From a virus: a DNA stretch of 64,000 bases. The DNA lies in the IMG/VR virus record IMGVR_UViG_3300049847_000198, positions 1 to 64,000 of that record; one strand, 5' to 3'. A model generated the notes under the pieces. That model did no database searches. It saw only the letters and a list, made by a program, of their open reading frames with translations, and was not told the origin of the DNA. Below are positions 1-64,000 of this stretch, in pieces (positions within the stretch are counted from its first letter, which is position 1; every line of letters starts with the position of its first letter). The translations under genes and the position numbers were made by a program.

Positions 1-93
1 CTAGGCTACGGCTACGGCTACGGCAACGGCTACGGCTACGGCTACGGCTACGGCTACGGCAACGGCTACGGCGACGGCTACGGCGACGGCTAA
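1..93 (+). CDS. 3' end of a Gly-Tyr/Asn/Asp dipeptide-repeat protein (truncated by window edge)
   Basis: Frame 1 reads LGYGYGYGNGYGYGYGYGYGNGYGDGYGDG* (TAA 91-93); GGCTAC-type hexamer tandem repeat, a common phage low-complexity tail. Confidence 0.75.
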   Translation, partial: LGYGYGYGNGYGYGYGYGYGNGYGDGYGDG

Positions 94-185
94 AACTGCC
101 AGGCATCCAGATGTTTGCTGACGAAGAAGACGGAAGACGACGAGTAGGCTTGTGTTTTCTTTTAAGACGAACGTAGCATACGCAC

Positions 186-413
186 ATGGTTGCGACAGAA
201 TTACATCCTGCTGTCTGGACGGTATGCGATAGTTGCGGATCGCAGATGTGGACTCCGGTTTTCGATAGACCGATGAGTCCTGAAGAGCTTGAAGAGTTTC
301 ACGCTTGCTTCGGCGACGAAGCGAAGTCGCTCATGTTTCCTCAGCAGATGGAATGTCCGCATTGCCATGAGGTGTTCGATGTGGACTGTTCTCAATTAGG
401 AGTTCGTTTTTGA
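186..413 (+). CDS. small Zn-ribbon protein
   Basis: CDSC...CPHC pairs. Confidence 0.6.
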   Translation: MVATELHPAVWTVCDSCGSQMWTPVFDRPMSPEELEEFHACFGDEAKSLMFPQQMECPHCHEVFDVDCSQLGVRF

Positions 414-600
414 TCGCACCAATGGAACCATCGCACGAATCTCAGGCATCGGGTTGGCTTCCGCCGACGCCGTACTGCGTTTGGAATCGAACAAATTTCC
501 CGGACGGACACAGTCACGAGTCGTGTGTGTGCTTTTCGACCGTCGATGAACTAGTGGAATTCATCGACGGTCAAGACGACGAACCGGTAGGGCAGTAAAA

Positions 601-807
601 ATGAATCCGAATGCTTGGTATCTAAAAAAGAAGGTCTGGGTTGCAATCGTCTCCGCTGTCGGAGCAATGATCGCAGCGAAGACTGACAATCAAGACATGG
701 CCGACAAGATCGTCTACGTCGGCATGACGCTGATCGGCGCTTTAGGACTTGAAGACTTCGGGAAAGCAAAAGATCAAACGACTCCAACTGAAACGAAAAC
801 AGTATGA
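601..807 (+). CDS. small two-TM membrane protein, holin-like
   Basis: 68 aa, KKK followed by two hydrophobic segments and a charged C-tail; ATGA overlap with next gene. Confidence 0.6.
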   Translation: MNPNAWYLKKKVWVAIVSAVGAMIAAKTDNQDMADKIVYVGMTLIGALGLEDFGKAKDQTTPTETKTV

Positions 808-1580
808 AACAGCTTCGCCTGTCCGCTATCTGCTGGTCTCTATTGTTCTCTGCGGTCATCGCTGCACCGCCAGTGCCGATGATTACCACGAATCTGCAAG
901 AGGGCGGAGAGATCGTGCCAGGCGACCTGGTTGTGTTTGACGCATCAACGTCAACTGACGCCGACCTGTTCAAGTGGGATGTCGATCCAAAAAGGTTTCC
1001 TGATGGAAAACCAACCAACGAATTGTCTGCGGACGGAAAGTCAATCCGTATCGCTTCGCGTCCTGGCACATATTCGGTTTTGCTGGCCGTCGCCAACAAA
1101 GAAGAAATCGTCCTGATGCGTCGGATTGTGAACGTCGGAAAGTCGAATCCAAGCCCATTCAATCCACAGCCGTTTAATCCTGATCCTCCGAAGCCTGACC
1201 CAGCGAAGCCGACGTTTCCTGATGAGCAGTTTGGAATGTCAACGCTGGCCTATGGTGCGGCGATAGCGATGCCTGACAGAAGCAAACACAAGAGCCTCGC
1301 GATGGCATTTCGTGTCGTGGGTGGTGCTGCTGTTGCTGGCGGATATAACTCACTGAAGGAAATCGAACTCGCTTCGGTTGAAGCAAATCGCAAGGCGATC
1401 TGCGGAACAGTTGATCCGAATGGCGAAGAGGGCAAGGCAATTCGGACTGCGTATCTTCCGTTTTTCAAAGCGTTGCAGCCAAAGATCACGGAACTATCTC
1501 TCGACAAGGCTTCACTTCCCGCTCAGTACGGAAGAATGCTTATCGAAATCAGCGACGGACTAATGGCCGCAGGGAAATAG
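804..1580 (+). CDS. secreted protein with PKD/Ig-like domain, Pro-rich linker and helical C-domain
   Basis: N-terminal signal peptide; VVFDASTS..FKWDV..PGTYSVLLAV PKD-like motifs; PNPQPFNPDPPKPDP-type linker. Confidence 0.65.
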   Translation: MKQLRLSAICWSLLFSAVIAAPPVPMITTNLQEGGEIVPGDLVVFDASTSTDADLFKWDVDPKRFPDGKPTNELSADGKSIRIASRPGTYSVLLAVANKEEIVLMRRIVNVGKSNPSPFNPQPFNPDPPKPDPAKPTFPDEQFGMSTLAYGAAIAMPDRSKHKSLAMAFRVVGGAAVAGGYNSLKEIELASVEANRKAICGTVDPNGEEGKAIRTAYLPFFKALQPKITELSLDKASLPAQYGRMLIEISDGLMAAGK

Positions 1581-1582
1581 AC

Positions 1583-2509
1583 ATGCCTGACACAGCGTTT
1601 ACGCCTCTCTTCGGGTGGGCCGGAACCAGGGTCGCCGATGAGGCTTGGGAGCAGGTCGGCGTAGAGATGCCGAAGTTTCAGATCGCAGGATCGAGCCAGT
1701 CGTTCGCAGGACAATCTTTTCGTGCTTGGGAATTCGCTAGAAAGGTGTTTGGAAAAGACATTGACCGTGTCGTTCAACTCACTGGTGACTGCGTGAGTCG
1801 TTCCTCAGCAGATGTCTGCGAGTGGATTCAGTGCATCGAGATTGCGAACGGAGACAGGGAATCGTTCAAGCGAATCCTGTGCAGCTACAACTATGCAACG
1901 AGCCGCGTTCTAGTCGGAAAGAATCAGTTGCGAGGCGGTGCTGGGTCAGTCGGTTCTTGGATGGCGAAAGCGATTCAGCAGTACGGTCTTCTTGCGGATG
2001 ATTTTTCTGGAACGCCAGACTACTCTGGAAAACTGTCGGATGCTTGGGGTGACGACAAGCCGTATAACGGAATCAAGTTCAATCAGTTCATCGACGAGGG
2101 TGACAACCATCCAATTCGCACCGTCTCTCGCATCACGAAATGGGATGACCTTAGAGACGCAATCTGCAACGGGCACTTGGCTACAATCAGTAGCAATCGA
2201 GGATACGCATACAAGCCTGACTCTGACGGATTCCATCGACCAAGCGGTTCATGGTCTCATCAAATGGGAATCGTTGCCATCTCGGACAATCCATCGAAGT
2301 CATGGGTCGGTATATCTAATCAGTGGGGCGACATGTTCGGACATTTGAATGACTTTGAGACTGGCGAACCTTGGCCGATTGGTATGCTTCGCGTGCGTCG
2401 AGACGACTTTGAAAAGCACCACTTAACTTCAAGTGCTGAATGCTTTGTTTACAGTTCTTTCGACGGGTTCCCTGATCGTTCATCCGAACTCACAGGCTTG
2501 CTGATATGA
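1583..2509 (+). CDS. papain-like (C1 family) cysteine peptidase
   Basis: Q-x-x-G-D-C (oxyanion Gln, catalytic Cys), WSHQM (His), NQWG (Asn, cf. NSWG). Confidence 0.75.
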   Translation: MPDTAFTPLFGWAGTRVADEAWEQVGVEMPKFQIAGSSQSFAGQSFRAWEFARKVFGKDIDRVVQLTGDCVSRSSADVCEWIQCIEIANGDRESFKRILCSYNYATSRVLVGKNQLRGGAGSVGSWMAKAIQQYGLLADDFSGTPDYSGKLSDAWGDDKPYNGIKFNQFIDEGDNHPIRTVSRITKWDDLRDAICNGHLATISSNRGYAYKPDSDGFHRPSGSWSHQMGIVAISDNPSKSWVGISNQWGDMFGHLNDFETGEPWPIGMLRVRRDDFEKHHLTSSAECFVYSSFDGFPDRSSELTGLLI

Positions 2510-3177
2510 GACGACGCGATTTTCTGAGCACATTCTTGATTGGTAGTTCAGCTTGCTTTGCGCAAGATGGACTACTGATCGACGACCCGAATCCAGCAAA
2601 CGGATTGTTGATGGACGGCCACGAAGTCGGCGACGGTCTATTGATAGACATTCCGAAAGAAGTTTTAGAGTCTCAGAAAAAGATCGTCGTTCATCTCTAC
2701 TCGCCGACGTGGGCTTGCCCGCCATGCGATGTGGCCATCAAGGAATTGAAGGACCATATAGGCATCAAGCTAGTCGTCCATAAGGACGACGAACCACCTG
2801 GATACTTCAAAGGCAAGTCGTTTCCGATTCTGCATTGGGGGGAGGGTGATAAGTGGCAGTCTGGATGGAATGGGAAAGAAAAATTTCTAGCAAAGCTGCT
2901 TGGCGACGATTCTTCTCCACCATCCAAGAAGACGAATCAATCAATTTCGATCAAGGATTCTGGTGGTCATCACTGGTCCGTGAGCGGCGATTGGCAACCG
3001 ACATTACAGAAGACAATCAATCATCTGGTGCATGTGCATGGCTTTCAGCGTGAGCGACTGGCAAACTTGAATCTTGGTCAAGCCTTGACGCTTCACGATG
3101 CTGTGCATGAAGGGCGATTCAGTCGAGCGAAGCATGTTTCTCAGTATCAGCAGAGAACAGAGGATTGCCCAACTTGA
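2506..3177 (+). CDS. Tat-signal thioredoxin-like (CPPC) protein with His-rich C-domain; may read through UGA to 3246
   Basis: MRRRDFL twin-Arg signal; WACPPC; HLVHVH...LHDAVHE; frame stays open after TGA until TAA 3244-3246. Confidence 0.7.
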   Translation: MRRRDFLSTFLIGSSACFAQDGLLIDDPNPANGLLMDGHEVGDGLLIDIPKEVLESQKKIVVHLYSPTWACPPCDVAIKELKDHIGIKLVVHKDDEPPGYFKGKSFPILHWGEGDKWQSGWNGKEKFLAKLLGDDSSPPSKKTNQSISIKDSGGHHWSVSGDWQPTLQKTINHLVHVHGFQRERLANLNLGQALTLHDAVHEGRFSRAKHVSQYQQRTEDCPT

Positions 3178-3249
3178 CCGACAAGCAATAACGGAGCACG
3201 GTCGTACTCCGCGAAACAAAGTTCCTTTCTTTTCTTCAGGTGGTAAATC

Positions 3250-3636
3250 ATGTCAGACATAGATGCCCATGTTGCGAATTGTCTTCAGGCGAAAACGACG
3301 TTTGCAGATCAAAAAGAACTGCAAGTTGCGGGATTCGACTTCATGTCACTGATCGGCATTCTATTGCCGGTATTGACGCAACTGCTTGGCAACTGCTTCA
3401 AGACGCCTACGGCGGAAGAAATCTCGGCGCGGCTGGCGAAAGGCGAAGCCGACCCGAACGTGCGTCAGGCGGCATGGGTTGCTGTCAAAAAGGCGACGCA
3501 GGACAAGCTGCACAACGCGACCAACCTGCGACTTAGCCAAGGTCTCTGCGAGGCTTGCAGGACTGCGACTGACGAGCAACGCATGGAGTTTGTTACCGGC
3601 GTCAAGAACGTCAACGAAGACGGATTGCTGATCTAG
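3250..3636 (+). CDS. hypothetical protein with one hydrophobic segment, ends DGLLI
   Basis: ATG with AGGTGG RBS; last gene of the module before a terminator. Confidence 0.7.
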   Translation: MSDIDAHVANCLQAKTTFADQKELQVAGFDFMSLIGILLPVLTQLLGNCFKTPTAEEISARLAKGEADPNVRQAAWVAVKKATQDKLHNATNLRLSQGLCEACRTATDEQRMEFVTGVKNVNEDGLLI

Positions 3637-3714
3637 CGATATATCCGAAAAGGAATTCGGGTGGCGGTCGTCACGGACTAGGCGACTGCGGCATGATGCC
3701 GTTCTGCCGATAAA

Positions 3715-3744
3715 AACGCCGCAAGGATGCGGCGTTCGGTTTTT
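3715..3744 (+). terminator. rho-independent terminator
   Basis: AACGCCGCA-agga-TGCGGCGTT stem, then a T run; A run upstream, so possibly bidirectional. Confidence 0.65.
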
Positions 3745-3812
3745 ATGAAAGTAGACTCGCCGATCTGCTTCTGGTTACGATTATTCGTCACTCGAATTAT
3801 CGGAGCGGAAAC

Positions 3813-3935
3813 ATGGCAACAAAGAAGCCGGCAAGACGAAGACCAGCGGCAAGAGCACTAACCGCGCAAGACGCTTTCACCGGCCTGTCTGGCGGATGGA
3901 AGAACTGGTCGCAGTTTGGAATGTCGATACAATGA
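3813..3935 (+). CDS. 40-aa basic peptide resembling the N-terminus of the 4938-5387 protein
   Basis: GGAG RBS; MATKKPARRRPAARALTAQDAFTGLSGGWKNWSQFGMSIQ*. Confidence 0.45.
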   Translation: MATKKPARRRPAARALTAQDAFTGLSGGWKNWSQFGMSIQ

Positions 3936-3942
3936 AACAACC

Positions 3943-4923
3943 ATGCCGTTGAAGCGGCATGGTCTGACCGAAATCGTATCTAGGAAATACGAAATGGCTT
4001 CCACGAAGAATACTCGATGCGTCAAGAAAAATGGTATCTGGGTTGCAAAAGACGGTGCTTACGAGTCTGTTAAAATCCAGGGACTGGTTCAAGCCGGAAA
4101 TCTGTTTTATGTCGCGGAACAAAGATACGCGGTTTGGAGTTGCTGGTGCGGCGAGTTCTTTGTTAGCAATTACCAGAACGTCGCGCGAGGGAAAGTGAAG
4201 TCGTGCGGATGCTACAGAAGAGAGATCGCGAAGATGCTGAACCAAAAGGCGACCAGGAAACTCAGGAAGGCGTCTACCAGCCAGATTAGTCTGGTTGATT
4301 TTGAATCTACCGTTTCAGTTGGCTTGCAGATCGAAGGACGGGAAGTAATTGGCGTCCCGTTTCGCCTGAAATTCAATGGAAGATCGCATAATCATGCCGT
4401 TTGTCTTTGTGTCAAATGCGGACGTTTTGATGTTTGCTCAACGAGTGACATTCAGGACGCGAAGCAATGCCGCGAGTGCTACTTGTCTGAACATACGACG
4501 CATGGCAGAACCGGGCAACGACTTTTCAAAATATGGCAAAAGATGATCGACTGATGCACTCTTGGAGGATTTGGCAGCAAGCGTTACGGCGATCGTGGAA
4601 TATCCGTGTGCAACGAGTGGAAGAAAGACTACGAAGCGTTTCATGCTTGGTCGATGGCTAACGGGTATCAAGACAATCTAACCATCGACAGACAAGACAA
4701 CGATTTTGGTTACAATCCTGAGAATTGCCGCTGGACGACGATGCTCGTTCAGGCGAACAACAAATCGAACAACATTCCGATTGAGGCGTTCGGTGAGACA
4801 AAGAATCTTGCGCAATGGGCAAGAGATACTCGCTGCGTTGTTGGATCGCAGACTATCCAAAATCGAATTGCTGGTGGGCTTCAACCGGAAATTGCAATAT
4901 CGAAGCCTCCTCGATCAAAATGA
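3943..4923 (+). pseudogene. HNH-type homing endonuclease interrupted by an in-frame TGA (4552-4554)
   Basis: ORFs 3916-4554 and 4606-4923 share a frame; joined they read HGRTGQRLFKIWQKMID*C...YGDRGISVCNEW...TIDRQDNDFGYNPENCRW, with the stop where the family has W..M..RC. Confidence 0.8.
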
Positions 4924-4937
4924 CATGGAAAATCAAA

Positions 4938-5387
4938 ATGCCGAAACCGAAAGTGACCGCAAAACGCAGACCGGCGCGGAGAGTCACGGTCGGACAGACT
5001 GCTCGTGCCGTAAGTGTATTCGACAAGTATGGCTCTCTCTTGAAGATGTTTGCTAATTATGGTGCCGCAGGACTTTTTGGCGGTTACATACTTATCGTCA
5101 CTCTGCCGAACGCTCAAACGGCATTCACGACTGCTCTCGAAAAGCAAGCTGAACAGAACCGAGAAGATCGCAAGAACGGCTGGGATCACGGAGAAAAAGC
5201 CGTAGAAAAGTTGACCACTTCAATGGACCGCCTCGGCGACAAATTCGGCACAGTTCAGGCGACAACACAATCAAAGCAGGACAAAATTATTTCTGGGATT
5301 GAGCAGACCAATCAATTGCTTTCTCGTCAGATGCCGATCGCTCCCACGTTGTCGCCTTCAATCTCGAATCACAGGAACGACCAGTGA
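4938..5387 (+). CDS. single-TM membrane protein with coiled-coil tail (holin-like candidate)
   Basis: basic N-terminus, YGAAGLFGGYILIVTL TM, heptad C-terminus. Confidence 0.6.
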   Translation: MPKPKVTAKRRPARRVTVGQTARAVSVFDKYGSLLKMFANYGAAGLFGGYILIVTLPNAQTAFTTALEKQAEQNREDRKNGWDHGEKAVEKLTTSMDRLGDKFGTVQATTQSKQDKIISGIEQTNQLLSRQMPIAPTLSPSISNHRNDQ

Positions 5388-5728
5388 AAAGAAACATCTT
5401 AATCGCCGTATCATTGATTGCAGTTTCCGGTGTTGTTCTCGCTGACGCATTCAATCGTTCTGTCGAGGTGAACGATGCGAACAACACGCTTCGCGCTGTA
5501 TTGTTTGCGGTCGATAACGACAACAAGAGCGGGCTTGAGTTGCGCGATCCGAATGGAAGGACGCGGTTCTCTGTACACACGAATCAAAACCACGACCCGT
5601 TTATGAACATGATAGACGCGAACGGAAAATCACGGATCGAAATGGGATTGGCACCGAATGGAGATGCCTACCTTCTCATGAGACGCGGAAACGGGGCTAT
5701 CGTGCATTCGTTTATTGCTCCGAATTAA
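5384..5728 (+). CDS. secreted beta-hairpin-repeat protein
   Basis: signal peptide; repeats LRDPNGRTR / MIDANGKSR. Confidence 0.65.
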   Translation: MKRNILIAVSLIAVSGVVLADAFNRSVEVNDANNTLRAVLFAVDNDNKSGLELRDPNGRTRFSVHTNQNHDPFMNMIDANGKSRIEMGLAPNGDAYLLMRRGNGAIVHSFIAPN

Positions 5729-5737
5729 GGACACGCC

Positions 5738-6013
5738 ATGCTCAAGTTACTCGCTGCCGCATTGATTGCCTTGGTCTCGTGTAACGCCGAAGCCGGAGTT
5801 CGTTCTGGAAAGACTTCGCCAATCTATCCGTATCCTGGCGGGCCGCAGCCGGTGCGTTGCCACTACGAAACAAGTCTTGTCGATCAGTTAGTCGAAGTCA
5901 CTTACGTTGACGCTTGCGGGCGAATCGGCGTGTATTACTACTGGCGTCGAGTTCAGAAGCTAGTCCGTGTCTGCGAGCCAACTCACAGATACCACATCCT
6001 CGACGAAGAGTAG
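5738..6013 (+). CDS. small secreted protein
   Basis: AAGGA RBS; signal peptide ending AEA. Confidence 0.6.
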   Translation: MLKLLAAALIALVSCNAEAGVRSGKTSPIYPYPGGPQPVRCHYETSLVDQLVEVTYVDACGRIGVYYYWRRVQKLVRVCEPTHRYHILDEE

Positions 6014-6018
6014 CCGTG

Positions 6019-6237
6019 ATGGGCGACGTTCTGAATGTTGTTGCGCTGGTAAAAAACAACACGCTACCAAGCGAGACGTACCTGTTTCTTTTCGACAACG
6101 AGAGCGTCACGCAGACTTACGATCAGGTCCAGATTCTCGCAGAAGACAAAGACCTGAATCTCAATCTCCGAGACGTCGTCTTGATCTGCAAAAAGATCAG
6201 GGAAATCGAGTCGCGGCACGAACCAGACTTCGAGTAG
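6019..6237 (+). CDS. conserved hypothetical protein resembling a Planctomycete-specific family
   Basis: NVVALVK...YLFLFD...A.D.DLNL...D...ICKKIR pattern, recognised from memory of Planctomycete proteins. Confidence 0.55.
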   Translation: MGDVLNVVALVKNNTLPSETYLFLFDNESVTQTYDQVQILAEDKDLNLNLRDVVLICKKIREIESRHEPDFE

Positions 6238-6239
6238 GC

Positions 6240-6268
6240 TTTACAATTCTTGTTCGTTATGGTAAAAT
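6240..6268 (+). promoter_or_regulatory. sigma70-type promoter with TGTTCGTTAT box in the spacer
   Basis: TTTACA-17-TAAAAT with extended TG. Confidence 0.65.
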
Positions 6269-6293
6269 CTCCACTCACAAGGAGACCGAGACC

Positions 6294-6560
6294 ATGAAAG
6301 CTTTTCTGTTCGCGATTGTCGTCGCGTTGTGTGTGCCGAGCGTTTCTTCGGCGCAGTATTACCCGCAGCTTTCGCAGTTGCGTCAAGCACCGTTTCGTAG
6401 TCAACCTCGATCCAACTACGGCGTTTTCGTTCAACGTGGGAATAGCGGATACTTCTTCCAAGGCAACAATCGCCGTCCGTCGTTTCAGACGTATCAACAA
6501 GGTCGATTCACTCACGTCATTCAAGGCAATCGCCGAGTCGGAACGATTTATCGTCGCTAG
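6294..6560 (+). CDS. small secreted Gln/Arg/Tyr-rich protein
   Basis: AGGAG RBS; MKAFLFAIVVALCVPSVSSA signal peptide. Confidence 0.7.
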   Translation: MKAFLFAIVVALCVPSVSSAQYYPQLSQLRQAPFRSQPRSNYGVFVQRGNSGYFFQGNNRRPSFQTYQQGRFTHVIQGNRRVGTIYRR

Positions 6561-6565
6561 TTCGC

Positions 6566-6709
6566 GGGCGCAAGGTGTTGCGGCAGCACTAACTGGATTG
6601 ATCGTCTAGTTGTCTTGGTCTGAAAAGAATGATTCTCGCGAGATAGTTCGCTGAATGTCCAAGATTACCGCCACCGGAGGGGAACCGGGTTCGATTCCCG
6701 GTGCGTCCA
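6566..6709 (+). ncRNA. atypical 144-nt tRNA-like RNA with G3-U70 pair and an oversized insertion
   Basis: acceptor GGGCGCA/TGCGTCC+A; T-arm CCGGG-TTCGATT-CCCGG; D-like GTGTTG/CAGCAC stem; extra helices. Confidence 0.65.
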
Positions 6710-6726
6710 CTTTGAAAGGCAACGGA

Positions 6727-6999
6727 ATGCGCGACGAATATGAAGACGAAATGAGTCGCTTCCACGCCATGAATCAAAAACCGGAAAGGCAGTCCGACTG
6801 GTTGTTGGACGTTTCCTGCAAGCCGTACCTTTTCATTCCGATGGACGGCGATGCGATTATTTTCGAGTCGTCCGTTCTGTCTGATAGGTGTCCCGGTCGC
6901 TTGCTTGATGTTTACCACTCAGGCGGCGAGAAGTTGGCACATCAATGGAAGATTAAGAATCCAACTTGGCACGAAGATAATCGACGATCAGCAAGGTAA
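6727..6999 (+). CDS. hypothetical protein
   Basis: GAAAGGC RBS then ATG, in frame with ORF 6655-6999. Confidence 0.55.
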   Translation: MRDEYEDEMSRFHAMNQKPERQSDWLLDVSCKPYLFIPMDGDAIIFESSVLSDRCPGRLLDVYHSGGEKLAHQWKIKNPTWHEDNRRSAR

Positions 7000-7002
7000 A
7001 CG

Positions 7003-8175
7003 ATGCCAGAATTCAACATGGATCATTGTTGCTCGACGCTTGCCAAAATCTTGGAGGTTGGGCAAGTTTTCGAGATTCGAGCCTTGGGTGTGCGGAGAAA
7101 AGGATCGCACGGCTCGATGTCTGCTTTCGGCGTGTTCGATTCAATCCTGAAGGCGACGGGGGAGGTGGATCGGTTCCTGAAAGAGTTCGATGCAAGCGGC
7201 GTCTATTTCACGCCAAATCCGCTGATTCCTGCGGTGCTGTCGCGACGCGCTAACACGTTCGATGTTGGCTCGAAGTCCGACACAATGGCGGGTGACAACG
7301 ACGTACTGAAAAGAAACTGGTTGCTGATCGACTTGGACCCGTGGAGACCTGCTGGCGTCACGGCGTCTGACGAAGAAGTCTGTCTAGCAAAAGAGTCGGC
7401 CAGAAAGCTATTTCCGTTATTGACAGTTCACTTGAATGCCGAACCGTTGGTCCTCGAAAGCGGAAACGGCGTCCACATGATGTTTCGCTGCGATCTGCCG
7501 CGAGAGGACGATGGGTTGATTTCTCGTTGCCTGATGGCTGTTGACCGGCTTCACGAAAAACTCGGAATCAAAGGCGTGAAGGTTGATCTCGTGAACTCGA
7601 ATCCTGCTCGAATCTGGAAACTTCCGGGTTCAGTCGCCAGAAAAGGCGACGAACTTCCTTCTCAGTCGCGTTTTCATCGTCAAGCGAGACTCCTGTACGC
7701 TCCAAAAGAGCTTCAGCCGATCTCTCGCATGAAACTTGAGTCGTTTGCCGTCCCAGCCAAGACTGAACACCCAAGACGCACGGAGACGCCTTCCGTGACG
7801 CCACGAGAGCAGACTGACGCTCGCGAGTGGCTTGGAACGCACGGAATTGCGATTTCGCACACAAAACCTTGGCATGACGCGAACGCTTATGTGCTTGCTG
7901 AGTGTCCGTTCGATTCAGGGCATCGTTCGCCAGACTCCATGCTGCTTCAGTTCTCGGACGGACGGATCGTTTTTTACTGCTCGCACAACTCGTGTCGCTC
8001 TAAGGGGTGGTTTGATTTTCGCGAGATGATTGAACCGGGTTGGCGTGAAAAACGAAAGCTGGTTCCGGGGTTCGGCAGTGAGGTTCAGAGCGAACGTCAG
8101 CGTCAGATTTTGCGTTCAATGATGAGGGAAGAGTGGCTTCTTTTTCGTGAAACATGCCAGAAAGGAAATCCATGA
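7003..8175 (+). CDS. archaeo-eukaryotic primase (prim-pol) with C-terminal Zn-binding domain
   Basis: GVYFTPNP, LLIDLD (motif I), SGNGVH (motif II), NPARIWKLPGS; CPF..H...C.H.SC. Confidence 0.8.
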   Translation: MPEFNMDHCCSTLAKILEVGQVFEIRALGVRRKGSHGSMSAFGVFDSILKATGEVDRFLKEFDASGVYFTPNPLIPAVLSRRANTFDVGSKSDTMAGDNDVLKRNWLLIDLDPWRPAGVTASDEEVCLAKESARKLFPLLTVHLNAEPLVLESGNGVHMMFRCDLPREDDGLISRCLMAVDRLHEKLGIKGVKVDLVNSNPARIWKLPGSVARKGDELPSQSRFHRQARLLYAPKELQPISRMKLESFAVPAKTEHPRRTETPSVTPREQTDAREWLGTHGIAISHTKPWHDANAYVLAECPFDSGHRSPDSMLLQFSDGRIVFYCSHNSCRSKGWFDFREMIEPGWREKRKLVPGFGSEVQSERQRQILRSMMREEWLLFRETCQKGNP

Positions 8176-8480
8176 AAGACTATTGGAATACGATTGTCCT
8201 GCTGACTCTGTGCCTGTGCTTCGTAATGTGGCTGGCATCACACCTGTACCTGAAGTTCGTGTCTCAGATACGGCCAATCCCTGAACCAGACGAACAAGAA
8301 GAGAATTGGTTCTTTATCGCCAATCCAGCAGAAGCTGCTCGCAAGATTCAGGCAGGTGCAGACCTGTGCTGGAGACAGGCACGCAACGGCGACAACGGAG
8401 AGCGTCTGTGTCAGGCGTACCAGCAGGCGGCAGGGCAGATCGAAGCGGCTGTTAGTCTCATTAAGAAAGCGTCGGTGTAG
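8172..8480 (+). CDS. single-TM hypothetical protein
   Basis: ATGA overlap, N-terminal TM. Confidence 0.55.
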   Translation: MKDYWNTIVLLTLCLCFVMWLASHLYLKFVSQIRPIPEPDEQEENWFFIANPAEAARKIQAGADLCWRQARNGDNGERLCQAYQQAAGQIEAAVSLIKKASV

Positions 8481-8918
8481 CCGTGGCCAACGCGAAGTTC
8501 GCTGTGTACCTGAAAGACGTCAATCGCATTGATTTCGAGTCGATTCGTGATACGGAAGAGGCGTTGGTGCCGTACATGCACGAGTGGTACAGCGAAGACG
8601 CGAACGCCGTGGTTGCGATTGTGGACGTTCGTCTGATCGACATTCGCGACAAGGCTGAAGTCGAAAGCAAGGTCGGCAAGCAGTCAGTTCTTTTTGCAGG
8701 AGATGAAACGTGAACCGAGACGCAACGCGGGCAATGGAGAACTCTTGCCAAAACGAAATCAGAGTCGCTGACGCATGGCTGATCGACAAAGACGCAGACG
8801 AACCAACTCGCGTCTACTGGCGTCTCGTCAAGCAGGCATCGGAATTGTGGCTGGAACAGAACACCAAAAACAAAAGGCCGCTACGAAAGCGGCCAAGATT
8901 GCGACGTCCAGAAGCTGG

Positions 8919-9479
8919 CTAAAGCGAAGCGGTCGCTTCCTGTTTCGGTGGGCGACCCGGTGGGTTCTTGGTCGTCGCCAACGCAGTCGCGACGCCTTCG
9001 TTCACCATCTGTTGAACGATCGACTTAAAGAACTCAACCGGCATACTGCCATTCATCAACGAGAAGTTATTCGGAATATGGTCAATCACCTCGGCTTCAG
9101 TAATCGCAACCATGTACCGGATGTCGCCGACACGCGGCTGGCTTCGTCGGTCATGCCGCTCGTTCTCGGCCTTGAACTTGATCGTCTCGGAGATGAGTCC
9201 GTTGACTTCTTTTCCGGGGACCGGCAGCAGGGAGTAGACGTTGATGACCTGCTCGGTCTTCTGTCGCTCGTGCTCGTCCATCGGATTCTGCTTCGGATGG
9301 ATGATTGTCTTGTTCGATCCCTTCAAAGAACCCCACGTCGCAAGCGGGCCGAGTTGGACCGTGACACGGTAGAACTTTGATTCGTCCACCTTCTCAAGCA
9401 TCTTGAGCTTGGCAAAGATGACTGCCTTTTCTTTCGGAAGTCGTTCAAACTTTACTTCGCTGGTCATCTGGAAATCCAC
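8919..9479 (-). CDS. hypothetical protein (isolated minus-strand gene, C-terminal GRPPK AT-hook-like motif)
   Basis: 186-aa ORF with AGGAG RBS. Confidence 0.65.
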   Translation of the reverse strand: MDFQMTSEVKFERLPKEKAVIFAKLKMLEKVDESKFYRVTVQLGPLATWGSLKGSNKTIIHPKQNPMDEHERQKTEQVINVYSLLPVPGKEVNGLISETIKFKAENERHDRRSQPRVGDIRYMVAITEAEVIDHIPNNFSLMNGSMPVEFFKSIVQQMVNEGVATALATTKNPPGRPPKQEATASL

Positions 9480-9562
9480 AGGAATCTTCTCCTAGTCGTG
9501 TATTGGAAATCATTTCCGACGAACTGTTTGTAGCAAAACAAACAGAGATGTAAAGGGAATCT

Positions 9563-12500
9563 ATGAATGAGGCGTGTGATGCTTGTGGAGACGGCATAGA
9601 GAGAAGGACGCCTAGTTCGTCTCCGAATCGTAACCAAGTGCGAGTCGGCAAGGTTGATTTGACGCTCTGCTACTACTGCTCGCACGACATTCACGAGCAG
9701 TTGAGTCTTGGATGTTTGTGGGTGCGTTTACCGAAGCCAAGCGGCGTTCAGGTTACAAAGAACATGCTGGGCGACGACGTGTATGGCAGTGCGACAGTGT
9801 TCGATGGCGGCAAGATGATCTTTCATCAGGAGTGAATCATGGGAGACATGGCGGACCTTGCAATGGACCATGCGTTTGACGCTTGGTGCGACCAAGAAGA
9901 CGGCGACGTTGATGACGATGGATTACACCACGACGATTCGTTTTGGATGCCGAAAGGCACAACCAAGACATGCCGTTTCTGTGGCGTTAAAGGTCTTCAT
10001 TGGGGCAAGTGGAAAGGTGCTTGGCGACTGTTCTCGAAGGCTGGGTTGCTGCATGGATGCTGTCTGATTCCGCCGTTCCCTGCCAAGGCGATCAAATACG
10101 AGTCGTGCATCGAAGAAGCGAAGCATCGGCGATTCGATGGTAAAACTGTTTTTGAGATGATCGACATGCTCAAGACTGGAAACGGCGCTGAATGGAATCC
10201 AGAAGGACAAGACCTGATATCTCTGATTCGCCGCCTGTGCGATGAAGCGATGAAACACGATCCGAAACGAATGTGTGATCCACCTGCTGGATGGAGGCCA
10301 AGGCAATGAGCGATCAAAACACAAGACTGCTCGCCGCCAATGACGCTCTCGCTCTGTTTGCTTTCGACACATGGTTAGAGATGAAAGGAAACCGAGTCGT
10401 CGTTTGTTGGAGAAACTGGAACAGCCTGAAAGTCACTCGCCGGCAGTGGGCGTGTCGCGGACAAGACTTCTATCCTGTATGGAATCGTTTGTGGGGACAC
10501 GGAGGAACGTCATCGACTGCTTTGTCGCAGTTGATTCGATGGGTCCAAGACAAGCCTGTGTTGCCGATGGGGACTTGGCGACATTGGATTGGTCCAGTGT
10601 GTTTGCTTGGGAGGGAGCGTGGACCAAGGATTCTTGATCTACTGAAAGCTGCTGAATATCCAGAACACGCATACTGCGTTCTTTGCGGTGATCGGATTGA
10701 CGGCGGAATTGATTGGTGGCATCTCAAAAATATCTCTGGTCCATGCTGTAGCTGGAACTCAGGGTGCAGACAGAAAGTGAATCAATGAGCAAGTTCTTCA
10801 AGCTGTCCGTTTCGCGTTCCGAGACGACTGACGTTTACCTCAAGTGCAACGACTTGATGACTCCGCGTGACGCTATGCGATGCCCGGACATCGGCGAAGC
10901 CTGCCATGAAACGACCGACGATACCGACTGGGACAACTTCGGATGGGAGCACGACGTAGAGGTCCACGGATGCGTCGAAGTGTCTGAGGAAGAAGCGAAT
11001 CAGTTCCAAGTGTTTGACACTGAGAAAGGTGAGACATGAGCGAAGAGAAACGATGCTTGGGACATTGCTGTCGAGCCTTCAGTCTTGGAGTTCCTTATGA
11101 AGAACTCGTGGCCGATCCGAAGCGATTCAAAGATGGCGAACAGATTCTGGATATGCTGATTCCGCTTGGAGTGCTGTCCGACGAACAAGTCAAAGAGCGG
11201 TACGGTATCTCAGCGATTTCTTCCACTGGTTCCTGTGCGACCTTCACATGCAAGCATCTTGCCGAGAACGGCGATTGTTCCATCTATGATAACCGTCCTC
11301 TGATGTGCGTTTCGTATCCGGGACCAACATTGAAGGCTTGTCTTTGGAAAGAGTGCGAAGCGTCGTGCGGACTGAAGGCGAAACTCGAAAACGTATTTGG
11401 AGACGCGAATCTTGAATGCAAACACGGGTAGACCATCAACGATCACCGAAGAAGACATCGCTCGCTGGGAGAAGTCGCTTCGCAACTACATCAACACCGA
11501 ATCTGAGCATGGATTCAACGTAGAGTTGATTCTTGGCGGAGATCGTGGCAGAAATGTCTGGTTCTGCGGCGAGTGGCTTGGAGAGCAAGTCGATAAGTAC
11601 GGCGGCGACGACGCTGAAGTTCATTCCGTCTGCTTCGCGAACGGACAACGTCTCGCGTTCTGTCGCGACGAAGAACTATGGGCGATAACAGAGGCGTCGT
11701 TGAAGAGGTTCTTGCAAGGCAGACCGGACGTTCCGGGTGCGGCATTGGCGGAGTTGTTATCGGTGTCACGCAGAAGTTGAACGGCATGGCGACTGTGCAT
11801 GTCCAAGGCACAGGCTGCGAAGCGAACGACACTCGCGTTATCGAAGTCCACGATCCTAAGTGGGAGGTCTCTGAAGGCGACTCGTGCTGGTGGCAGTCGC
11901 ACAGAGCGTTCTTTCAGTCGTCCACCAAAGAGCCGTTTGAACTCAAGATGACATGGAATAGCTGATGACAAAAGAGACCGGAATATCACTGGTTGCTGGG
12001 TTGCTGTGCGGCATCTCTTGCCTTGCAGGGTTCTTGGTCGGCATCGACACAGAGCGTGAACGATTTCAGAAAGAATGCGTTAAGCGCGGAGTGGGCGAAT
12101 ACGACAAGACATCAGGTTCTTGGCAATGGAGCGGTTTCACCAACGACAACGCGAACTTCAACGAACTGATGGAGCGAAACCGATGAACGCTTCATGGATG
12201 GTTGATGCCGGTCTTTTTGAGAAAGACACGCTGCCGAAGCTGCAAGAGATCGGAATAAAAGTCGGCGATATGGCGTCTGCTGGCGATGTAGACGCTCAGG
12301 AGTGCATGGAGACTTACGAGACGCTGCGTAGGTCGTTTGATCCTGTCACGCACCACAGGCTACGCCTGAGCGTTTACAAGCTGCGACACAGAATTCTTTC
12401 CAAGGAGACGACATGATTACGATCCAGAAAAGCGAGACGGCAGACACACGCACCTGCGACTACGCGAATGTGACCAAGGAGACGCTTCTGGCAAGCTCTC

Positions 12501-12871
12501 TCCAGCACATCGAAGACGTTCGACGCGGGCTTGGGTTCTTTGCCAACCGACTCGATTACGCCGCGAACGCTCACGACACAGACAAGATCACGGACATCGA
12601 CGGATTCCATGCCGATTTCTTGACTGGTTTCAAAGAGACCGGATGGTGGGACCGGCATCGCAGGCTGAATCGCCACCATCTCACGCAGGCGGACGGCATT
12701 CCTGCTGACGTGAACTTGATCGACGTGCTGGACTTTGTGGCGGACTGCGTCATGGCCGGCATGGCTCGTAGCGGGAGCGTGTATCCTCTGAAGTTGACGC
12801 CAGAACTTCTTGAGACGGCGTTTCAGAACACGGTCGAGTTACTGAAGAAGAACGTCGTCGTTGCTGAGTGA
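9563..12871 (+). other. operon of ~10 small overlapping hypothetical genes, several Cys-rich
   Basis: ORFs 9563-9835, 9839-10309, 10306-10788, 10785-11039, 11036-11431, ~11397-11780, 11965-12186, 12183-12416, 12413-12871; most joined by ATGA overlaps. Confidence 0.65.
11036..11431 (+). CDS. YkgJ/CxxCxxCC-like Fe-S or Zn cluster protein
   Basis: CLGHCC...CKHL...CSIYDNRPLMCVSYP. Confidence 0.75.
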   Translation: MSEEKRCLGHCCRAFSLGVPYEELVADPKRFKDGEQILDMLIPLGVLSDEQVKERYGISAISSTGSCATFTCKHLAENGDCSIYDNRPLMCVSYPGPTLKACLWKECEASCGLKAKLENVFGDANLECKHG

Positions 12872-12900
12872 TGGTTCTTTTTGGCAATGACATACTTGGT

Positions 12901-14106
12901 TCACCTTGCGGATAGCAGTGCGTCTTCCTTCTTCAACGGGTCGGCTTGATGGATCGCAATAGGCGACACCTCAGCGGCCGAGTCCCTCGAAAGGCGAATT
13001 ACCCCGATTGACACCAGGGCACGGGCGAGAACGACTCTGGCACTTGCATGGTCGCGATGGCATTGCGAACCACAACTACAGTTGTGTTCTCGTTCCGAAA
13101 GTTCTTTCTTCTTGACGACCCCGCAATCGGGGCACTCTTGGGATGTGCCTCTTGGATCAACCTGAACGAATACCCGCGCAGCATTTGCAGCTTTCACGGA
13201 GATTTGATTCATGAAGATTCCCCAAGAGGCGTCACTTATCGACTTGGCCAAGCAATGATTCTTGACCATCCCTTTGATGTTGAGTTTCTCGGCCGCAATG
13301 AACGAGAAGCCGCGAACGAGTTCTGTGCTCCGACGATGACAGAACGATCTCCGTTGAGCGGCAATTCGCTCATGTTGCCGTTGCAGGCGAACTACCGCCT
13401 TGCGGCGATTTTGGCTGCCCTTCTTCTTGCGAGACACCGACCTCTGTAAGCCTCGCAGCTTCTTCTCTGACTTGCGGTAGAAGCGTGGATTTTCAATCTG
13501 CGATCCGTCGCTCAACGTAGCGAATGACTCCAATCCAACGTCGATGCCGACTGAGCCTTGATCTTCAAGGTTCTTGATCGTCGTGGACTCAGTAACAACG
13601 ACTTGGCCATACCAACCTGATGCCCGGCGGATGATCCTGAGTAGTTTCTGCGTCTTGGAAATTCGTTGGTTTCCGCAGCGAATCCGAACCAATCCGAGTT
13701 TCGGAATCGAGACAAGACTATCTCCGCGAACGTACTGGCCGACCGCTGCATACTCCATGCTGTTGTACCGTTTCCAAGAACGGAATCGCGGAAACCCAAC
13801 CTTGCCGGCACCTGCCTTTGCCCGGCGGAAGAATGCCTGTAATCCGCGATCAACGCGACGCAGGGCGTCACGCTCAAAAGCCACTGGAATCGAAGCAAGC
13901 CCCACCATTCGGGCACGCTGCTGTGTCAACAACGCTTGCTGCTGATTGTAATTCACAGACCCAGCACGCCGCTCATAGGCTTTGATTCGCTGATCCAAGG
14001 CTCGATTGAAGATTCCACAGCAAGTCCGCATCCACGAAGAGAGTGTCTCTTCTTGGGCGGGCTTGAGATAGAGTTTGAATTCAATCGTTTTCATCGGCTT
14101 GTTCAC
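12901..14106 (-). CDS. tnpB: IS200/IS605-family TnpB RNA-guided endonuclease, no adjacent TnpA
   Basis: HTH-like N-terminus KTIEFKLY; GFPRFR; RuvC-I GIDVG, RuvC-II AAEKLNIKGM, CPDCG..CSCG Zn finger, RuvC-III HRD. Confidence 0.92.
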   Translation of the reverse strand: MNKPMKTIEFKLYLKPAQEETLSSWMRTCCGIFNRALDQRIKAYERRAGSVNYNQQQALLTQQRARMVGLASIPVAFERDALRRVDRGLQAFFRRAKAGAGKVGFPRFRSWKRYNSMEYAAVGQYVRGDSLVSIPKLGLVRIRCGNQRISKTQKLLRIIRRASGWYGQVVVTESTTIKNLEDQGSVGIDVGLESFATLSDGSQIENPRFYRKSEKKLRGLQRSVSRKKKGSQNRRKAVVRLQRQHERIAAQRRSFCHRRSTELVRGFSFIAAEKLNIKGMVKNHCLAKSISDASWGIFMNQISVKAANAARVFVQVDPRGTSQECPDCGVVKKKELSEREHNCSCGSQCHRDHASARVVLARALVSIGVIRLSRDSAAEVSPIAIHQADPLKKEDALLSAR

Positions 14107-14237
14107 TTGCTGAGTTTTCGCCGCGCGGCCAATTTCCGGTAGTAATCCGAATCACCGCGAACCTTCGAGGCTCCGGTCGTTTGGCCACCCTTAGCACCGC
14201 ACTTCGCAAGATACGCGGACAACTCTGATTTCCTCAT
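14103..14237 (-). CDS. 44-aa KGG-motif basic peptide translationally coupled to tnpB
   Basis: MRKSELSAYLAKCGAKGGQTTGASKVRGDSDYYRKLAARRKLSK*; GTGA overlap with tnpB start. Confidence 0.65.
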   Translation of the reverse strand: MRKSELSAYLAKCGAKGGQTTGASKVRGDSDYYRKLAARRKLSK

Positions 14238-14245
14238 GGTGCCCA

Positions 14246-14273
14246 ATTCTACGCAAGCAGCTTGCGGTGTCAA
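14246..14273 (-). promoter_or_regulatory. promoter with a perfect palindrome in the spacer
   Basis: TTGACA-16-TAGAAT; CGCAAGC-N-GCTTGCG at 14252-14266. Confidence 0.7.
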
Positions 14274-14458
14274 TCCGATTCAGCGTGGTGAGTCAAGTAA
14301 GTCATTTATTTCCTTGGCATAGTCAATGCCGCCGCCACGTCTTGGCATTTCCAGAGTCCTTTGAACTGGAGAAGTCCTTAAAAGAGCATTGGGAAGATGA
14401 AAGGACAATCATCTTGTCGAGGGCGACTCTATCCCAACGCGAACGTAGTTTACTAAAA

Positions 14459-14489
14459 GAAAAAGCCCACCTCAAGGGAGATGGGCTTA
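14459..14489 (-). terminator. terminator after the major capsid gene
   Basis: AAGCCCA/TGGGCTT stem followed by a T run on the minus strand. Confidence 0.65.
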
Positions 14490-14511
14490 ATAGTTTGTTC
14501 AACCAGACTCG

Positions 14512-15978
14512 CTAGGAACCCAAAAGAACGTCGATCAAACCGACTGAACTTGCGTGCCTTGGCGCACAGTCAGCGTAGCTGGTCGCTCGTATAGCAAGCA
14601 CCCGGCGAGCAAAATCTGTGCTGTCGCTGTTCGTCATCGCCATGTCCATGACACCGGCCATACCCATGAGGATTTCGGACGGCACAATCGCGAGGATCAT
14701 GGTCAAGTCCGTCGCCGAACCCTTCGCTCGGTTGTTCGGCGTGTTCGTGGACTTGATGACCGGGTTGGAATCGACGCTCGGAGCCTGACCGACACCGCGA
14801 GCGGCGTCGTCGAAGACGTATCGACCGAGAGAGTCCTTACGCTTCGTCACGGCGGTCCAGAGACCGGGTCGTGTCAGAACCGCTACGCCGCGATCTGTCG
14901 GGGCGTTCGCTTCGTCCATGTCGGCAATCAAGAAAGAGATGTCCGACGTGCCAAGCGTGTTACCGTTCGCCCCAACGGTCGAGGCGACACGGGTGATGAT
15001 GCCAGAGACACCGACCAAGCCGGGAATCTCGTTGGAACCGTGACCAGCCCCGTCGAACATATCGCGGTCGATCTTCAACATCGAGACGCGAGCCAAGTCT
15101 TCGCGGATCAAGGCTTCCACCGAGATGCTCGCGTACTTGATGAGGTCTTCAGTGACCTTCGACAAGCCAGAGTAAGCCTGAGCGGCGAGATCGACGGTGT
15201 TGAACGTCATCTCGGTCTCAGAGATCGTCCCGAACTCAGAGTATCCGTCAACGGTGTTGGCGGTGATCTGACGCGGATACCGAATCAACCCCTGCGGAGG
15301 CAGCGGGAACTGACGCACGCCAGCACGGGCGAACGCCAAGCTGTTACGCAGAATCTCGATCAACTCACCCTGAGCAGCGAGCGGACGCAAGTAGCCGCCC
15401 TGTCCAGCTGTGGTGTAGTTGTTCGGGTCTTTCTGGATGTCCATCCCCTTCAGGACGCCGCGCTGACGCAACCACGCGAGTTCGTCAGGATCAACGCTCG
15501 GCGAAGAACCGAAGTTCTGCTGAATCTCCTTGATGACGTCCATCGGGACGCCGGGAGCCTCAGTCGGTGTTCCGTCTTCCTTCATGCATGAGTGCGGGTC
15601 GATGCGGAGCAGTTCCGAAGAAATCGGGCACATCGTTTCCGAAGAAAGACCAAGTCCCTTCGAGATTCGCTTGTTGAGGTCGGTCTCGTAGGCACAGTGC
15701 TTGCGCCAATCAGAGTTCTTCTGAACGTCACGCTCAAAGAGACCGCGAACCATGTTCTGGAAGCGGAAGGACTGAGAAGTCCCGCCACTCTTCTTCATGT
15801 CGATCTGACCGGCAGGTGCTTGTGCCTTACCCTTCTCGTTGATGAGCGACTTCATCTCGGCGATGTCGCTCTTGAGTGTGTCGAGACCTTCAAGACCCTT
15901 GTTGATCTTGCCGATTTCGTCGGCCAGCGATTGAGCCGGATCGAGAGCAGGTTTGTCGAGCGTTGCGGTATCAGCCAT
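14512..15978 (-). CDS. major capsid protein (HK97 fold)
   Basis: coiled-coil N-terminal delta domain, GGYL..., IEILR, KDSLGRYVF, DF.R...AIRA motifs; downstream of portal and protease. Confidence 0.9.
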   Translation of the reverse strand: MADTATLDKPALDPAQSLADEIGKINKGLEGLDTLKSDIAEMKSLINEKGKAQAPAGQIDMKKSGGTSQSFRFQNMVRGLFERDVQKNSDWRKHCAYETDLNKRISKGLGLSSETMCPISSELLRIDPHSCMKEDGTPTEAPGVPMDVIKEIQQNFGSSPSVDPDELAWLRQRGVLKGMDIQKDPNNYTTAGQGGYLRPLAAQGELIEILRNSLAFARAGVRQFPLPPQGLIRYPRQITANTVDGYSEFGTISETEMTFNTVDLAAQAYSGLSKVTEDLIKYASISVEALIREDLARVSMLKIDRDMFDGAGHGSNEIPGLVGVSGIITRVASTVGANGNTLGTSDISFLIADMDEANAPTDRGVAVLTRPGLWTAVTKRKDSLGRYVFDDAARGVGQAPSVDSNPVIKSTNTPNNRAKGSATDLTMILAIVPSEILMGMAGVMDMAMTNSDSTDFARRVLAIRATSYADCAPRHASSVGLIDVLLGS

Positions 15979-16019
15979 TTTGAATATCCCTCTTCAAAAG
16001 ATTGGTGAGAAAAGACCGA

Positions 16020-17012
16020 TTAGTTGTTGAGGTCGAAGTCTGGGTCTTTCCCCATCGCCTTCAGCAACGACCTTTTTGTTTCGCTGTATTCGTTATGCAC
16101 GCTTTGGATTTTCTTAGCCGCTCCTTTGAGAACCGACATATATTCGTCCAACTCGTGCTGTTCACGCTGTTTCTCTAAGATTCGTGCCACCCGCGTCAAT
16201 AACGGTTCCTCTGTTGAGGCTACTTCTTTGACGGTTTCAACAAGAATCTCTTCGACGAGCGTTGGCGTTTCAGGCTTCGCGGTAGCGTCTAGCGAAGCGA
16301 GTGTTATCAGATGTCCGGGACCATCCTTCAGGTCATCTGATTCTTTCTTGGTCATCGAAGCACTTGCTGTCGCCGCAGGCTTCGGAGTCGGTGACGCAGC
16401 GGGAGGTGTTGGCGCCGCAGGCTTCGGTTGCAAAGCAACGAGGACAGGAACCAGCTTTTGTAAAGCGGCGAGCACATCATCAAGCGACGTGCCTTCACTC
16501 TCTTGTTCCTCTTCAACGTCCGGCACATCAACGCCGTGATACGCGGCAACCTTTGCTAGACGCAGCTTGTCCTTACTGTTCATGCTGCCGCTATTCGCGA
16601 CGAGTTCTTTGAGCGTTCGCTGCAACTCCATCTTGGTCTCGTCAGAGACAGTTGGAGTCACCATTTCGGTGTTTTGCACGACTGGTTCTTTGGCGATTTC
16701 TGTGTCTTCTTTGTGCGTACATTTACAGATGTCGCCTTCGCCAGACATCTCTTTGCTGCACTTCTCGCACTTGCCTTGCTTGGCGTTAGGTCGCAACGGC
16801 GCAGCGGAGTCCGTGCTCATGGCGTCTTTCTTCAAAAGAACGTCAATGTCACCACTGTCGTCGTCACCGTCGTCGTCTTCTGGACCGTCCGCTTCCTTGA
16901 CGATCAAGAACTTCGCCATCGGGACGGCGGGATTATTGACCAACGAAACTTCCTTGACCGTCAAGCCAACGATTTCGCCTTCGTCTTCACTGAGTTGGTC
17001 CGCAGTTTTCAT
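16020..17012 (-). CDS. scaffold-like protein starting with the prohead-protease EVSLVxxPA segment
   Basis: EVSLVNNPAVPMAKFLIVK, then an acidic, Pro-rich and coiled-coil body. Confidence 0.7.
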   Translation of the reverse strand: MKTADQLSEDEGEIVGLTVKEVSLVNNPAVPMAKFLIVKEADGPEDDDGDDDSGDIDVLLKKDAMSTDSAAPLRPNAKQGKCEKCSKEMSGEGDICKCTHKEDTEIAKEPVVQNTEMVTPTVSDETKMELQRTLKELVANSGSMNSKDKLRLAKVAAYHGVDVPDVEEEQESEGTSLDDVLAALQKLVPVLVALQPKPAAPTPPAASPTPKPAATASASMTKKESDDLKDGPGHLITLASLDATAKPETPTLVEEILVETVKEVASTEEPLLTRVARILEKQREQHELDEYMSVLKGAAKKIQSVHNEYSETKRSLLKAMGKDPDFDLNN

Positions 17013-17026
17013 GGTTCACCATCAAG

Positions 17027-17455
17027 CTATTTTGGAGGAAGTCGTTGGATGATCTTGTCTGCTCTTCCGCCAATCGAAAGGCCAGTGATCTCTCCAGACA
17101 GAATCTTTTGAATGAGTTCTTTTGAGAACACCTTGATGCCCTGGAACCAAGTCCCGGCAGGGTAGGTGACGCTCTTCGAGACGAGGTCAAAGGTCATTTC
17201 TCGATCGGACTGAAAGTTGTCTACGAGGACCGCTGAGGACTTCGCCAAAAGCGCCTGATGGCGATAGCCGATGTCCTGATAACGCTCCATGAAGTCGTCC
17301 AGCGTCTCGCGAATCTCTTCTTTTGTGATCCACTGGTCCTGAAGGTCCATCTTCCCTGGAACGAGGGCAGCGGCGAACACATACAGGTATTCCTTGTGGT
17401 TCTTGTCCTTTCGGAGAACCGTGGAAGCCTTCGTGATTTCGTGTGTTTGATTCAC
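17027..17455 (-). CDS. XkdF-like prohead serine protease domain
   Basis: LVPGKMDLQDQWIT..EI, YRH, GTW, GEITGLSIGG. Confidence 0.8.
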   Translation of the reverse strand: MNQTHEITKASTVLRKDKNHKEYLYVFAAALVPGKMDLQDQWITKEEIRETLDDFMERYQDIGYRHQALLAKSSAVLVDNFQSDREMTFDLVSKSVTYPAGTWFQGIKVFSKELIQKILSGEITGLSIGGRADKIIQRLPPK

Positions 17456-17691
17456 TTCTTAATCCTCAATCAGTTTCACAAGTTCGCCGGACTGCGGAGT
17501 CACGATGAACAGCGCGCCGGGGGCTTCCGTGTCCGTGATCTCGTAGTGGTCGTCGTAAGCAGCCGTGATCGTGACGTGCTGGAACACTTCTCCGATTCGG
17601 CATTGAGGTGAATAAACAGTCGATGGACCGGATGAGTAACATCCAGACCTTGCCGCCAAGGCGGTCAACATTGCGTGCATGTGTAAATCTC

Positions 17692-19068
17692 CTAAATCAC
17701 GGCCAAGTTTGCAGTGTCGGACTCTATTCCGCCGAGGCCGACCGTGTCATTATCAGTGTCATCGTCGTTCCCGAACGGTGCGATAGTAACGCCAGCCTGA
17801 AGCGTCGGGCGGTGTCCGCCAAGTTCAAACGGCGGTAGGTTGAACAGCAACTTACGGGCTTCGTTCTGGTCAATAGCGCCGAGATGTCCGAGCGTTTCAA
17901 TCGCCTTGGTCATCGACTGAAGATCAGACACGTCGAATGGTCCAACCTGAATCAACAGGTCTGGTTCAAAATCTTTCGCCAAGCCGTTCGTCAACGCTTG
18001 CCCGTAAGCCACGAGGCGAGGATTGATGCAGTTCTCGGCGTAAGTTTTCAATGACGCCTGAGCGGACGCACGCGAGGCGTTCTGATTGAGTCCGACAACC
18101 TCTAGCGGCATCTGGAACGTGGCCGAAATGAACTTCAGCGTCATCATCAGCGAATCGGCATAGTTCAATTCGCTGCCGCCGCCCTTGGGACTAGACAGCA
18201 TTTTCATGCCGCTGTGCAGCACCATCGGGACGCCGGACTGCTCAGAAACGCGATGCTGACTCCAGATTTCATGCACCAACTGCTTGAGTTGATGTGCAGA
18301 CCCAATCTTCTGGTCTGTACCAAGAATCAAGCCCGGTTCGGCGTAGTTTGAAAAACGATATCGCTCGCGTGTGAACATCTCGTTTTCGAGTTCAACCGCT
18401 GCCTCGCACGCGAGCGTATGCGGGAACCCATAGAACCGCTGTGTGCCTTGCTGATCTGGCGACGCCTCTTTGACGTGGATCATCTCGTTCGCGTGAACGT
18501 CCCACATCGCCGCCCCGAAGTACCGAGCAGAGACGCGATAGCCTTGGACCCAGTCGTCAGAACTCGGAATCACTCGCACGAACTGCGGAGAGATGGGATG
18601 CAATGCGACAGGCGTTCCGAATCCGTTCTTCACCTTCAGGGCGTAAGCGTTGCCGCTGAGTAACTGCCACGAAATCATCATCTCGTGAAAAACAGCAGGT
18701 GTGTACGCGGGATTCGGATCGTTCAGCAGTTCGACAAGCGGGTGATTCGCGGAGACGGGCAGGAAGACTTCGCCTGACTTCTTCCACTTTCTTCGCAGCA
18801 CTTTGTAGCCCATCGTCGCGATCTTCGACGCGATGGCCTTCGTGCAGATGTAGAGCGAACCCTTGTAGAGCGACAGGATTTGATCGTGATTCGCCGACCA
18901 TTCCGCAGTGCGTTTTACGCCGGGAAGTCCGTAGTAGTCCCCGATCAGCATTCGGGAGACTGAAGCGATACCGCCAGTGTTCTTGTTGTATGCCTTACGC
19001 ATCGGCACCGCAGGGCCGAAATGGCTAAGTCGCGTTCTGTTCTGCTGCATCAGATTTGCGAGTGCCAT
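17692..19068 (-). CDS. portal protein (HK97-like)
   Basis: HPLVELLNDPNP, LLSGNAYA, P.ALHPISP, EMIHVK, FSNYAEPG, NEARK. Confidence 0.92.
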   Translation of the reverse strand: MALANLMQQNRTRLSHFGPAVPMRKAYNKNTGGIASVSRMLIGDYYGLPGVKRTAEWSANHDQILSLYKGSLYICTKAIASKIATMGYKVLRRKWKKSGEVFLPVSANHPLVELLNDPNPAYTPAVFHEMMISWQLLSGNAYALKVKNGFGTPVALHPISPQFVRVIPSSDDWVQGYRVSARYFGAAMWDVHANEMIHVKEASPDQQGTQRFYGFPHTLACEAAVELENEMFTRERYRFSNYAEPGLILGTDQKIGSAHQLKQLVHEIWSQHRVSEQSGVPMVLHSGMKMLSSPKGGGSELNYADSLMMTLKFISATFQMPLEVVGLNQNASRASAQASLKTYAENCINPRLVAYGQALTNGLAKDFEPDLLIQVGPFDVSDLQSMTKAIETLGHLGAIDQNEARKLLFNLPPFELGGHRPTLQAGVTIAPFGNDDDTDNDTVGLGGIESDTANLAVI

Positions 19069-19468
19069 GTTGCTCGTGCCCAGACATTGTGGCTAACAAA
19101 GACTCGACCGACTTCTGAAGGACTTGGTTCTGCGTGTCGTAAAACCTTGCCCCATGTTCCAGAATGGCGATCTTGTCGTTGGATATTTCAACATCCATTT
19201 GTAACCGACGCACGTCAGCACGCAAAGCTATGTTCGCGGACAAGGCTGCTGCTAGTTCTGTTTCCTTAGCCTCTCTTTCACGCCGAGCAGCATTCTTTTC
19301 TTGTGTTTCGGACTGCAAAAGAACTTCAAGCTGTGTATTCTTTTTGCTATAAGAAACAATCTTGGCGTCTGCCTTTGTAAGTCTTTCGAGAGTCTCTGCG
19401 AGTTCAGCCTCTTTGTCGGATAGTTCTTTCTGTCTGTCTCCAGCGATACGAAACCAGACGTCTCTCAT
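19025..19468 (-). CDS. coiled-coil protein upstream of portal
   Basis: long heptad repeats; overlaps portal start. Confidence 0.55.
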   Translation of the reverse strand: MRDVWFRIAGDRQKELSDKEAELAETLERLTKADAKIVSYSKKNTQLEVLLQSETQEKNAARREREAKETELAAALSANIALRADVRRLQMDVEISNDKIAILEHGARFYDTQNQVLQKSVESLLATMSGHEQHGTRKSDAAEQNAT

Positions 19469-19542
19469 TAGCCGAACATCTTTGAATTTCTGGATCAACC
19501 GACGCCGTGACGCCTGCACAATAGAGAAGTGGGGATGACGTA

Positions 19543-29828: not shown

Positions 29829-30720
29829 GTTTGTGGACCTACCAACGCTTCGCTTGCTTCGCCAAGATTCCGGTTTTCAGCACTAGCACCCGAAAACCAA
29901 TCGACCTCTCGATACAGCAGCAATCACCTAGAAACACAGTGCCACAGGTCTTTCTTTGAGGATGCCGCCGACAGGACAAGAACCCCTAGAAATCCAGACC
30001 GTTTTTCAATGAACCACCCGCAGAACTAGAGAAGACCAGAAGTCCAACAAGCGATCCACAGTGAGCAGCATGGACACGAGACAGCCTGAATACGCCGACG
30101 ATCACATAACCATGCCGCGATCATGCCGAGTTGTAAAAGATTCCAGAAAACGAAACCTGTGACGAAAGCACATAGCGCCGCCTGCCGCCTGGTCTCGATT
30201 CGACCTCCGACCCCTCCCCCTGTCATTCGAGCCAGTCGAGCACGATCGACAGCCAGGTCGAAGACTCCGCGACGTGTGCGCCCCGCCAGTTGGCTCAGAG
30301 GCGCTCGCCTGGATTCCGGCTGTCGTTTCAGCGCTGCCGCCCTATCGCGAAGAACGTGTTGATTTCGAGTGCCACGTGGCACCCGAAAGTCACCGGACAC
30401 TTAGGCGAGATGCCGTATGTGATTTCGCTTATACGTCATTTTGAAATCCCGAAACCGCTACAGGCTAACGTCTTGCGTCGCGATTTTGTGTTGTTTTGAA
30501 AGAATCGCCGAAAGATCGTCAACGCGATTCTCGACTACAGTTGACAATGAGCGTTCATCGCAAGATATTCGCAACCAACGGTTTACGTCAGCGTCAACGC
30601 AGTTTTGAATGCTCGCTCTGTCTATGTTCGTTTTAGTGTATTGTAGAGGGACTTCAGTTTGGTTCGGGTGGGTCGCGGTGGTCGCGAACTGCCAGTCGAG
30701 AGAGTCTGTCTTGTGGGAGA

Positions 30721-30885
30721 ATGATGATGACTTACAAACACGGTGATTTGGTCGTGAAGACGTTTCAATCATCGCGGACTGGCTTGTGGTCGTACATCGT
30801 GTTGCGGCACGATAGAGTCGTTGCCGGTAACATCGGCTATGGATCGGAGTCGTTGGCTCACACTGCTGGCATGTCTGCTGTTTAA
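30721..30885 (+). CDS. 54-aa hypothetical protein, first gene of the early-type cluster
   Basis: GGGAGA RBS; MMMTYKHGDLVVKTF... Confidence 0.5.
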   Translation: MMMTYKHGDLVVKTFQSSRTGLWSYIVLRHDRVVAGNIGYGSESLAHTAGMSAV

Positions 30886-30924
30886 CATTAAGAACAGATT
30901 GTGTCGATTCTTGCCGGGTGATTC

Positions 30925-30974
30925 ACTGTCATTCTCATTATTGGGAATGGTTTCTCAGATTTGAGAATGACAGT
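30925..30974. repeat. 13-bp perfect inverted repeat
   Basis: ACTGTCATTCTCA ... TGAGAATGACAGT. Confidence 0.7.
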
Positions 30975-31865
30975 CCGTCGTGTTGTGTTGTTGTTCTTTA
31001 CTGGGTTTCTCAAGAAAAAGGGGTACTATCGTGCTCAACACGTCTATCCGCTGCGACGTCTACAGGAATCTGAATAAGCCGGGGATCGTCTACAGCGTGC
31101 GCCAGAATGGGATTGTTGTGGAGCGTCTTGGTTCGATCGTCCTGAATAACGTGACGTTCAAACACGCTTCTCTGGCTCAGCAAGAGTCTTGCAAGACACG
31201 TCGGCAAGTTTGCCAATGGGTGAAGGGGTTTGCGACCCAAGAAAGACCTAGCGGCGAATGGGTTCGCTTGTCATGTGATCCAAAGAAAACCGGCGGGTTC
31301 TGTCGCGCCGATACCGGGGAACGTGTCGATTCCGCTAGGTTCGTAAATTTGTGCGACGCCGGATGTTTCGCGGTTCTGTAGTGGTTCGTGTTGTTCTTTC
31401 AAAGGTAACTATTCTCAAAAAGGAAACGTATCATGTTGAAATCTGAAATCGAGTCAGGAATCGAGCGATTGGAACGTGGTTTTATGGTCCCGGAAATCTG
31501 GGAAGATGCCATGCTGCTCGTCGAAACCAATTGCGGGACGGAACACGTTCCGGACGAGTTTGGCGACCCTGCCGATCAATGGAACGATCAAGAGGAACGC
31601 TACACCCGCGAATTCGAGGCGCAGCTAATCGACCGGTGCGAGGGACGGGAAGTCTATTCTGTCGAGCGTGTTTCCGGTTGGTTCTGCCGGTTGTCTGCGC
31701 CGGGATACATGGATTGCACGGACACTAACGGACCCTTCGAGAGTGAAGAACTAGCGGCAGAGTACCTTGTCGAGACCTACGGGGACGATATGCCGGACGA
31801 TGACGACGAATAACGGAATGAATTCGACTGGTCGTGCATTCGGTGCCGTCAACAGTCGAAACGAT

Positions 31866-31925
31866 TAGCCTAGATTCTGGCGAGACTCTCGGAGAGGGTA
31901 TGCAGTTCGATTCTGCACTAGGCTA
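31866..31925 (+). ncRNA. 60-nt mini tRNA-like element (acceptor plus T-arm)
   Basis: TAGCCTAG/CTAGGCTA stem; TGCAG-TTCGATT-CTGCA T-arm; small internal hairpin. Confidence 0.55.
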
Positions 31926-34900
31926 CTGATTTTAAGAAAAACGTACCACTATCGAAAGGTTACGACTATGACGCCCACAACTCGCCCACAACTCCGCGTG
32001 AAGACGACTCACGCACAATTGAAACGCACGATAAAGGCGCTGCGTGATCAGTTTTCCGTTCTTTCGGGGGACGAAATTGGAAATTCCGGCGAAGGATGGC
32101 AACATCTTGCCGCAGCTACTGCCGAAACTGCGGAACATCTCGCCAAGCTTCTCAACAATGCCGCTGCTGGCAATGTCGAGTCGTTCTTTTGTTTTCCTAG
32201 TTTCGATGATCTTGCTGAGTAGTTACCACGATTCACAATCCCACGCTCTTTCAATTGGAGAATCCGTACCATGCCAGCCTATACGATACCGCTGTCACCT
32301 GAATTTGCGTCCGCCATGGAGTGGCATGGAGGACGGTATCTTGTGTCTGAAATCTTGTGTCGGCATATCGTCGCCGATGACGACGACCAGAATCCGCGCA
32401 TCGAATTGGAAGAGCATGAGGCATGGGAGTTGTCGCAGGCGTGGGAAGACGAAGGACCGTTAGCTTGCGGTTCGGATGAACTCAATAGCGTGATTTCAGA
32501 CTTCATTGGCAGGATCGTCTATGGGAAAAACATGACCACGAAAGAAACTTCAATCGGTTCGGCAATCCAAATTGCCATTGATCGGAACATCATTGATCGG
32601 CGCGCCGTTGACGCAAACTTCAAACGTCGCGCGTCGGCGGCATTCAAACGCAACATTGACGAGCCGGGAGACTGTCGCGGCGATGTTCTTTTGCTGCTCG
32701 GCATTTCCGTGGGTGAGGCATACGTTTCACGCGCTCCCGGATGGATTCCCGAAGTTCAACGCATCGGTTGTTTGATTGCCGATGCAATGGCAACAGTGTA
32801 ACGGCAACGTTGCCGAAACACGGAAACTCGCGCCGGTATTGTCGTGGAGATGTGAGAATTCCCGACACTCTGCCGACGATGTTAAGAAAATCGCATCGGC
32901 GGAGACTCGGCAGTTTTCAGCGTACCTCAAAAGGAAAAGGGAAAAGAACATGGCAAGCGAAACCAAACAACCGAAACAATTCACAGCGGCCGACGCGCTA
33001 CCGTCAACGGTATACGCCGGCTGGATTCAAGCGATGCGTGACGAGTTAGTTTACGATCCGCCGGAGTGGATGCGTCGTGGACTACAAGAAACCGCAAGCG
33101 GATATGGTAGGCGGCTGAATAGCGGTCTCAAGATTCACTTTGAAGGACGCTTGCGGCGAATCTACGTCACCATTTTCAGCAACAGCGGGACGGCGTGGTT
33201 TAACTGTCGCGGCAAGCGATATTCGGTTGATACCTACTAGCGTAGGTCGGTCGGTTTTCAATCTGGCAACGTAACTTGAAAGGAAAAGCATCATGGCATC
33301 AATATCCTACGATCAAGCGCGTGAGGCGATATTCGCTCGCGGGACGGTGGCGGACGGTTACAACGGGAATCGGACGGAATGCGGTTTCGCGTTCGTTCAT
33401 GGCGTCACTTTGATCGTCTGCTCTTTCGGTTACTTCCGGTCAGGCATCCCGATTTGTGCGGACGCAACGCAAGCGCGTTGGCATATCGAAAACGGCGAAA
33501 CGGCCAAGAGGCTGTATCAATTGGAAGGGGCGACAGCATGACAACACGAACCGAAGCGGTTCTCCGATATGCCGACAAGATCATTGAAAACGAACTCGCA
33601 TTTCACCGGGAGTATCGTCCCGAATTGCTGGCGGCATTACCGGTGGCTGAACTTGAAGCGTACAAGAAAGGCGAGCGCATCAAAGCGTATTCGCTCGCGG
33701 ATGAAATTGACGATCGGCAATTGTGCTTTCTCCGGCATCAGCGTTGCGGTTTCGACACGTCAAACAATTGGACGCGGCGGTTATTTGTGGACCTGACCGG
33801 CATACCGTTGCCGAGCACGAACCGCGAGACGGATATCGTTCTCCGCCAGTATTGCGGCGAAGTGTGCGTTGGCATTGAAGCCGAACAACAGCGGGAACGT
33901 GAAGCGAAAGAGCAAGCAAAGCAAGCGGCGGAGCAAGTCAAACGCGACACAATCAAGGCTAAGTTGTCCGCTCGCGTGGCCGTCAACGAGTCAATCAGCG
34001 GCGAAGAACTGGCGGAGTTGTGTTCTATGCTCGGCATCGAACTTCATCCCCGCACGATTGGACTGCTTAGAAAGCGTGTTCGGGCTATCAATTCCGGTTC
34101 GGCCAGCATTGTCGGCAAGGGATTGTCGGACGCGGCATACGGCGCATATCTAAGTTGTGCCGCCCGCGTGTCGGCATAGTTTTTTCTTCACATCTCACAA
34201 CGTAGGGCGGGACGTTCCCCGCTCACTAAAGAAAGAGGCAAGGCAATGAAAACTAATCCAGCAAAGTATCAGCGACTCCGTAACGCGGGGACATTTAGCG
34301 GCACGATCAAGCGCGCCGTTACGTTGCGGGATGCCCGCGACAAACTCGCGGCGAAAACTGACCCGCTCACGATCCCGCTGGCGAAACGATACGACCGGCA
34401 AAAAGCCGTAGTCCCGTTCGGCGCTACCGCGCCAGTTGCTGCGCGAAACGTCCTGGCGGGATATCAGCGGCGTAATCCGAGACTCCGTGAATGGTCGCTA
34501 GGTTGCGTTGCGGGGACGGATACGCGACTCCGTGAGATAGGATCAAATTCGGATTGGAGAAAACGCAGCACATTCCAGCGGGGCGTCGTGGTCCAATCTG
34601 TCGCGGTCGCTTGTGGTCGCTGTCTGTTTTTTACGCTGTCCGGCGAGAAAAAACGCATTGCCGCGCCTTTCGGTTATCGGTGGGAGCGTGACAAAAACGG
34701 AGTCAAGCTAGTTTCGCGGTCGCACCCCGACCGCGACTATCACCCAACGGCAGGCGACCTACTCGGCAACGTGCGCGACATCGTCGCGAAATTGAAAGCC
34801 AACTACGAAACGCGGCGGCTCGCGAACGCGAACAAAAAACAACAACTCGCGGCGGTGAGGCGAGCGGAACGCGAAGGGGCGACCGTCTGTCTTCGCGACA

Positions 34901-35117
34901 GTATCCGTGCGGGAAATTGCATCGCCGGAACGTCGAACTTTTGTCAGCGGCACGGACTCGATTCACGGCGACATTACAAGCCCTCCGAAGTTCTCGCGGT
35001 CGCAAACGGCGACGCAAGCCGCGTTGCGTTGGTCGTCACCGTCGCACTGAAACGTCACCGCGAGGAAATGCGGAGGGGCTACGCGATTCTCGCGGAGCAT
35101 CAAGCCTAGGCCGTCTG

Positions 35118-35146
35118 TTGACGGTTTCGTCTGTTCGTTTTAACGT
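35118..35146 (+). promoter_or_regulatory. promoter overlapping a TGTTCGTTTT box
   Basis: TTGACG-17-TAACGT. Confidence 0.5.
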
Positions 35147-37638
35147 ACAGCCAACGGCGTAGCCGCGTCGCCTTTAATCTCGCGGCATGACCCTAAAGAA
35201 AGACAAGAGGCAAGAATCATGGCAACAGTCACGCGGATACCGACCGAAGCGGAATACCTTGAACGCGAGCGGCGAATGCTCGATAAGCAACTCGCGGCGG
35301 TTGAATCGGCACCGCTCGCGGAGCGGCGCGAAGGGGCGGCGGATTATGGCCGTGGATTGCGGGATAATCCCGAAATCATCGCGGAGCGTATCGGATGGAT
35401 TTTCAACGGTTCTTATGGTCGCGGAGCGTATGACCGCGCTCACGAATGGCTCGCGGCGTATCGCGAATCGCCGAAGCGTCGCGAGACGATGATTAAGTTC
35501 AATTTGTGCTGCTTGCTGGCGGCACTTGACGACGCTTGCCCGTCGCGGATGGCGGTGAATCAATGGAAAAAACTGACGACCGAACAACAACAACGGCTTG
35601 ACGTTCTTTTGACCGCCGAAATTGCCGACGCAATGAAGGGAGATGATTCCGAATGACTCCCGAAGAAATCGGCGAACTTGACGACAGCGAATTCGACGTT
35701 GACGCAATCAGAATCGACGTGAGGCACAACAACTTCTCCGCCGATCGGCTGGCAGAGTACCGGCACGAAAACATCGTTCAAGCGTCGCTCATCAACGGCC
35801 AGTTTACGCAAGCCCGTGAGCAGTGCCGATCTTATGGCTTGGACTATCAAAGCGAACTGAGTCGATTCAACAACCACTAACCCGAAAGGCAAACGCTATG
35901 TTGATTTTGAACAAGCTGAGTTCCCGCCGCGACAAGTTCGGGAATTGCTATCACGCAATCAGTGTTGAGAACGTCGAAACCGGATTGACCGCGTCCGCGA
36001 CAATCAGCGGCGACAACGCATCAACCGGACTGCTTGAATTGTTCGGAGATTGGGAAGCGGTGCGGCAACACTCACGAACACACGAACGCGAATTGCCTAT
36101 TCGCGAGTTTGACCGCTTCAAGAAAGACCTACCCTATGCCGGCTGTCGCGGTGAAGACATCGCCGCCTGGATTGTGTCGGCAGTTGGTGAACCGTCTGGA
36201 ATGAAAGAAAGGGCGACGGTGTAGCCATGTTTCCCGTTCCATTCTCTCGCGTTGTCGTCGCCGTCAACGGCGAACAACCGCAACGCTACGACCACAAGAC
36301 AGAGACCGCGCACGAGTTCGCGGCGATGCTCTACGGATGCGTTTTTCGCGAGTCACTCGGCAAGTATGCCGGGACGGAGTCGCTCGCCAACGGATGCCGC
36401 GACCGATTCACGGGCGGCACTATCACGAATTGAAAGGCAAAGAATCATGACCATCACAAAAAACGACACGCTAGACGTTCTCCCGCCATACAGCGACCGA
36501 TTCGTTTACCCAATCGGGAGACGCATCAGAACGGGCGAGGCTTGCGTTGTGTCTCACAATGTCGTCGCGGAAGTCCAGCCGGTTAGCGGCTGTCGTGGCG
36601 GCGACGGTATCGACGAATGCGCCGCAATGGCTCGCCAGTTCGCGGCACTGCCGAAGTTGCTTGAAGCGTTGGAAGATTGCATCACCAGCGACAAAGCCAA
36701 TTGCATCGTCACGAATGACGTGGCTTACATGCTTCGCCGATTCAAGTCTATCAACAAAATCGTCAGCGATGCGTTGTCGCTCGCGAACGGATCGGCCGTG
36801 CGATCGTGACCACGCTACCGAAAGGCTTCAAGAAACTGGCTTCAAGCCCGACGCTTGAGGGGCTCAAGAAACATATCTCCGCCTACTACGGCGGCGAGTC
36901 TAAAACGCTCGTTACGCGGGACGGCACTGCCAATCAATGGGACGTTTTTTCGAGCACTGTCGCGGGCAAGGCTTGCGGCACGATGGCCGTGGAAACATCA
37001 CGCGGTTTTTTCTTTGGGAGGATGGAAGCATGACATTCACGCAAAAACGATATGACGACGAAACGCAAACCGTGGCAAGGCTGGCGAAACAGTATCAAAA
37101 GCAAGTCAAAGGCATAACGTGGGGCGAGGCTATTCGATTGGCCGAAAAACACGTCTCAGAGCGAAAGGCGAATCCATGAACATCAAGGAGGCGGCATCAC
37201 GTTCTGTGCGCGAGAAGATGGCAAGGGAGATCATCTTTCAGGGCATGAGGGCGGTCGGCTATTCGGCATCCGAATCGTTCTGTCAGGCGAAGCGCATGGT
37301 GTCTCGGAACTTCGGCTTCTCGGCACAGATCGACCCTGCGAACTTTGCGGCGGGCATCATTTTTGAAAGGCCGAAACAATGACCACAAACAAAACCTGGG
37401 CCAGCCTCACGCTACTGCGTACCGAGGTCCGTTCGCTGTGCCGGCGGTACGCGGACGGGCAAGCCATCGACATCGCCGACGAACTCGGCCGGCTTGATCG
37501 GCTATCGCGGCCGGTCGGCAAGCGTGCCGAGATCGAAAAACTGATACGCGACGGACTATCCGATGCCGAGATCGTCAAAGCGTTGGGCGTCAAGAAACAA
37601 CAGGTCAATCTCATACGTCATTCAATGAAAGGGAACGC

Positions 37639-37863
37639 ATGACCGACATCATCAATCTATCTGACGCGGAACTACAGCGACGCTATCGCGACGCGGTAGA
37701 CGAACTGGCGAGCCGCTGTCCGCTCACGGACATAGACGCGGCGGACATCAAAGGGCAAGAGTCGCCAAAGCGAGCGTTGGCGGTCGCGGCGATGGAACAA
37801 TCGCCAATCATTCGCGCTATTCACATTATGGAAGCGGTCAATTATCGGTTCCCGTTTTTCTAG
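37639..37863 (+). CDS. mini-protein made of the two ends of a ComM/YifB (Mg-chelatase-related) AAA+ region
   Basis: DAADIKGQESPKRALAVAA joined directly to IRAIHIMEAVNYR. Confidence 0.6.
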   Translation: MTDIINLSDAELQRRYRDAVDELASRCPLTDIDAADIKGQESPKRALAVAAMEQSPIIRAIHIMEAVNYRFPFF

Positions 37864-38979
37864 TAGCCTAGGCAGAATCCCGTCGGCCTGTTAGTGTTCG
37901 TTTTAGTAAACTCAAACCCGAAAGACAAAGACCATGACGAATCTATTCGCGGAGATATCCGCATCCGCTGAGCGGCTGAATGAACGCGGCCAGGCGTACC
38001 TTGATCGGTTGCCGTTTCTTGACAACGACACGGTGATTGACCGGATTTTGGCGGCGATGCCGACGCCCCTGGAATGGGTCAACGAACAAATCGAAGACGG
38101 AGGAATGCCATACGCCGTGATGCCGCGCAACGGTTCTCTTCACTTCGTTATCGGATTCTCTGTCGTCAGTCGTGACGCTCATTTGCGGAACGTCATGGAA
38201 ATCGCGGAGGGACGGGAAACCGACGAACTCGACTTCCCGACAATCGAACCACTGGACGAAATTGTGGCAAGATGCGAGGCGTAGCCAGTCAGTCAGTTTT
38301 TCTTATCACATCGAAAGGCAAAGCAATGACGATCATCCTTAACCACGATTGCGATTGTGCAACGTGCCGCTGTCCGCTTATGGCGGGCGAGCGTGTCCAC
38401 ACGAACCAACACGAGACGCTCGTTGCGTGCTCGGAAGACTGTCTCTTGGACGCGATTAAAAAATCTTCGGTTGTTGATGAGGACGACTTTGGTTCAGACA
38501 TTCAGTCAATTGATTTCGTGTTCTTTGAGGACAACTGCTTCAGTGACACGGACGGCATCAATGTGGACGCCAGCATGGAGAAATTGATTGAGTTGACCGA
38601 GTCCGCATTGCGAGAGGCGTTTCCAGGCTGTGGGGAAATTGAGGTCAGTAGCGGGCAGTCTGGGATGCGATGCCAGGCGAATGTGTATATGCACGGTGAT
38701 TATTGTCCTGACTCCGTCGTTGTGGCGGTCGAGGAAATTGCGGCCAGCGTCTGGGAGAAACGCGGCAACGACTGGATTGTGTATTCTGACGAGGACGAGG
38801 ACGAGGACGAGGAGGTGTAGCGATTGACGCGGACGGACTTCGCCAAGCCAAGTTGTTTCGTAAAAACGCTCCGGGATTCCACCGAATAAAGATTCTGGAA
38901 GCCCTTCAACTGATGCCGTCTCTCGTGCAGACGGCGACTATCCAGTTTAGTTTTTATTCTCACTCGAAAGGCAAATGAA

Positions 38980-40476
38980 ATGGCTAAGACAACAAAACAT
39001 GACGTGATGATTTTTGACGGCGTCGCGCCCGTGACTCATAGCGAGTTCAATCTGCCGCCTGACGGCGTTGGCGTGATGATCTTGCAGGGGACTCACGGAC
39101 TTGGAAAAGATCGTTGCATTGCCGCCATCACGCGACTGGTGACGGGAGACAAGTCATACACCGCCGACGTTGACGATCACGCCGAGAAGGGCAAAGTGTC
39201 ATTCGCTGGCGGCGGGCTGTCGGTCGGTCAAAAGATTGTCAGCACGGGAGAGTGCGAATATGCTGGAATCAATCCGTCACTCATCGAAGGACTCATAAAT
39301 CCGCCCTACAAATCGGAAGACGCGGCGGAGCAGTACCGCATTGAGTCGCTGATCGACCTCGCGAAAGTGAAAGCCGACTGCACGCTTTTTGAGTCGCTTT
39401 GCCAAGATCGCGAAGAGTTCGACCGCATCATGCCGCCGGATTTGTGCGAAGAAACAAGTCTCGTGAAGATGGCGAGTCTGGTAGAAGCGGCGTTTCAGAA
39501 AGAGGCACGTTCGGCGGAGTCTGATGCGGCGCAAGAGAACGCGAACGCCACGGCGAAACGCGGGGCGACATCCGACCTTGACCTGACCGCCGAGAGCGAT
39601 GGCAAAATCTTGGAAATGCGACTCGCGGCGGCGATGCAAGCGGAAGCCGACATCAAGGCGGCGGACAACGAAGCGGTGCGTGCTGCTGGCTTGGCCGAGA
39701 ACGCACGGAAACAACTCGCCACGTCGGAGTCGGGCTACACCGGAAAAACAGTCGAGCAAGCCACGAACGCCTACCAAACCGCTGTTGGACTCAAAGAGCA
39801 AGCGGATGCCGTTGTCGCTGACCTGAAACTTCGGCTGTCTGCCGCTGAGAAAGCCGCGTCAATCTGTGCTAATGACGTGGAGCAAGCGATTACCGCTGGC
39901 CGTGCCGCTCGCCAGCACGAAGAGACGGTCAAGGCATGGCGCGAATCACTTGCCGCGTCCGTTCCGCCGCGTCCAAGTGCCGACGAACTCGCAAAAGCGT
40001 CCCAAAGCGTCCATGATGCCCGTAAAGCAGTCGAAACCGGGGCGTTGGTCCGAAGGGCCAAAGAACAGAGTTCCGAGGTTCTAGGGCACGCTGAGAGGGC
40101 CGAGAGCCTCAAGAAGAAAGCCGAGAGACTCAGAGAGGCGGCGAAAGGGACTGACGACATACTTTCGCAGGCGGTTGCTAAGGCGAATTGCCCACTCAAG
40201 GTTTACCGTGGGCGGCTCGTGATGAAGACGGATCGCAGCGACCGCGAACGCTTCACAGACCTGTCGGGCGGCGAGAAGCTGTTGGTCGCTCTTGAGATCG
40301 CTCTCCGTACCGTTCCGAATGGCAAGAAAGCATTGCTGCCGATCACCCCGCGAACGTGGTCCGAACTTGAACCTCGCAGCGAGCACAAGATCGCCGAGAT
40401 GGCGAGAGAGAACGGCGTGCTGATCGTCACGGGTCGCTGCACTTCTGACGAAACGCTTTCTTCCGTGTCGCTGTAG
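38980..40476 (+). CDS. SbcC/Rad50-like coiled-coil ABC ATPase (degenerate motifs)
   Basis: GTHGLGKD Walker A, long coiled coil, LSGGEK signature. Confidence 0.65.
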   Translation: MAKTTKHDVMIFDGVAPVTHSEFNLPPDGVGVMILQGTHGLGKDRCIAAITRLVTGDKSYTADVDDHAEKGKVSFAGGGLSVGQKIVSTGECEYAGINPSLIEGLINPPYKSEDAAEQYRIESLIDLAKVKADCTLFESLCQDREEFDRIMPPDLCEETSLVKMASLVEAAFQKEARSAESDAAQENANATAKRGATSDLDLTAESDGKILEMRLAAAMQAEADIKAADNEAVRAAGLAENARKQLATSESGYTGKTVEQATNAYQTAVGLKEQADAVVADLKLRLSAAEKAASICANDVEQAITAGRAARQHEETVKAWRESLAASVPPRPSADELAKASQSVHDARKAVETGALVRRAKEQSSEVLGHAERAESLKKKAERLREAAKGTDDILSQAVAKANCPLKVYRGRLVMKTDRSDRERFTDLSGGEKLLVALEIALRTVPNGKKALLPITPRTWSELEPRSEHKIAEMARENGVLIVTGRCTSDETLSSVSL

Positions 40477-43400
40477 TCTCTTCACTCAAGAAAACGAAAG
40501 GCGATGATCGTGACGATCGACGACGTAATCGAAGAACTCAGCAACAGAATCGAGAGACACCATAAGTCGGCACTGGATACGCAGACGAACGGTGATAAAA
40601 ACTCGTGTTGGCGTGAAGTCGATAAGGCTTCGGCTTTGATGGACTTGAAAGACTGGATTCGCAATCTTCAAAAGAAAGGCACAGAGAATGGCTAAGTATG
40701 TGAACTCAAAGGGCGAAGAAGTCGATGTCCGCACGATGGCGACGCCGCACGTTCTGGCGGCGATGGCCAAGGCGGAGCGTGAAGGAAAAACCGATGTCCG
40801 CGACATGCTGTTCGCGGAAGCCGGCGAGCGAGAGAAACCCGTATGGGAAGTGCGGCAAAAAAAGCGAGACCAAGTGATTCGATACGCAATGCAACAGACG
40901 AACGCCGAAGCGTGGAAGTTCGTTAAGCAATACGGGCCACTTGAGGACGCCGAAGGATACACCAACAGTTTCTTTGTGGCACACGAGAGCGACCCTCTGT
41001 AAAGAAAGGAAAGCAGCATGTTTGTAATCAAGATCACAAACGACGAACCGGATGACTGCGAACTCTGGGGTCCGTATGAAACTCGCGACATGACGAGAGA
41101 CGTTATTGCCGCTTATGTCGAACAGCCAGAATCTTGCGAGATCATCGAGGCAACCGAAGAAATGGAATATGCAATCACTGGAAAACCTCTGTAAAGACTT
41201 CTCTCTTTTTGAAAGGCAACGAACCATGACAGTCTCAACAATCGACCTTCCCCGTGAAATGATTCAACGCGAGCAGTACCAGACGGACGTTTGGTACGAA
41301 GACCTCGACGAAGAAACGGAACGCATCATCGGCAAGCGTTCCAAGAAAACGATCCGAGACGAAAGCGAGGCTGATTGTGACGAGTAAATTTCCTCAACTC
41401 GCGGTCACTCGCGGAGCGCAATCAGATGCGTTCTCGATTGAATCCCCAAGCAAGACTGTCGCGAACGTCAAGCACGGTCCACAAGCGGAGCAGATAGCGA
41501 ATCTTTTTGCAGCATCGCCTGACATGCTCGACGCATTAAAAGCGTTGGTCGCTTCGATTCTCTCATGGGAAGCGTCGGTTCGCGAAGTGATTCACATTGA
41601 ACCGAAACACGGAATGGACCTAACGGCGGCGGAAGCTGCAATCAAGAAAGCGGAGGGGCAATGACAGTTCCTCAAATACTGTCGCTGTTGGTCGTGGCGA
41701 TTTACTTCGCTCTGATGCTTCCCGGCATCCTCGAAAAACGGAGTATCCGAAATGAACCTGAACCCGATCATCCGCCGAGCGACTTTGGCGATACGGAGAC
41801 GCGAAGCGATATGTTTCGATGCTGCGAAAAAGATTCGTGGCGCAAACTACCGAGATAACCATGCTGCACGCTGGTTCGTGCTGGCGGTCGCAGATGAATT
41901 CGCCCGACGTCACGCGAAGTGGCGTCGGTTTTCTGAAGCACTCAACGACGCTTTTTGAAGGAATGCAATGGCAGAACGAAAAACGAAGAAATGGGTGAGC
42001 ACGATCAAACGACGTCTGGCGATTTTGCAGATGTTCCCTGATGTGAACGACGAACCGAACCAGATGGTTCTTTCCGAGATTTTCGACATCGACAGGTCAA
42101 GCATCAACCTGGACCTGAAGTGCATCAGAGAGATTCGCGGAGAGATCGCAGGACTGACCAAGCAGTACGAAGAGAAGTTGAACGGGCCGACGACAGTGAG
42201 ACCAATGAGACGCAAGAAGTGGGGACGCAGAGTGGCCACCGTGTTCGGCGGCACGAAAGAAACATTCCAAAACGAAAAGGCACCAGAAAGGCAAGATGAT
42301 GAGCGACCAACTCACGAAGACGGAACGAATCCAGGCGGCAGTGATTGATGCGATGATTTCGGTTCGCGAGTCCATCAAAAGTCAAGGACTTGAATGCCCG
42401 AATGGCTTAGACGCGAACGAAGACCTGAAGGCGGCGATTACACAATATGTGTTTGACGGCGTTTCTGACGACGAGTGACCGAGAACCGGGAACCATCTTC
42501 CTGTGCGTTACCGAGTCGTTCGAGAAGCCAATCATCGTCCGTCGCTGGTATCGAACGGACGAAAAAGAAGCCGGCATTGAAGCGACGCCAAACTCGGACG
42601 GATCGTGGATGCTCGCGAGCGGAAAGACGATCTATCCATCGACGATTTGTTTCGTCGAGCATCAGAGGATTCGGAAACCCAAAACACTGCGCCCGTGCCG
42701 CTGGCGTGACGGCGGTTGGCAGTTGTTGTGCAAGAAAGGATGGGTGACGCGATGAGAAGTTCGCTCAGGAGTAGAACCAAAACGTGGCATGGCGTGCGTG
42801 GGCAGTATTTCATCGAAGTCACCGAAGACTACGATGGGCCTCGTGACGCACACACAAACAAGCCACTACCGATTCCGAGATTCCACGACGAATCCGAGAT
42901 CACGATTCATTTCGAGTCTAGCGGTTCATTCGATCCGGGCTGTATTTGGATGGCGAACGGCGATCCGGGATATCCACCAGAGGGCAGCGAAGACCGAGAG
43001 TTCGTGGCCGCTACGATTCGCGAGCACGGATCGAAAGAAGAAGTCCGATTGCCGGACGATGTTGGACGCAAGCTGTTCGCGATGTATGAGCAGCAGATTG
43101 ATGATGTCGGTCTCGATTACGAAACGGAGGATGATCGTGAGTAAGCCAACTGCCGCAGCGAAGCGTGCCGCCAAGTCTTTGGGGTGCTACGGGATCGCTG
43201 GAACGAAAGCTGTGAACTACGCCGCAAAAATCATCGACGCAGAGTTTGCGGAATTACTGTCGGCAACGAGGTCGTTCGCAAACCGAATAGCCAACTCGGC
43301 AGACGCGAAGTTTGACGCCAAAGCTCGATCGCTGCTGATGGACTCAGTGGATGAGTTCCAAGACGCCGTGTCAAAAATCGAAAACTAAACACGAAAGGCA

Positions 43401-44108
43401 AGCCGTGATTGAATACCGAGGCTACCAAATCGCTCGCGATCCGCCGCCGATTCCGTCGCGTGCATTCGACTGGCAATTCGCAGCCGATGGCTATGACGGA
43501 GCGATTGACTCCAGCGACATCCGTTGCGGTAGCGGACCTGACGCCAAAGACTGCATGGAACAGATCGACGAAATCGAAGAACTTCTCACTGAAAGAAAAC
43601 TCTCACTGAAAGGCAACTGACCATGAACTCTGATCTTTATCCTTGGACCATCATCATCTGCGGTTGCGTTGTGATTTACGGACTGAGAATGCTTCCGCTG
43701 TGGCGACACTTCGGCAACCCGAAGTTGTCTCCGTGTTTCTTCTCTGAGTCCCTCACGAAGTGGCACGGAGAAAAACTGTCCACAAGGCGTGTGCTCGTGA
43801 AAGCCGAAGGCCCAGAAGACCCCGATTGGATCGACTTCTATCGAGAGGGAAACCTCTTCATTGGCTACGAATACTTTGCCGACTACTGCCGCAGACCGGT
43901 TGAAGTCGAAAACGAAGCAGCCAAGAATGTGTATCTCCGACGCACGAAGGCGGACGACAAAGTCATTCACGTCGAACTTGGGCAGTTCGTTATGATTTGG
44001 CCGTCGTTTGAGACCGTGAAGAAACTCGCTCGGCCGTACCGCCAAGAGTTTCGACGACCGAGCGATAGGCAGCACGTCTGTCACATGCAACCGTATTAAG
44101 GGCGAATC

Positions 44109-44657
44109 ATGGCCATACCGATCGACAAGAAAGACATCGCTGCCGCGAAGCAGAAACTCAATCAGGAGATTCGCAAGTTTATGATTGAGACTGGCAAGAA
44201 GTTCGAGGTGTTCTTTAGCGACAAACTCGACACATTGTGTGTTGGAAGAAAACATCACTCACCGCAGGGTGCGTACCCGTACCGAGAGACAGGCAGCCTG
44301 CAAGCGTCAGTCGGTTATGAAGTCACGTCTAACAACTCAATCAACGTCGGCGTCGTTCGCGATGTTCGACTCGATGGCAAGAAACGCAACCCGATGATCT
44401 ATGGCGCAGAACTTGAATATCAGATGTACCGAAAAATGGTGCAGCGTGCTTGGGAAGAGTTCTGGCCAACGATTGACCATCGGATTCTGTTCAAGATCGG
44501 AGCGAAAGTTACTCGCGAACTTGAGTTCGTTCAGACGAAAGGCAAGGCGTTCTCGACAATCCCAACCGTGATCGAACTACAAGACATTGGAGACTTTGTT
44601 GCGACCAAGCCGACCATGATGGGACGCGAGATTTATCAGAAGACAATGTTCGGTTAG
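44109..44657 (+). CDS. HK97 gp10-like neck/tail-completion protein
   Basis: S..G.YP.RETGSLQASV...YGAELE motif. Confidence 0.6.
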   Translation: MAIPIDKKDIAAAKQKLNQEIRKFMIETGKKFEVFFSDKLDTLCVGRKHHSPQGAYPYRETGSLQASVGYEVTSNNSINVGVVRDVRLDGKKRNPMIYGAELEYQMYRKMVQRAWEEFWPTIDHRILFKIGAKVTRELEFVQTKGKAFSTIPTVIELQDIGDFVATKPTMMGREIYQKTMFG

Positions 44658-45157
44658 CTGCCGCTTGAATCTGGGAATGAATTTGTTCGCTGGTATTGAC
44701 AGACTCCGTGAATTTCCCCAAGAAAAACGAGCAAATCGTTATGTCCGACTGGATAGTATTCGCTGCCTTCAACGACGCATCGACTCACGGTCGCGTTCGT
44801 CATTTTGAACGGACCAACTGAAGCCGTGTGTCCGTTATTGAAAGCCTGTCGAATCTGCTCAATGAAACCATCGTCGCTCGTCAGGTCGTCTTCGTTGTTC
44901 GTCCACACATACAAGAAAAAGTTCTGTTCGTAGATGACGCAATCCACCGTCCGCTTGATCTCACGTTCTTTCATCACCGCGAACTCAGCACGCGGGAACC
45001 CGACGTTCTCGCTTTCCGGCGTACCAGCCACAATCCGTGCCGCCTTGTCTGTGTACGCCTTCTCGTTGACGTAGCCGCTACCAAGAAAGAGTTTGCAGAT
45101 ACTGGATTCAAGGCCAGCACCAATCCACCGAGCGTCTATCGCCGCGCCAACTGACAT
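44654..45157 (-). CDS. tail terminator-like protein
   Basis: size, FPRA and I..AF motifs, proximity to neck genes. Confidence 0.45.
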   Translation of the reverse strand: MSVGAAIDARWIGAGLESSICKLFLGSGYVNEKAYTDKAARIVAGTPESENVGFPRAEFAVMKEREIKRTVDCVIYEQNFFLYVWTNNEDDLTSDDGFIEQIRQAFNNGHTASVGPFKMTNATVSRCVVEGSEYYPVGHNDLLVFLGEIHGVCQYQRTNSFPDSSGS

Positions 45158-45375
45158 TGGAGACTCCCATGCTTATTAAAATCGTAGTGTTCGATCAAAC
45201 GTGGCGACTCGAAGAGTCCGCCAGCTTCACCGAGGAATGGACCGGACCACTGCCGCAACGCAAGGACTGTATCGCCTTGAGCGGTCCAGATGAATTCGGA
45301 ATCGTCAAGCAGCGTATCTGGATGCCTGATGGCAGCCTGACGCTGCATGTGGTGCGGAAAGAAAAAGAGACAGAA

Positions 45376-45525
45376 TCATCTTCTTAGCCACGGCCAGAAC
45401 GCCGCGACGCCAGCGGCGATGAACCACTCAGACGGCTTCAGTCGCTCGCGGCGAACTCGCTTGAAGACAATCACGCAACCGAGAAGCCAGTAACCAGCGA
45501 ACAGTCCAAGAAGAAAGTCGAACAT
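45376..45525 (-). CDS. 49-aa two-TM peptide
   Basis: MFDFLLGLFAGYWLLGCVIVFKRVRR...FIAAGVAAFWPWLRR*. Confidence 0.45.
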   Translation of the reverse strand: MFDFLLGLFAGYWLLGCVIVFKRVRRERLKPSEWFIAAGVAAFWPWLRR

Positions 45526-45721
45526 GAAGAAAGACCGTATTCAGGGCGAAGTACTTTTCATTGACGTCTCTCAATGTGCAAGGCGTTACTCAATCAGCAA
45601 TCGAGCATGGACGAGGCTTGTCGCAAAAGGCGAGGCACCGAGTCCGGTTAAGTTCGGCAGGTTGACGCGATGGTCAATCAAGTCTCTTGAAGAATGGGAA
45701 TCACGAAAGGAAAAGCAATGA
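45524..45721 (+). CDS. AlpA/excisionase-like HTH protein
   Basis: CARRYSIS..W.RLV..GEAPSPVKFGRLTRW. Confidence 0.75.
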   Translation: MKKDRIQGEVLFIDVSQCARRYSISNRAWTRLVAKGEAPSPVKFGRLTRWSIKSLEEWESRKEKQ

Positions 45722-45995
45722 ACTCACGCAGCAACAAGGTTCGATGTGATGTTTGCCACAAAGAAAACATCGGAAGAATGAAGAGAACCAAATGTCTCGA
45801 TTGCGATAAGATGATGTGTCGGTTTTGTACCGCCGTTTTGCAGGGAGACGGAGAAAGGTGCCCTGATTGCAGAAGGCGACGATTCCTTGAGTTCGTTGAA
45901 GAAAACAAGTACCGAAAGAACAAAAATCAGATTGCGATTAGCTGCCAAGGCGAAACCATCTACGGAGTTCCGTGGACCGGAGTAGAACAGTGAAA

Positions 45996-46361
45996 TCATC
46001 CCACAGGTCCGAACTCCTCGATCACAGTGACCCACGCCATAACAGAACCTGAACCAAGAACCTGTGGTCGAGACGGCTGAACGACCGATGTCTCGACGGC
46101 GTCTGCGCCAGTGTATGGAACAACCCAGACGTGAGAAGTGCTGCCGATTTCGGGATCGCTCGACGTGAACAACTTCCAGCTTCTCTTCCCTGCCCTAATT
46201 CCAAGTGCTGCGATCTCGGACGAAGGGGTTCCTTGTTGATTGCACTTAACCGTCCGCGAGTTCGACGTCCACGCCTTCTGCGCAGCACCGCCTGCCGTCT
46301 TTGTTGACGTCTGCGACTTCACGGTGACAGTGTGTTTTTCACATAAAAGAGCGAGCGACAT
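45996..46361 (-). CDS. head-closure (SPP1 gp16-like) protein
   Basis: HTVTVK....K..GG....W pattern; directly after the distal-tail gene. Confidence 0.6.
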   Translation of the reverse strand: MSLALLCEKHTVTVKSQTSTKTAGGAAQKAWTSNSRTVKCNQQGTPSSEIAALGIRAGKRSWKLFTSSDPEIGSTSHVWVVPYTGADAVETSVVQPSRPQVLGSGSVMAWVTVIEEFGPVG

Positions 46362-46363
46362 GC

Positions 46364-47449
46364 TTATGGTTCCGGCTTGAAGAGTTTCGTGAAGTCCGCC
46401 TTCTGGTAGATCGCCGTCTCGTCCTGATAGCCAATCACGAGGTCGTCGTAGTTGTACCCGAACGCGAAGTTGCAATCGCTGAATGGGTTATTGACCTGCC
46501 GCTCCAGGCGATAGAAGCCAGCCGGGGCGAAGATGCACTCGGCGTATGGACCCGTACCGACCTTGTTGCTCGCACCTTGATAGAAGAAATGGTTCCATCC
46601 GCCCGGAGCGTCTTGGTCCATAGCGAATACCCGTTTTTCGCTGAACCGATAGACCATCTCCATCGCGTAGGTGCCGTCAGACATCACCTGAGTCTGCACC
46701 TGTGCTCCTGGAAAAAGAAGCGTCTCGACGGCAACCTGACCAGTGATGAAATTCAACTGAGACGAATTGACGTGACCTATGCAGTTTCGGATCGCTGTGA
46801 ACGGCGGACGAACCACTCGCGGCCAAGTTACCTCGTGCTCGATCTGAGCAATCAAGACGTGTGCTTTCGTGTCTTCGTCAACCTGACGACCAACCCAGTT
46901 TCGGTAAGTCGGATCGCTTGGCAAGACAGGAACAGTCTCTGTTTTGTAGAGCAGCTTATCCCACACACTGCCGCCACGACCGAGCGTGATGACCTCCCCG
47001 CCAATCGACCAACGATGCGTCAGATACGGCACAGGGTCAGTGTCGTTGACTGGCTGGTTCTTGAGGTTCTCATACGTCAGTTCGACGTGCGCATGGTTGT
47101 AGACCGGCAGCTTGATTGATGTGCCAGTGTAGTCCAAAACAGGACTAATCGCAGGAGCGACGTTCGCAATCAGGTCTCCGGCATTGACTGGAATGATTTT
47201 CAGGTTCGTGCAGCGCAGATTCGGCCAACCGGGAAACGCTTGTCCGAGGTACTGGTATAGATTGCCTGAGATGATCTGCGACGGCGGGAAAATCGACGTA
47301 GCGAACGCAGCGAGATCGTCCCACGGAACCCAGCCACAGACAGTGGCACGCGATTCATTGGAACTGATATCGAACGTCGGATACCCAGCTTCGACCGAGA
47401 ACCCTGACGTTGGTGATGCGTTGGGGTATGCCCCAATGTTTGTGCTCAT
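46364..47449 (-). CDS. probable distal tail/baseplate-hub protein
   Basis: follows TMP; G.VN...F, ETLLF.G, Y.F and GWN motifs. Confidence 0.55.
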   Translation of the reverse strand: MSTNIGAYPNASPTSGFSVEAGYPTFDISSNESRATVCGWVPWDDLAAFATSIFPPSQIISGNLYQYLGQAFPGWPNLRCTNLKIIPVNAGDLIANVAPAISPVLDYTGTSIKLPVYNHAHVELTYENLKNQPVNDTDPVPYLTHRWSIGGEVITLGRGGSVWDKLLYKTETVPVLPSDPTYRNWVGRQVDEDTKAHVLIAQIEHEVTWPRVVRPPFTAIRNCIGHVNSSQLNFITGQVAVETLLFPGAQVQTQVMSDGTYAMEMVYRFSEKRVFAMDQDAPGGWNHFFYQGASNKVGTGPYAECIFAPAGFYRLERQVNNPFSDCNFAFGYNYDDLVIGYQDETAIYQKADFTKLFKPEP

Positions 47450-47487
47450 TCGATTCGGCTTCCGTTCCGATGCCTGTCAAAAAGAAA

Positions 47488-50400
47488 CTACGCCAGCAAA
47501 CCCGTTTCCATGTTCTGGATCGCACCAACCGTCTGGCCAACGCCGTTAGAGATCATGCCAAGTTTTTCGTTCAGCGTGCGGAGAATGTCCGTCAGCACCT
47601 TGGAATTATCAAGTCCGTCCTTTAATGACACTTCCATGCCCTTTGAAGAAACATCACTGCCGCCTCCGATACCAAGGCGGTTCATCCGATCTTCCTGTGC
47701 CTTCAAAGCGTCCTTGCCATACTCGATCTTCGGCATTCCTTTGACTTCGTCTTGTCCTGCCTTCCAGCCTTCATATTCAGTGTTGCCTCGTGCGCTGTAG
47801 TTCGGCTTCGCGGACGTCGGCATGTCCGACAAACGACCCGCAACCTGCTTCTCTCGCTGAGACGTTCCTTTCGTGTAGCGTCCCGTGTCTTTGTTCATCA
47901 ACGTGCTCGCCTCGTGACTGAACTCTGGAGTCGCCTTGTCCATCCACGAGTTTCTTTTAGTCGCAGCACCGACACGAGTCCCTCTACTACTCCCGTAGTC
48001 GGTTCGAGGAATGATCCCGCTTTTCAGGCTACCGAAACTCCAAGGTTCAGGTTTTTCTTCTTCTTTCGGCTTAGCGGCATCGGAAGCATTCTTGCGAGCA
48101 AGCATCCCTGCTCGCTTTGTGTCTGATTCAACCTTCTTCTGTGAATCAGTTTTCGGTTCTGCATACAGCCGCCCCGTTGCGTCTTGCGCCTTCTGGGACA
48201 TGCCACGTCTCTGCATTTGCTTGAGATGCTCTTCTTTGGCCATCTCGCGAAAATCAGGACCAAGCGGCTGCGTGTATGTTGCCGTAGATTTGCTTGACGA
48301 GGCATTTGCTCCCATGCCCTTTGTGCCCTGCGAGCGAGGACCGGGCATCGTGAACTCCATCTCGCTGGTTTCTCCACCAGTTCGAGGTTCAAGCATCTTC
48401 TTGCGAAGAAACTTCAACGACGATTCATCTGCGCCAACGCCAGAGGCACGCTTCATTGAGTCTTGCGCTCGCTGAGACAAAGCAGAATCCTGGTGCTGAT
48501 CATAGAGTCGTTCCCCTGCCCCGTAATGGTTCTGGCTATTCCCGCCTGCTCTAAGCTGGCCGAGAGTTGGCAACGGTCCAACAAAAAGACTGCGACGAGA
48601 AATCTTCTCTCGTTCTGCGTTCTTTGCCGCCACCGCTTCCTGTTGTCGTTTTCGTGACGCCTTGAGTTGCTCGTTGCGTTGCTGAAACGGCGTCAGCGAC
48701 TTCTTGAAATAGGATCTGGATTGAGGAGCGGCTGACGGAATCGCCGGTCCAGCACCGAACGATTCGTGCTGTGGTTTATTCACCGTTGGGCGAGTTTCTT
48801 TTTTCTTTTCCTCAACAGGCTTCTTGTCGTAATCTGGAGCATCGAACCACAATTGGCCGCGACCAGAACCCGCACCCCATCCAAAACCTCCGCCGCCCGC
48901 GAATCCCGGAACGCCAGCCTCGCCGAACATCTCCGCTGATCGCTTACCGTTGTTCTGCCCAAGCCGCTCCTGCTGCTGCGGAGTCAGCACGACTTCACCG
49001 GGACGCAATCGTGCCGGGATCGTGTCGCGTGCGTCGCCTCGTCCGCCTTCCGCATATCCACGAATCATGCCACCCATCGCGCTGCCGGGAAACTTAGCCC
49101 CTCTGGCAAGGTCGTCTCGCAGAGCCTTGATCTCGTCACGAATCTGTTTTTCAACTTCCAGTGACGGATCGTTATTCAAAAGAGATGTCTGGATTGTGTT
49201 ATACAATCCCTCAACGCCCATTACCTGCGCCGTACCCTTCGGGCGTGCGGCGTTATCCAGTTGCTTCAGGATCGTTTGCTGATCGCCAGCAGAAGAATCA
49301 TTAAACGACTCTTTGAGTGCTCCACGACTCTGCTTGATGTCGTCGAGACGGAACAAGCCTTCATTCACGACACCGGGAAGCATCTGACTGAAGTTACGCA
49401 GTCCTGCTCCGGCGATTCCGAGAGCACGTTTGAACTTTGCTCGCTCTGCGTCGGCTACAAGCTGCAACGCCTCTGGTTCAGCGTTCAGCTTCTCGTAAGC
49501 CTTACGTCGAATCTCTAACTCGACTACCAGCTTTTGACTCTCTTGCTCGATATCTCGCTGAGCGTTGAATTCCGCAAGAATTCGAGACTGACCTTTCGTC
49601 GTCATGTATTCTTGAGTTCGACGTTCTTTCTCTGGCTTGCTGGTCAGATTGTTATAGGCCGCTTGCGTGACATCGAGTTTCTCTTTGAGTTCAGGTCCGA
49701 GTCGTCTTACTCGCTCTTTCGCCTCCTTGATTGCCGCTTCATTCCCTTGAAGTCTTTCGCTTGCTCGACTGACGGCTTCCCCGAAAACAGGACGACCAGT
49801 TCTTGCTTGCTGGTTCCTTGCCTGCATCAACTCGTCTGATGTTGAGTTCGGATTCTCAGTCGCCTGACGAACGAGTTCCGCTCGTCCCTTGATGCTGTCG
49901 TCTAGTTCCTTCAGGAGAGCTTCAAGCTCCTTGTAAACACCAGCTTCTTTTTCTTTATCGAACTTTGCCTGTAGTTCGTTGATATGTTTGCGAGCGCGAA
50001 CGCGATCAAGTTCCGACATCTCAGTGAAATTCCACAGCTTTGGATTTTCTTTCGCAGCCTGAGAAAAATTCTTCGGAGCGTTGAATCTCCCTTTTGGTTC
50101 ATATTTTTCCTCCTCAAGCCCCAGTCGAGCGAAAGTGTCACCGAAAGCTGGACCAATAGACTCAAAGAATCCAGAGAACGCATCTTTGAAGTAATTGCCA
50201 ACCGCTGGAAGTGGAGCACGATTCGGGTCTCGCTTGTCTGGAATGGACTCCTTCTCCATTCGGTTCATCTGTGCCTTGAGCTTGTTGATCTCCGCGTTGA
50301 CCGCCATTGGGTCGCCAGAAATCTTCAGGATGTCTTCCGAGATCGAACCTGACGAAGATCGACCACGAATCTTCTCAACCTTGCCCATCGAGTCAGCAAG

Positions 50401-52413
50401 ACGGTCGATCGAGTCCTTCCATCCCTCTGTTGATTTCTTCGCCTTCTTCGAGGCGATGTCATACAGCGCAGTCACAGCCAACAACGAAGCGATGCCAACG
50501 CTTGCCGCTGTGCCGCCTACGCCTACCAATGCCAACGCGGGTCCAATGTTGTTCGCTGCACCAAGAAACGCCCTGACAGGTGATTGCCCTGCCGCGAGAA
50601 CTTGGAAGAAGTCCTCAACGCCATACGCCGCCTGCTGTGCGGCGAACGTCAGGTTTTGGCCTCCAAACCCCTTTGATGCGGCATTCGGGTTGCGGACACG
50701 CTCGTTCTCTCTGTGTGCCTGAGCGAGTTTTGTTTGCGCAGCCTGAATCTTGTATTTGCTGGCACCGCTTGCTTCTAGGTCCGCCAAGACATTCTGTGCT
50801 TTATCGAGCGCGGCTTGAGCAGGTATAGCCTTCGCGGCGTTTACCGCGTTCATTTTCCGGCGTGTCTTTAGAGTTCGTTTATCTTCGGCAGCAATATCTT
50901 CCAGTAGCTTAGCTGATTCCGCAGCCGCTGTGTCGCCTCTCGCAGCCGCCGCCGCTCCTGCCTTCCTCTGTTTTATTTCTTCTTTTTTGGCTGCCTTGAA
51001 GTCTCCTACGATAAGTTTATCAGCGTCGCCGTAAGCCGATTCGAGATGCTTAGCAGTCAGACTTCGGTCAACTCCGAAAAGACCGCGTCCTTTGCGTATC
51101 TTCTCGGTAGCGTCGTCGTAGGCTTCTTGGCGATCCCCAAAGCGACTTGACGGCTTCGGGGCGTTTGCGGCATTCATCTTCGCCCACTGTGCTGCATTCG
51201 GTGCCGCAGGTCCGAACTGCGGACCTGGTGGCGGCGGTGAGTTTGCCGCTGCATTGGCAGCGTTCATCTTCGCCTGCTGAGCAGGAGTAGGTGCCGCAGG
51301 TCCGAACTGCGGCATTGACTGAGCGGCATTCATTGCCGCTTGTTGCTGCGGAGTCGGAACAGGCGGTCCAGCCGCCTGATGTGGTCCATAGGTTCCTGTC
51401 GGCTGACGGAACTGGTCTCGCTCCTGTTTCTTCTGGTTCTCTTTCTGTTCTCTAATCCAGTCGTCGGCAAACTTCTTATCCGCAGCCGCTTTTGCCGCCG
51501 CAGCCTTAGCGGAAACGTCCGCCGCTTTCTTTGCGTCAGCTTCTTGCTTCTGCCTATTCGCGTTCGCTGACTTAATCCAGTCGGCGGAAAACTTAGCCGC
51601 TGCGTCAGCTTTCTTCTTCTCGGCGTCAGCAGCTTTCTTTTGTGATTTTGCGTAATCAGCTTCTTGCTTCTTTGCGTCAGACCGAGAAGAAGCGATCCAC
51701 TGCTTCGCGAACTCTTCGTCCGCCTTGGCTTTGGCGATGCGAGCGGCTTCCGCCTGCTTCTCGGCAGTAGGCAATTCGTCTCCGCCAAGAGAGCGTTTAA
51801 CGCCACCCATCGAGTTTCCTCCGGGAAGAAAACCGCCACCACCAACGGGCGGGTTCTCTCCGGCAGGCAATTCGTAATGGACGCGAAACTTCTCTTGCTC
51901 TTTCAGGCGATACTTCTGGCGAGCACTTAAAATGCTCCCCGAAGGAAGAGGCTGATTTGGTCCCCCCAAGTCTGGACCGCCAAAATTAGCCGGTAATGGC
52001 CTTTGAGAAGGCGCTGTCGGTGTTTGCTCAATCGGCGGATTCGACGATCCAGAACGCGATTTTCGAGTCTTGGGAGCGTTCCGTGCGGCATTGGCTGAAG
52101 AAACAGCAGTCTTCGCTTCCTTCGCGGCCGCCGCCACGGCGTTCAGGTCCGTGACCATCGCGCTGGATTGCTCGGAAACGACGTTCCTGAGACCTGTCTT
52201 TGCCTTTTCGCCAGCATCAAGAAAAGCCTCTCCGAGAACTGCGGCAGCGACTACCACACGTCCAAGGCTGTTTTCCATGCTCTTAGATGCGGATTCCACG
52301 GTCTTTGCCAGACCATCAACCTTCGTTTCAGTCTTTTTTGTCGCCGCAGAGAGTTCTTCCTCTGAAAAAAGAACGCCCTGAACGAACCGCACGTTTTTCT
52401 TTGAATCCGCCAT
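47488..52413 (-). CDS. tape measure protein (1641 aa) with large low-complexity extensions
   Basis: Ala/Lys helical repeats; QQAAYGVEDF followed by a TM-like segment; GGMIRGYAEGG..DTIPARL.PGE.VL motif. Confidence 0.85.
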   Translation of the reverse strand: MADSKKNVRFVQGVLFSEEELSAATKKTETKVDGLAKTVESASKSMENSLGRVVVAAAVLGEAFLDAGEKAKTGLRNVVSEQSSAMVTDLNAVAAAAKEAKTAVSSANAARNAPKTRKSRSGSSNPPIEQTPTAPSQRPLPANFGGPDLGGPNQPLPSGSILSARQKYRLKEQEKFRVHYELPAGENPPVGGGGFLPGGNSMGGVKRSLGGDELPTAEKQAEAARIAKAKADEEFAKQWIASSRSDAKKQEADYAKSQKKAADAEKKKADAAAKFSADWIKSANANRQKQEADAKKAADVSAKAAAAKAAADKKFADDWIREQKENQKKQERDQFRQPTGTYGPHQAAGPPVPTPQQQAAMNAAQSMPQFGPAAPTPAQQAKMNAANAAANSPPPPGPQFGPAAPNAAQWAKMNAANAPKPSSRFGDRQEAYDDATEKIRKGRGLFGVDRSLTAKHLESAYGDADKLIVGDFKAAKKEEIKQRKAGAAAAARGDTAAAESAKLLEDIAAEDKRTLKTRRKMNAVNAAKAIPAQAALDKAQNVLADLEASGASKYKIQAAQTKLAQAHRENERVRNPNAASKGFGGQNLTFAAQQAAYGVEDFFQVLAAGQSPVRAFLGAANNIGPALALVGVGGTAASVGIASLLAVTALYDIASKKAKKSTEGWKDSIDRLADSMGKVEKIRGRSSSGSISEDILKISGDPMAVNAEINKLKAQMNRMEKESIPDKRDPNRAPLPAVGNYFKDAFSGFFESIGPAFGDTFARLGLEEEKYEPKGRFNAPKNFSQAAKENPKLWNFTEMSELDRVRARKHINELQAKFDKEKEAGVYKELEALLKELDDSIKGRAELVRQATENPNSTSDELMQARNQQARTGRPVFGEAVSRASERLQGNEAAIKEAKERVRRLGPELKEKLDVTQAAYNNLTSKPEKERRTQEYMTTKGQSRILAEFNAQRDIEQESQKLVVELEIRRKAYEKLNAEPEALQLVADAERAKFKRALGIAGAGLRNFSQMLPGVVNEGLFRLDDIKQSRGALKESFNDSSAGDQQTILKQLDNAARPKGTAQVMGVEGLYNTIQTSLLNNDPSLEVEKQIRDEIKALRDDLARGAKFPGSAMGGMIRGYAEGGRGDARDTIPARLRPGEVVLTPQQQERLGQNNGKRSAEMFGEAGVPGFAGGGGFGWGAGSGRGQLWFDAPDYDKKPVEEKKKETRPTVNKPQHESFGAGPAIPSAAPQSRSYFKKSLTPFQQRNEQLKASRKRQQEAVAAKNAEREKISRRSLFVGPLPTLGQLRAGGNSQNHYGAGERLYDQHQDSALSQRAQDSMKRASGVGADESSLKFLRKKMLEPRTGGETSEMEFTMPGPRSQGTKGMGANASSSKSTATYTQPLGPDFREMAKEEHLKQMQRRGMSQKAQDATGRLYAEPKTDSQKKVESDTKRAGMLARKNASDAAKPKEEEKPEPWSFGSLKSGIIPRTDYGSSRGTRVGAATKRNSWMDKATPEFSHEASTLMNKDTGRYTKGTSQREKQVAGRLSDMPTSAKPNYSARGNTEYEGWKAGQDEVKGMPKIEYGKDALKAQEDRMNRLGIGGGSDVSSKGMEVSLKDGLDNSKVLTDILRTLNEKLGMISNGVGQTVGAIQNMETGLLA

Positions 52414-52510
52414 CGCCGCCTCCGTTGAGAATGAGGCGGCAGGTTAGCCGAAAAACGACGGGCGTGTCATCGTTGCGTATTTGGAGTGCCGCGCGGCACC
52501 TGAGTTTCGG

Positions 52511-54052
52511 CTACGCCGGAACGACTGCGACTGTCGGCGATAGGCGGGACTGCCGAAAGCAGTCAACGAGACACTGCTCAGCGAACTTTGCGTCCGACTC
52601 CGTCACCAACAGGCTATCGTGGATCGTGCCAAGAAAACGCTTCGGTCTCGCCTTGAGGAACGCGGCAGCAGCTTTGTGGATCACGTACTGGCTTTCGATG
52701 TTCTGGAGTAGCTTCGGTAAGACCGAGTGATGTGACCGCTTCAAGGTGCAGATGATCTTCCAGACGTGAGGAAATTCCCTGACAAACAAATCTCGGAACA
52801 GGCGACCCGGAACGTCTTCTTTTTCGCAGAAGATGCACTCTCTGAAGAATGTCTGTTTGAACTCATGCCGAGCCATTGATGCGTAGCTGGTGCCAGCAGG
52901 CACTAGCTTTTGGAAGTGATCGTAGAGTTGGCCTTCACAGCAGAGCGTGATGTACCGCTCGCACTCTTTCCAGTGATGCTTTACCAGCCTGATCGCCGAC
53001 AGAACATCGCTTTCGATGCTCTTGCTCAGAGGAACTGCCGAAGTCGGTTCTTGGTACAATTCCTGTGTGTTTTTGCAGTCAAAATCACCGTAAGTCGTTT
53101 CTTTAGTTGATTTTTCGTTAGATTGTTGCATCATAAGGGTGTGGGAGGGAGAGGGGCTTTCCTGCGGTTGTGTGGCGTTGTCTTGTGCGTTTGTTACATT
53201 TCGCGTCAGACGTTCAGTTGTGACTTTAGCTACACTGTAGTCGTTTTGTAATGAGTACCGTTCGATCTTGTGTATCAACTCACGTACCTTGTCAGACTCC
53301 ACGGTGTCGCTGAGGTTGAAAAGAAACATCAACAGACATCCGAAGATGAACGGCTGGCTGTTTCGGACATCGGTGTTCCAGAGTGATTCTCCGTGCCATC
53401 GCAGGTATTGCCGCAGGTCCGAGGACAGGTTCGTTAGGTTACTATGAACTCGCCCGTACTTGTCTTCCATCAAAAAGAATTGATGCGTTGAGATCATGGT
53501 GATGCTTGACTCGTCCATCCATTGAGCGAACTTCGGGTTCTTGGTTGCCGAATAGTCCTTGGCGAATCGCACATGCCGCAGAGCCGCTGGCGTGTCGATT
53601 TCCAGCCCTCTAAGCAGTTGGTACAGGGATTTGATCGTCGGACTTGAGAACCTGTCCTGCTGATCGTTTCGGAACTTGTCGATCTTGCGGTTCAAGCGGC
53701 GGTTCTTGACCGGACGGATTACTCCGTAGGCGTATCGGAATGTGCCTGTCATGCGGTAGCTCCTTGAATAAAAACCAGCCCTATAGCTCAGATCGACCTC
53801 GATGACACCATTTTCTCTAAGCCAGTCGATCCACTTCGAGAGTCTCTTCCACGAAACGACCTCCCGTAGCTTGTCGATCTTCAAGTAAACCCAATCGTCC
53901 GGGTCGTATCGCCGCGAGTCGTGCATGAATCGCCCGTAGACGCAGTGAACGATGTAGGCGGCTTCCTCCCAGTGCTTCGAGAGTTCTGGCGGCGCACGAC
54001 TGGCGATATCCAGCGTTTCAGGCAGCGTCAGATATCTCTGCGTCCAAGCCAC
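52511..54052 (-). CDS. superfamily-A (PolA/T7-RNAP-related, TV-Pol-like) polymerase
   Basis: GRVHSNLTN, DVRNSQP (motif A), LQNIES, TIHDS (motif C); no exonuclease domain. Confidence 0.65.
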   Translation of the reverse strand: MAWTQRYLTLPETLDIASRAPPELSKHWEEAAYIVHCVYGRFMHDSRRYDPDDWVYLKIDKLREVVSWKRLSKWIDWLRENGVIEVDLSYRAGFYSRSYRMTGTFRYAYGVIRPVKNRRLNRKIDKFRNDQQDRFSSPTIKSLYQLLRGLEIDTPAALRHVRFAKDYSATKNPKFAQWMDESSITMISTHQFFLMEDKYGRVHSNLTNLSSDLRQYLRWHGESLWNTDVRNSQPFIFGCLLMFLFNLSDTVESDKVRELIHKIERYSLQNDYSVAKVTTERLTRNVTNAQDNATQPQESPSPSHTLMMQQSNEKSTKETTYGDFDCKNTQELYQEPTSAVPLSKSIESDVLSAIRLVKHHWKECERYITLCCEGQLYDHFQKLVPAGTSYASMARHEFKQTFFRECIFCEKEDVPGRLFRDLFVREFPHVWKIICTLKRSHHSVLPKLLQNIESQYVIHKAAAAFLKARPKRFLGTIHDSLLVTESDAKFAEQCLVDCFRQSRLSPTVAVVPA

Positions 54053-54061
54053 GGATCATCC

Positions 54062-54230
54062 CGAATCGTTCGAGGATGCCGATTTCTCGTGGCCAACAAA
54101 GAACGATAGCCACACGTCTCCGACAACGTATGGCTACGCCCTGAAATAAAGCCCGTAGGCTGTTGTTCCCTGTCCATACCGAGTCGGAGTTCGGCATCCA
54201 GATTATGCCGCTGCCGTCCGCTCGGATCAA
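54062..54230 (-). promoter_or_regulatory. promoter and multibranch structured leader of the polymerase gene
   Basis: TTGATC-17-CATAAT; GGATGCCGA/TCGGCATCC enclosing CTCCGAC/GTCGGAG, GTATGG/CCATAC and GTGGC/GCCAC helices. Confidence 0.55.
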
Positions 54231-54551
54231 GTCAAACCTATCATTCTCTGGTTTTCAGTAAAACGAACATCGAGTTACGGGAGATTCCCGATTTACTGGC
54301 CAGCCGTTGAAGAAATCGCTGCACTCTGAAAGAACGGATTGTTCGGATTGGCGAACGCAGGCGGGTCGTCCATGCGCACCTTGTACCGGAACTTCATCTT
54401 TTCGGGATCGACCATGACGACTTGGTCTTTCCATTCGCCGCTGATGAAGAAGAACGGCTTCTGACCGCATTCGTCTCGCTTGAAGTTGCCGGCATTGACT
54501 GCCAAGAAATTCTTGTCGCCGTTCATGGCATAGACGGTTCGCAATCGCACT

Positions 54552-54854
54552 CTACTCATCGGCATATTCCTTTTTTGCCAGTGCCGTGAACTTCCTCGCC
54601 AGCGTCGCTGAGGTGTTGAACTTAACGATCAGATTGTCAGGCACTTGAACGCTCTCCCCGGATCGTGGGTTCCTCGCCTTGTGTCCGGCACGCAGACGAA
54701 CCTCAAAGACTCCGAGTCCTCTGACATCCACTCGGCGTTCCTCCTCCAGAGAAGCGACGATCGCCTTGAATGTTTTCTCGACGAGTTCCCTGGTCTTCTT
54801 CTCGGTCAGACCAGTCATGTCCGAGATGGTTGCAATCAGTTTTTTGTTGAGCAA
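54552..54854 (-). CDS. HU/IHF-family DNA-binding protein
   Basis: NKKLIATIS, VRGLGVFEV, ARNPRSGE.V.VP, VKF. Confidence 0.9.
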   Translation of the reverse strand: MLNKKLIATISDMTGLTEKKTRELVEKTFKAIVASLEEERRVDVRGLGVFEVRLRAGHKARNPRSGESVQVPDNLIVKFNTSATLARKFTALAKKEYADE

Positions 54855-54867
54855 GACAGACTCCTTG

Positions 54868-55048
54868 AACTCTCGACCCGCGAACTACTTTGTCAAAAAT
54901 TGTATGCAGGCTTACCGATCAGCGTCTCGGCAGCGGGCTTGCTGGCAAGCTTAGCAATGAGGCAAGCAGCAACAACGAAAAAGAGCGTAATGATGCAGAA
55001 TTCTTTCATTCCACGACTCCTTCTTTAATAACTCTCGACCCGCGAACT
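54868..55048 (-). repeat. 19-bp direct repeat (54868-54886, 55030-55048) flanking a 38-aa TM peptide gene (54893-55009)
   Basis: AGTTCGCGGGTCGAGAGTT on the minus strand, each copy just upstream of an AAGGAG RBS. Confidence 0.8.
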
Positions 55049-55111
55049 CACTAGCCAGACGGGATTGGTTCTGCCCACGAGTGCTCTTTCTGGCCTTGAG
55101 ACACATTAAAA

Positions 55112-55183
55112 TGCGACGTGACGGAATCGAACCGCCTTTCAGGGAGTTGAAAATCCCTTGCATGACCAATCTGCCAACGCCGC
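55112..55183 (-). tRNA. tRNA with Cys-like body and 8-nt anticodon loop UUUUCAAC (UCA or UUC reading)
   Basis: GCGGCGT/ACGTCGC+A; D-arm GCA-GATTGGTCA-TGC; AGGGA/TCCCT; T-arm GGCGG-TTCGATT-CCGTC. Confidence 0.85.
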
Positions 55184-55774
55184 ACGAACCTACCCGATCA
55201 CCCAATACTTCTCGCCCGTCAGCCAGTTATGAAAGTCTGGCGAACCTGGTCGATAGTGAAGAAACTTGTCGATCTTCTTTTCGAGTCGTGCCGCATCAAC
55301 CGGACGACTGCCTTTGTTCTCGACTTCCGAATACTTCCTGCCGCGAATGAACGCCAACGCGAGTCCCGCGTACCGAGACTCTTCTCGAAGTTCTCGAATG
55401 CGATGAGAGCGAAGCAGTTCGACGTAGATCAGTCCGCATCGCTTTTCTTCCTGACGGATCAGTCGCGACTCCGCAGCAAGCGATTTTGCGTTGATCCTGA
55501 GCCTATGGATCGCGAAGACTCTTTGGTTGTCCCATTCGCCGGGATGCGCGGCGGCGTAAACCAGTCGCCGTTCCTGACGCTTGGTTCGCTGCTTGATCTT
55601 CTTGCGTGCTCCGAACTGCGGATGACAGATGATGGCAGACGGAGCGAGTTGATTGTGGTTCTGGTTTTCGATGGTTGCTGTGGTCATATCGTTTTCCTTG
55701 GAATTGAAACCTGAGATGGAAGAAAGAAACGTACCGTCGAACACTTCAGGAATCACGGCGGACCTCTCGCGTAT

Positions 55775-56566
55775 TCAGGATTCTCCGTCAGGCTTCCATC
55801 CGTTACGGATCAAAACAGCGGCGAAGTCAGGCTTCAAATGATCTGGATGTTTTTTGAACTTGCCGTGCTCGTCAACGCTCCCGTTCTTGATCTTCAGAAG
55901 ATTGTTTTCGTCTACGACGCTCTGCGCCTCGGCGAGTGGGAATCCGTGCGCGACGGAGGTTCCGACAGCAACGACACTGATATCGGCTACTGCGTCAAGC
56001 ATTGCGACCAAATCAGGCTTCGCTGATTCCGCTAACCGCATCGCTGGATGAAAGAACAAGTCGTCGAAATCGACTCTTCCGGTATCGTGTCCAGTCGAAA
56101 TAAACACCTGAACTGCCGCCGCGTCTGCGTACTCAAGCACTTCTTCTAAAAGAAGTCGCACACGAAGCTCTCGCGTCTTGTAGTCGGAGACTGTCGGCGA
56201 CGGCGGGCATTCCTGCCCGAAGCCCTTCATCATCTGCCGCACGCGATCTTCGTGAGACGGCTTATGTGTCGGCCAGCAACCGATGAGTTTGTCTGCTGGA
56301 TACGACTGCAAAGAAAACGGTTCGCTCGGTACTCCACAAACGGGAACCAAGTTGCGTCCGGCTGACCCAGAAACTTCACGAGCAATACCCTCAAGCAAAG
56401 ACATGCGTCCTTCTCGCGTATAGGCCGTTCCGCTGGCAGACGTTTCGATGTCAAGTTGATCGCACCGCTCATGGTAACTAGCCACGTCTTCGGCGATCAG
56501 CGTTTGCAACGCAACTCCGCTTTCGATCTCTTCTTCCGTAAACGGTTCGGTTGGTTTTTCAATCAT
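55775..56566 (-). CDS. MazG/PRA-PH-like NTP pyrophosphohydrolase
   Basis: R..LLLEEVLEY, DAVADISVV, V.ENNL.K, GKFKK. Confidence 0.8.
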   Translation of the reverse strand: MIEKPTEPFTEEEIESGVALQTLIAEDVASYHERCDQLDIETSASGTAYTREGRMSLLEGIAREVSGSAGRNLVPVCGVPSEPFSLQSYPADKLIGCWPTHKPSHEDRVRQMMKGFGQECPPSPTVSDYKTRELRVRLLLEEVLEYADAAAVQVFISTGHDTGRVDFDDLFFHPAMRLAESAKPDLVAMLDAVADISVVAVGTSVAHGFPLAEAQSVVDENNLLKIKNGSVDEHGKFKKHPDHLKPDFAAVLIRNGWKPDGES

Positions 56567-57687
56567 TACCTTGCCTCAATTAGAGCCATAAGAAAGAAAA
56601 CGCTGAAGTCCGCGTTACGCATCAGGAACGCACGCGGTTCCGACTGTGGACCACCAGCACACACATGCACAACCAGCGGTTCTTTGGACGGAAAGCACTT
56701 ACTCGCCGAAGCCACGATCTCCACGTTCAAGCAAATCGTCACGTCAGGTTCGCCTTCACAACTACACGGCACCGTGGCTTCCGACTCACCATGCTGTGAC
56801 TGCATCGACAGGCTGATCGTCTCTTTTTGGATGTGGGTGTCAATCCCCACGATCTCTGGCAGCTTCACCACGGCCATCTGTTGTGCTGCCAAGAAGAAAT
56901 CACCAGCCTCTGCGATCGCCACTGGAGACGACTGCCTCAGTTTTCGATAGTTGGCCAGCGTGAATTTGCTGCCGATGTTCTGATGGCAGCCGACCTCAAC
57001 AGCCATCTCTTCGCTCTTCGACTGCAATCGGATCGTCTTGTCGCTGGCGTAAACGTCCGCCTTCGTTCCAACACAGGCGTCGGCCAGCAGAGCGAGCGAC
57101 TCGCGAGCACAGTTGATCTGCGGGAACTCTTCGCAGTCAGCGTTCAACGAGATACACACGAAGCGAGTCAGTTCGCTGCGTTCGCTCATGTCGTTACCGA
57201 AGACCATCGCCTTGCCAGCATCGCAGAATATGCCGCCTGAACCGATGCCGCCATCCCGCGTCGCTGACGACGAATACCGGAACGCGGCACGCAGAACTTC
57301 AGGATCAGTCGAGAAGACAAACTTGTCGCTGAACTCCGGCATTGAGCGATTATCTTCTTCGTGCATCGTGTTGATGGTCGTCTTGCCGCCATCGAATGCG
57401 ACGCCGATCTTCTCTTTGCCGACGCCGAGTTCTATAACTTCTCCGCGAGCACTCATTACGGCACCGAGAAGTTTTTCTGACAGAACGTAGACGCAGAACT
57501 CGTCGTCGAACTTCTCTTCAAATGAGACCTCGCAGAACGCCGCCTGTGCATTCATCGCAAACAGAGACAGGACACGGTCTTTGCACGTCAGTTTGATCGC
57601 CTGATAGCACGGGTTCGGACTGCGAACAGCCGTGAACCGCGAGACCAGAGAGACAGCTTTCTTCAATAACTCAGATTTGATTTTCAC
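56566..57687 (-). CDS. dnaN: DNA polymerase III beta sliding-clamp-like protein
   Basis: 373 aa; I...L.KAV..V.R....RSPNP....IKL, three-domain pattern, C-terminal LMALI. Confidence 0.75.
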   Translation of the reverse strand: MKIKSELLKKAVSLVSRFTAVRSPNPCYQAIKLTCKDRVLSLFAMNAQAAFCEVSFEEKFDDEFCVYVLSEKLLGAVMSARGEVIELGVGKEKIGVAFDGGKTTINTMHEEDNRSMPEFSDKFVFSTDPEVLRAAFRYSSSATRDGGIGSGGIFCDAGKAMVFGNDMSERSELTRFVCISLNADCEEFPQINCARESLALLADACVGTKADVYASDKTIRLQSKSEEMAVEVGCHQNIGSKFTLANYRKLRQSSPVAIAEAGDFFLAAQQMAVVKLPEIVGIDTHIQKETISLSMQSQHGESEATVPCSCEGEPDVTICLNVEIVASASKCFPSKEPLVVHVCAGGPQSEPRAFLMRNADFSVFFLMALIEAR

Positions 57688-58395
57688 TTACTTGCCTTTC
57701 TTTGCGTTATCGGAGAACAGTTTTCGGCACTTCTCAAGGATGTCTTCGCTGTCGAAACAAGCCCATGCTCGTTGCTCGAAGTCTGTCTGGATGATCTCTT
57801 CAATCATCGACGCGGCGTCTTCAGGACTATGGCACATCAGCAACTCTTTGTCTGGAATTGTCGTGCTCTGCTTGGAGTTTTCTGTGCTGATTTCCCAATC
57901 AGTTTTCATTGCTTGCCTTTCGGTTAGATTCGTCACGTTTCGGTCGCGGAGACACAAAAACAACCTCTTCACGACAGGAAGCCTCGCCATGCCTCACCGC
58001 CTTTGAAATCGCAGCGTCGATGGCTGAGATTTCCGTCTCGCCATAAGCACGAGACATCTCGCCGTAGTCCAAGGATTCATGAAACAACCAGGCAACGTAG
58101 GTTCCGTATTTGTCGGGGCCACTCACCACTGAAGTCACGAACATATCGCATTCCAATCGAACCTGGTTGACGTTTTACGCAATCGTTTTTTGTTTAACGA
58201 CTTGCGGCTTGAGTGCCACCTGACACTCGAAAGTTAGCTAAGCAATCGAGCATAGATGTCTCTGGTTTTCAGGAAGTCCGTGGGTCTCAACCCACAGCGA
58301 AATCAATTGATCTTCCCAGCAATCCGAGCACAGACCATAAGGCGAACCGACAGGTTCATCGTAGCGGAACAGTTGTCCGCAATCGCAGCGTTGAT

Positions 58396-58641
58396 CTACG
58401 TCGAATTGCTCTCGTTCTTCTGGCATGGAATCACCTCGTTCGCTCGCTTCTTGTCGTAGATCTCTTCTCGATCAATCTCCACGTTTGAGTCCGCCTCAAA
58501 AGATAGCCTGCAAGCACTCGCTTTTCCGTGATCTCCAGTGATTAGCCGAGAAACCTGAATTTCGATCTTCGTTGGCAACAAAGACGGAGGCACGACAATC
58601 AACACCTTCTCGTTCTGTTTTCTCGTAAGAACCAAAGCCAT
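58396..58641 (-). CDS. csrA: carbon storage regulator CsrA homolog
   Basis: MALVLTRKQNEKVLI...RLSFEA...VEIDREEI. Confidence 0.85.
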   Translation of the reverse strand: MALVLTRKQNEKVLIVVPPSLLPTKIEIQVSRLITGDHGKASACRLSFEADSNVEIDREEIYDKKRANEVIPCQKNESNST

Positions 58642-58673
58642 GCCAGCAGTCCTTTGCGTTTGAGATGGCGGAT

Positions 58674-58703
58674 TTTAGCGTGTTCGTTATAGGAAACGCA
58701 AGT
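58674..58703 (-). promoter_or_regulatory. csrA promoter with an inverted TGTTCGTTAT box in the spacer
   Basis: TTGCGT-18-TAAAAT on the minus strand. Confidence 0.5.
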
Positions 58704-59006
58704 CTATTGCGTGGTTTATTCCTCTGGATGAAACGCCGACCACAGGTTATCGACCTGCTTCAAGATGTTTCTTGCAATTGGAAGCTGGAAGCATCTTGAC
58801 CCATTTCCGGGATCTCCGTCGTAGTGCATTTGAACGTAGCCAGGCTGAACTCCGTCAGACCTGAGATCGGACAAGTAAACCTCGATGCCTACACGATCAT
58901 CGCCACGATACAGCACCATACTTCCGAACGTGTGGCATCTCTCAACAATCTTGAAACCATTCTTTATTAGACAGGACTCAAGAAAAGACAACTCGCGAGA
59001 CATGAT

Positions 59007-60005
59007 TTAATCCTCATCCGGTTCTTCCGGTCTATTACGGGCGTTCCAATAGTCAACGGCTTCTTTCGGCTTCGTGTGTTTACGACCCGGATCGTATCCG
59101 CAAACTTGGCACGTCATCGTCATGCGAGTGACCAATCCTTGAGGCGGCGCAAGCGCCACCTGAAACTTCCTGAGCCTGACATGCTTGCTGTCCTTGCCTG
59201 CCTGAAGGCACTTGCGGCATTCCAAAACAAGATGCTTCGTGCCATCAACGTCGATCTCAATCAGCGGCCACTTCGTCTTGTCGTCCTTGTCTGACCAATC
59301 GTTGATGCGCCTGCCTTCAAGAAAAGCCTCTGCCGCTCTGCGATAGATTCGTCTCTGCTGTTCTTTCAGCATTGCTAGTTCTGGAATCTTCTCGGCAATC
59401 AGTTCTTTGTCGATGCCATCATCCAACTCGGACGCACTTGACCGCACCTGCCGCAGCGTGGTCATGGTCATGTCGAGGATGTCGTCGAGCTTCCAGCTTC
59501 GCTCTGAGATGAGCCATGCGATTGCTCCGTCGAGGCTGATCTTTTCTCCCGCTGACGGAGTTCTTTTTCGTAAATCCGAGAAAGCGGACGCCTCGTCCTG
59601 TCCAGAAGCGACCGCCAAGGCTTTGGAAAGAGACTGATAGACCACGACAAGATCATCTGTGTTTTCCAAGGCGAATAACACGTCTTCATAGCCGACTCCG
59701 TTATCTCGCACTGCCTGCCACAACGAAAAGACTTTACCTTCTGGCGAACCAAGAAACCTCGCCTTGAGTTCTTCTTCACGTCCCAACCACAGGAATCGGC
59801 ACTGCTTGATCCACTCGGCAACGAACGTCTTCTTGCGTAAGCACTCGCTTTTTTCTTGAAGCCTGCGAAGTTCATCAATCGGGTTATACAGCAGAGAGTT
59901 CAGGTACGATTCGATCTCGAAGATGTGCCGCAACGTGCGGCCTGAGACGGCAAGTTTCTTGCCACCCAGTTCTATGAATCCTCCAAACTGAGAGACGCCA
60001 CGCAT
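59007..60005 (-). CDS. tail assembly chaperone-like (G+T in one frame) with Lar-like Zn-ribbon C-terminus
   Basis: IELGGKKL N-terminus; W.LDDILDMT.. T-like motif; CRKC...CQVCG...EAVDYWN.R. Confidence 0.45.
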   Translation of the reverse strand: MRGVSQFGGFIELGGKKLAVSGRTLRHIFEIESYLNSLLYNPIDELRRLQEKSECLRKKTFVAEWIKQCRFLWLGREEELKARFLGSPEGKVFSLWQAVRDNGVGYEDVLFALENTDDLVVVYQSLSKALAVASGQDEASAFSDLRKRTPSAGEKISLDGAIAWLISERSWKLDDILDMTMTTLRQVRSSASELDDGIDKELIAEKIPELAMLKEQQRRIYRRAAEAFLEGRRINDWSDKDDKTKWPLIEIDVDGTKHLVLECRKCLQAGKDSKHVRLRKFQVALAPPQGLVTRMTMTCQVCGYDPGRKHTKPKEAVDYWNARNRPEEPDED

Positions 60006-60682
60006 TAAAGTTCCAAGAACTGTCTTTCGAGACAGGCAATCTCGTGGTCAACCGCCTTCAAGATCGCCTGACGCAAAAGTCCGCCAAGTTCGTCTTTGGC
60101 GTTGTCTAAATTAAACGTCCACCCAAGGTCGAATTGAATATCGCTGGCAACCTCGACGTGAGCATAGACGCTGCTCTCTGCTCGGTTCCTGAACTTAGCA
60201 AGCTGCTGTATTCTGGATTCGAGTGTCGTCGCCGATTCGACTCTCTGCTTGGCCACAACAAGTTCTTCGGACGTCATCGTTTGGCTTTCTTTTCATAAAA
60301 CACAAAACCAATCATTCTGTGAAACGAATTCTGGTCTCACGGTCTCGAAGACGCGAGAGATCATCCATTCCACATCCAGACATCCTCGCAGTCGCACAGA
60401 ACTACCAACTACCGCCAAGGACGCAGTCAGCCACGCCGTAGTTCTCCATGTACCGCTCATTAAATCGCATTGAGTCAGCATTGCAGCGTCTTTCTTTTGA
60501 GTCGGTATTTTACCAAAACGAACAAGGAACGCAAGGGCCAGATACTGCGATTGACTCGCATGGCATGGATTTGGGACACAACACCCGAATTTGACGCCGA
60601 ACGGGACCATTAAGCCCGATCAACTAAAACTCTTTTAGTGGAGATTCGTACAGTGGGAAATTGCGCGTATTCGAGCGGCTCG

Positions 60683-61189
60683 ATGGCCAGGGTGTGGTGT
60701 ACGCAAGTAACCAGCGGGAATTGCAGTAATGCGCCGTTCTCGTCAGGCACTACGTTTTCGCCGTCCTACGCTGGTCTCGACACGACTTCAGCCGACTTTG
60801 TCGGTGCATTGGAGTCTTTCAACATCAACTACGGCCGAGAAATCCAGACCGTCAACACGGCCGAGCTTCTCGGAGCAACGGGCACGGTACGTGGTGTTGC
60901 TGGCGGAACCGGAGAAATGGTCGTCGTGACGGATGTTGACAATCCGATCGGAGACATCATCCAGTCTGGCGCTCTGTACGACTTTGTCGTCACGGTCGGC
61001 AAGCTGGTTTCTGGCGTCGTTGTGCCCGTCAATGCGACAGACGCTGATGCTGAAAAAATCACTGGTCGCGTGCGATTCGGTCCCTGTCAGTTGACGCTCA
61101 ACGAGAACGGAGAGGTTATGCGAGGCACGTTCCCGTACACCTGCCACGGACTTGCGTATGGCTTGGTCTTGGGTGCGTCTGATTCGTAA
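60683..61189 (+). CDS. probable tail tube protein
   Basis: small-residue, beta-rich 168 aa with strong codon bias; followed by a strong terminator. Confidence 0.5.
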   Translation: MARVWCTQVTSGNCSNAPFSSGTTFSPSYAGLDTTSADFVGALESFNINYGREIQTVNTAELLGATGTVRGVAGGTGEMVVVTDVDNPIGDIIQSGALYDFVVTVGKLVSGVVVPVNATDADAEKITGRVRFGPCQLTLNENGEVMRGTFPYTCHGLAYGLVLGASDS

Positions 61190-61227
61190 AATGATGACCA
61201 CTTGACTGTTTAATCTCCAGTGAATAC

Positions 61228-61265
61228 AAGGCTGCCATGAATCATCATGGCAGCCTTTTTCTTTT
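61228..61265 (+). terminator. strong terminator
   Basis: 13-bp stem AAGGCTGCCATGA/TCATGGCAGCCTT followed by a T run. Confidence 0.8.
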
Positions 61266-61274
61266 GGAGAACTA

Positions 61275-62759
61275 ATGAACATTTCGCGAGAAGATTTACA
61301 AAAGCTGATTATTGTCAAGGACTCTGGATGCTGGCACTGGAACGGAACAATTCATCTTCCTCACTACTGCCATGTGATTGTCGATGGCGAGAAATGCAAC
61401 GCTCGTCGAGTGGTTAGGCAAGTTTTTGGACCACCATTCAACGAAAATCTTGCCCTGCTAAAGACCTGTAAAAACAACTACTGCGTTGCGCCTGCGCATC
61501 ACCTGACCGGCGATGAACGGTTTCTGAAAAACTACGCCGTCTCGGAAACTGGCTGCCATGAATGGAAGGGCGGGATTACGGTTAATGGATACGGAGTGAC
61601 AGGGAACGGAGGTGGTTGCAAAAGAGCGCACAGGAGAATGTGGGAATTGAAGGTTGGTCAAATCCCGCAAGGGATGGTCATCAGGCACCTATGCCATAAT
61701 CGAAAATGTGTTAATATCGACCACTTAGCAGTTGGCACACACCAAGACAATATGGACGACATGGTTAAGGCTGGCAGAGCCTGTAACGGATGGAAGAACG
61801 GCAATTACAAGAAGTCTTACCTAGATGAAAAAGACATCCTCGAAATCAGGCAACTTGCCTCCGAAGACGAGTTTACTCTATGGGAAATCGCCGAGGCTTA
61901 CGGAGCCGATGTAAGCTATATCTCAGACATCGCAAAAGGTGATTGCTGGCCACAGGTTGGCGGACCAAGAACGAAAAGAGAAGACGATCCGGTTTTCAAA
62001 TACATCACCAAGGGCAGCGAAAAGTTCAACGCCAAGATCACCGAGTCCGACGCAGTTCGTATCAGAGAACTATGCGACGAAGGAGTTCTCACACAGGGAC
62101 AGATTGGAGATCAGTTCGGCATCGACCAAACAGAAGTCTCTGACATCGCTCACGGAATCATCTGGAAACACGTTGGAGGGCCGATTGTTGAAGGCCACTA
62201 CCTGCCGACAAACCGAGAATACGACGTTGGCGAAGACCATCACGCAGCCAAGATCACTGAGATCGACGTCAAAGAGATTCGCAGGCTGTATGCCACAAAA
62301 GAAATGAATCAACAGCAGCTTGCCGAGCGATACGGACTAAAGCAGTGCCATGTATCCGACATCGTACTGAGTGTCTCGTGGAGTCACGTTCCGGCAGAGC
62401 ATGAGATCAAAAAGAAAACCACTGGCGTAAACTCGCAAGGCAAAGCCTGCAAACTGACAGAAAATGATGTTATTCAAATGCGAGACTGCTACCGCAACGG
62501 AGCATCGTTCTCTGAAATTGCCAAAATGTTCAAAATCTCTCCAGATGCCGCCAGAAGCACGATCATTGGACTACGATGGAGTCATGTTCCCGGAGCGATT
62601 CCCGACGCCGGAAGAAACATCACAGAGAAGGATGCGATCAAGATAAAGGCGATGCTACGAGATGGAGAGAAGCCTAGATCAATCGCAAAAGAACTAGGAG
62701 TCAAGCCGGGCGTTGTCTACAAAATATCAAGCGGTCAGTCATGGTCTCATGTGTCTTAG
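61275..62759 (+). CDS. HNH endonuclease with duplicated HNH_3-like domains and five HTH repeats
   Basis: CW.W.G twice; HLCHNRKCVNIDHL..GT.QDN..D; five (L/I)(T/D)E.D...IR repeats. Confidence 0.85.
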   Translation: MNISREDLQKLIIVKDSGCWHWNGTIHLPHYCHVIVDGEKCNARRVVRQVFGPPFNENLALLKTCKNNYCVAPAHHLTGDERFLKNYAVSETGCHEWKGGITVNGYGVTGNGGGCKRAHRRMWELKVGQIPQGMVIRHLCHNRKCVNIDHLAVGTHQDNMDDMVKAGRACNGWKNGNYKKSYLDEKDILEIRQLASEDEFTLWEIAEAYGADVSYISDIAKGDCWPQVGGPRTKREDDPVFKYITKGSEKFNAKITESDAVRIRELCDEGVLTQGQIGDQFGIDQTEVSDIAHGIIWKHVGGPIVEGHYLPTNREYDVGEDHHAAKITEIDVKEIRRLYATKEMNQQQLAERYGLKQCHVSDIVLSVSWSHVPAEHEIKKKTTGVNSQGKACKLTENDVIQMRDCYRNGASFSEIAKMFKISPDAARSTIIGLRWSHVPGAIPDAGRNITEKDAIKIKAMLRDGEKPRSIAKELGVKPGVVYKISSGQSWSHVS

Positions 62760-63999
62760 GTTGAGACGATTTCGGTGGCCGTTTTCATTTTCGCAACCTC
62801 ATCCGGATTCTCGTCACGCCACTGCTGCCAGCTTTCGTCTGTCAGCTTGTGCATGATCCAAGAAGGATGATCGGCAGTTGGCAAGAACTGTTCTTCCTCA
62901 TGGAAACATCGCTCGCACAGTTGCAGATGTGAAAGGTGATGTGGCGATGAATGAAACCGCAGATGCTTGGCACAGAAATACAATCCGCAGCCATGCTCGC
63001 CGCCATACGGTTCACTGCCGCAGACATAGCTGAGTCCACGATCAATCTCGGCCATGCAGCCGGGATGATCGCAGTACGCTGGTACGGCATATCCGATGTC
63101 GCGTAACCACTGACTGTCGTATCCGAGACCCCAAGACATCGTTTCATCCTTCCTTCACTTCATCGACAACAGCGATTGAAAAATATCCCATCCTGCCGTT
63201 CTTCTCAGCGTGAAATTCCATACGACCGACGTTCGGACTTCCTCCGACCAACTGCGCCGATATCGACTGGATGATCTTCATCGCTTCGTGTGACGAGACG
63301 AGCACCATGATGCCGCTGTCGCCGTGCTCCCATGCTTCGATCTTCATCGTTGACTCCAGATCGCAACAAAAAGAATCACTGCTGCCGCCAACGCCGCGAC
63401 ACGCAACCACTTGTTCTTCGGCTTCTCGGCTTCGTAAGCAACGAACGTCGCATCGACATTACCAACATCGCAGCCAAACAGAACCTGCCTCGGAACTCCA
63501 GACATCTTGTAACTCATGTCTGTGAACACGCGAAACTTCATGGCGTTGTAGTCGTCAGGCTTTGGCATCTGCGGTTCAAGCCACTTGAATTCCATCGGTT
63601 CGATTGGCGTGAACACAGATGGCAGCTTCGTCAAGAACTCATCCTCGCACTTGCGGCGCAGCTTCTCTTGCAGTGCAACCAGTTCTTCGAGGTTCACCTG
63701 CGTTGTGGTCGTTGACCAGTTGGTTTGCATTCTTATTCTCCTCCGACGTACTTATCGAATCGCTTCTTCGCTCGCTTGACGATCCCTTCAAGAACGGCGA
63801 TGTCATTCTTTGACAACAAATCTTCTTGTGCGGCAAACATGATCGGACACCAGAACCCGAAGTTTTGCTCAAGTTCCGTTGTCGCAACCAGAAGACCTCT
63901 CGCTTCATTAGCGTCCAGTGCTTTCAAAGAAAGCGAACCAACGCCTTTCGATAGACAAACTGACTTTCCACGACCAAACGCCGTCTTCGTGAGTCTCAT
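62756..63999 (-). other. run of small minus-strand hypothetical genes
   Basis: ORFs 62756-63139, ~63144-63347, 63344-63730, 63733-63999. Confidence 0.55.
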
Positions 64000-64000
64000 T

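What the first reader, a model, noticed from the sequence alone, without database searches (positions are those of the whole stretch)
601..3636. Envelope-targeted protease/redox module whose proteins share a GLLI motif
Seen: five coupled genes (2-TM holin-like, secreted PKD-like, C1 protease, Tat CPPC protein, hydrophobic protein). The protease ends TGLLI*, the last gene ends DGLLI*, the predicted mature Tat protein starts with three copies (DGLLID, NGLLMD, DGLLID), and the PKD protein has DGLM near its end. The protease has no signal peptide. Inference: the motif is a docking, co-export (Tat hitch-hiking) or cleavage tag. The module could be a non-canonical lysis or cell-wall remodelling system for a protein-rich, disulfide-crosslinked Planctomycete envelope (reductase plus protease). 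No endolysin is visible in this window.
Basis: partly seen in the sequence, partly recalled or inferred. Interest (0 to 1): 0.8.

Follow-up and report, generated by a model that had tools for sequence, protein, structure and literature searches.

The report
Phage protease cassette with private peptide tag
A phage of planctomycete bacteria carries a probable cell-bursting gene cassette built around a papain-type protease, and the protease's short tail peptide is copied onto its exported partner protein, a pairing that recurs with different peptides in many related phages and so looks like a private recognition code.

Summary
Five co-directional genes (601-3636) end at a terminator-like hairpin (3715-3745). 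GLL[IM] occurs five times in three adjacent proteins, against 0.02 expected.

- **Conservation:** the protease tail [DE]GLLI is kept in all 13 closest homologs. The three GLLxD repeats after the Tat signal are kept in all 12 partner homologs.
- **Rejected copy:** the "DGLM" in the PKD protein is not part of the motif.
- **Protease:** it is a xylellain/procathepsin-like C1-fold enzyme (Z 23) with invariant Gln, Cys, His, Asn and Trp.
- **Host range:** the family occurs in 129 of 401 sampled Planctomycetia genomes. It sits next to holin-like, terminase, portal and capsid genes.
- **Endolysin:** none was found in the 112-kb record.
- **New result:** in related loci the protease tail differs (DLDFRIFG, WSYARFA, DWSIW, ELFPQ and others). 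The same peptide reappears at the N-terminus of the exported protein encoded just downstream (permutation p ≤ 5e-5, window excluded).

I read this as a phage-specific peptide code, most likely read by the protease itself, inside a non-canonical lysis cassette. Tat hitch-hiking is not favoured. The mechanism is inferred, not shown. The scan's earlier notes held no look-alike of this protease on other DNA.

The parts
601..807 (+). Small membrane protein (68 aa), a holin candidate
   Evidence: One clear hydrophobic segment (residues 12-28) and a weaker one. PHROG holin families hit at E 0.004-0.3. Small TM proteins sit in the same position in related loci.
804..1580 (+). Exported protein (258 aa): signal peptide, PKD-like Ig domain, Pro-rich linker, C-terminal helical domain
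   Evidence: Hydrophobic N-terminus. Pfam PKD at E 0.006, below the cut-off. Homologs lie upstream of the protease in planctomycete genomes L020 and L030 (E 5e-9 and 8e-15). Shorter relatives (about 140-160 aa) lie upstream of the protease in other clades. Its 'DGLM' is not a motif copy.
1583..2509 (+). Papain-fold (C1A, xylellain-like) cysteine peptidase, 308 aa, no signal peptide, zymogen-like N-terminus
   Evidence: AF2 pLDDT 95.5. Foldseek finds xylellain at E 2e-10. VIA-align gives Z 23.2 to 3ois and Z 20-21 to procathepsin B; zymogens align from residue 1 and mature enzymes from residues 29-41. Q65, C70, H226, N246 and W248 are invariant in 54 homologs.
2492..2506 (+). C-terminal tail TGLLI of the protease
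   Evidence: The 13 closest homologs all end [DEN]G[LMF]L[IF]. The tail lies beyond the C1 fold, which ends at about residue 294, yet is modelled with pLDDT about 84.
2506..3177 (+). Tat-signal partner protein (223 aa to the TGA): three tail copies, thioredoxin-like domain, His-rich helical domain
   Evidence: RRRDFL is kept in 11 of 12 homologs and W69, C71 and C74 are invariant. In the AF2 model residues 1-48 are disordered, residues 57-135 are thioredoxin-like (pLDDT 83-89) and residues 165-203 are helical. Thioredoxins are the top Foldseek hits (E about 1e-3). PHROG thioredoxin hits at E 0.004.
2566..2649 (+). Three motif copies, DGLLID (2566-2583), NGLLMD (2599-2616) and DGLLID (2632-2649), in the disordered N-terminal region of the mature partner
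   Evidence: Conserved in 11 of 12 homologs as GLL[IL]D / G[LMFIV]LxD / G[MLW]L[LI]D[IV]P; P0072 lacks the middle copy.
3175..3246 (+). In-frame TGA and a 22-codon extension ending ...SSFLFFRW, probably translated
   Evidence: Eight of the nine homologs that extend this far continue ...CPTGxCPTQ...GSFLFWRW; the ninth (P0072) keeps the ...GSFLFWRW end but has a different Cys motif. The window's post-TGA frame encodes the same tail, and the TGA sits where the homologs have the second Cys.
3250..3636 (+). Small helical protein (128 aa) with one hydrophobic segment, ending DGLLI (3619-3633)
   Evidence: The 74%-identical homolog ends EDGLLI and the 43%-identical one ends VDWSMS. An analogous third protein in L029 ends VDWSVW, like that locus's protease, which ends IDWSIW.
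3715..3745 (+). Terminator-like hairpin plus T-run that closes the five-gene unit
   Evidence: 9-bp stem with 6 GC pairs, followed by CGGTTTTTAT.
47488..52413 (-). 1641-aa ORF ending ETGLLA (possible tape measure protein); whether it belongs to the system is uncertain
   Evidence: It is the only other ORF in the record that ends GLLx. No homologs of its C-terminal 500 aa were found, so conservation is untestable. It resembles tape-measure clusters by language-model features only (score 0.92).

Best explanation
The five genes form the envelope-directed, most likely lysis, cassette of a tailed phage of Planctomycetia. A small membrane protein (the holin candidate) and an exported PKD/helical protein precede a cytoplasmically made, zymogen-like papain-fold cysteine peptidase, which is the lytic enzyme. 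Next come an exported partner protein and a small helical protein.

The GLLI peptide is a phage-specific short linear motif. It ends the protease. It is present three times in the disordered N-terminus of the mature partner, each time followed by Asp. It also ends the small protein.

I infer that the protease itself reads this peptide, either in its substrate cleft or in an adjacent groove. On this reading its own tail is a cis, product-like ligand: a bulky hydrophobic penultimate residue fits a papain-type S2 pocket. The partner's N-terminal copies would then dock onto the protease once both are outside the cytoplasm, and may be cut by it. Docking would bring the partner's Cys/Sec motifs and thioredoxin-like domain next to the catalytic cysteine, to activate it, to keep it reduced or to cap it. 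The third protein's tail would compete for the same site, as a timing or retention factor.

Shown here: the gene order, the fold, the catalytic residues, the conservation of the motif, the co-variation between tail and partner, and the association with Planctomycetia.

Inferred: lysis as the role, the protease as the reader of the motif, and the redox action of the partner.
For: **The motif is real and conserved.**

**Co-variation with different peptides in other clades.**

| Locus | Protease tail | Partner N-terminus |
|---|---|---|
| L020 | DLDFRIFG | GDPDFRLFAEP |
| L036 | DLDFHLI* | DPDFQLIDLP |
| L037 | DLDFDVL | ADLDFDVLAGP |
| L039 | LNFNVFG | AFNVF + DFNVF |
| L069 | RWSYARFA* | SWSYAGFLAEP |
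| L078 | RWTYAGFA* | PWTYAGFLDEP |
| L067 | LPELFPQ | IELFPQ + LELFP |
| L029 | DWSIW* | AWSLWAADP |

- A permutation test on 30 protease clusters (at most 60% identity, window excluded) gave cognate pairs a summed score of 490 against a mean of 385. None of 20,000 permutations reached it.
- A score of 24 or more was reached by 6 of 30 cognate pairs and by 8 of 870 non-cognate pairs.

**Protease and partner belong together.**
- L030 fuses a protease to a partner-type C-terminal Cys motif.

**The protease as reader.**
- The tail is modelled as ordered (pLDDT about 84), although it lies outside the C1 fold.
- The penultimate tail residue is a bulky hydrophobic in roughly 85-90% of the 61 homologs.
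- Natural C-termini such as DFRLIG* coincide with the end of the internal motif in the longer forms, such as DFRIFG-ATAD....

**Lysis and envelope context.**
- Holin-like neighbours are present.
- Homologs in L019, L020, L030, L031 and L032 carry an N-terminal membrane anchor.
- The cassette lies directly upstream of the terminase gene in L003, L018 and L032, and next to the portal, capsid or tail genes elsewhere.
- None of 10 Pfam endolysin families was found in the 112-kb record.
- BFVD holds phage C1-fold proteins annotated with peptidoglycan-binding or muramidase parts.

**Host.** The family was found in 129 of 401 sampled Planctomycetia genomes, against 0 of 400 in another phylum. The cultured Thalassoglobus neptunius carries the cassette.
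Against: - No experiment and no complex model was available. I could not inspect the model's coordinates, so where the tail sits on the protease is unknown.
- The N-terminal 30-40 residues superpose on zymogen pro-segments. That suggests the cleft is occupied by the N-terminus, not by the tail, in the resting form.
- Only about a fifth to a quarter of the non-redundant clusters show a clear tail/partner match with my crude ORF calls. The DWSAFG and RFDHxxLG clades show none.
- C1A peptidases are not known peptidoglycan hydrolases, so the substrate is unknown.
- The record is only 79% complete, and two of the ten endolysin searches had silent controls. A conventional endolysin could therefore still exist.
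- The holin assignment is weak.
- No Pfam Peptidase_C1 profile hit was obtained.
Confidence: 0.5

Rival explanations
1. The motif is purely a cleavage site. The C1 protease cuts after its cognate peptide. This frees long-form proteases from their C-terminal membrane anchors and trims or releases the partner. The natural ...GLLI-COOH ends are evolutionary 'pre-cut' products with no docking role.
For: - A hydrophobic residue at the would-be P2 position occurs in most tails.
- In the long forms the internal motif is followed by a linker and a TM segment (L020, L030, L038, L039). Short forms end exactly at the motif (L021, L036).
- Residues after the partner's copies are small or acidic.
Against: - Several partner copies are followed closely by Pro (FG-PEP, FT-PQ), which is poor for papain-type cleavage.
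- Trimming a few N-terminal residues from an already exported partner has no evident purpose.
- It does not explain why a third small protein carries the tail at its own C-terminus.
- The ordered tail in the model argues for a bound state.
Confidence: 0.22
2. Tat hitch-hiking. The signal-less protease binds the folded Tat-signal partner in the cytoplasm through the GLLI peptides and is co-exported before lysis.
For: - In the GLLI clade, the signal-less protease, a twin-arginine signal (11 of 12 homologs) and tandem motif copies (three in 11 of 12 homologs) occur together.
- Tat exports folded complexes (established knowledge).
Against: - The same tail/N-terminus mimicry occurs with partners that have ordinary signal peptides or lipoboxes and no twin arginine (L029, L035, L036, L037, L069, L078). 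Co-export of a folded complex is not possible there.
- Both proteins carry the same peptide, so a separate receptor surface is still needed.
Confidence: 0.12
3. The peptide is read by a host factor and not by a phage protein. Candidates are a periplasmic PDZ protease of the HtrA or Ctp type, or a cytoplasmic degradation adaptor that recognises hydrophobic C-termini.
For: - The tags are hydrophobic C-terminal ends.
- The internal copies are followed by Asp, Glu or Ala, which could mimic a terminal carboxylate.
Against: - The peptide differs widely between phages of one bacterial class yet matches within each phage. That points to a co-evolving, phage-encoded reader.
- The conserved hydrophobic position is the penultimate residue, not the pattern typical of PDZ ligands.
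- The only PDZ hint in the window is a Pfam hit at E 0.19.
Confidence: 0.07
4. The cassette does not serve lysis. It is an envelope-remodelling, entry or prophage fitness module, for example surface-protein processing or superinfection exclusion.
For: - The family is very common in Planctomycetia genomes and sometimes occurs in several copies per genome.
- L028 lies among host-like genes.
- C1A enzymes cut proteins and are not known to cut peptidoglycan.
- A possible tape measure protein ends GLLA.
Against: - The cassette has holin-like neighbours and sits in the classical position before the terminase gene.
- The family has both cytoplasmic and membrane-anchored enzyme forms, as endolysins do.
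- No alternative lysin was found.
Confidence: 0.2

Closest known systems
Holin-endolysin(-spanin) lysis cassettes of tailed phages (lambda S/R/Rz type; SAR endolysins)
   Same: - A small membrane protein is encoded next to a lytic enzyme.
- The enzyme is made either without a signal or with an N-terminal membrane anchor in relatives.
- Extra exported or lipoprotein components are present.
- The cassette lies just upstream of the terminase gene in several loci.
   Different: - The enzyme has a C1A papain fold and belongs to no known peptidoglycan hydrolase family.
- A Cys-motif or thioredoxin-like partner is coupled to it.
- A tail peptide is shared between the enzyme, the partner and a third protein.
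- No spanin pair was recognised.
Xylellain (PDB 3ois) and procathepsin B-type C1A zymogens
   Same: - Same fold (Z 23.2 and Z 20-21).
- Same catalytic Gln, Cys, His, Asn and Trp.
- An N-terminal segment superposes on the pro-segment.
- A published survey records that xylellain-type C1A genes were acquired by Myoviridae and Siphoviridae (PMC10380794).
   Different: - Only 13-16% identity, and no Pfam Peptidase_C1 hit.
- It has an extra, conserved C-terminal tail.
- It sits in a phage cassette with a co-varying partner.
Baculovirus V-CATH with chitinase ChiA (from general knowledge; V-cath as a virally acquired C1A gene is mentioned in PMC10380794)
   Same: A virus-encoded C1A protease is made as a latent proenzyme and used at the end of infection to break down host barriers. 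It depends on a co-encoded partner protein.
   Different: It is a eukaryotic virus using ER retention through the partner's KDEL signal. No shared private peptide or redox partner is known.
Adenovirus protease with its pVIc peptide cofactor (general knowledge)
   Same: A viral cysteine protease is regulated by a short terminal peptide from another viral protein. The peptide docks on the enzyme and involves a cysteine.
   Different: The fold is different (clan CE). The cofactor is released by cleavage from the C-terminus of a substrate. The protease's own tail is not mimicked.
Tat hitch-hiking complexes such as hydrogenase small and large subunits (general knowledge)
   Same: A signal-less protein is encoded next to a twin-arginine partner.
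   Different: Here the shared peptide also occurs with non-Tat partners, so co-export cannot be the general explanation.

Membership tests
Peptidase family C1 (papain-like, C1A, xylellain type) | Two-lobed papain fold | tested here: met
   AF2 pLDDT 95.5. VIA-align Z 23.2 to xylellain and Z 18-21 to many C1A enzymes over 210-246 residues. Foldseek E 2e-10.
Peptidase family C1 (papain-like, C1A, xylellain type) | Catalytic Cys-His dyad with oxyanion-hole Gln and Asn-x-Trp | tested here: met
   Q65, C70, H226, N246 and W248 are invariant in 54 homologs.
Peptidase family C1 (papain-like, C1A, xylellain type) | Match to the curated sequence profile (Pfam Peptidase_C1) | tested here: not met
   No Pfam family at E <= 1 and no NCBIfam family. 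I therefore call it C1-fold/C1A-like and not a profile-defined member.
Peptidase family C1 (papain-like, C1A, xylellain type) | Proteolytic activity sensitive to E-64-type inhibitors | not testable with these tools
   Needs a biochemical assay.
Phage holin | Small protein with at least one TM segment, encoded next to the lytic enzyme, that triggers membrane permeabilisation | tested here: inconclusive
   68 aa with one clear hydrophobic segment and one weak one. PHROG holin hits at E 0.004-0.3. The position is conserved. Function not testable here.
Twin-arginine (Tat) signal peptide | S/T-R-R-x-F-L-K-like motif, a moderately hydrophobic h-region and an A-x-A-type cleavage site | tested here: met
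   MRRRDFLS...CFA-Q in the window. RR-x-FL is kept in 11 of 12 homologs, with Ala at -1. The h-region scores below the TM threshold. This is pattern-level only; no dedicated predictor was run.
Thioredoxin-fold oxidoreductase | Thioredoxin fold with a CxxC active site at the start of helix 1 | tested here: inconclusive
   W69, C71 and C74 are invariant. Residues 57-135 are modelled at pLDDT 83-89. Thioredoxins are the top Foldseek hits, but only at E about 1e-3 and TM 0.5. PHROG thioredoxin hits at E 0.004. There is no Pfam hit.
Conventional phage endolysin (peptidoglycan hydrolase families) | A domain of a known muramidase, transglycosylase, amidase or peptidoglycan endopeptidase family somewhere in the genome | tested here: not met
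   PF00959, PF01510, PF01464, PF13539, PF01520, PF01551, PF00877 and PF05257 gave 0 matches in the 112-kb record, with positive controls. The controls for PF00182 and PF05838 were silent. The record is 79% complete.
PKD domain protein | Match to the PKD profile above the curated cut-off | tested here: not met
   PF00801 scored 17 bits against a cut-off of 23.5. Homologs with the same N-terminal Ig-like segment exist in L020 and L030.

The most novel reading that the evidence does not exclude
Planctomycetia phages lyse their hosts with a previously unrecognised system in which a papain-type protease replaces the endolysin. Each phage would carry a private peptide code: the protease's C-terminal tail, copied at the N-terminus of an exported Cys/Sec-motif partner and at the C-terminus of a small third protein. 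That code would assemble, time or activate the enzyme only with its own cognate components.
Probability: 0.35. Interest if true: 0.85.

Novelty: new variant of a known kind. Interest (0 to 1): 0.72.

Why it matters
Phage lysis has been worked out almost entirely in Proteobacteria and Firmicutes. How phages leave Planctomycetes, with their unusual envelope, is unknown.

A cassette found in about a third of the sampled Planctomycetia genomes offers concrete, testable candidates. It pairs a C1-fold protease with a co-evolving exported partner and has no recognisable endolysin.

The matching of tail and partner N-terminus, with different peptides in different phages, is a clean natural co-variation data set for a short linear motif. 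It could define a new way of coupling or gating a protease. It may also supply orthogonal peptide/enzyme pairs and lytic enzymes for a phylum that is hard to manipulate.

Tried and rejected
- **The look-up of encoding contigs was closed.** The genomic contexts of the closest (GLLI-clade) homologs from Logan/ENA could not be fetched. Their link to the Tat partner rests only on matching contig lengths.
- **No close relatives in viral collections.** Two viral-contig scans and the INPHARED phage tblastn found no relatives.
- **Profile libraries named only one of the five proteins.** Pfam, PHROG and NCBIfam gave no significant family for the five proteins beyond weak holin, PKD and thioredoxin hints.
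- **The 1641-aa ORF ending GLLA.** No homologs of its C-terminal 500 aa, no Pfam hit and no PDB sequence hit were found. Whether it belongs to the system is left open.
- **A PDZ reader encoded in the window.** The only hint was a Pfam hit at E 0.19 in ORF 46364-47449, with nothing in NCBIfam. I dropped it.
- **Capsid-targeting (encapsulin-like) and sliding-clamp-binding readings of the tail.** I considered these from memory and dropped them, because two carriers are exported or envelope-directed and the peptide co-varies with the partner.
- **TnpB as a host marker.** At most 41% identity to planctomycete copies, so it is uninformative.
- **The first small co-variation test.** Ten loci gave only p of 0.03-0.09. 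The signal became clear only with the 60 Planctomycetia loci.
- **Partner homology across clades.** Profile search detects it in only a few loci.
- **Literature searches.** They found no description of this cassette.


Full report
**Setting**

The window is the first 64 kb of a 112,081-bp linear IMG/VR virus record estimated to be 79% complete. It encodes a portal, an HK97-type capsid protein, a sliding clamp, an HNH endonuclease and a TnpB, so it is a tailed phage.

**The observation**

ORF listing confirms five tightly packed + strand genes at 601-807 (68 aa), 804-1580 (258 aa), 1583-2509 (308 aa), 2506-3177 (223 aa) and 3250-3636 (128 aa). A terminator-like hairpin with a T-run follows at 3715-3745.

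- The 308-aa protein ends TGLLI and the 128-aa protein ends DGLLI.
- The 223-aa protein starts MRRRDFL...CFA and then carries DGLLID, NGLLMD and DGLLID.
- In all six frames of the whole 112 kb, GLLI occurs five times, four of them here. Only three reading frames end GLLx-stop, and all three are real ORFs. The third is a 1641-aa ORF (47488-52413, minus strand) that ends ETGLLA.
- From the record's own composition, 0.021 GLL[IM] are expected in the three proteins and 5 are seen (P about 3e-11). 0.079 proteins are expected to end GLLx and 3 do (P about 8e-5).

The pattern is therefore not chance.

**What the proteins are**

*The 308-aa protein.* It has no Pfam, PHROG or NCBIfam family, but it has 60 homologs.
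- An AlphaFold model built on 54 of them is confident (pLDDT 95.5).
- The model matches xylellain (3ois, Z 23.2) and procathepsin B, L and K (Z 18-21).
- Q65, C70, H226, N246 and W248 are invariant. This is the papain signature.
- Zymogen structures align from model residue 1, while mature enzymes align from residues 29-41. The N-terminus therefore resembles a pro-segment.
- The fold ends near residue 294. The tail (295-308) is an add-on, yet it is modelled with pLDDT about 84.
- There is no hydrophobic N-terminal segment.

*The 223-aa protein.*
- It keeps a twin-arginine motif in 11 of 12 homologs and an invariant WxCxxC.
- Its model has a disordered N-terminus (residues 1-48, holding the repeats), a thioredoxin-like domain (57-135, pLDDT 83-89) and a helical domain (165-203).
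- Thioredoxins are the top structural hits, at modest scores.

*The 258-aa protein.*
- It has a signal peptide and a sub-threshold PKD hit.
- It has clear homologs directly upstream of the protease in planctomycete genomes.
- Its 'DGLM' aligns with a non-motif helix end in relatives, so that claimed fourth copy is rejected.

*The 68-aa protein.* It is a weak holin candidate.

**Conservation of the motif**

- The 13 closest protease homologs (53-64% identity) all end [DEN]G[LMF]L[IF]. More distant clades end differently, for example WSLI, DWSAFG, WGEVIG or xxGMV. They nearly always have a bulky hydrophobic penultimate residue.
- All 12 partner homologs keep the first and third GLLxD-type repeats right after the signal peptide, and 11 keep all three.
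- The 128-aa protein has only four detectable relatives. The 74%-identical one ends EDGLLI and the 43%-identical one ends VDWSMS.
- The C-terminus of the 1641-aa ORF has no homologs. Its GLLA end cannot be evaluated.

**Context in relatives**

- Sixteen metagenome loci and four genome loci show a recurring order. A small TM protein and a signal-anchored or lipoprotein of about 150 aa (plus a PKD domain in some) come first. The protease and an exported Cys-motif protein follow.
- Neighbouring genes are the terminase, portal, major head and tail fibre genes. In L003, L018 and L032 the cassette lies directly upstream of the terminase gene.
- In L019, L020, L030, L031 and L032 the protease carries an N-terminal membrane anchor. 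In L030 it is fused to a C-terminal part that ends with the partner-type Cys motif.
- None of ten Pfam endolysin families matched the 112-kb record. Eight of these searches had positive controls.
- BFVD contains phage C1-fold proteins, some annotated with peptidoglycan-binding or muramidase parts.
- A published survey notes that xylellain-type C1A genes were acquired by tailed phages, and gives no function for them (PMC10380794).

**Host**

- One genome locus is in the cultured planctomycete Thalassoglobus neptunius KOR42.
- A profile search found the family in 6 of 401 genomes sampled evenly across the phylum.
- It found the family in 129 of 401 genomes of the class that contains T. neptunius, with up to five copies per genome.
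- It found the family in 0 of 400 further genomes of another phylum.

The Planctomycete association is well supported for the family. It is indirect for this particular phage.

**The key new result**

I fetched 60 Planctomycetia loci. In many of them the protease's tail peptide reappears just after the hydrophobic signal segment of the protein encoded immediately downstream. The peptide is different in each clade:

| Locus | Protease tail | Partner N-terminus |
|---|---|---|
| L020 | DLDFRIFG | GDPDFRLFAEP |
| L035 | VDFSIFG | ADVSFAVFGPE |
| L036 | DLDFHLI-stop | DPDFQLIDLP |
| L037 | DLDFDVL | ADLDFDVLAGP |
| L039 | LNFNVFG | AFNVF and DFNVF |
| L067 | LPELFPQ | IELFPQ and LELFP |
| L069 | RWSYARFA-stop | SWSYAGFLAEP |
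| L078 | RWTYAGFA-stop | PWTYAGFLDEP |
| L029 | DWSIW-stop | AWSLWAADP |

- I tested 30 protease clusters of at most 60% identity. The window fell out of this test because its Tat signal failed my hydrophobicity filter. Cognate tail/partner pairs scored 490 against a mean of 385, and none of 20,000 permutations reached that value.
- A score of 24 or more was reached by 6 of 30 cognate pairs and by 8 of 870 non-cognate pairs.
- L029 also encodes a third small helical protein that ends VDWSVW, like its protease, which ends IDWSIW. This parallels the window's 128-aa protein. The two are not detectably homologous.
- The partners are very diverse. They share a C-terminal Cys motif, and in part a His-rich helical domain. 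The thioredoxin-like domain is present in only some of them.

**Interpretation**

The tail and the partner's N-terminal copies are under selection to be the same peptide within each phage, while they diverge between phages. That calls for a co-evolving, phage-encoded reader.

- the tail is ordered in the model;
- a hydrophobic penultimate residue fits the S2 preference of papain-type enzymes (established for the family, inferred here);
- natural C-termini coincide with the end of the internal motif in the longer forms;
- protease and partner occur fused.

Whether the partner's copies only dock or are also cleaved cannot be decided here.

Tat hitch-hiking is disfavoured as a general mechanism, because the mimicry also occurs with partners that lack a Tat signal. 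A host reader is disfavoured by the within-phage matching.

The lysis role is plausible but unproven. The substrate, whether peptidoglycan stems or envelope proteins, is unknown.

**Limits**

- I had no access to model coordinates or to complex prediction.
- My ORF calls in high-GC genomes are crude.
- Several clades show no match.

**Earlier notes**

The scan's earlier notes on this genome flagged the TGA at 3175 and an odd tRNA. The partner alignment adds that the post-TGA frame encodes the family's conserved C-terminal tail. No look-alike of this protease had been noted elsewhere in the scan.

Noticed in passing
window 3175-3246: The partner gene's TGA (after C-P-T) is followed in frame by 22 codons that end SSFLFFRW. 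Eight of the nine homologs that extend this far read ...CPTGxCPTQ...GSFLFWRW, so the extension is conserved at the protein level and the TGA sits where they have a Cys. Two homologs (P0063, P0067) also stop right after CP[SV]. This fits Sec or Cys read-through.
   Followed up: partly
window 55111-55184 (-): ARAGORN reports one tRNA of undetermined identity with a four-base anticodon 'ttca' in an enlarged loop. It is a candidate decoder of the TGA above.
   Followed up: no
window 47488-52413 (-): A 1641-aa ORF with no family or PDB match ends ETGLLA. It is the only other ORF in the record that ends GLLx. Language-model look-alikes include tape measure proteins (score 0.92). No homologs of its C-terminal part were found.
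   Followed up: partly
L030:3180-4763 (+): In one Planctomycetota genome the protease is a 527-aa fusion. It comprises an N-terminal anchor, the C1 domain, an internal tail motif (ALDFRIIG), a TM segment and a C-terminal part that ends CVDGKCRLVD like the separate partner proteins. This is a gene-fusion link between protease and partner.
   Followed up: partly
Planctomycetia genomes G973, G833, G807, G977: Several genomes carry 2-5 copies of the protease gene, some with identical scores at distant chromosomal positions. This suggests multiple related prophages or a transposable phage.
   Followed up: no
window 12901-14106 (-): An IS605-type OrfB/TnpB (Cas12f-like TNB domain) sits next to the capsid gene inside the phage. 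The best planctomycete matches reach only about 40% identity.
   Followed up: partly
window 1-187: The record starts with a low-complexity repeat that reads (RL)n / (RS)n in opposite frames. It may be a terminal or assembly-end repeat.
   Followed up: no
L020:10950-11107 (+): The Thalassoglobus neptunius protease has, after the internal tail motif, a linker, a hydrophobic segment and an RRRRHTRR cluster. This resembles a C-terminal sorting or anchor signal.
   Followed up: no

Follow-up and report, generated by a model that had tools for sequence, protein, structure and literature searches.

A SECIS-like hairpin behind an in-frame UGA in a thioredoxin-like phage gene: a candidate selenoprotein

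The DNA considered here comes from an uncultured groundwater phage (IMG/VR record IMGVR_UViG_3300049847_000198; 112,081 bp, 52% G+C). The window that was analysed is the first 64 kb of this record, 64,000 nucleotides. On its plus strand, an open reading frame of 223 amino acids (2506..3177) ends with the codons TGC CCA ACT TGA, that is, in C-P-T-UGA (3166..3177). The UGA itself (3175-3177) stands in a UGA-C context. Beyond it the same frame continues for 22 codons, PTSNN...SSFLFFRW, to a TAA at 3244-3246. This plus-strand tail (3178..3246) fills a 72-nt gap, and the next ATG (3250) lies 3 nt past the TAA.

An original prediction, made from the letters of the window, had described this gene end, the open frame behind it and the filled gap, and had proposed that C-P-T-UGA is a CxxU motif. 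The coordinates proved correct when they were read again. With the UGA counted, the full recoded frame on the plus strand (2506..3246) has 246 codons. The tail contains no ATG, GTG or TTG, and thus it could be translated only by read-through of the UGA.

The protein begins with what reads as a Tat-like signal peptide (2506..2565, plus strand): MRRRDFLS, a hydrophobic stretch, and an A-x-A-like CFA before QD. The RRRDFLS and the hydrophobic stretch are kept in relatives, and no Tat-signal HMM of Pfam or NCBIfam matches the N-terminus. By its sequence the N-terminus appears to be a Tat-like signal, and the product is probably exported by the Tat route. Periplasmic selenoproteins exported in this way are known, for instance formate dehydrogenase-N.

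The more N-terminal of the two Cys motifs, CPPC (residues 71-74; 2716..2727, plus strand), belongs to a thioredoxin-like domain. Both C71 and C74 are invariant in an alignment of relatives (A1). The AlphaFold (AF2) model shows the thioredoxin-like domain with confidence at residues 50-135 and places CPPC just ahead of the helix 72-82. A helical, His-rich domain with four invariant histidines occupies residues 165-202, and the tail is disordered from residue 206 on. Thioredoxins stand at the top of the Foldseek list, with weak scores (E about 5e-3, TM about 0.5), and Protein Atlas, with the 223-residue form as query, likewise gives leads of the thioredoxin type. The protein has no match in Pfam, PHROGs, NCBIfam or PDB sequences.

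Full-length relatives are found by homology search, and they cover 100% of the read-through product. These proteins of 235-248 amino acids align with it from end to end and read ...SCPTGxCPTQ...(G)SFLFWRW-stop. When C-P-T-[UGA]-P-T is compared with this motif, the UGA falls in the slot of the second Cys. Likewise, SSFLFFRW-stop matches the end of the relatives, and thus the tail is the normal C-terminus of the family. More distant members, recovered by an exhaustive profile-free search, end C-P-x-G-x-C-P or C-P-T-C-P(T). Cys therefore stands exactly at the TGA position in homologs, as CPTCP or CPxGxCP, and the tail is kept to the same stop; the homologs do not end tail-less at CPT. Some distant members are without any C-terminal Cys motif. 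These members would suit a reading in which the UGA is a true stop, the protein of 223 residues is functional, and what follows is an untranslated spacer or a regulatory hairpin.

A second TGA form of the gene bears directly on this reading. It lies on a contig from a Hainich groundwater metagenome, L001, which is an independent assembly from another sample. The ortholog reads D-C-P-S-TGA-P-T-S-N... and continues for 26 in-frame codons to QFLWWKW-TAA, just upstream of the ribosome-binding site of the next gene. The two orthologs share 61% identity as proteins and 58% as DNA; dN is 0.37, and pS, at 0.87, shows saturation of the synonymous sites. Most of the conserved tail codons differ synonymously between the two, for instance CCG/CCT, AGC/AGT, TTT/TTC and CTT/CTC. 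Neutral DNA would be randomised at such divergence. Selection must therefore maintain all three, TGA, frame and peptide, which means that the UGA is translated. Thus, the UGA at 3175 is very probably decoded as a sense codon.

The TGA could in principle have arisen as a sequencing error, or from a Cys codon that recently mutated to a stop and left a pseudogene, since TGC or TGT becomes TGA by one substitution. However, the same TGA occurs in L001, in a different sample and at 58% DNA identity, and in four further relatives the protein ends at this codon, after C-P-x. The TGA is thus not private to one genome. The kept TGA and tail of L001 rule out an error, a recent mutation or a truncated protein followed by non-functional sequence, and the probability left to an error or pseudogene is negligible. 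A true stop is opposed by the tail: over saturated divergence its reading frame is unbroken, it still begins with PTSN and ends with FLxx[R/K]W, and its stop codon has not moved. It also matches the tails of Cys forms.

The four further relatives belong to a small group of stop-forms. A profile made from three truncated proteins found three more, giving six distinct forms (the window, L001, P0009, P0056, P0057 and P0058), all of which end exactly C-P-T, C-P-S or C-P-V. The identity of the stop codon was read in DNA for two of the six, the window and L001; the other four come from protein records. Five of the six form one clade (support 99/98), and a tree that unites all six is not rejected either (p-AU 0.5). 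After the site, TGA forms have 22-26 residues compared with 13-19 in Cys forms. Longer linkers are expected in TGA forms if the linker must house a hairpin.

Viral contigs contain no close relatives of the gene. The stop-form profile has a sole match there, a distant Cys form (L020), and the eight matches to the DNA pattern C-P-x-TGA-P-T-S-N are all due to chance. Scans of genome contigs gave no relatives of the gene and no lead to a host.

The hairpin in question is SECIS-like and lies on the plus strand at 3192..3211, with the sequence CGGAGCAC-GGTC-GTACTCCG. It has eight stem positions, one of which is a C.A mismatch. Its GGUC apical loop (3200-3203) starts with G, 22 nt past the UGA, just where the original prediction had placed it. 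Folded by itself the hairpin has -7.1 kcal/mol, and within its context -8.2. A competing fold reaches -8.5, and over 3166-3252 the minimum-energy fold is a different one (z = -0.23). Under loose bacterial SECIS rules it ranks 14th among the 69 TGA-ended ORFs of the phage. By generic criteria alone, the window hairpin is not beyond chance.

[quoted passage not shown] The hairpin of L001 is clearly within these ranges, and that of the window is marginal (seven pairs plus C.A, 22 nt, -7.1/-8.2). The combination of loop and position is a more specific feature: the two strands of the genome, 224 kb together, contain five GGTC-tetraloop hairpins with at least seven of eight stem pairs, and the sole one that follows an in-frame TGA is 3192-3211.

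The hairpin of L001, UCGGGGGC-GGUC-GCUUCCGA, has 8 bp and an energy of -11.0 kcal/mol. Its stem starts 11 nt and its loop 19 nt from the UGA. When the hairpin columns of the window and L001 are compared, 15 of 16 cells pair, and four of eight pairs have changed on both sides between these two sequences. In the same two-sequence comparison, 28 of 500 shuffles reach that covariation. The pairing is lost when the partner strand is shifted along. The peptide across the hairpin is poorly conserved; nevertheless, the CGG-TCG codons that make up the loop are shared by the window and L001. The one Cys form with DNA, L002, has no hairpin at the site (-0.9 kcal/mol). Conservation of the hairpin, which the original prediction had left to comparison with homologs, is thus seen between two TGA forms, with compensatory changes, and the hairpin is absent from one Cys form.

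On the plus strand a terminator reading of the hairpin is ruled out, as there is no U-tract behind it. The minus-strand copy does fit the terminator pattern, which would agree with a true stop at the UGA followed by non-coding DNA. However, no minus-strand genes converge at the hairpin, and the real terminator of the operon is at 3715-3736. Together with the conserved tail, these observations make a true stop very improbable.

Selenocysteine insertion of the SelB/SECIS type at UGA 3175-3177 is the best-supported mechanism, and it can be held with moderate confidence. In this mechanism, the ribosome would pause at the UGA, 14 nt ahead of the mRNA hairpin with its GGUC loop. The hairpin would then recruit host SelB carrying Sec-tRNA(Sec). 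After insertion of Sec, translation would go on for 22 more codons. Both SelB and tRNA(Sec) would be those of the host. A conserved tail, a UGA at a Cys slot and a hairpin, all kept across saturated divergence, favour the selenocysteine reading over termination. The claim that the UGA is read as Sec or Cys is thus supported by the Cys at the UGA slot, the conserved tail, the second TGA phage and the hairpin.

The selenocysteine reading does not explain why the same phage has a tRNA-Cys-like gene with UCA. For this reading, furthermore, the window hairpin is marginal in energy, and another in-frame TGA of the phage, in an HNH endonuclease gene, has no hairpin.

An example of a known gene with this arrangement is fdhF of E. 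coli. There, too, an in-frame UGA stands where homologs have Cys, and a hairpin lies just 3' of it, inside the coding sequence. In the annotated genome, fdhF has UGA-C, 18 nt, and then a GGUC loop. The phage genes have the same loop and the same base after the UGA, with a distance of 19-22 nt. They differ from bacterial selenoprotein genes in being phage-encoded, with no sel genes in the phage, and in belonging to a protein family that matches no Pfam, PHROG or NCBIfam model. In addition, the proposed Sec is 23 residues from the C-terminus, in a disordered tail.

Alternately, termination at the UGA may be leaky. UGA-C is a weak stop, and a near-cognate host tRNA (for Trp, for instance) could occasionally read it, giving a short major and a long minor product as in the coat protein of Q-beta. 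The UGA-C context is present in both phages, and the conserved tail means that some read-through must occur. However, leakiness does not account for the placement of the stop, which in each of the stop-forms coincides exactly with the second Cys of a CxxC-type motif, nor for the SECIS-like hairpin with the fdhF loop that follows it. Trp in place of the motif Cys would moreover destroy the pair. Leaky termination is thus an improbable explanation.

If selenocysteine is inserted, the product is a 246-residue phage selenoprotein with a thioredoxin-like CPPC domain, a helical His domain and a flexible C-P-T-U tail, a description that is on balance favoured. In the predicted structure, the C-terminal CxxU arm may be a mobile redox or metal-binding partner of the thioredoxin-like or the histidine-rich domain. 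A similar arrangement can be found in mammalian thioredoxin reductase (GCUG), in which Sec is paired with Cys near the flexible C-terminus of a redox protein. The bacterial "CU/UXX-star" families likewise have C-terminal Cys-Sec tails (PMC13188914). The phage protein differs from both in having CxxU followed by a conserved aromatic tail of 22 residues, and there is no sequence relationship.

The UGA must also be seen against the code of the whole phage. TGA is its commonest stop (69 of 157 ORFs), and the coding density is 90.5% under code 11, so there is no genome-wide recoding. No back-up-stop signature is found at the 69 TGA stops. None of eight further read-through candidates compared with PHROGs has a match that spans its TGA. 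In-frame TGAs were found at two places of the window, 3175-3177 and 4552-4554. Searches of the phage for selA, the selB wing domain, selD, cysS and tRNA-Sec found none of them, and tyrosine and serine integrases were not found either. One tRNA-Sec candidate at genome positions 69329-69422 (94 nt, 20 bits) was rejected: it lies between genes and folds like a tRNA, but its "anticodon" loop has 6 nt and lacks UCA.

The phage has a single tRNA gene, which is tRNA-Cys-like (55111..55184, minus strand). Its 8-nt anticodon loop, UUUUCAAC, contains UCA. ARAGORN calls it "Glu|SeC (ttca)", undecided between the two, and in Rfam the ordinary tRNA model scores 48 bits versus 24 bits for the tRNA-Sec model. 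In a set of 50,697 phage records it matches only genes annotated as tRNA-Cys, with 82% identity over 55 nt. When the gene is aligned to tRNA-Cys, its UCA is in register with GCA and is preceded by an additional U. The same alignment suggests an acceptor stem of 8 bp with a U discriminator; the T-stem has 5 bp. U73 holds in the 8-bp acceptor reading only, and the ordinary 7/5 reading gives A73. E. coli genomes contain no match to this tRNA. Its anticodon arm has one match among viral contigs, which is an unrelated hairpin, and the gene adjoining the tRNA has no relatives there.

A Cys-type tRNA with UCA and an in-frame UGA that stands for Cys are hard to dismiss as a coincidence. The phage's own tRNA, charged by host CysRS, could read the UGA as Cys and restore CPTCP. 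Delivery may be by EF-Tu, and the gene would then be "stop-gated" and fully expressed only in the presence of the tRNA; alternatively, SelB may deliver the tRNA at the hairpin. Several observations agree with this reading. The tRNA is the sole one of the phage and matches annotated tRNA-Cys, its UCA takes the place of GCA, and an 8-bp acceptor with a U discriminator is suggested. The UGA is at a Cys position. The HNH gene nearby has another in-frame TGA, which lacks a hairpin. A tRNA-Cys(UCA) that mimics tRNA-Sec provides a precedent (PMC5389517).

Other observations weigh against Cys. TGA reverts to TGC or TGT in one step, so a UGA that simply means Cys should not last in six lineages unless the gating is selected. 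Delivery by EF-Tu leaves the conserved GGUC hairpin unexplained. The identity base for CysRS is the U discriminator, and the A73 of the 7/5 reading would be rejected. The 8-nt loop suggests a decoder of the frameshift type, but a four-base UUCA fits UGAA and the site is UGAC. The phage has no cysS or selB, its 69 TGA stops are without adaptation to read-through, and no such tRNA is present in the 8.7 kb of L001 that were examined. Decoding of the UGA as Cys in this way, the SelB-dependent variant included, is the main rival of the selenocysteine reading and is rather unlikely. Quadruplet or +1 reading was rejected for this site, which has UGAC where UGAA would be needed; the conserved tail, moreover, follows in the zero frame.

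In the SelB-dependent variant, the tRNA would be the phage's own mimic of tRNA-Sec, of Cys type with an 8-bp acceptor, a U discriminator and UCA, and host SelB would deliver it to the SECIS hairpin. This is quite unlikely. The closest known tRNAs are the selC* tRNA-Cys(UCA) of Deltaproteobacteria and their relatives, which are of Cys type, have an opal anticodon and may put Cys at UGA by the Sec route (Mukai et al., NAR 2017, PMC5389517). A Cys-like tRNA with UCA occurs here together with an in-frame UGA that aligns with Cys. However, the acceptor and T stems are 8/5 or 7/5 here compared with 8/4, the anticodon loop has 8 nt, the gene is phage-borne, and no selB* or cysS* is adjacent. The phage tRNA does not have the combination of 8/4 stems, UCA, U73 and neighbouring selB*/cysS* that defines the selC* type. 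If it were nonetheless a tRNA-Sec mimic, the phage could choose between Sec and Cys at one codon, or be independent of selenium, and this would be a site-specific change of the genetic code encoded by a virus. Stop-recoded phages and the orphan suppressor tRNAs of large phages with the standard code also offer a tRNA able to read a stop codon and in-frame stops in a few genes. Here, in contrast, TGA ends 69 of 157 ORFs and recoding is not genome-wide.

For viruses of eukaryotes, the known selenoproteins are the glutathione peroxidases of molluscum contagiosum and fowlpox viruses (PMC8310308). They likewise are virus-encoded genes that rely on the Sec machinery of the host. They differ in being captured host genes with SECIS elements of the 3'-UTR type, whereas the element proposed here is of bacterial type, lies within the ORF and belongs to a phage-specific family. 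No report of a selenoprotein in a virus of bacteria was found in the literature. Phages and viruses do not come up at all in a 2026 review of prokaryotic selenoproteomes (PMC13188914), and a review of recoding names two poxvirus cases only (PMC8310308). Use of selenocysteine is documented for cells and two poxviruses, and the phage gene would, with somewhat better than balanced likelihood, add a new case.

If the phage does make a selenoprotein, then phages exploit the SelB/tRNA-Sec system of their hosts and depend on it, and such genes would be markers of selenium-using hosts. There is also a consequence for annotation. All six stop-forms are stored as proteins that end C-P-x, and thus such genes are systematically truncated in databases. 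Because a Cys-type tRNA with UCA is encoded in the same genome, it can be tested directly whether this one codon is given Sec or Cys.

The other in-frame TGA of the window (4552-4554) lies in the HNH endonuclease gene, 1.4 kb away. PHROG profiles span this TGA, which aligns with the conserved Arg of M-x-x-R-C. This codon may have arisen from CGA by nonsense mutation in a mobile gene; alternatively, the tRNA may act on it.

The last 100 nt of the record are identical to nt 30-129, within a 6-nt tandem repeat, which shows that the ends of the contig overlap.

Only two ORFs in the phage genome end in G-L-L-I-stop, and they lie on either side of the recoded thioredoxin-like gene (ends at window positions 2495-2509 and 3622-3636). 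The orthologs of both flanking genes end in the same way in L001, the Hainich groundwater contig whose diverged ortholog has the same TGA, and in L002, which encodes a form with cysteine at the UGA position. The mature part of the recoded protein itself opens with DGLLID repeats. Judged from the sequences, GLLI and DGLLID look like an address or processing motif common to the module. Gene 3250..3636 is followed by a terminator-like hairpin (3715-3736, plus strand), a strong one that carries a U-tract, and the five-gene module containing the recoded gene probably ends there.

Three metagenome proteins, P0012, P0013 and P0060, have an N-terminal signal with DGLLID and a C-terminal GSFLFW[R/H]W end as in the recoded-protein family. 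What lies between differs from that family: either a methyltransferase domain or a segment rich in Cys and His. Since head and tail are kept around different middles, they behave as portable modules.

In P0058, a relative that ends at C-P-x, tryptophan replaces the first cysteine of the thioredoxin-like CxxC (W-P-P-C); thus, the N-terminal redox pair is not kept universally. A distant cysteine form on an IMG/VR contig (L020:1820-3306; CPGGVCP...GLFGGLFR-stop) has no thioredoxin-like domain. Directly before it lies a protein comparable in size to the product of the window's upstream protease-like gene, so the two neighbours may represent a conserved two-gene module.

Another gene with an in-frame TGA encodes an HNH endonuclease (3916-4923). 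Its single TGA (4552-4554) is spanned by PHROG HNH profiles and aligns with the conserved arginine of the M-x-x-R-C motif of intact phage homologs. No SECIS-like hairpin is found downstream of it. Either this TGA is a nonsense mutation (CGA to TGA) in a mobile gene, or the UCA tRNA of the phage reads it.

That tRNA-Cys-like gene (55111-55184, minus strand) is the phage's sole tRNA. It has an anticodon loop of 8 nt, UUUUCAAC, a variable loop of 4 nt and a mismatch at 13:22, with a possible acceptor stem of 8 bp and U discriminator. The tRNA directly adjoins gene 55190..55756 and comes after it.

A tRNA-like fold of 94 nt lies beyond the window in an intergenic stretch (L004:1501-1594, genome 69329-69422, minus strand), immediately upstream of a ParB-like gene. 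Its T-loop is canonical, its D-stem has 5 bp and its variable arm is long, but its acceptor stem is weak and its 6-nt "anticodon" loop lacks UCA; it scores 20 bits with the tRNA-Sec model. Neither a tyrosine nor a serine integrase was found in the phage genome.

The two contig ends (window 1-130 and the genome end) share one GGCTAC-type tandem repeat; nucleotides 30-129 are identical to the last 100. Although classed as linear with 79% completeness, the record probably represents a genome that is closed or terminally redundant.

What the first reader, a model, noticed from the sequence alone, without database searches (positions are those of the whole stretch)
6566..6709. 144-nt tRNA-like RNA with alanine identity and a large structured insertion
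Seen: 7-bp acceptor with G3-U70 and A73, canonical T-arm, a 6-bp D-like stem with a tiny loop, a 7-bp stem around TTGATCG, and about 70 extra nt including a TCTTGG/CCAAGA-closed domain. Known: G3-U70 is the AlaRS determinant used by tRNA-Ala and tmRNA; long D-stems occur in tRNA-Sec-like species. It is too long for a tRNA and too short for tmRNA. Inference: a mini-tmRNA-like RNA, a mistranslating tRNA, an intron-containing tRNA or a decoy.
Basis: partly seen in the sequence, partly recalled or inferred. Interest (0 to 1): 0.7.

Follow-up and report, generated by a model that had tools for sequence, protein, structure and literature searches.

The report
Phage tRNA-shaped RNA with large insert
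An uncultured 112-kb phage carries, between two early genes, a 144-base RNA gene shaped like a tRNA, with an alanine-type acceptor end and a 72-base extra domain. It looks real, but it resembles the long-known and still unexplained tRNA-like stable RNAs of phages, not a working tRNA or a tmRNA.

Summary
Window 6566-6709 (+) folds into a 7-bp acceptor (G3-U70, A73), a GG-loop D-like hairpin, a 7-bp stem with loop UUGAUCG, a 54-nt domain closed by GUCUUGG/CCAAGAU, and a consensus T-arm. None of these five helices has a mismatch. It fills the gap between two genes of one promoter-driven early unit in an IMG/VR phage record.

It is not a standard tRNA: ARAGORN default and Rfam both miss it. It is not a tmRNA: there is no UCGAC/GGAC signature, pseudoknot or conserved tag frame, and the record lacks SmpB. 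It is not a Y RNA. ARAGORN calls it a tRNA only after about 50-72 nt at the variable-loop position are deleted in silico.

No homologue could be retrieved, so there is no covariation or expression evidence for this RNA.

Unrelated phages carry analogous closed 120-145-nt tRNA-like RNAs. Examples are a 134-nt family in 71 gut viral contigs and T4 rnaC. A G3-C70 control scan finds such elements too, so alanine identity is not a shared hallmark.

Best reading: a tRNA-like stable RNA and processing signal, matured by host tRNA enzymes and probably chargeable with alanine. It is a new variant of a known but unexplained kind.

The parts
6240..6268 (+). Promoter-like site TTTACA-17-TAAAAT with TG extension. 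Probable start of the transcript that carries the element.
   Evidence: 10 of 12 consensus matches, TG before the -10; sequence. Consensus match only, not shown to be active.
6295..6560 (+). Upstream 88-aa ORF with a hydrophobic N-terminus (signal-peptide-like) and RBS AAGGAGA. Its stop codon lies 5 nt before the element.
   Evidence: No Pfam or PHROG hit for the longer reading 5967-6560.
6566..6709 (+). The whole tRNA-shaped RNA, called E1 here: 144 nt to the discriminator A73. No CCA is encoded; the next bases are CTTTG.
   Evidence: ARAGORN calls it only with -i. Model R1 finds no other copy in the record.
6566..6572 (+). Acceptor 5' strand GGGCGCA.
   Evidence: 7/7 pairs with 6702-6708, G3-U70.
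6574..6590 (+). D-like hairpin: 7 bp with a CGG loop, or a 4-bp D-stem with the 7-nt loop UGCGGCA. A8 and U14 stand where tRNAs have U8 and A14. Bases 6574-6583 can instead pair with 6668-6675 in a P2-like long-range helix.
   Evidence: Constrained folds give -53.2 kcal/mol for the local hairpin and -50.3 kcal/mol for the long-range helix.
6591..6611 (+). Anticodon-like arm: 7-bp stem with the 7-nt loop UUGAUCG. The formal anticodon is GAU, position 37 is C, and the stem is 2 bp longer than in tRNAs.
   Evidence: In the deletion scan 83 of 152 ARAGORN calls are tRNA-Ile(gat).
6612..6665 (+). 54-nt inserted domain: 7-bp closing stem GUCUUGG/CCAAGAU, an A-rich internal loop, inner 4-bp and 5-bp helices, and the 10-nt palindrome TCTCGCGAGA at 6634-6643.
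6666..6684 (+). 19-nt linker UACCGCCACCGGAGGGGAA: a weak variable-arm-like hairpin. The motif CGGAG.GGG.A recurs before the T-arm of the second element at 31866-31925.
6685..6701 (+). T-arm CCGGG-UUCGAUU-CCCGG.
6702..6709 (+). Acceptor 3' strand UGCGUCC plus the discriminator A73.
   Evidence: Natural tRNAs with this 3' strand and a GGGCGCA 5' strand are tRNA-Ala.
6714..6999 (+). RBS GAAAGG (6714-6719) and the downstream 90-aa gene starting at ATG 6727. The AEP primase-like gene follows at 7003-8175.
   Evidence: A 92-aa relative (P0100, 77% identity) starts at the same Met, so 6655-6726 is not coding.

Best explanation
E1 is a genuine phage-encoded, tRNA-shaped non-coding RNA. It is neither a decoding tRNA nor a tmRNA.

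Proposed mechanism:
1. It is transcribed as part of an early polycistronic unit: promoter-like site 6240-6268, an 88-aa secreted-type ORF, E1, a 90-aa ORF, then a primase-like gene.
2. Its perfect acceptor/T-arm minihelix and GG-loop 'elbow' make it a substrate for the host tRNA-maturation enzymes. RNase P would cut at G1. RNase Z or exonucleases would cut after A73. The CCA-adding enzyme would follow, because no CCA is encoded.
3. Excision cuts the operon transcript between the two genes (punctuation) and releases a stable RNA of about 144 nt.
4. The released RNA carries what AlaRS needs (G3-U70, G2-C71, A73), so it is probably chargeable with alanine.
5. Its lower half would keep it out of normal decoding: a 7-bp anticodon-like stem, C37, and a 72-nt two-hairpin insertion at the variable-loop position.

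What is shown: the structure, the gene context, and the absence of tRNA, tmRNA and Y-RNA family membership. What is inferred: processing, charging and stability.
For: - Structure: five mismatch-free helices and a consensus T-loop.
- Context: the element exactly fills a non-coding gap inside a co-directional gene string with an upstream promoter-like site. The downstream start at 6727 is confirmed by a 77%-identical relative.
- Second element in the same phage: 31866-31925 keeps only a perfect 7-bp acceptor, a T-arm with the same UUCGAUU loop and one hairpin. It too lies between a stop codon and the next RBS. The acceptor/T minihelix is what the two elements share, and it is the part that RNase P, RNase Z and the CCA-adding enzyme recognise (established tRNA biochemistry).
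- No encoded CCA: neither element nor the true tRNA at 55111-55184 encodes CCA.
- tRNA-like layout: ARAGORN accepts the D-arm, anticodon arm, T-arm and acceptor as a tRNA once the variable-region insert is deleted in silico. Only 4 of 300 interior shuffles do as well.
- Analogues in unrelated phages:
  - T4 rnaC, annotated 'small, stable RNA; species 1 RNA', is 139 nt and has the T-arm CCGGG-UUCGAAU-CCCGG.
  - A 134-nt family occurs in 71 IMG/VR contigs and one Bacteroides MAG. It sits between genes of a replication module and shows a compensatory U-A/C-G change in the T-stem.
  - Further closed 120-133-nt elements turned up in pattern scans. 7/7 acceptor closure occurred in 6 of 11 and 4 of 11 unexplained hits, against about 5% expected by chance.
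- Alanine acceptor: natural tRNAs with the acceptor GGGCGCA/UGCGUCC-A are tRNA-Ala.
Against: - No homologue of E1 itself was found, so there is no covariation support.
- The fold z-score is only -2.1.
- 12% of interior shuffles give some ARAGORN call in the deletion scan.
- Punctuation alone does not explain three extra perfect hairpins.
- An alternative long-range helix (6574-6583 with 6668-6675) is within 3 kcal/mol of the tRNA-like fold, so the D-like hairpin is not certain.
- The host, and therefore its processing enzymes, is unknown.
- The phage record carries no CCA-adding enzyme, so maturation must rely on the host.
Confidence: 0.5

Rival explanations
1. The released RNA is the point. 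It acts in trans as a tRNA mimic, charged with alanine or not. Possible roles are a decoy for host tRNA-targeting defence nucleases or acceptor-end-modifying toxins, a sponge for AlaRS, EF-Tu or CCA-adding enzyme, or an alanine donor for a non-ribosomal reaction. The idiosyncratic lower hairpins would bind a partner.
For: - The acceptor carries the full alanine set, and natural tRNAs with the same acceptor are tRNA-Ala.
- Three extra mismatch-free hairpins exceed what a processing signal needs.
- Analogous long tRNA-like RNAs recur in unrelated phages and are conserved as independent modules with mosaic flanks.
Against: - G3-U70 is not a shared hallmark. A G3-C70 control scan finds comparable elements, and the L293/L305/L309/L312 family has both states.
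- The second element in this phage has C3-G70.
- There is no conserved neighbouring protein across loci.
- No partner was identified.
Confidence: 0.2
2. It is a decayed or rearranged tRNA gene, or a partly fortuitous structure, with no function of its own: a tRNA that suffered an insertion in the variable region.
For: - No homologue was found in any searchable collection.
- The fold z-score is modest.
- The D-arm and position 37 are non-canonical.
- Standard tools do not call it.
- The phage also holds a truncated-looking tRNA-like element.
Against: - All 33 pairs of five helices are intact, including those of the insert. Decay should break pairs.
- The element sits in a tightly packed phage genome, with 95.6% covered by ORFs of at least 100 codons.
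- Both tRNA-like elements keep perfect acceptor and T helices.
- Only 4 of 300 interior shuffles match the real sequence in the deletion scan.
Confidence: 0.15
3. It is a working decoder. Either it is a tRNA with a giant variable arm that reads AUC/AUU with alanine (programmed mistranslation), or it is a tRNA whose insert is removed after transcription.
For: - ARAGORN calls tRNA-Ile(gat) in 83 of 152 successful in-silico deletions.
- With the intron option it calls tRNA-Phe(gaa) with a 53-nt intron.
- The acceptor is of alanine type.
Against: - The anticodon stem is 7 bp, 2 bp too long for the fixed acceptor-to-anticodon distance. Position 37 is C where tRNAs have a purine, and position 8 is A.
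- ARAGORN's intron sits inside the anticodon and leaves a 4-bp stem and an unstructured 22-nt variable region.
- The insert is too short for a group I intron, and Rfam gives no intron hit.
- No splicing endonuclease, RtcB or RNA ligase is in the record.
- ARAGORN -i gives a spurious call about once per 750 kb of phage DNA.
Confidence: 0.07
4. It is a mini-tmRNA: a tRNA-like domain on a P2-like stalk that is alanylated and enters stalled ribosomes with SmpB.
For: - It has G3-U70, A73 and a T-arm as in tmRNA.
- A P2-like helix (6574-6583 with 6668-6675) is within 3 kcal/mol of the tRNA-like fold.
- Model R1 scores 34 bits on the last 144 nt of a Planctomycetota tmRNA, sharing a UACCG motif and an A-rich stretch.
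- Phage tmRNAs use nearly the same acceptor, GGGCGCG.
Against: - The Rfam tmRNA and permuted-tmRNA models match only the 17-nt T-arm (11 and 13 bits against a cut-off of 47).
- ARAGORN -m does not call it.
- The 5' UCGAC and 3' GGAC signature, present in all seven tmRNAs compared, is absent.
- There is no pseudoknot, and no tag frame ending in a hydrophobic tail.
- SmpB is not encoded.
- The 34-bit match pairs tmRNA segments that are not paired in the real tmRNA structure.
Confidence: 0.03
5. It is a DNA-level element: an attP core carrying the 3' end of a host tRNA or tmRNA gene, or an origin or operator region in the replication module.
For: - Phage attachment sites often copy tRNA or tmRNA 3' ends.
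- The element lies next to replication genes.
- It holds a 10-nt palindrome.
Against: - No tyrosine integrase is found in the record.
- An att core needs no matching 5' acceptor strand, yet the strand pairs 7/7 including the G-U.
- A consensus T-loop and nested perfect helices point to an RNA.
Confidence: 0.03

Closest known systems
Phage T4 species 1 RNA (rnaC), a 139-nt small stable RNA in the tRNA gene cluster
   Same: - It is about 140 nt and phage-encoded.
- Its T-arm is nearly identical: CCGGG-UUCGAAU-CCCGG.
- Its 5' and 3' ends pair in an acceptor-like stem, and long extra hairpins sit between them.
- Its function is unknown. That RNase P processes it is my recollection of the 1970s literature and was not checked here.
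   Different: - The T4 acceptor has two U-U mismatches and no G3-U70.
- It has no D-like or anticodon-like arm.
- It lies in a tRNA cluster, not between protein genes.
- There is no sequence homology beyond the T-arm: R1 scores 16 bits, E = 0.05.
134-nt tRNA-like family of gut (Bacteroides-type) phages, found here (L142 and L203-L273)
   Same: - It shares the 5' GGGCGCAAG, the UUCGAUU T-loop and the UGCGUCCAC 3' end.
- It has a GG-loop hairpin after the acceptor and three further hairpins before the T-arm.
- It holds a 10-nt palindrome in a loop.
- It lies between co-directional genes of a replication or recombination module.
   Different: - The identical acceptor is largely due to how I searched.
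- The interior shows no sequence similarity (z = -0.6).
- The first hairpin starts at position 8.
- It has no 7-nt anticodon-like loop.
- A conserved small hairpin precedes it.
- Homology with E1 is not shown.
tRNA-Ala
   Same: - The acceptor GGGCGCA/UGCGUCC with G3-U70, G2-C71 and A73 is used by six natural tRNA-Ala genes.
- It shares the consensus T-arm and GG in the D-loop.
   Different: - E1 is 144 nt against 73-76 nt.
- It has A8 instead of U8 and a non-canonical D-arm.
- Its anticodon-like stem is 7 bp, and the formal anticodon is GAU, not NGC.
- It has a 72-nt variable-region insert.
- ARAGORN default and Rfam RF00005 do not call it.
tmRNA (tRNA-like domain)
   Same: Alanine-type acceptor, T-arm, and a possible long-range helix after the acceptor.
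   Different: - It has no UCGAC/GGAC signature, pseudoknots or tag frame.
- It is less than half the length of a tmRNA.
- It falls below every tmRNA model threshold.
t-elements of plant mitochondria and mascRNA-type tRNA-like processing signals
   Same: A tRNA-like acceptor/T-arm module embedded in a longer transcript that would direct RNase P and RNase Z cuts and so define mRNA ends. This is the mechanism proposed here (a t-element paper is listed: PMC1920247).
   Different: - Those are eukaryotic or organellar systems with no sequence relation to E1.
- E1 is much more elaborate than a minimal t-element.
- Processing has not been tested.
Bacterial Y RNA YrlA (tRNA-like module bound to Ro/Rsr)
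   Same: A non-coding RNA of about 100-140 nt with T-arm and D-arm mimicry. Some are phage-encoded (PMC4201824, listed).
   Different: - In YrlA the free ends form the Ro-binding stem and the acceptor-like stem is loop-closed (from memory). In E1 the free ends form the acceptor.
- There is no Rfam hit.
- No TROVE/Ro or RtcB gene is in the record.

Membership tests
Canonical tRNA (Rfam RF00005 / ARAGORN default) | Scores above threshold with tRNA covariance or heuristic models | tested here: not met
   There is no RF00005 match even at E <= 10 with permissive filters. ARAGORN default does not call it. The true tRNA in the window scores 48 bits.
Canonical tRNA (Rfam RF00005 / ARAGORN default) | 7-bp acceptor, 5-bp T-stem with a T-loop of UUCRANY type, GG in the D-loop | tested here: met
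Canonical tRNA (Rfam RF00005 / ARAGORN default) | 5-bp anticodon stem, 7-nt loop with U33 and purine 37; length 70-95 nt | tested here: not met
   The stem is 7 bp, the loop is UUGAUCG with C at position 37, and the total length is 144 nt.
tRNA-Ala identity set | G3-U70 in a 7-bp acceptor helix, with A73 and G2-C71 | tested here: met
   Six natural tRNA-Ala genes carry the same acceptor. Actual charging by AlaRS cannot be tested with these tools.
tmRNA (RF00023 / RF04321) | Match to a tmRNA covariance model, or an ARAGORN tmRNA call | tested here: not met
   Only the 17-nt T-arm matches, at 11.2 and 12.9 bits against a cut-off of 47. There is no ARAGORN tmRNA call.
tmRNA (RF00023 / RF04321) | tRNA-like-domain signature: 5' ...UCGAC after the acceptor and GGAC directly before the T-stem | tested here: not met
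   It is present in all seven tmRNAs compared. E1 has AGGUGUUG... at the 5' side and ...GGGGAA before the T-stem.
tmRNA (RF00023 / RF04321) | Tag reading frame with a resume codon and stop, preceded by a pseudoknot | tested here: not met
   By reading the sequence, the longest frame in the insert is 13 codons ending ...EIVR-stop. There is no pseudoknot and no hydrophobic tail (sequence).
tmRNA (RF00023 / RF04321) | Long P2 helix joining the tRNA-like and mRNA-like domains | tested here: inconclusive
   An 8-bp helix with a 2-nt bulge (6574-6583 with 6668-6675) is possible at -50.3 kcal/mol, against -53.2 for the local hairpin.
Intron-containing tRNA (group I, or archaeal bulge-helix-bulge type) | Removing one contiguous segment at a known intron site gives a canonical tRNA | tested here: not met
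   Deletions that give a tRNA call lie mostly in the variable region. ARAGORN's anticodon-loop solution places the intron inside the anticodon and has a weak 4-bp stem.
Intron-containing tRNA (group I, or archaeal bulge-helix-bulge type) | Self-splicing core, or splicing endonuclease and ligase available | tested here: not met
   Rfam gives no intron hit. The insert is 72 nt. The record has no tRNA_int_endo, RtcB or RNA_ligase. Host enzymes are unknown.
Y RNA / YrlA | Rfam match and an associated Ro (TROVE) protein | tested here: not met
Phage tRNA-like stable RNAs (T4 rnaC type; a loose kind, no formal family) | Phage-encoded RNA of about 120-145 nt whose ends pair next to a consensus T-arm, with non-tRNA hairpins between | tested here: met
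   E1. T4 rnaC. Other phage examples.
Phage tRNA-like stable RNAs (T4 rnaC type; a loose kind, no formal family) | Accumulates as a discrete stable RNA processed by tRNA enzymes | not testable with these tools
   No RNA data are available for this phage.

The most novel reading that the evidence does not exclude
E1 represents an unrecognised class of phage 'expanded tRNA mimics'. Host AlaRS would charge these RNAs with alanine. The phage would use them in trans as decoys that absorb host tRNA-targeting immunity, or as ribosome- or SmpB-directed agents. The species-specific lower hairpins would provide target or partner specificity. This would also give a function to the 50-year-old orphan T4 species 1 RNA.
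Probability: 0.15. Interest if true: 0.8.

Novelty: new variant of a known kind. Interest (0 to 1): 0.5.

Why it matters
Phage tRNA-like stable RNAs have been known since T4 species 1 RNA, and no function has been assigned to them. Standard annotation misses them because they fail tRNA and tmRNA models.

This element is an unusually complete example. It has a full cloverleaf, a 72-nt structured insert and a textbook alanine acceptor, and it sits inside an early operon.

The pattern scans it prompted show that closed 120-145-nt tRNA-like RNAs recur in many unrelated phages. One is a conserved 134-nt family in 71 gut viral contigs.

If these RNAs are processed and charged as predicted, they could act as a general phage device. 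Candidate roles are mRNA punctuation, manipulation of the host tRNA machinery, or evasion of tRNA-directed defence. The gut-phage family offers a tractable system in which to test that.

Tried and rejected
Homologues of E1:
- GenBank phages: blastn found only T-arm-sized hits.
- IMG/VR: the exact 30-mer of the 3' end gave nothing. The primase-like neighbour and the portal protein as single queries gave nothing.
- A primase alignment gave 80 distant loci (30-35% identity). None held the element by ARAGORN -i or by model R1.
- JGI metagenomes: a pattern scan gave 0 hits.
- A sample of 151 Planctomycetota genomes searched with R1 gave one hit, which turned out to be the 3' part of a normal tmRNA.

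Expression:
- The run search listed one DNA holder, probably the source sample. No RNA holder was listed.
- Laying that run only reproduced the assembly.

Homology with the gut-phage family and other long tRNA-like RNAs:
- Rejected for lack of interior similarity.
- R1 scores of 16-27 bits are driven by the acceptor and T-arm.
- Neighbouring proteins are unrelated.

Other points:
- Repeats of the insert elsewhere in the genome: none.
- A third tRNA-like candidate at 147-279: rejected because of a poor T-stem and overlap with an ORF.
- Genome-wide stop-codon recoding as a context for odd tRNAs: rejected, because the standard code already gives 95.6% ORF cover.
- Literature: nothing specific to this RNA was found. 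One survey reports unnamed tRNA-like candidates in IMG/VR (PMC10690425), and its supplements are not held.
Full report
WHERE IT LIES. The window is the first 64 kb of a 112,081-bp linear IMG/VR virus record, estimated 79% complete. It comes from a freshwater-sediment metagenome. The record encodes an HK97-type capsid protein and a portal protein. It reads well in the standard code: ORFs of at least 100 codons cover 95.6%. The genes around the finding have no Pfam or PHROG family. The exception is the 390-aa protein at 7003-8175, whose relatives carry D5_N or AAA_25 domains and are named primase/helicase.

THE OBSERVATION. The element, called E1 here, spans 6566-6709 on the + strand.
- The acceptor GGGCGCA/UGCGUCC is 7 bp with G3-U70, followed by A73.
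- The hairpin at 6574-6590 has 7 bp and a CGG loop. It can also be drawn as a 4-bp D-stem with the loop UGCGGCA carrying GG. In that drawing A8 and U14 stand where tRNAs have U8 and A14.
- A 7-bp stem with the 7-nt loop UUGAUCG lies at 6591-6611.
- A 54-nt domain at 6612-6665 is closed by GUCUUGG/CCAAGAU.
- A 19-nt linker follows, then the T-arm CCGGG-UUCGAUU-CCCGG at 6685-6701.
None of the 33 pairs of these five helices is a mismatch. The MFE fold reproduces them at -54 kcal/mol, with z = -2.1 and 6 of 200 shuffles folding as well.

IS IT MORE THAN CHANCE? The 11-mer GGTTCGATTCC occurs in the 112-kb record only here and in the one true tRNA. I fixed the acceptor and T-arm, shuffled the interior, and repeated the ARAGORN deletion scan. 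Of 300 shuffles, 35 gave some tRNA call and 4 gave as many as the real sequence. A second assembly of the probable source run has the identical sequence in an 89.8-kb contig at about 51x depth. That rules out an assembly artefact but is not independent support. The significance of the upper half is good, and that of the interior arms is moderate.

WHAT STANDARD TOOLS SAY. ARAGORN default and Rfam at gathering thresholds call only the tRNA at 55111-55184. Rfam in permissive mode matches only the 17-nt T-arm, to tmRNA, permuted tmRNA and mascRNA, far below their thresholds. That solution puts the intron inside the anticodon, uses a 4-bp stem with a mismatch, and leaves a 22-nt unstructured variable region. 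The same option gave one clearly spurious call in about 750 kb of other phage DNA. A systematic deletion scan is more informative. Of 152 deletions that yield a default ARAGORN call, 83 give tRNA-Ile(gat), and these remove about 50-72 nt after position 46. E1 is therefore best described as a cloverleaf with a roughly 72-nt, two-hairpin insertion at the variable-loop position.

CONTEXT. A promoter-like site lies at 6240-6268 (TTTACA, 17 nt, TAAAAT, preceded by TG). It is followed by AAGGAGA and ATG 6295, which opens an 88-aa ORF with a hydrophobic N-terminus that stops at 6560. E1 starts 5 nt later. Five nt after E1 comes GAAAGG, then ATG 6727. A 92-aa relative from another metagenome, 77% identical, starts at the same Met, so 6655-6726 is not coding. 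E1 thus sits inside a co-directional early unit just upstream of replication genes. No terminator-like site follows it.

A SECOND ELEMENT IN THE SAME PHAGE. The region 31866-31925 has a perfect acceptor (AGCCUAG/CUAGGCU, then A), one 6-bp hairpin with a GGA loop, and a T-arm with the same UUCGAUU loop. It has no D-arm or anticodon arm. It also lies between a stop codon and the next RBS. It shares the motif CGGAG.GGG.A before the T-arm with E1. Its position 3:70 is C-G. What the two elements have in common is the acceptor/T minihelix and the intergenic position inside an operon.

SEARCH FOR RELATIVES. Nothing was found in any of these searches:
- GenBank phages.
- IMG/VR by exact 3' 30-mer.
- IMG/VR by the primase-like or portal protein.
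- 80 distant primase loci scanned with ARAGORN -i and with a covariance model R1 built from E1.
- JGI metagenomes by pattern.
The closest protein relatives come from Logan and ENA contigs. Covariation in E1 itself therefore could not be tested. This is the main weakness of any functional claim.

ALANINE IDENTITY. When the 5' strand is GGA(C/T)GCA, the genes are tRNA-Val (73), tRNA-Arg (13) or tRNA-Lys (11). When it is GGGCGCA, as in E1, all six are tRNA-Ala. The acceptor is therefore a bona fide natural alanine acceptor. By established knowledge, G3-U70 with A73 suffices for AlaRS even in minihelices. Actual charging is inferred, not shown.

ANALOGUES. One non-tRNA hit of that scan is L142:5813-5947 in a Bacteroides MAG. 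It is a 134-nt element with the same GGGCGCAAG start, the same T-loop and the same UGCGUCCAC end. It folds as acceptor, GG-loop hairpin, three more hairpins and T-arm (z = -3.5). A pattern scan then found it in 71 IMG/VR contigs of 7-67 kb, as 15 distinct sequences. Its T-stem shows a compensatory U-A/C-G change split 8:7, and there are several G-U to A-U or G-C changes. It travels as a module with a conserved small upstream hairpin between varying flanking genes. It lies between genes of a lambdoid replication and recombination module containing NinB, NinG, a helicase and DnaD/DnaC-like loaders. It matches no Rfam family and no GenBank phage.

The shared acceptor with E1 is largely a product of my search. 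The interiors show no similarity (z = -0.6) and the neighbouring proteins are unrelated. I therefore treat this family as an analogue, not a homologue.

A looser scan fixed GGGC...AG at the 5' end and GTCCA at the 3' end, with 85-115 nt between. It gave 32 hits: 13 explained by adjacent tRNAs, 8 that are 3' ends of phage tmRNAs, and 11 others. Six of those 11 close the acceptor 7/7, where about 5% is expected by chance: L280, L285, L290, L293, L297 and L305. L290 has the same layout as E1: a D-arm, a 7-bp stem with a 7-nt loop, a long variable domain and a T-arm.

The control scan with G3-C70 gave 15 hits: 4 tRNA-explained and 11 others. Four of those 11 close 7/7: L309, L312, L317 and L318. 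L309 and L312 belong to the same family as L293 and L305. Long closed tRNA-like RNAs are thus a recurrent phage feature, and G3-U70 is not specifically enriched among them.

T4 rnaC is annotated 'small, stable RNA; species 1 RNA' and is 139 nt. It has the T-arm CCGGG-UUCGAAU-CCCGG, an imperfect acceptor and long hairpins. It is the classical precedent, and no function is annotated for it.

tmRNA AND OTHER FAMILIES. R1 scored 34 bits on a Planctomycetota genome, but the hit is the last 144 nt of an ordinary tmRNA (RF00023, 169 bits). The alignment pairs segments that are not paired in tmRNA. All seven tmRNAs compared have UCGAC after the acceptor and GGAC before the T-stem. E1 has neither. E1 has no pseudoknot and no credible tag frame. 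An alternative P2-like helix (6574-6583 with 6668-6675) costs only about 3 kcal/mol more than the D-like hairpin, so a stalk-like architecture cannot be excluded. The phage record lacks SmpB, CCA-adding enzyme, Ro/TROVE, RtcB, RNA ligase, splicing endonuclease and tyrosine integrase. With 79% completeness, these absences are indicative only.

MECHANISM. I commit to the following, with about 0.5 confidence.
- E1 is transcribed within the early unit.
- Host RNase P recognises it and cuts at G6566.
- RNase Z or exonucleases, followed by the CCA-adding enzyme, mature the 3' end after A6709.
- Excision separates the upstream small-protein message from the replication-gene message and releases a stable RNA of about 144 nt.
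- That RNA can probably be alanylated, but its 7-bp anticodon-like stem, C37 and large insert keep it out of decoding.
The structure and context are shown. Every enzymatic step is inferred from what the acceptor/T-arm minihelix is known to recruit.

The extra perfect hairpins suggest that the released RNA has a further trans function as a mimic or decoy (about 0.2). Other rivals are a decayed tRNA (0.15), a decoder (0.07), a mini-tmRNA (0.03) and a DNA-level site (0.03).

VERDICT. The element is real and worth a follow-up, but it is an orphan. It is a new variant of the known, unexplained kind 'phage tRNA-like stable RNA'. I score interest at 0.5. The broader by-product may be the more useful lead: many unrelated phages, including a 71-contig gut family, encode such RNAs that all annotation tools miss.

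Noticed in passing
window 31866-31925 (+): A second, minimal tRNA-like element. It has a perfect 7-bp acceptor AGCCUAG/CUAGGCU plus A, one 6-bp hairpin with a GGA loop, and the T-arm UGCAG-UUCGAUU-CUGCA. It has no D-arm or anticodon arm. It lies between the stop codon of a small ORF and the next RBS. MFE is -21.4 kcal/mol, z = -1.7.
   Followed up: partly
window 55111-55184 (-): The only standard tRNA of the record (Rfam 48 bits) has an 8-nt anticodon loop, UUUUCAAC. ARAGORN reads 'ttca' (Glu|SeC?). It may be an opal-suppressor-like or quadruplet-reading tRNA. TGA is the commonest stop codon, and the standard code already gives 95.6% ORF cover, so there is no genome-wide recoding.
   Followed up: partly
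L142:5813-5947 (-) and L203-L273 (71 IMG/VR contigs): A conserved 134-nt tRNA-like RNA of gut (Bacteroides-type) phages. It has an alanine-type acceptor, a GG-loop hairpin, three more hairpins (one loop holds the palindrome AUUGCGCAAU) and a T-arm with a compensatory U-A/C-G change. A conserved hairpin GCCCGGAAAGACGGGC precedes it. It sits in a NinB/NinG/helicase-loader module. It is not in Rfam or in GenBank phages.
   Followed up: partly
L293:4815-4944, L305:1427-1556, L309:1203-1332, L312:89-218: A 130-nt tRNA-like family in gut phage contigs of 106-120 kb. In L293 and L305 it lies directly after a tRNA gene. A very long hairpin takes the place of the anticodon arm. Two members have G3-U70 and two have G3-C70, with the rest of the acceptor co-varying.
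   Followed up: partly
L285:8736-8866, L290:2097-2218, L297:1858-1981, L317:58-179, L318:176-308: Further orphan closed tRNA-like RNAs of 122-133 nt in unrelated viral contigs. L290 has the same layout as E1: a D-arm, a 7-bp stem with a 7-nt loop, a long variable domain and a T-arm. L285 is called tRNA-Ala(ggc) after a 53-nt in-silico deletion.
   Followed up: partly
window 6634-6643: A perfect 10-nt palindrome, TCTCGCGAGA, lies inside the inserted domain. The gut-phage analogue also shows a 10-nt palindrome in a loop. This could be a kissing-loop or protein-binding site, or coincidence: I estimate about 0.1 expected per element.
   Followed up: no
window 6240-6560 (+): A near-consensus extended -10 promoter (TTTACA-17-TGgTAAAAT) drives an 88-aa ORF with a signal-peptide-like N-terminus. 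The 197-aa ORF listed for 5967-6560 is probably an over-extension.
   Followed up: partly
L276, L279, L283, L284, L288, L292, L295, L299, L303: Many tRNA-rich IMG/VR contigs of about 45-160 kb encode full tmRNAs with their own tag peptides. Two are in permuted form. Several use the acceptor GGGCGCG or GGGCCNG.
   Followed up: no

What the first reader, a model, noticed from the sequence alone, without database searches (positions are those of the whole stretch)
55112..55183. Cys-like tRNA with an 8-nt anticodon loop containing UCA: possible opal or frameshift suppressor
Seen: a well-formed cloverleaf whose anticodon loop is UUUUCAAC, i.e. the tRNA-Cys-type loop UU-GCA-AC with GCA replaced by UUCA. 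It lacks the long variable arm of tRNA-Sec and has A73 rather than the U73 that CysRS uses. Inference: it may read UGA (relevant to the in-frame UGAs at 3175 and 4552), act as a quadruplet suppressor, or be a decoy for anticodon nucleases. Many genes here use TGA as a real stop (ATGA overlaps), so any recoding would be partial or timed, for example late activation of envelope-module proteins.
Basis: partly seen in the sequence, partly recalled or inferred. Interest (0 to 1): 0.8.

Follow-up and report, generated by a model that had tools for sequence, protein, structure and literature searches.

The report
Phage four-base tRNA with stalling sensor
The odd tRNA is real. It belongs to a small cassette found in many unrelated phages, in which a tRNA with one extra anticodon-loop base most likely reads the stop codon UGA plus the next A as one four-letter word, sends the ribosome into a stalling Arg-Gly-Pro-Pro sequence, and so controls an unknown neighbouring protein.

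Summary
Observation confirmed. Window 55112-55183 (minus strand) is a well-formed tRNA (Rfam 48 bits) with the 8-nt anticodon loop UUUUCAAC. It is the only tRNA in a 112-kb uncultured phage that otherwise uses the standard code.

The extra base is not an error. Sixteen divergent phage tRNAs carry the same loop type (YUUUCAAY), and covariation supports the 8-nt register, not a 7-nt one.

The tRNA starts 6 nt after the stop of an unknown 165-aa helical protein, here called "X". X homologues in 25 IMG/VR loci almost always sit beside such a tRNA.

Upstream of X, 22 of the 25 loci have a short reading frame that ends in UGA-A (once UAG-A, with a UCUA tRNA). Its +1 frame then encodes an R-x-P-P arrest motif. 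Two loci with ordinary 7-nt CUA suppressor tRNAs have the motif in frame 0 instead.

In this window the MazG-like gene ends ...UCC UGA A, and the +1 frame reads Y-A-R-G-P-P-stop.

Best reading: a dedicated UGAA (+1) decoder that drives an RGPP arrest switch for X.

Earlier notes of this scan described the same kind of module on other DNA. The open-access literature I searched holds no description of it.

The parts
55112..55183 (-). tRNA gene with an 8-nt anticodon loop. A73, no encoded CCA. It starts 6 nt after the stop codon of X.
   Evidence: Rfam RF00005 48 bits. ARAGORN tRNA-?(Glu|SeC)(ttca). Cloverleaf covariation in 16 module tRNAs: 94% of cells paired, 18 of 21 pairs with compensatory changes, 0 of 500 shuffles as high.
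55146..55153 (-). Anticodon loop UUUUCAAC. Read as U32 U33, then the four bases UUCA, then A37 C38. UUCA is complementary to UGAA.
   Evidence: Sequence. The loop consensus YUUUCAAY is invariant in the sister tRNAs. The 8-nt register is supported and the 7-nt register is not.
55190..55687 (-). Protein X, 165 aa from ATG 55687 (an alternative GTG at 55756 is in frame). Unknown function, predicted helical hairpin. It is the regulated output of the module.
   Evidence: No Pfam or PHROG hit. 14 relatives in the 5.8-billion protein set, most of them starting MTTAT like this ATG. 25 IMG/VR loci. AlphaFold pLDDT 80.5, helices 55-83 and 89-115. No informative PDB match.
55694..55699 (-). Shine-Dalgarno-like AAGGAA of X, 6 nt before ATG 55687.
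   Evidence: Sequence.
55774..55777 (-). Recoding site UGA-A. UGA 55777-55775 is the stop codon of the MazG-like gene, and A 55774 is the fourth base.
   Evidence: Sequence. The homologous position in 22 of 25 X loci is also stop+A.
55753..55773 (-). The +1 frame after UGAA: UAC GCG AGA GGU CCG CCG UGA, which reads Y-A-R-G-P-P-stop. This is an RGPP arrest motif (AGA 55767-55765, GGU 55764-55762, CCG 55761-55759, CCG 55758-55756).
   Evidence: Sequence. The strict motif follows only 1 of 1525 background TGAA sites. RGPP is the most robust versatile arrest core (PMC12992588).
55775..56566 (-). MazG-like nucleotide pyrophosphohydrolase gene. Here its own 3' end plays the part that a 2-13-codon leader mini-ORF plays in most sister loci.
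   Evidence: PHROG 671, E 3.8e-16. Pfam PRA-PH 27.2 bits.

Best explanation
The tRNA is the decoding part of a three-part phage cassette: a leader, protein X and the tRNA, all on one strand.

Its enlarged anticodon loop presents UUCA. This lets it compete with release factor 2 at the UGA-A that ends the MazG-like gene and move the ribosome on by four bases, a net +1 shift. The ribosome then translates Y-A-R-G-P-P and stalls on the RGPP arrest motif about 70 nt upstream of the start of X.

In most sister phages the stalled ribosome would cover a sequence that pairs with the Shine-Dalgarno site of X. Often that sequence is the Pro-Pro codons themselves. X would therefore be translated only when the cassette's own tRNA is present, charged and able to win against the release factor.

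Shown here:
- The tRNA and its 8-nt loop are real and conserved.
- The tRNA is strictly linked with X.
- A stop+A site followed by an R-x-P-P motif in the +1 frame is conserved.
- Anticodon type and loop size co-vary with stop type and reading frame.

Inferred:
- That the tRNA is charged.
- That it makes the four-base step.
- That the ribosome stalls.
- That stalling turns X on rather than off.

Unknown: the amino acid it carries and the function of X.
For: 1. The tRNA is real and the loop is conserved.

2. Synteny. X ends 6 nt before the tRNA here, and 6-13 nt before it in L079, L080, L081, L082, L084 and L087. X is the only protein shared between this phage and those loci.

3. Forward test. 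Of 25 IMG/VR loci that encode X, 22 have stop+A followed in the +1 frame by CRPP*, CRDPP, CRGP*, IRGPP, ARGPP, RAPPP, RSPP and similar. The strict motif occurs at 1 of 1525 other TGAA sites in the same loci.

4. Selection acts on the peptide. Arg uses five codons (AGA 6, CGT 5, CGC 3, CGA 1, CGG 1) and Pro uses all four. Twelve different, non-slippery codons precede the stop.

5. Covariation between tRNA and leader.
- L101 has UAG-A plus CRAPP and a tRNA loop ACUCUAAG (UCUA).
- L094 and L099 have ordinary 7-nt CUA suppressor tRNAs, and their motif is in frame 0 (MKPF-UAG-VHNRSPP; MK-UAG-VYKPP*).

6. Reverse test. Among 80 loci picked only for CTTTCAAT plus a T arm, about 60 are ordinary tRNA-Glu with a 7-nt loop, and none of those has X. 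X (hmmsearch E 6.8e-13 to 3.8e-31) lies only beside loops that do not fit the tRNA-Glu 7-nt register. Two of these loci repeat L084 and L087. The five new ones all have UGA-A leaders: LIRAPP*, YARPPPP, YIRAPPS, YKTARGPP, CLIRGPP*.

7. An independent instance with the identical loop UUUUCAAC. L018 has M-N-UGA-A followed by ARAPP, then X.

8. In 12 of 20 loci the minimum-free-energy fold pairs the SD or start of X with bases within about 20 nt 3' of the P-site Pro codon.

9. RAPP and RGPP are versatile arrest cores that EF-P does not relieve, and they are avoided in proteomes (PMC12992588; PMC7897499 and PMC10951233).
Against: - No experiment supports any step. Charging, the four-base step and the stall are all inferred.
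- The fourth base is A in every leader, and the matching tRNA base is always U, so that position itself shows no covariation.
- From my own knowledge: for the laboratory frameshift suppressors SufB2 and SufJ, published work points to triplet pairing in the A site with the shift coming later. 'Reads four bases at once' is therefore not established. Only the net +1 step is implied.
- In this window the leader folds no better than shuffled sequence (z +0.36 to +1.96), and the SD of X is unpaired in the minimum-free-energy structure. How a stall would act on X here is unclear.
- Here the sensor is the stop codon of a full-length gene and not a mini-ORF, which is unusual for the family.
- 18 of 60 TGA-ended genes in my crude gene model of this phage are also followed by A, with no sign of avoidance. 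Decoding must therefore be inefficient or depend on context.
- In 5-6 X loci no such tRNA was found within the DNA held. Those contigs are 43-89% complete.
- No close relative of this phage could be read, so conservation of this particular leader is not shown.
Confidence: 0.65

Rival explanations
1. It is an in-frame opal suppressor. The 8-nt loop is tolerated, as in the yeast mitochondrial tRNA-Thr(UAG), and UCA reads UGA as a triplet. That would give read-through products such as a MazG-X fusion (X is in frame with the MazG-like gene) or a repaired HNH endonuclease.
For: - An 8-nt loop can read triplets (PMC3113583).
- L050 shows canonical 7-nt phage suppressor loops UUUCAAC, which equal this loop minus one U.
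- The frame from the MazG-like stop into X is open.
- The HNH gene is interrupted by a single UGA with homology running across it.
Against: - Across about 27 loci with 8-nt loops the conserved peptide motif lies in the +1 frame. It lies in frame 0 only where the tRNA has a 7-nt loop.
- The frame 0 sequence after the leaders is not conserved, and in most loci it is not open into X.
- The genome shows no other read-through candidates. TGA junctions look like TAA and TAG junctions.
- The HNH UGA is UGA-U at an Arg that is invariant in the four homologues aligned, and this tRNA lacks the A20 that, from my own knowledge, E. coli ArgRS requires.
Confidence: 0.1
2. The tRNA does not decode at all. 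It would be a decoy or bait for an anticodon nuclease, a processing signal at the 3' end of the X mRNA, or a partner RNA of X. The +1 event in the leader would then be caused by something else, such as release-factor-limited frameshifting as in prfB.
For: - X also sits next to a tmRNA in L091 and L115, so X may be a protein that works with tRNA-like RNAs in general.
- The bodies and discriminator bases of the module tRNAs are heterogeneous, as if charging identity did not matter.
- Some of them have poor D arms.
Against: - The central four loop bases always complement the four leader bases: UUCA with UGAA, UCUA with UAGA. Loop size tracks the frame.
- The codons before the stop are not slippery, with 12 different ones. 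This is unlike prfB, where by my own knowledge the slip site is CUU U.
- Acceptor stems are 100% paired with compensatory changes at all 7 pairs, and the T arm is canonical, as expected for a tRNA that is charged and delivered to the ribosome.
Confidence: 0.15
3. It is a tRNA-Glu(UUC) with one extra base 3' of the anticodon (UU-UUC-A+A-C). It would read GAA and perhaps provoke +1 shifts at GAA.
For: - The loop is one insertion away from the common phage tRNA-Glu loop UUUUCAA followed by C39.
- ARAGORN offers Glu as one of its readings.
Against: - The body is the least Glu-like of all isotypes. The Glu profile scores -3.8 bits with the loop masked, the lowest of 20. The best Glu neighbour scores 12, against 36 for Cys.
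- None of about 60 ordinary tRNA-Glu genes has X beside it.
- The L101 version has UCUA, which cannot be read as Glu.
Confidence: 0.03
4. It is a sequencing or assembly error in a T run, or a decaying tRNA pseudogene.
For: - The reads could not be inspected.
- The extra base lies in a run of four T.
- This is a single sequence with no close relative in hand.
Against: - The same 8-nt loop occurs in 15 other independent contigs with different stems.
- Every stem is intact and all universal tRNA bases are present.
- Position and spacing relative to X are conserved.
- A matching UGA-A/RGPP site lies upstream.
Confidence: 0.02

Closest known systems
Laboratory +1 frameshift-suppressor tRNAs (sufD, sufJ, SufA6/SufB2) and engineered quadruplet tRNAs (PMC4238358; 10.1101/2020.12.31.424971; PMC9094753; PMC8481270)
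   Same: One extra nucleotide in the anticodon loop. Four loop bases are complementary to a four-base mRNA site. The net result is a +1 step.
   Different: Those are mutants selected in the laboratory or designed, and they act on sense codons (GGGG, CCCN, ACCN) or on UAGN in recoded strains. This one is a natural family conserved across unrelated phages. It targets a stop codon plus A and appears to serve one dedicated cis site.
RAPP/RGPP arrest peptides ApdA, ApdP and ApcA, and SecM (PMC7897499, PMC10951233, PMC10987492, PMC12992588)
   Same: A short peptide ending in R-[A/G]-P-P lies just upstream of a regulated gene. In most sister loci the SD of that gene can pair with sequence that the stalled ribosome would cover.
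   Different: Known examples are translated in frame from their own start. They sense protein export or membrane insertion, and most are small secretory or membrane proteins. Here the motif is hidden in the +1 frame behind a stop codon and can be reached only by a special decoding event. The sensed quantity would be the activity of a tRNA set against that of a release factor.
Suppressor tRNAs of stop-codon-recoded phages (own knowledge: Ivanova 2014, Borges 2022). Examples seen here: L050, L036, and DLP_5 tRNA-Sup-CTA.
   Same: A phage-encoded tRNA whose anticodon matches a stop codon.
   Different: Those have 7-nt loops and serve many in-frame stops in late genes. This phage has no such stops, and its tRNA has an 8-nt loop.
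prfB (RF2) autoregulatory +1 frameshift at CUU UGA C (own knowledge; reviewed in PMC5009743)
   Same: Competition between RF2 and a +1 event at an in-frame UGA is used as a regulatory sensor.
   Different: prfB relies on slippage of the P-site tRNA on CUU U and on an internal SD. Here the preceding codons are not slippery, and a dedicated tRNA is supplied.
Yeast mitochondrial tRNA-Thr(UAG) with an 8-nt loop (PMC3113583)
   Same: A natural tRNA with an 8-nt anticodon loop.
   Different: It reads ordinary triplets (CUN) in frame. Here the conserved product lies in the +1 frame.

Membership tests
tRNA (Rfam RF00005) | Cloverleaf with the universal bases U8, A14, G18 G19, U33, G53 U54 U55 C56 A58 C61 | tested here: met
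   48 bits against a gathering score of 29, over the full model 1-71. ARAGORN cloverleaf.
tRNA-Cys | GCA anticodon and U73 discriminator | tested here: not met
   The loop is UUUUCAAC and the discriminator is A73. The tRNA-Cys genes compared here (L003, L036) have CUGCAAA loops and U73.
tRNA-Cys | Body architecture: 13-22 mismatch, 7-nt D loop, 4-nt variable loop, and overall sequence likeness | tested here: met
   The nearest unforced neighbour among 445 reference tRNAs is L036 tRNA-Cys, score 36. Leave-one-out accuracy at that score is about 81%. The Cys profile scores best with the loop included (25.0 bits), but it is not best with the loop masked.
tRNA-Sec | Long variable arm, 8/5 acceptor/T helices, 6-bp D stem | tested here: not met
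   4-nt variable loop, 7/5 helices, 4-pair D stem. No Rfam tRNA-Sec match in the window.
tRNA-Glu(UUC) | 7-nt loop YUUUCAN and a Glu-type body | tested here: not met
   Covariation does not support the 7-nt register. The Glu profile is the lowest of 20 isotypes (-3.8 bits with the loop masked). The best Glu neighbour scores 12.
Frameshift-suppressor / quadruplet-decoding tRNA | An anticodon loop enlarged by one base | tested here: met
   8-nt loop. The register is supported by covariation in 16 tRNAs.
Frameshift-suppressor / quadruplet-decoding tRNA | Four loop bases complementary to a four-base site whose +1 frame is used | tested here: met
   UUCA matches UGA-A at 55777-55774, and the +1 frame gives YARGPP*. 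The same holds in 22 of 25 X loci. UCUA pairs with UAG-A in L101. Loci with 7-nt loops use frame 0.
Frameshift-suppressor / quadruplet-decoding tRNA | Demonstrated +1 decoding in translation | not testable with these tools
   Needs reporter, toeprint or mass-spectrometry experiments.
RAPP/RGPP arrest-peptide leaders (ApdA/ApdP/ApcA type) | An R-[A/G]-P-P core at the C-terminal end of a short upstream reading frame | tested here: met
   RGPP is followed by a stop in the +1 frame. Background frequency is 1 in 1525.
RAPP/RGPP arrest-peptide leaders (ApdA/ApdP/ApcA type) | The SD of the downstream gene is sequestered by sequence that the stalled ribosome would cover | tested here: inconclusive
   Seen in 12 of 20 sister loci. 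In this window the SD is unpaired in the minimum-free-energy fold, and the fold is no more stable than shuffles.
RAPP/RGPP arrest-peptide leaders (ApdA/ApdP/ApcA type) | Translated in frame from its own start; the peptide is a small secretory or membrane protein; classically upstream of Sec/YidC genes | tested here: not met
   The motif is reachable only after a +1 step at a stop codon. The downstream gene is X, which has no Pfam or PHROG family.
Stop-codon-recoded phage with suppressor tRNA | Many in-frame stops of one kind in genes, and coding density restored by an alternative code | tested here: not met
   The standard code gives coding density 0.898. TGA is the commonest stop (68 of 154 ORFs). 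Large genes are intact.

The most novel reading that the evidence does not exclude
A mobile three-part phage switch uses natural four-base decoding as a signal. A dedicated tRNA reads UGA-A (or UAG-A in some relatives) in competition with the release factor. This drives the ribosome into a hidden R-x-P-P arrest peptide and so gates translation of protein X. X's repeated placement next to suppressor tRNAs and tmRNAs suggests that it acts on the ribosome or on tRNA-like RNAs. If so, this would be the first natural regulatory use of a quadruplet codon, and a built-in self-test of a suppressor tRNA.
Probability: 0.5. Interest if true: 0.9.

Novelty: categorically new. Interest (0 to 1): 0.82.

Why it matters
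As far as the literature I searched shows, four-base decoding by tRNAs with enlarged anticodon loops is described from laboratory suppressor mutants and synthetic biology. Here a natural version is conserved across dozens of unrelated phages and wired to a known ribosome-arrest motif.

If it works as proposed, three things follow:
- Evolution has used quadruplet decoding as a regulatory device.
- RAPP/RGPP arrest peptides gain a new kind of input: tRNA activity set against release-factor activity.
- A widespread phage protein of unknown function (X) is marked out as probably tied to translation.

It would also supply ready-made natural UGAA and UAGA decoders with matched sensor sequences for genetic-code expansion.

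The amber, in-frame version of the cassette is present in a cultured phage, Stenotrophomonas phage DLP_5 (gp070 plus tRNA-Sup-CTA). The idea can therefore be tested at the bench.

Tried and rejected
The contigs of the closest X relatives (P0004 and P0005, 82-83% identical) and of the clamp relative P0002 could not be read.

Searches for relatives that found nothing:
- Close relatives of this phage: blastn against the phage collection found nothing.
- Exact and relaxed tRNA patterns in IMG/VR found nothing.
- The clamp and the 513-aa protein used as queries found nothing.
- The metagenome pattern scan returned only tRNA-Cys and tRNA-Arg(UCU) genes. Their likeness was partly forced by the pattern.
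- The genome-contig scan with X gave only a spurious hit on an ABC ATPase.

Recoding ideas rejected:
- Genome-wide recoding was rejected.
- Gene fusions by read-through or a four-base step were rejected. Long extensions after TGA stops are simply the next genes with their own SD and start. One example is 36433 TGA-A followed by GAAAGGC and ATG 36447.

Second-sensor candidates rejected:
- TGA-A at 54020 with +1 ...SRAPP. This RAPP lies inside the conserved N-terminus of the 513-aa polymerase-like protein. Its homologues align from about residue 5 and have x-P-P at the same place.
- TGAA at 43410 lies inside the codons of an ordinary gene that encodes RDPPP.

Other readings rejected or uninformative:
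- tRNA-Glu and tRNA-Sec readings were rejected.
- A leader with an arrest motif immediately downstream of the tRNA was looked for. Only a 38-aa hydrophobic ORF ending in TGA-C is there.
- No own promoter or terminator was found for the tRNA.
- Fold of X: Foldseek found no match with E below 1. The best VIA Z score is 7.6, to generic helical hairpins. The ESM Atlas gave only unnamed clusters scoring below 0.9.
- RNA structure of the window's own leader is not more stable than shuffles.
Full report
**The object.** Window 55112-55183 on the minus strand is a tRNA gene. Rfam's tRNA model scores it at 48.0 bits against a gathering score of 29, over the whole model. ARAGORN reports tRNA-?(Glu|SeC) with the four-base anticodon 'ttca'.

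Read from the sequence, it has these features:
- a 7-bp acceptor stem with G4-U69;
- discriminator A73;
- a D stem with a G13-A22 mismatch and a 7-nt D loop;
- a perfect 5-bp anticodon stem AGGGA/UCCCU;
- the 8-nt loop UUUUCAAC (55146-55153);
- a 4-nt variable loop and a canonical T arm;
- no encoded CCA.

It is the only tRNA in the record. The record is a 112,081-bp IMG/VR virus contig that CheckV rates 79% complete. It has no relative in the cultured-phage collection.

The genome uses the standard code. Coding density is 0.898, and TGA is the commonest stop, closing 68 of 154 ORFs. The tRNA lies in a run of minus-strand genes that includes a sliding-clamp-like gene, a MazG-like gene and an HU-like gene. 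It has no promoter or terminator of its own.

**Which tRNA is it like?** I collected 590 tRNAs (445 distinct) from contigs fetched for other reasons, nearly all of them phage contigs. With the anticodon loop masked, the nearest neighbour not forced by a search pattern is a phage tRNA-Cys(GCA) in L036, with score 36. The best tRNA-Glu scores 12. In a leave-one-out test, a nearest neighbour at that score gives the right isotype about 81% of the time.

Isotype profiles built from the same set rank Cys (25.0 bits) and Phe (22.9) first when the loop is included. They rank Glu last of 20 when the loop is masked (-3.8 bits). 'Cys-like body' is therefore fair. But A73, the loop sequence and C38 are not those of tRNA-Cys. 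The tRNA-Sec and tRNA-Glu readings fail.

- The UGA at 4552-4554 interrupts an HNH/AP2-type homing endonuclease. PHROG profiles align in one stretch across the stop (phrog_3377, residues 193-334).
- In an alignment with four phage homologues the stop replaces an invariant Arg in the motif M-K-x-R-C. It is followed by U.
- The UGA at 3175 ends a thioredoxin-like gene after C-P-T and is followed by C. The frame closes 22 codons later.
- Neither site is UGA-A.
- A systematic look at all stops found no excess of TGA read-through junctions or +1 continuations. The long extensions are the next genes, with their own ribosome-binding sites.
- There is no partial or late recoding to explain.

**The lead.** Earlier notes of this scan on other DNA described phage tRNAs with enlarged loops next to leaders with Pro-rich arrest motifs. 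I tested that idea here.

An IMG/VR scan for TTTTCAAC plus a T arm returned the following:
- 40 ordinary tRNA-Glu genes, in which the final C pairs with G31 and leaves a 7-nt loop;
- two canonical 7-nt UCA suppressors in a 436-kb phage (L050);
- one solitary tRNA in L018 with the identical 8-nt loop.

An ORF about 380 nt downstream of the L018 tRNA is homologous to window 55190-55756, the gene that ends 6 nt before our tRNA. The match is 32% identity over 85 aa, with E 8e-10 in a small database.

Just upstream of that ORF, L018 has AUG AAC UGA A GCU AGA GCA CCC CCC. After a four-base step this reads A-R-A-P-P.

In the window, the MazG-like gene ends GAA UCC UGA A UAC GCG AGA GGU CCG CCG UGA. 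After a four-base step this reads Y-A-R-G-P-P-stop. RAPP and RGPP are the cores of the ApdA/ApdP/ApcA class of ribosome-arrest peptides. RGPP gives the most robust arrest, EF-P does not relieve it, and these motifs are avoided in proteomes (PMC12992588; PMC7897499 and PMC10951233).

**The family.** Protein X is most likely 165 aa from ATG 55687, the start shared by most relatives. It has 14 relatives in the 5.8-billion protein set and no Pfam or PHROG family.

An alignment-based scan of IMG/VR gave 25 loci. The results were:
- In 22 of them, a stop codon followed by A lies 75-130 nt upstream of the conserved core of X. It usually closes a mini-ORF of 2-13 codons that has its own SD.
- The +1 frame then reads CRPP*, CRDPP, CRGP*, CIRDPP, YGAIRGPP, CWRCRGPP, CIRAPPP, WPARGPPG*, CRARSPP, SEHRCRSPP, FHARDPP, CNKSPP*, CIGPPD*, LHPATGPP or CRSPT.
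- The strict motif follows only 1 of 1525 other TGAA sites in those loci.
- Arg is encoded by five different codons and Pro by all four. Twelve different codons precede the stop. Selection is therefore on the +1 peptide, and P-site slippage is unlikely.

ARAGORN, Rfam or direct inspection finds a tRNA with the loop CUUUCAAU in nine distinct contigs: L079, L080, L081, L082, L084, L085, L087 (L088 is the same sequence), L089 and L092. L095 has AUUUCAAC, L091 has CCUUCAAU and L102/L103 have ACUUCAAG. In most of these loci the tRNA starts 6-13 nt after the stop of X, exactly as in the window.

**Covariation between tRNA and leader.** L101 has UAG-A followed by CRAPP in the +1 frame, and its tRNA loop is ACUCUAAG, which presents UCUA. 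L094 and L099 carry ordinary 7-nt CUA suppressor tRNAs. There the motif lies in frame 0: MKPF-UAG-VHNRSPP and MK-UAG-VYKPP*. Stop type thus tracks the anticodon, and reading frame tracks loop size. This is the strongest argument that the 8-nt tRNAs cause a net four-base step at stop+A.

**Reverse test.** Among 80 loci retrieved only for CTTTCAAT plus a T arm, about 60 are ordinary tRNA-Glu genes with a 7-nt loop, sitting in tRNA arrays. None of those has X.

X (hmmsearch E between 6.8e-13 and 3.8e-31) is found only beside loops that do not fit the tRNA-Glu 7-nt register. Two of these loci are the same contigs as L084 and L087. The five new ones (L115, L122, L128, L129, L136) all have UGA-A leaders: LIRAPP*, YARPPPP, YIRAPPS, YKTARGPP and CLIRGPP*.

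X is the only protein this phage shares with any of these loci. The cassette therefore moves between unrelated phages.

**The tRNAs as a set.** Sixteen of them align as cloverleaves. 94% of cells are paired, 18 of 21 pairs show compensatory changes, no shuffle out of 500 reaches these values, and slid controls give 38-49%.

For the anticodon stem alone, the 8-nt register gives 88.8% paired and a covariation score of 0.677. The 7-nt register gives 61.3% and 0.165.

Their bodies are heterogeneous. Discriminator bases include A, U, G and C, and they resemble different isotypes. The amino acid inserted probably does not matter, which fits a role limited to reading one site in a leader.

**How it may act on X.** In 12 of 20 loci the minimum-free-energy fold pairs the SD or start of X with bases lying within about 20 nt 3' of the P-site Pro codon. 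Often these are the CCNCC of the Pro-Pro codons themselves. A stalled ribosome would therefore free the SD.

In the window this is not evident. The leader folds no better than shuffled sequence, and the SD (AAGGAA, 55699-55694) is unpaired. The window is also unusual in that the sensor is the stop codon of a full-length gene. X is in frame with that gene, so a triplet read-through would give a fusion protein.

X itself is predicted to be a helical hairpin (pLDDT 80.5) with no informative structural match. In L091 and L115 a phage tmRNA lies directly upstream of the leader and X. This hints that X deals with tRNA-like RNAs or with the ribosome. Its function remains unknown.

**Checks that failed or were closed.**
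- A second candidate sensor at 54020 (+1 ...SRAPP) proved to be part of the conserved N-terminus of a polymerase-like protein.
- Another at 43410 lies inside an ordinary gene.
- The reads could not be inspected.
- Contigs of the closest relatives could not be fetched.
- X was not found in the bacterial genome collection.

**What is known and what is new.** In the open-access and bioRxiv library I searched, I found no paper that links phage suppressor tRNAs with arrest-peptide leaders, and none that describes natural phage tRNAs used for four-base decoding. The components are known: frameshift-suppressor tRNAs from the laboratory, RAPP/RGPP arrest peptides, and phage suppressor tRNAs. The combination is not.

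This scan's earlier notes had already reported the same kind of module on other DNA. The present work adds this phage, the reciprocal association tests, the link between loop size and reading frame, and a cultured example of the amber version. That example is Stenotrophomonas phage DLP_5, with gp070 followed 7 nt later by tRNA-Sup-CTA.

**Verdict.** The best explanation, at confidence about 0.65, is a dedicated UGA-A decoder that drives an RGPP arrest switch for protein X. All mechanistic steps are inferred from comparative sequence evidence and await experiment.

Noticed in passing
window 3916-4923 (+), TGA at 4552-4554: An HNH/AP2-type homing endonuclease is interrupted by one in-frame TGA (context TGA-T). 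The stop sits at an Arg that is invariant in the four homologues aligned (M-K-x-R-C). The 122 codons after it are still intact and conserved. It is probably a recent nonsense mutation in a selfish gene.
   Followed up: yes
window 55030-55047 and 54868-54885 (-): An exact 18-nt direct repeat, GTTCGCGGGTCGAGAGTT, lies just upstream of two consecutive ribosome-binding sites. These belong to a 38-aa hydrophobic ORF (54893-55009) with a lipobox-like sequence, and to the HU-like gene (54552-54854). It occurs nowhere else in the genome. It may be a shared operator or 5'-UTR element.
   Followed up: partly
window 53987-53998 (-): The 513-aa polymerase-like protein (52511-54052) carries R-A-P-P at residues 19-22. 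Homologues have x-P-P there (WPP, LPP, MPP). An arrest-type motif this close to the N-terminus of a real protein is odd and might slow its translation.
   Followed up: partly
window 55687-55777 (-): X is in the same frame as the MazG-like gene, with no stop between them. Plain triplet read-through of the UGA would give a MazG-X fusion. A relative's gene call (P0005) also starts at the equivalent of GTG 55756, and its first 16 residues are nearly identical.
   Followed up: partly
L091 3598-3852; L115 2506-2928: Phage-encoded tmRNAs lie directly upstream of the UGA-A leader and X. One is standard, with tag AKSFAVAA, and one is permuted. L091 also has an 8-nt-loop tRNA (CCUUCAAU) right after X.
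   Followed up: partly
L050 3904-3980 and 4005-4078: Two tandem canonical UCA (opal) suppressor tRNAs, with 7-nt loops UUUCAAC and UUUCAAU, lie in a 436-kb phage contig.
   Followed up: no
L227 (NC_042082.1 49873-50342) = L099: The cultured Stenotrophomonas phage DLP_5 carries the amber version of the cassette. gp070 (an X homologue, annotated as hypothetical) is followed 7 nt later by tRNA-Sup-CTA. The leader is MK-UAG-VYKPP*.
   Followed up: partly
leaders of L079-L101: In 10 of 17 leaders the first +1 codon after the stop+A is Cys (UGC or UGU), giving the string UGA-AUG-C. Whether this reflects a need for Cys in the arrest peptide or a context requirement for decoding is not known.
   Followed up: no
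L224 1592-1784 (-): ARAGORN places a 110-nt insertion in the anticodon loop of a tRNA-Ser(GCT) in the phage contig of L100. This may be an intron.
   Followed up: no
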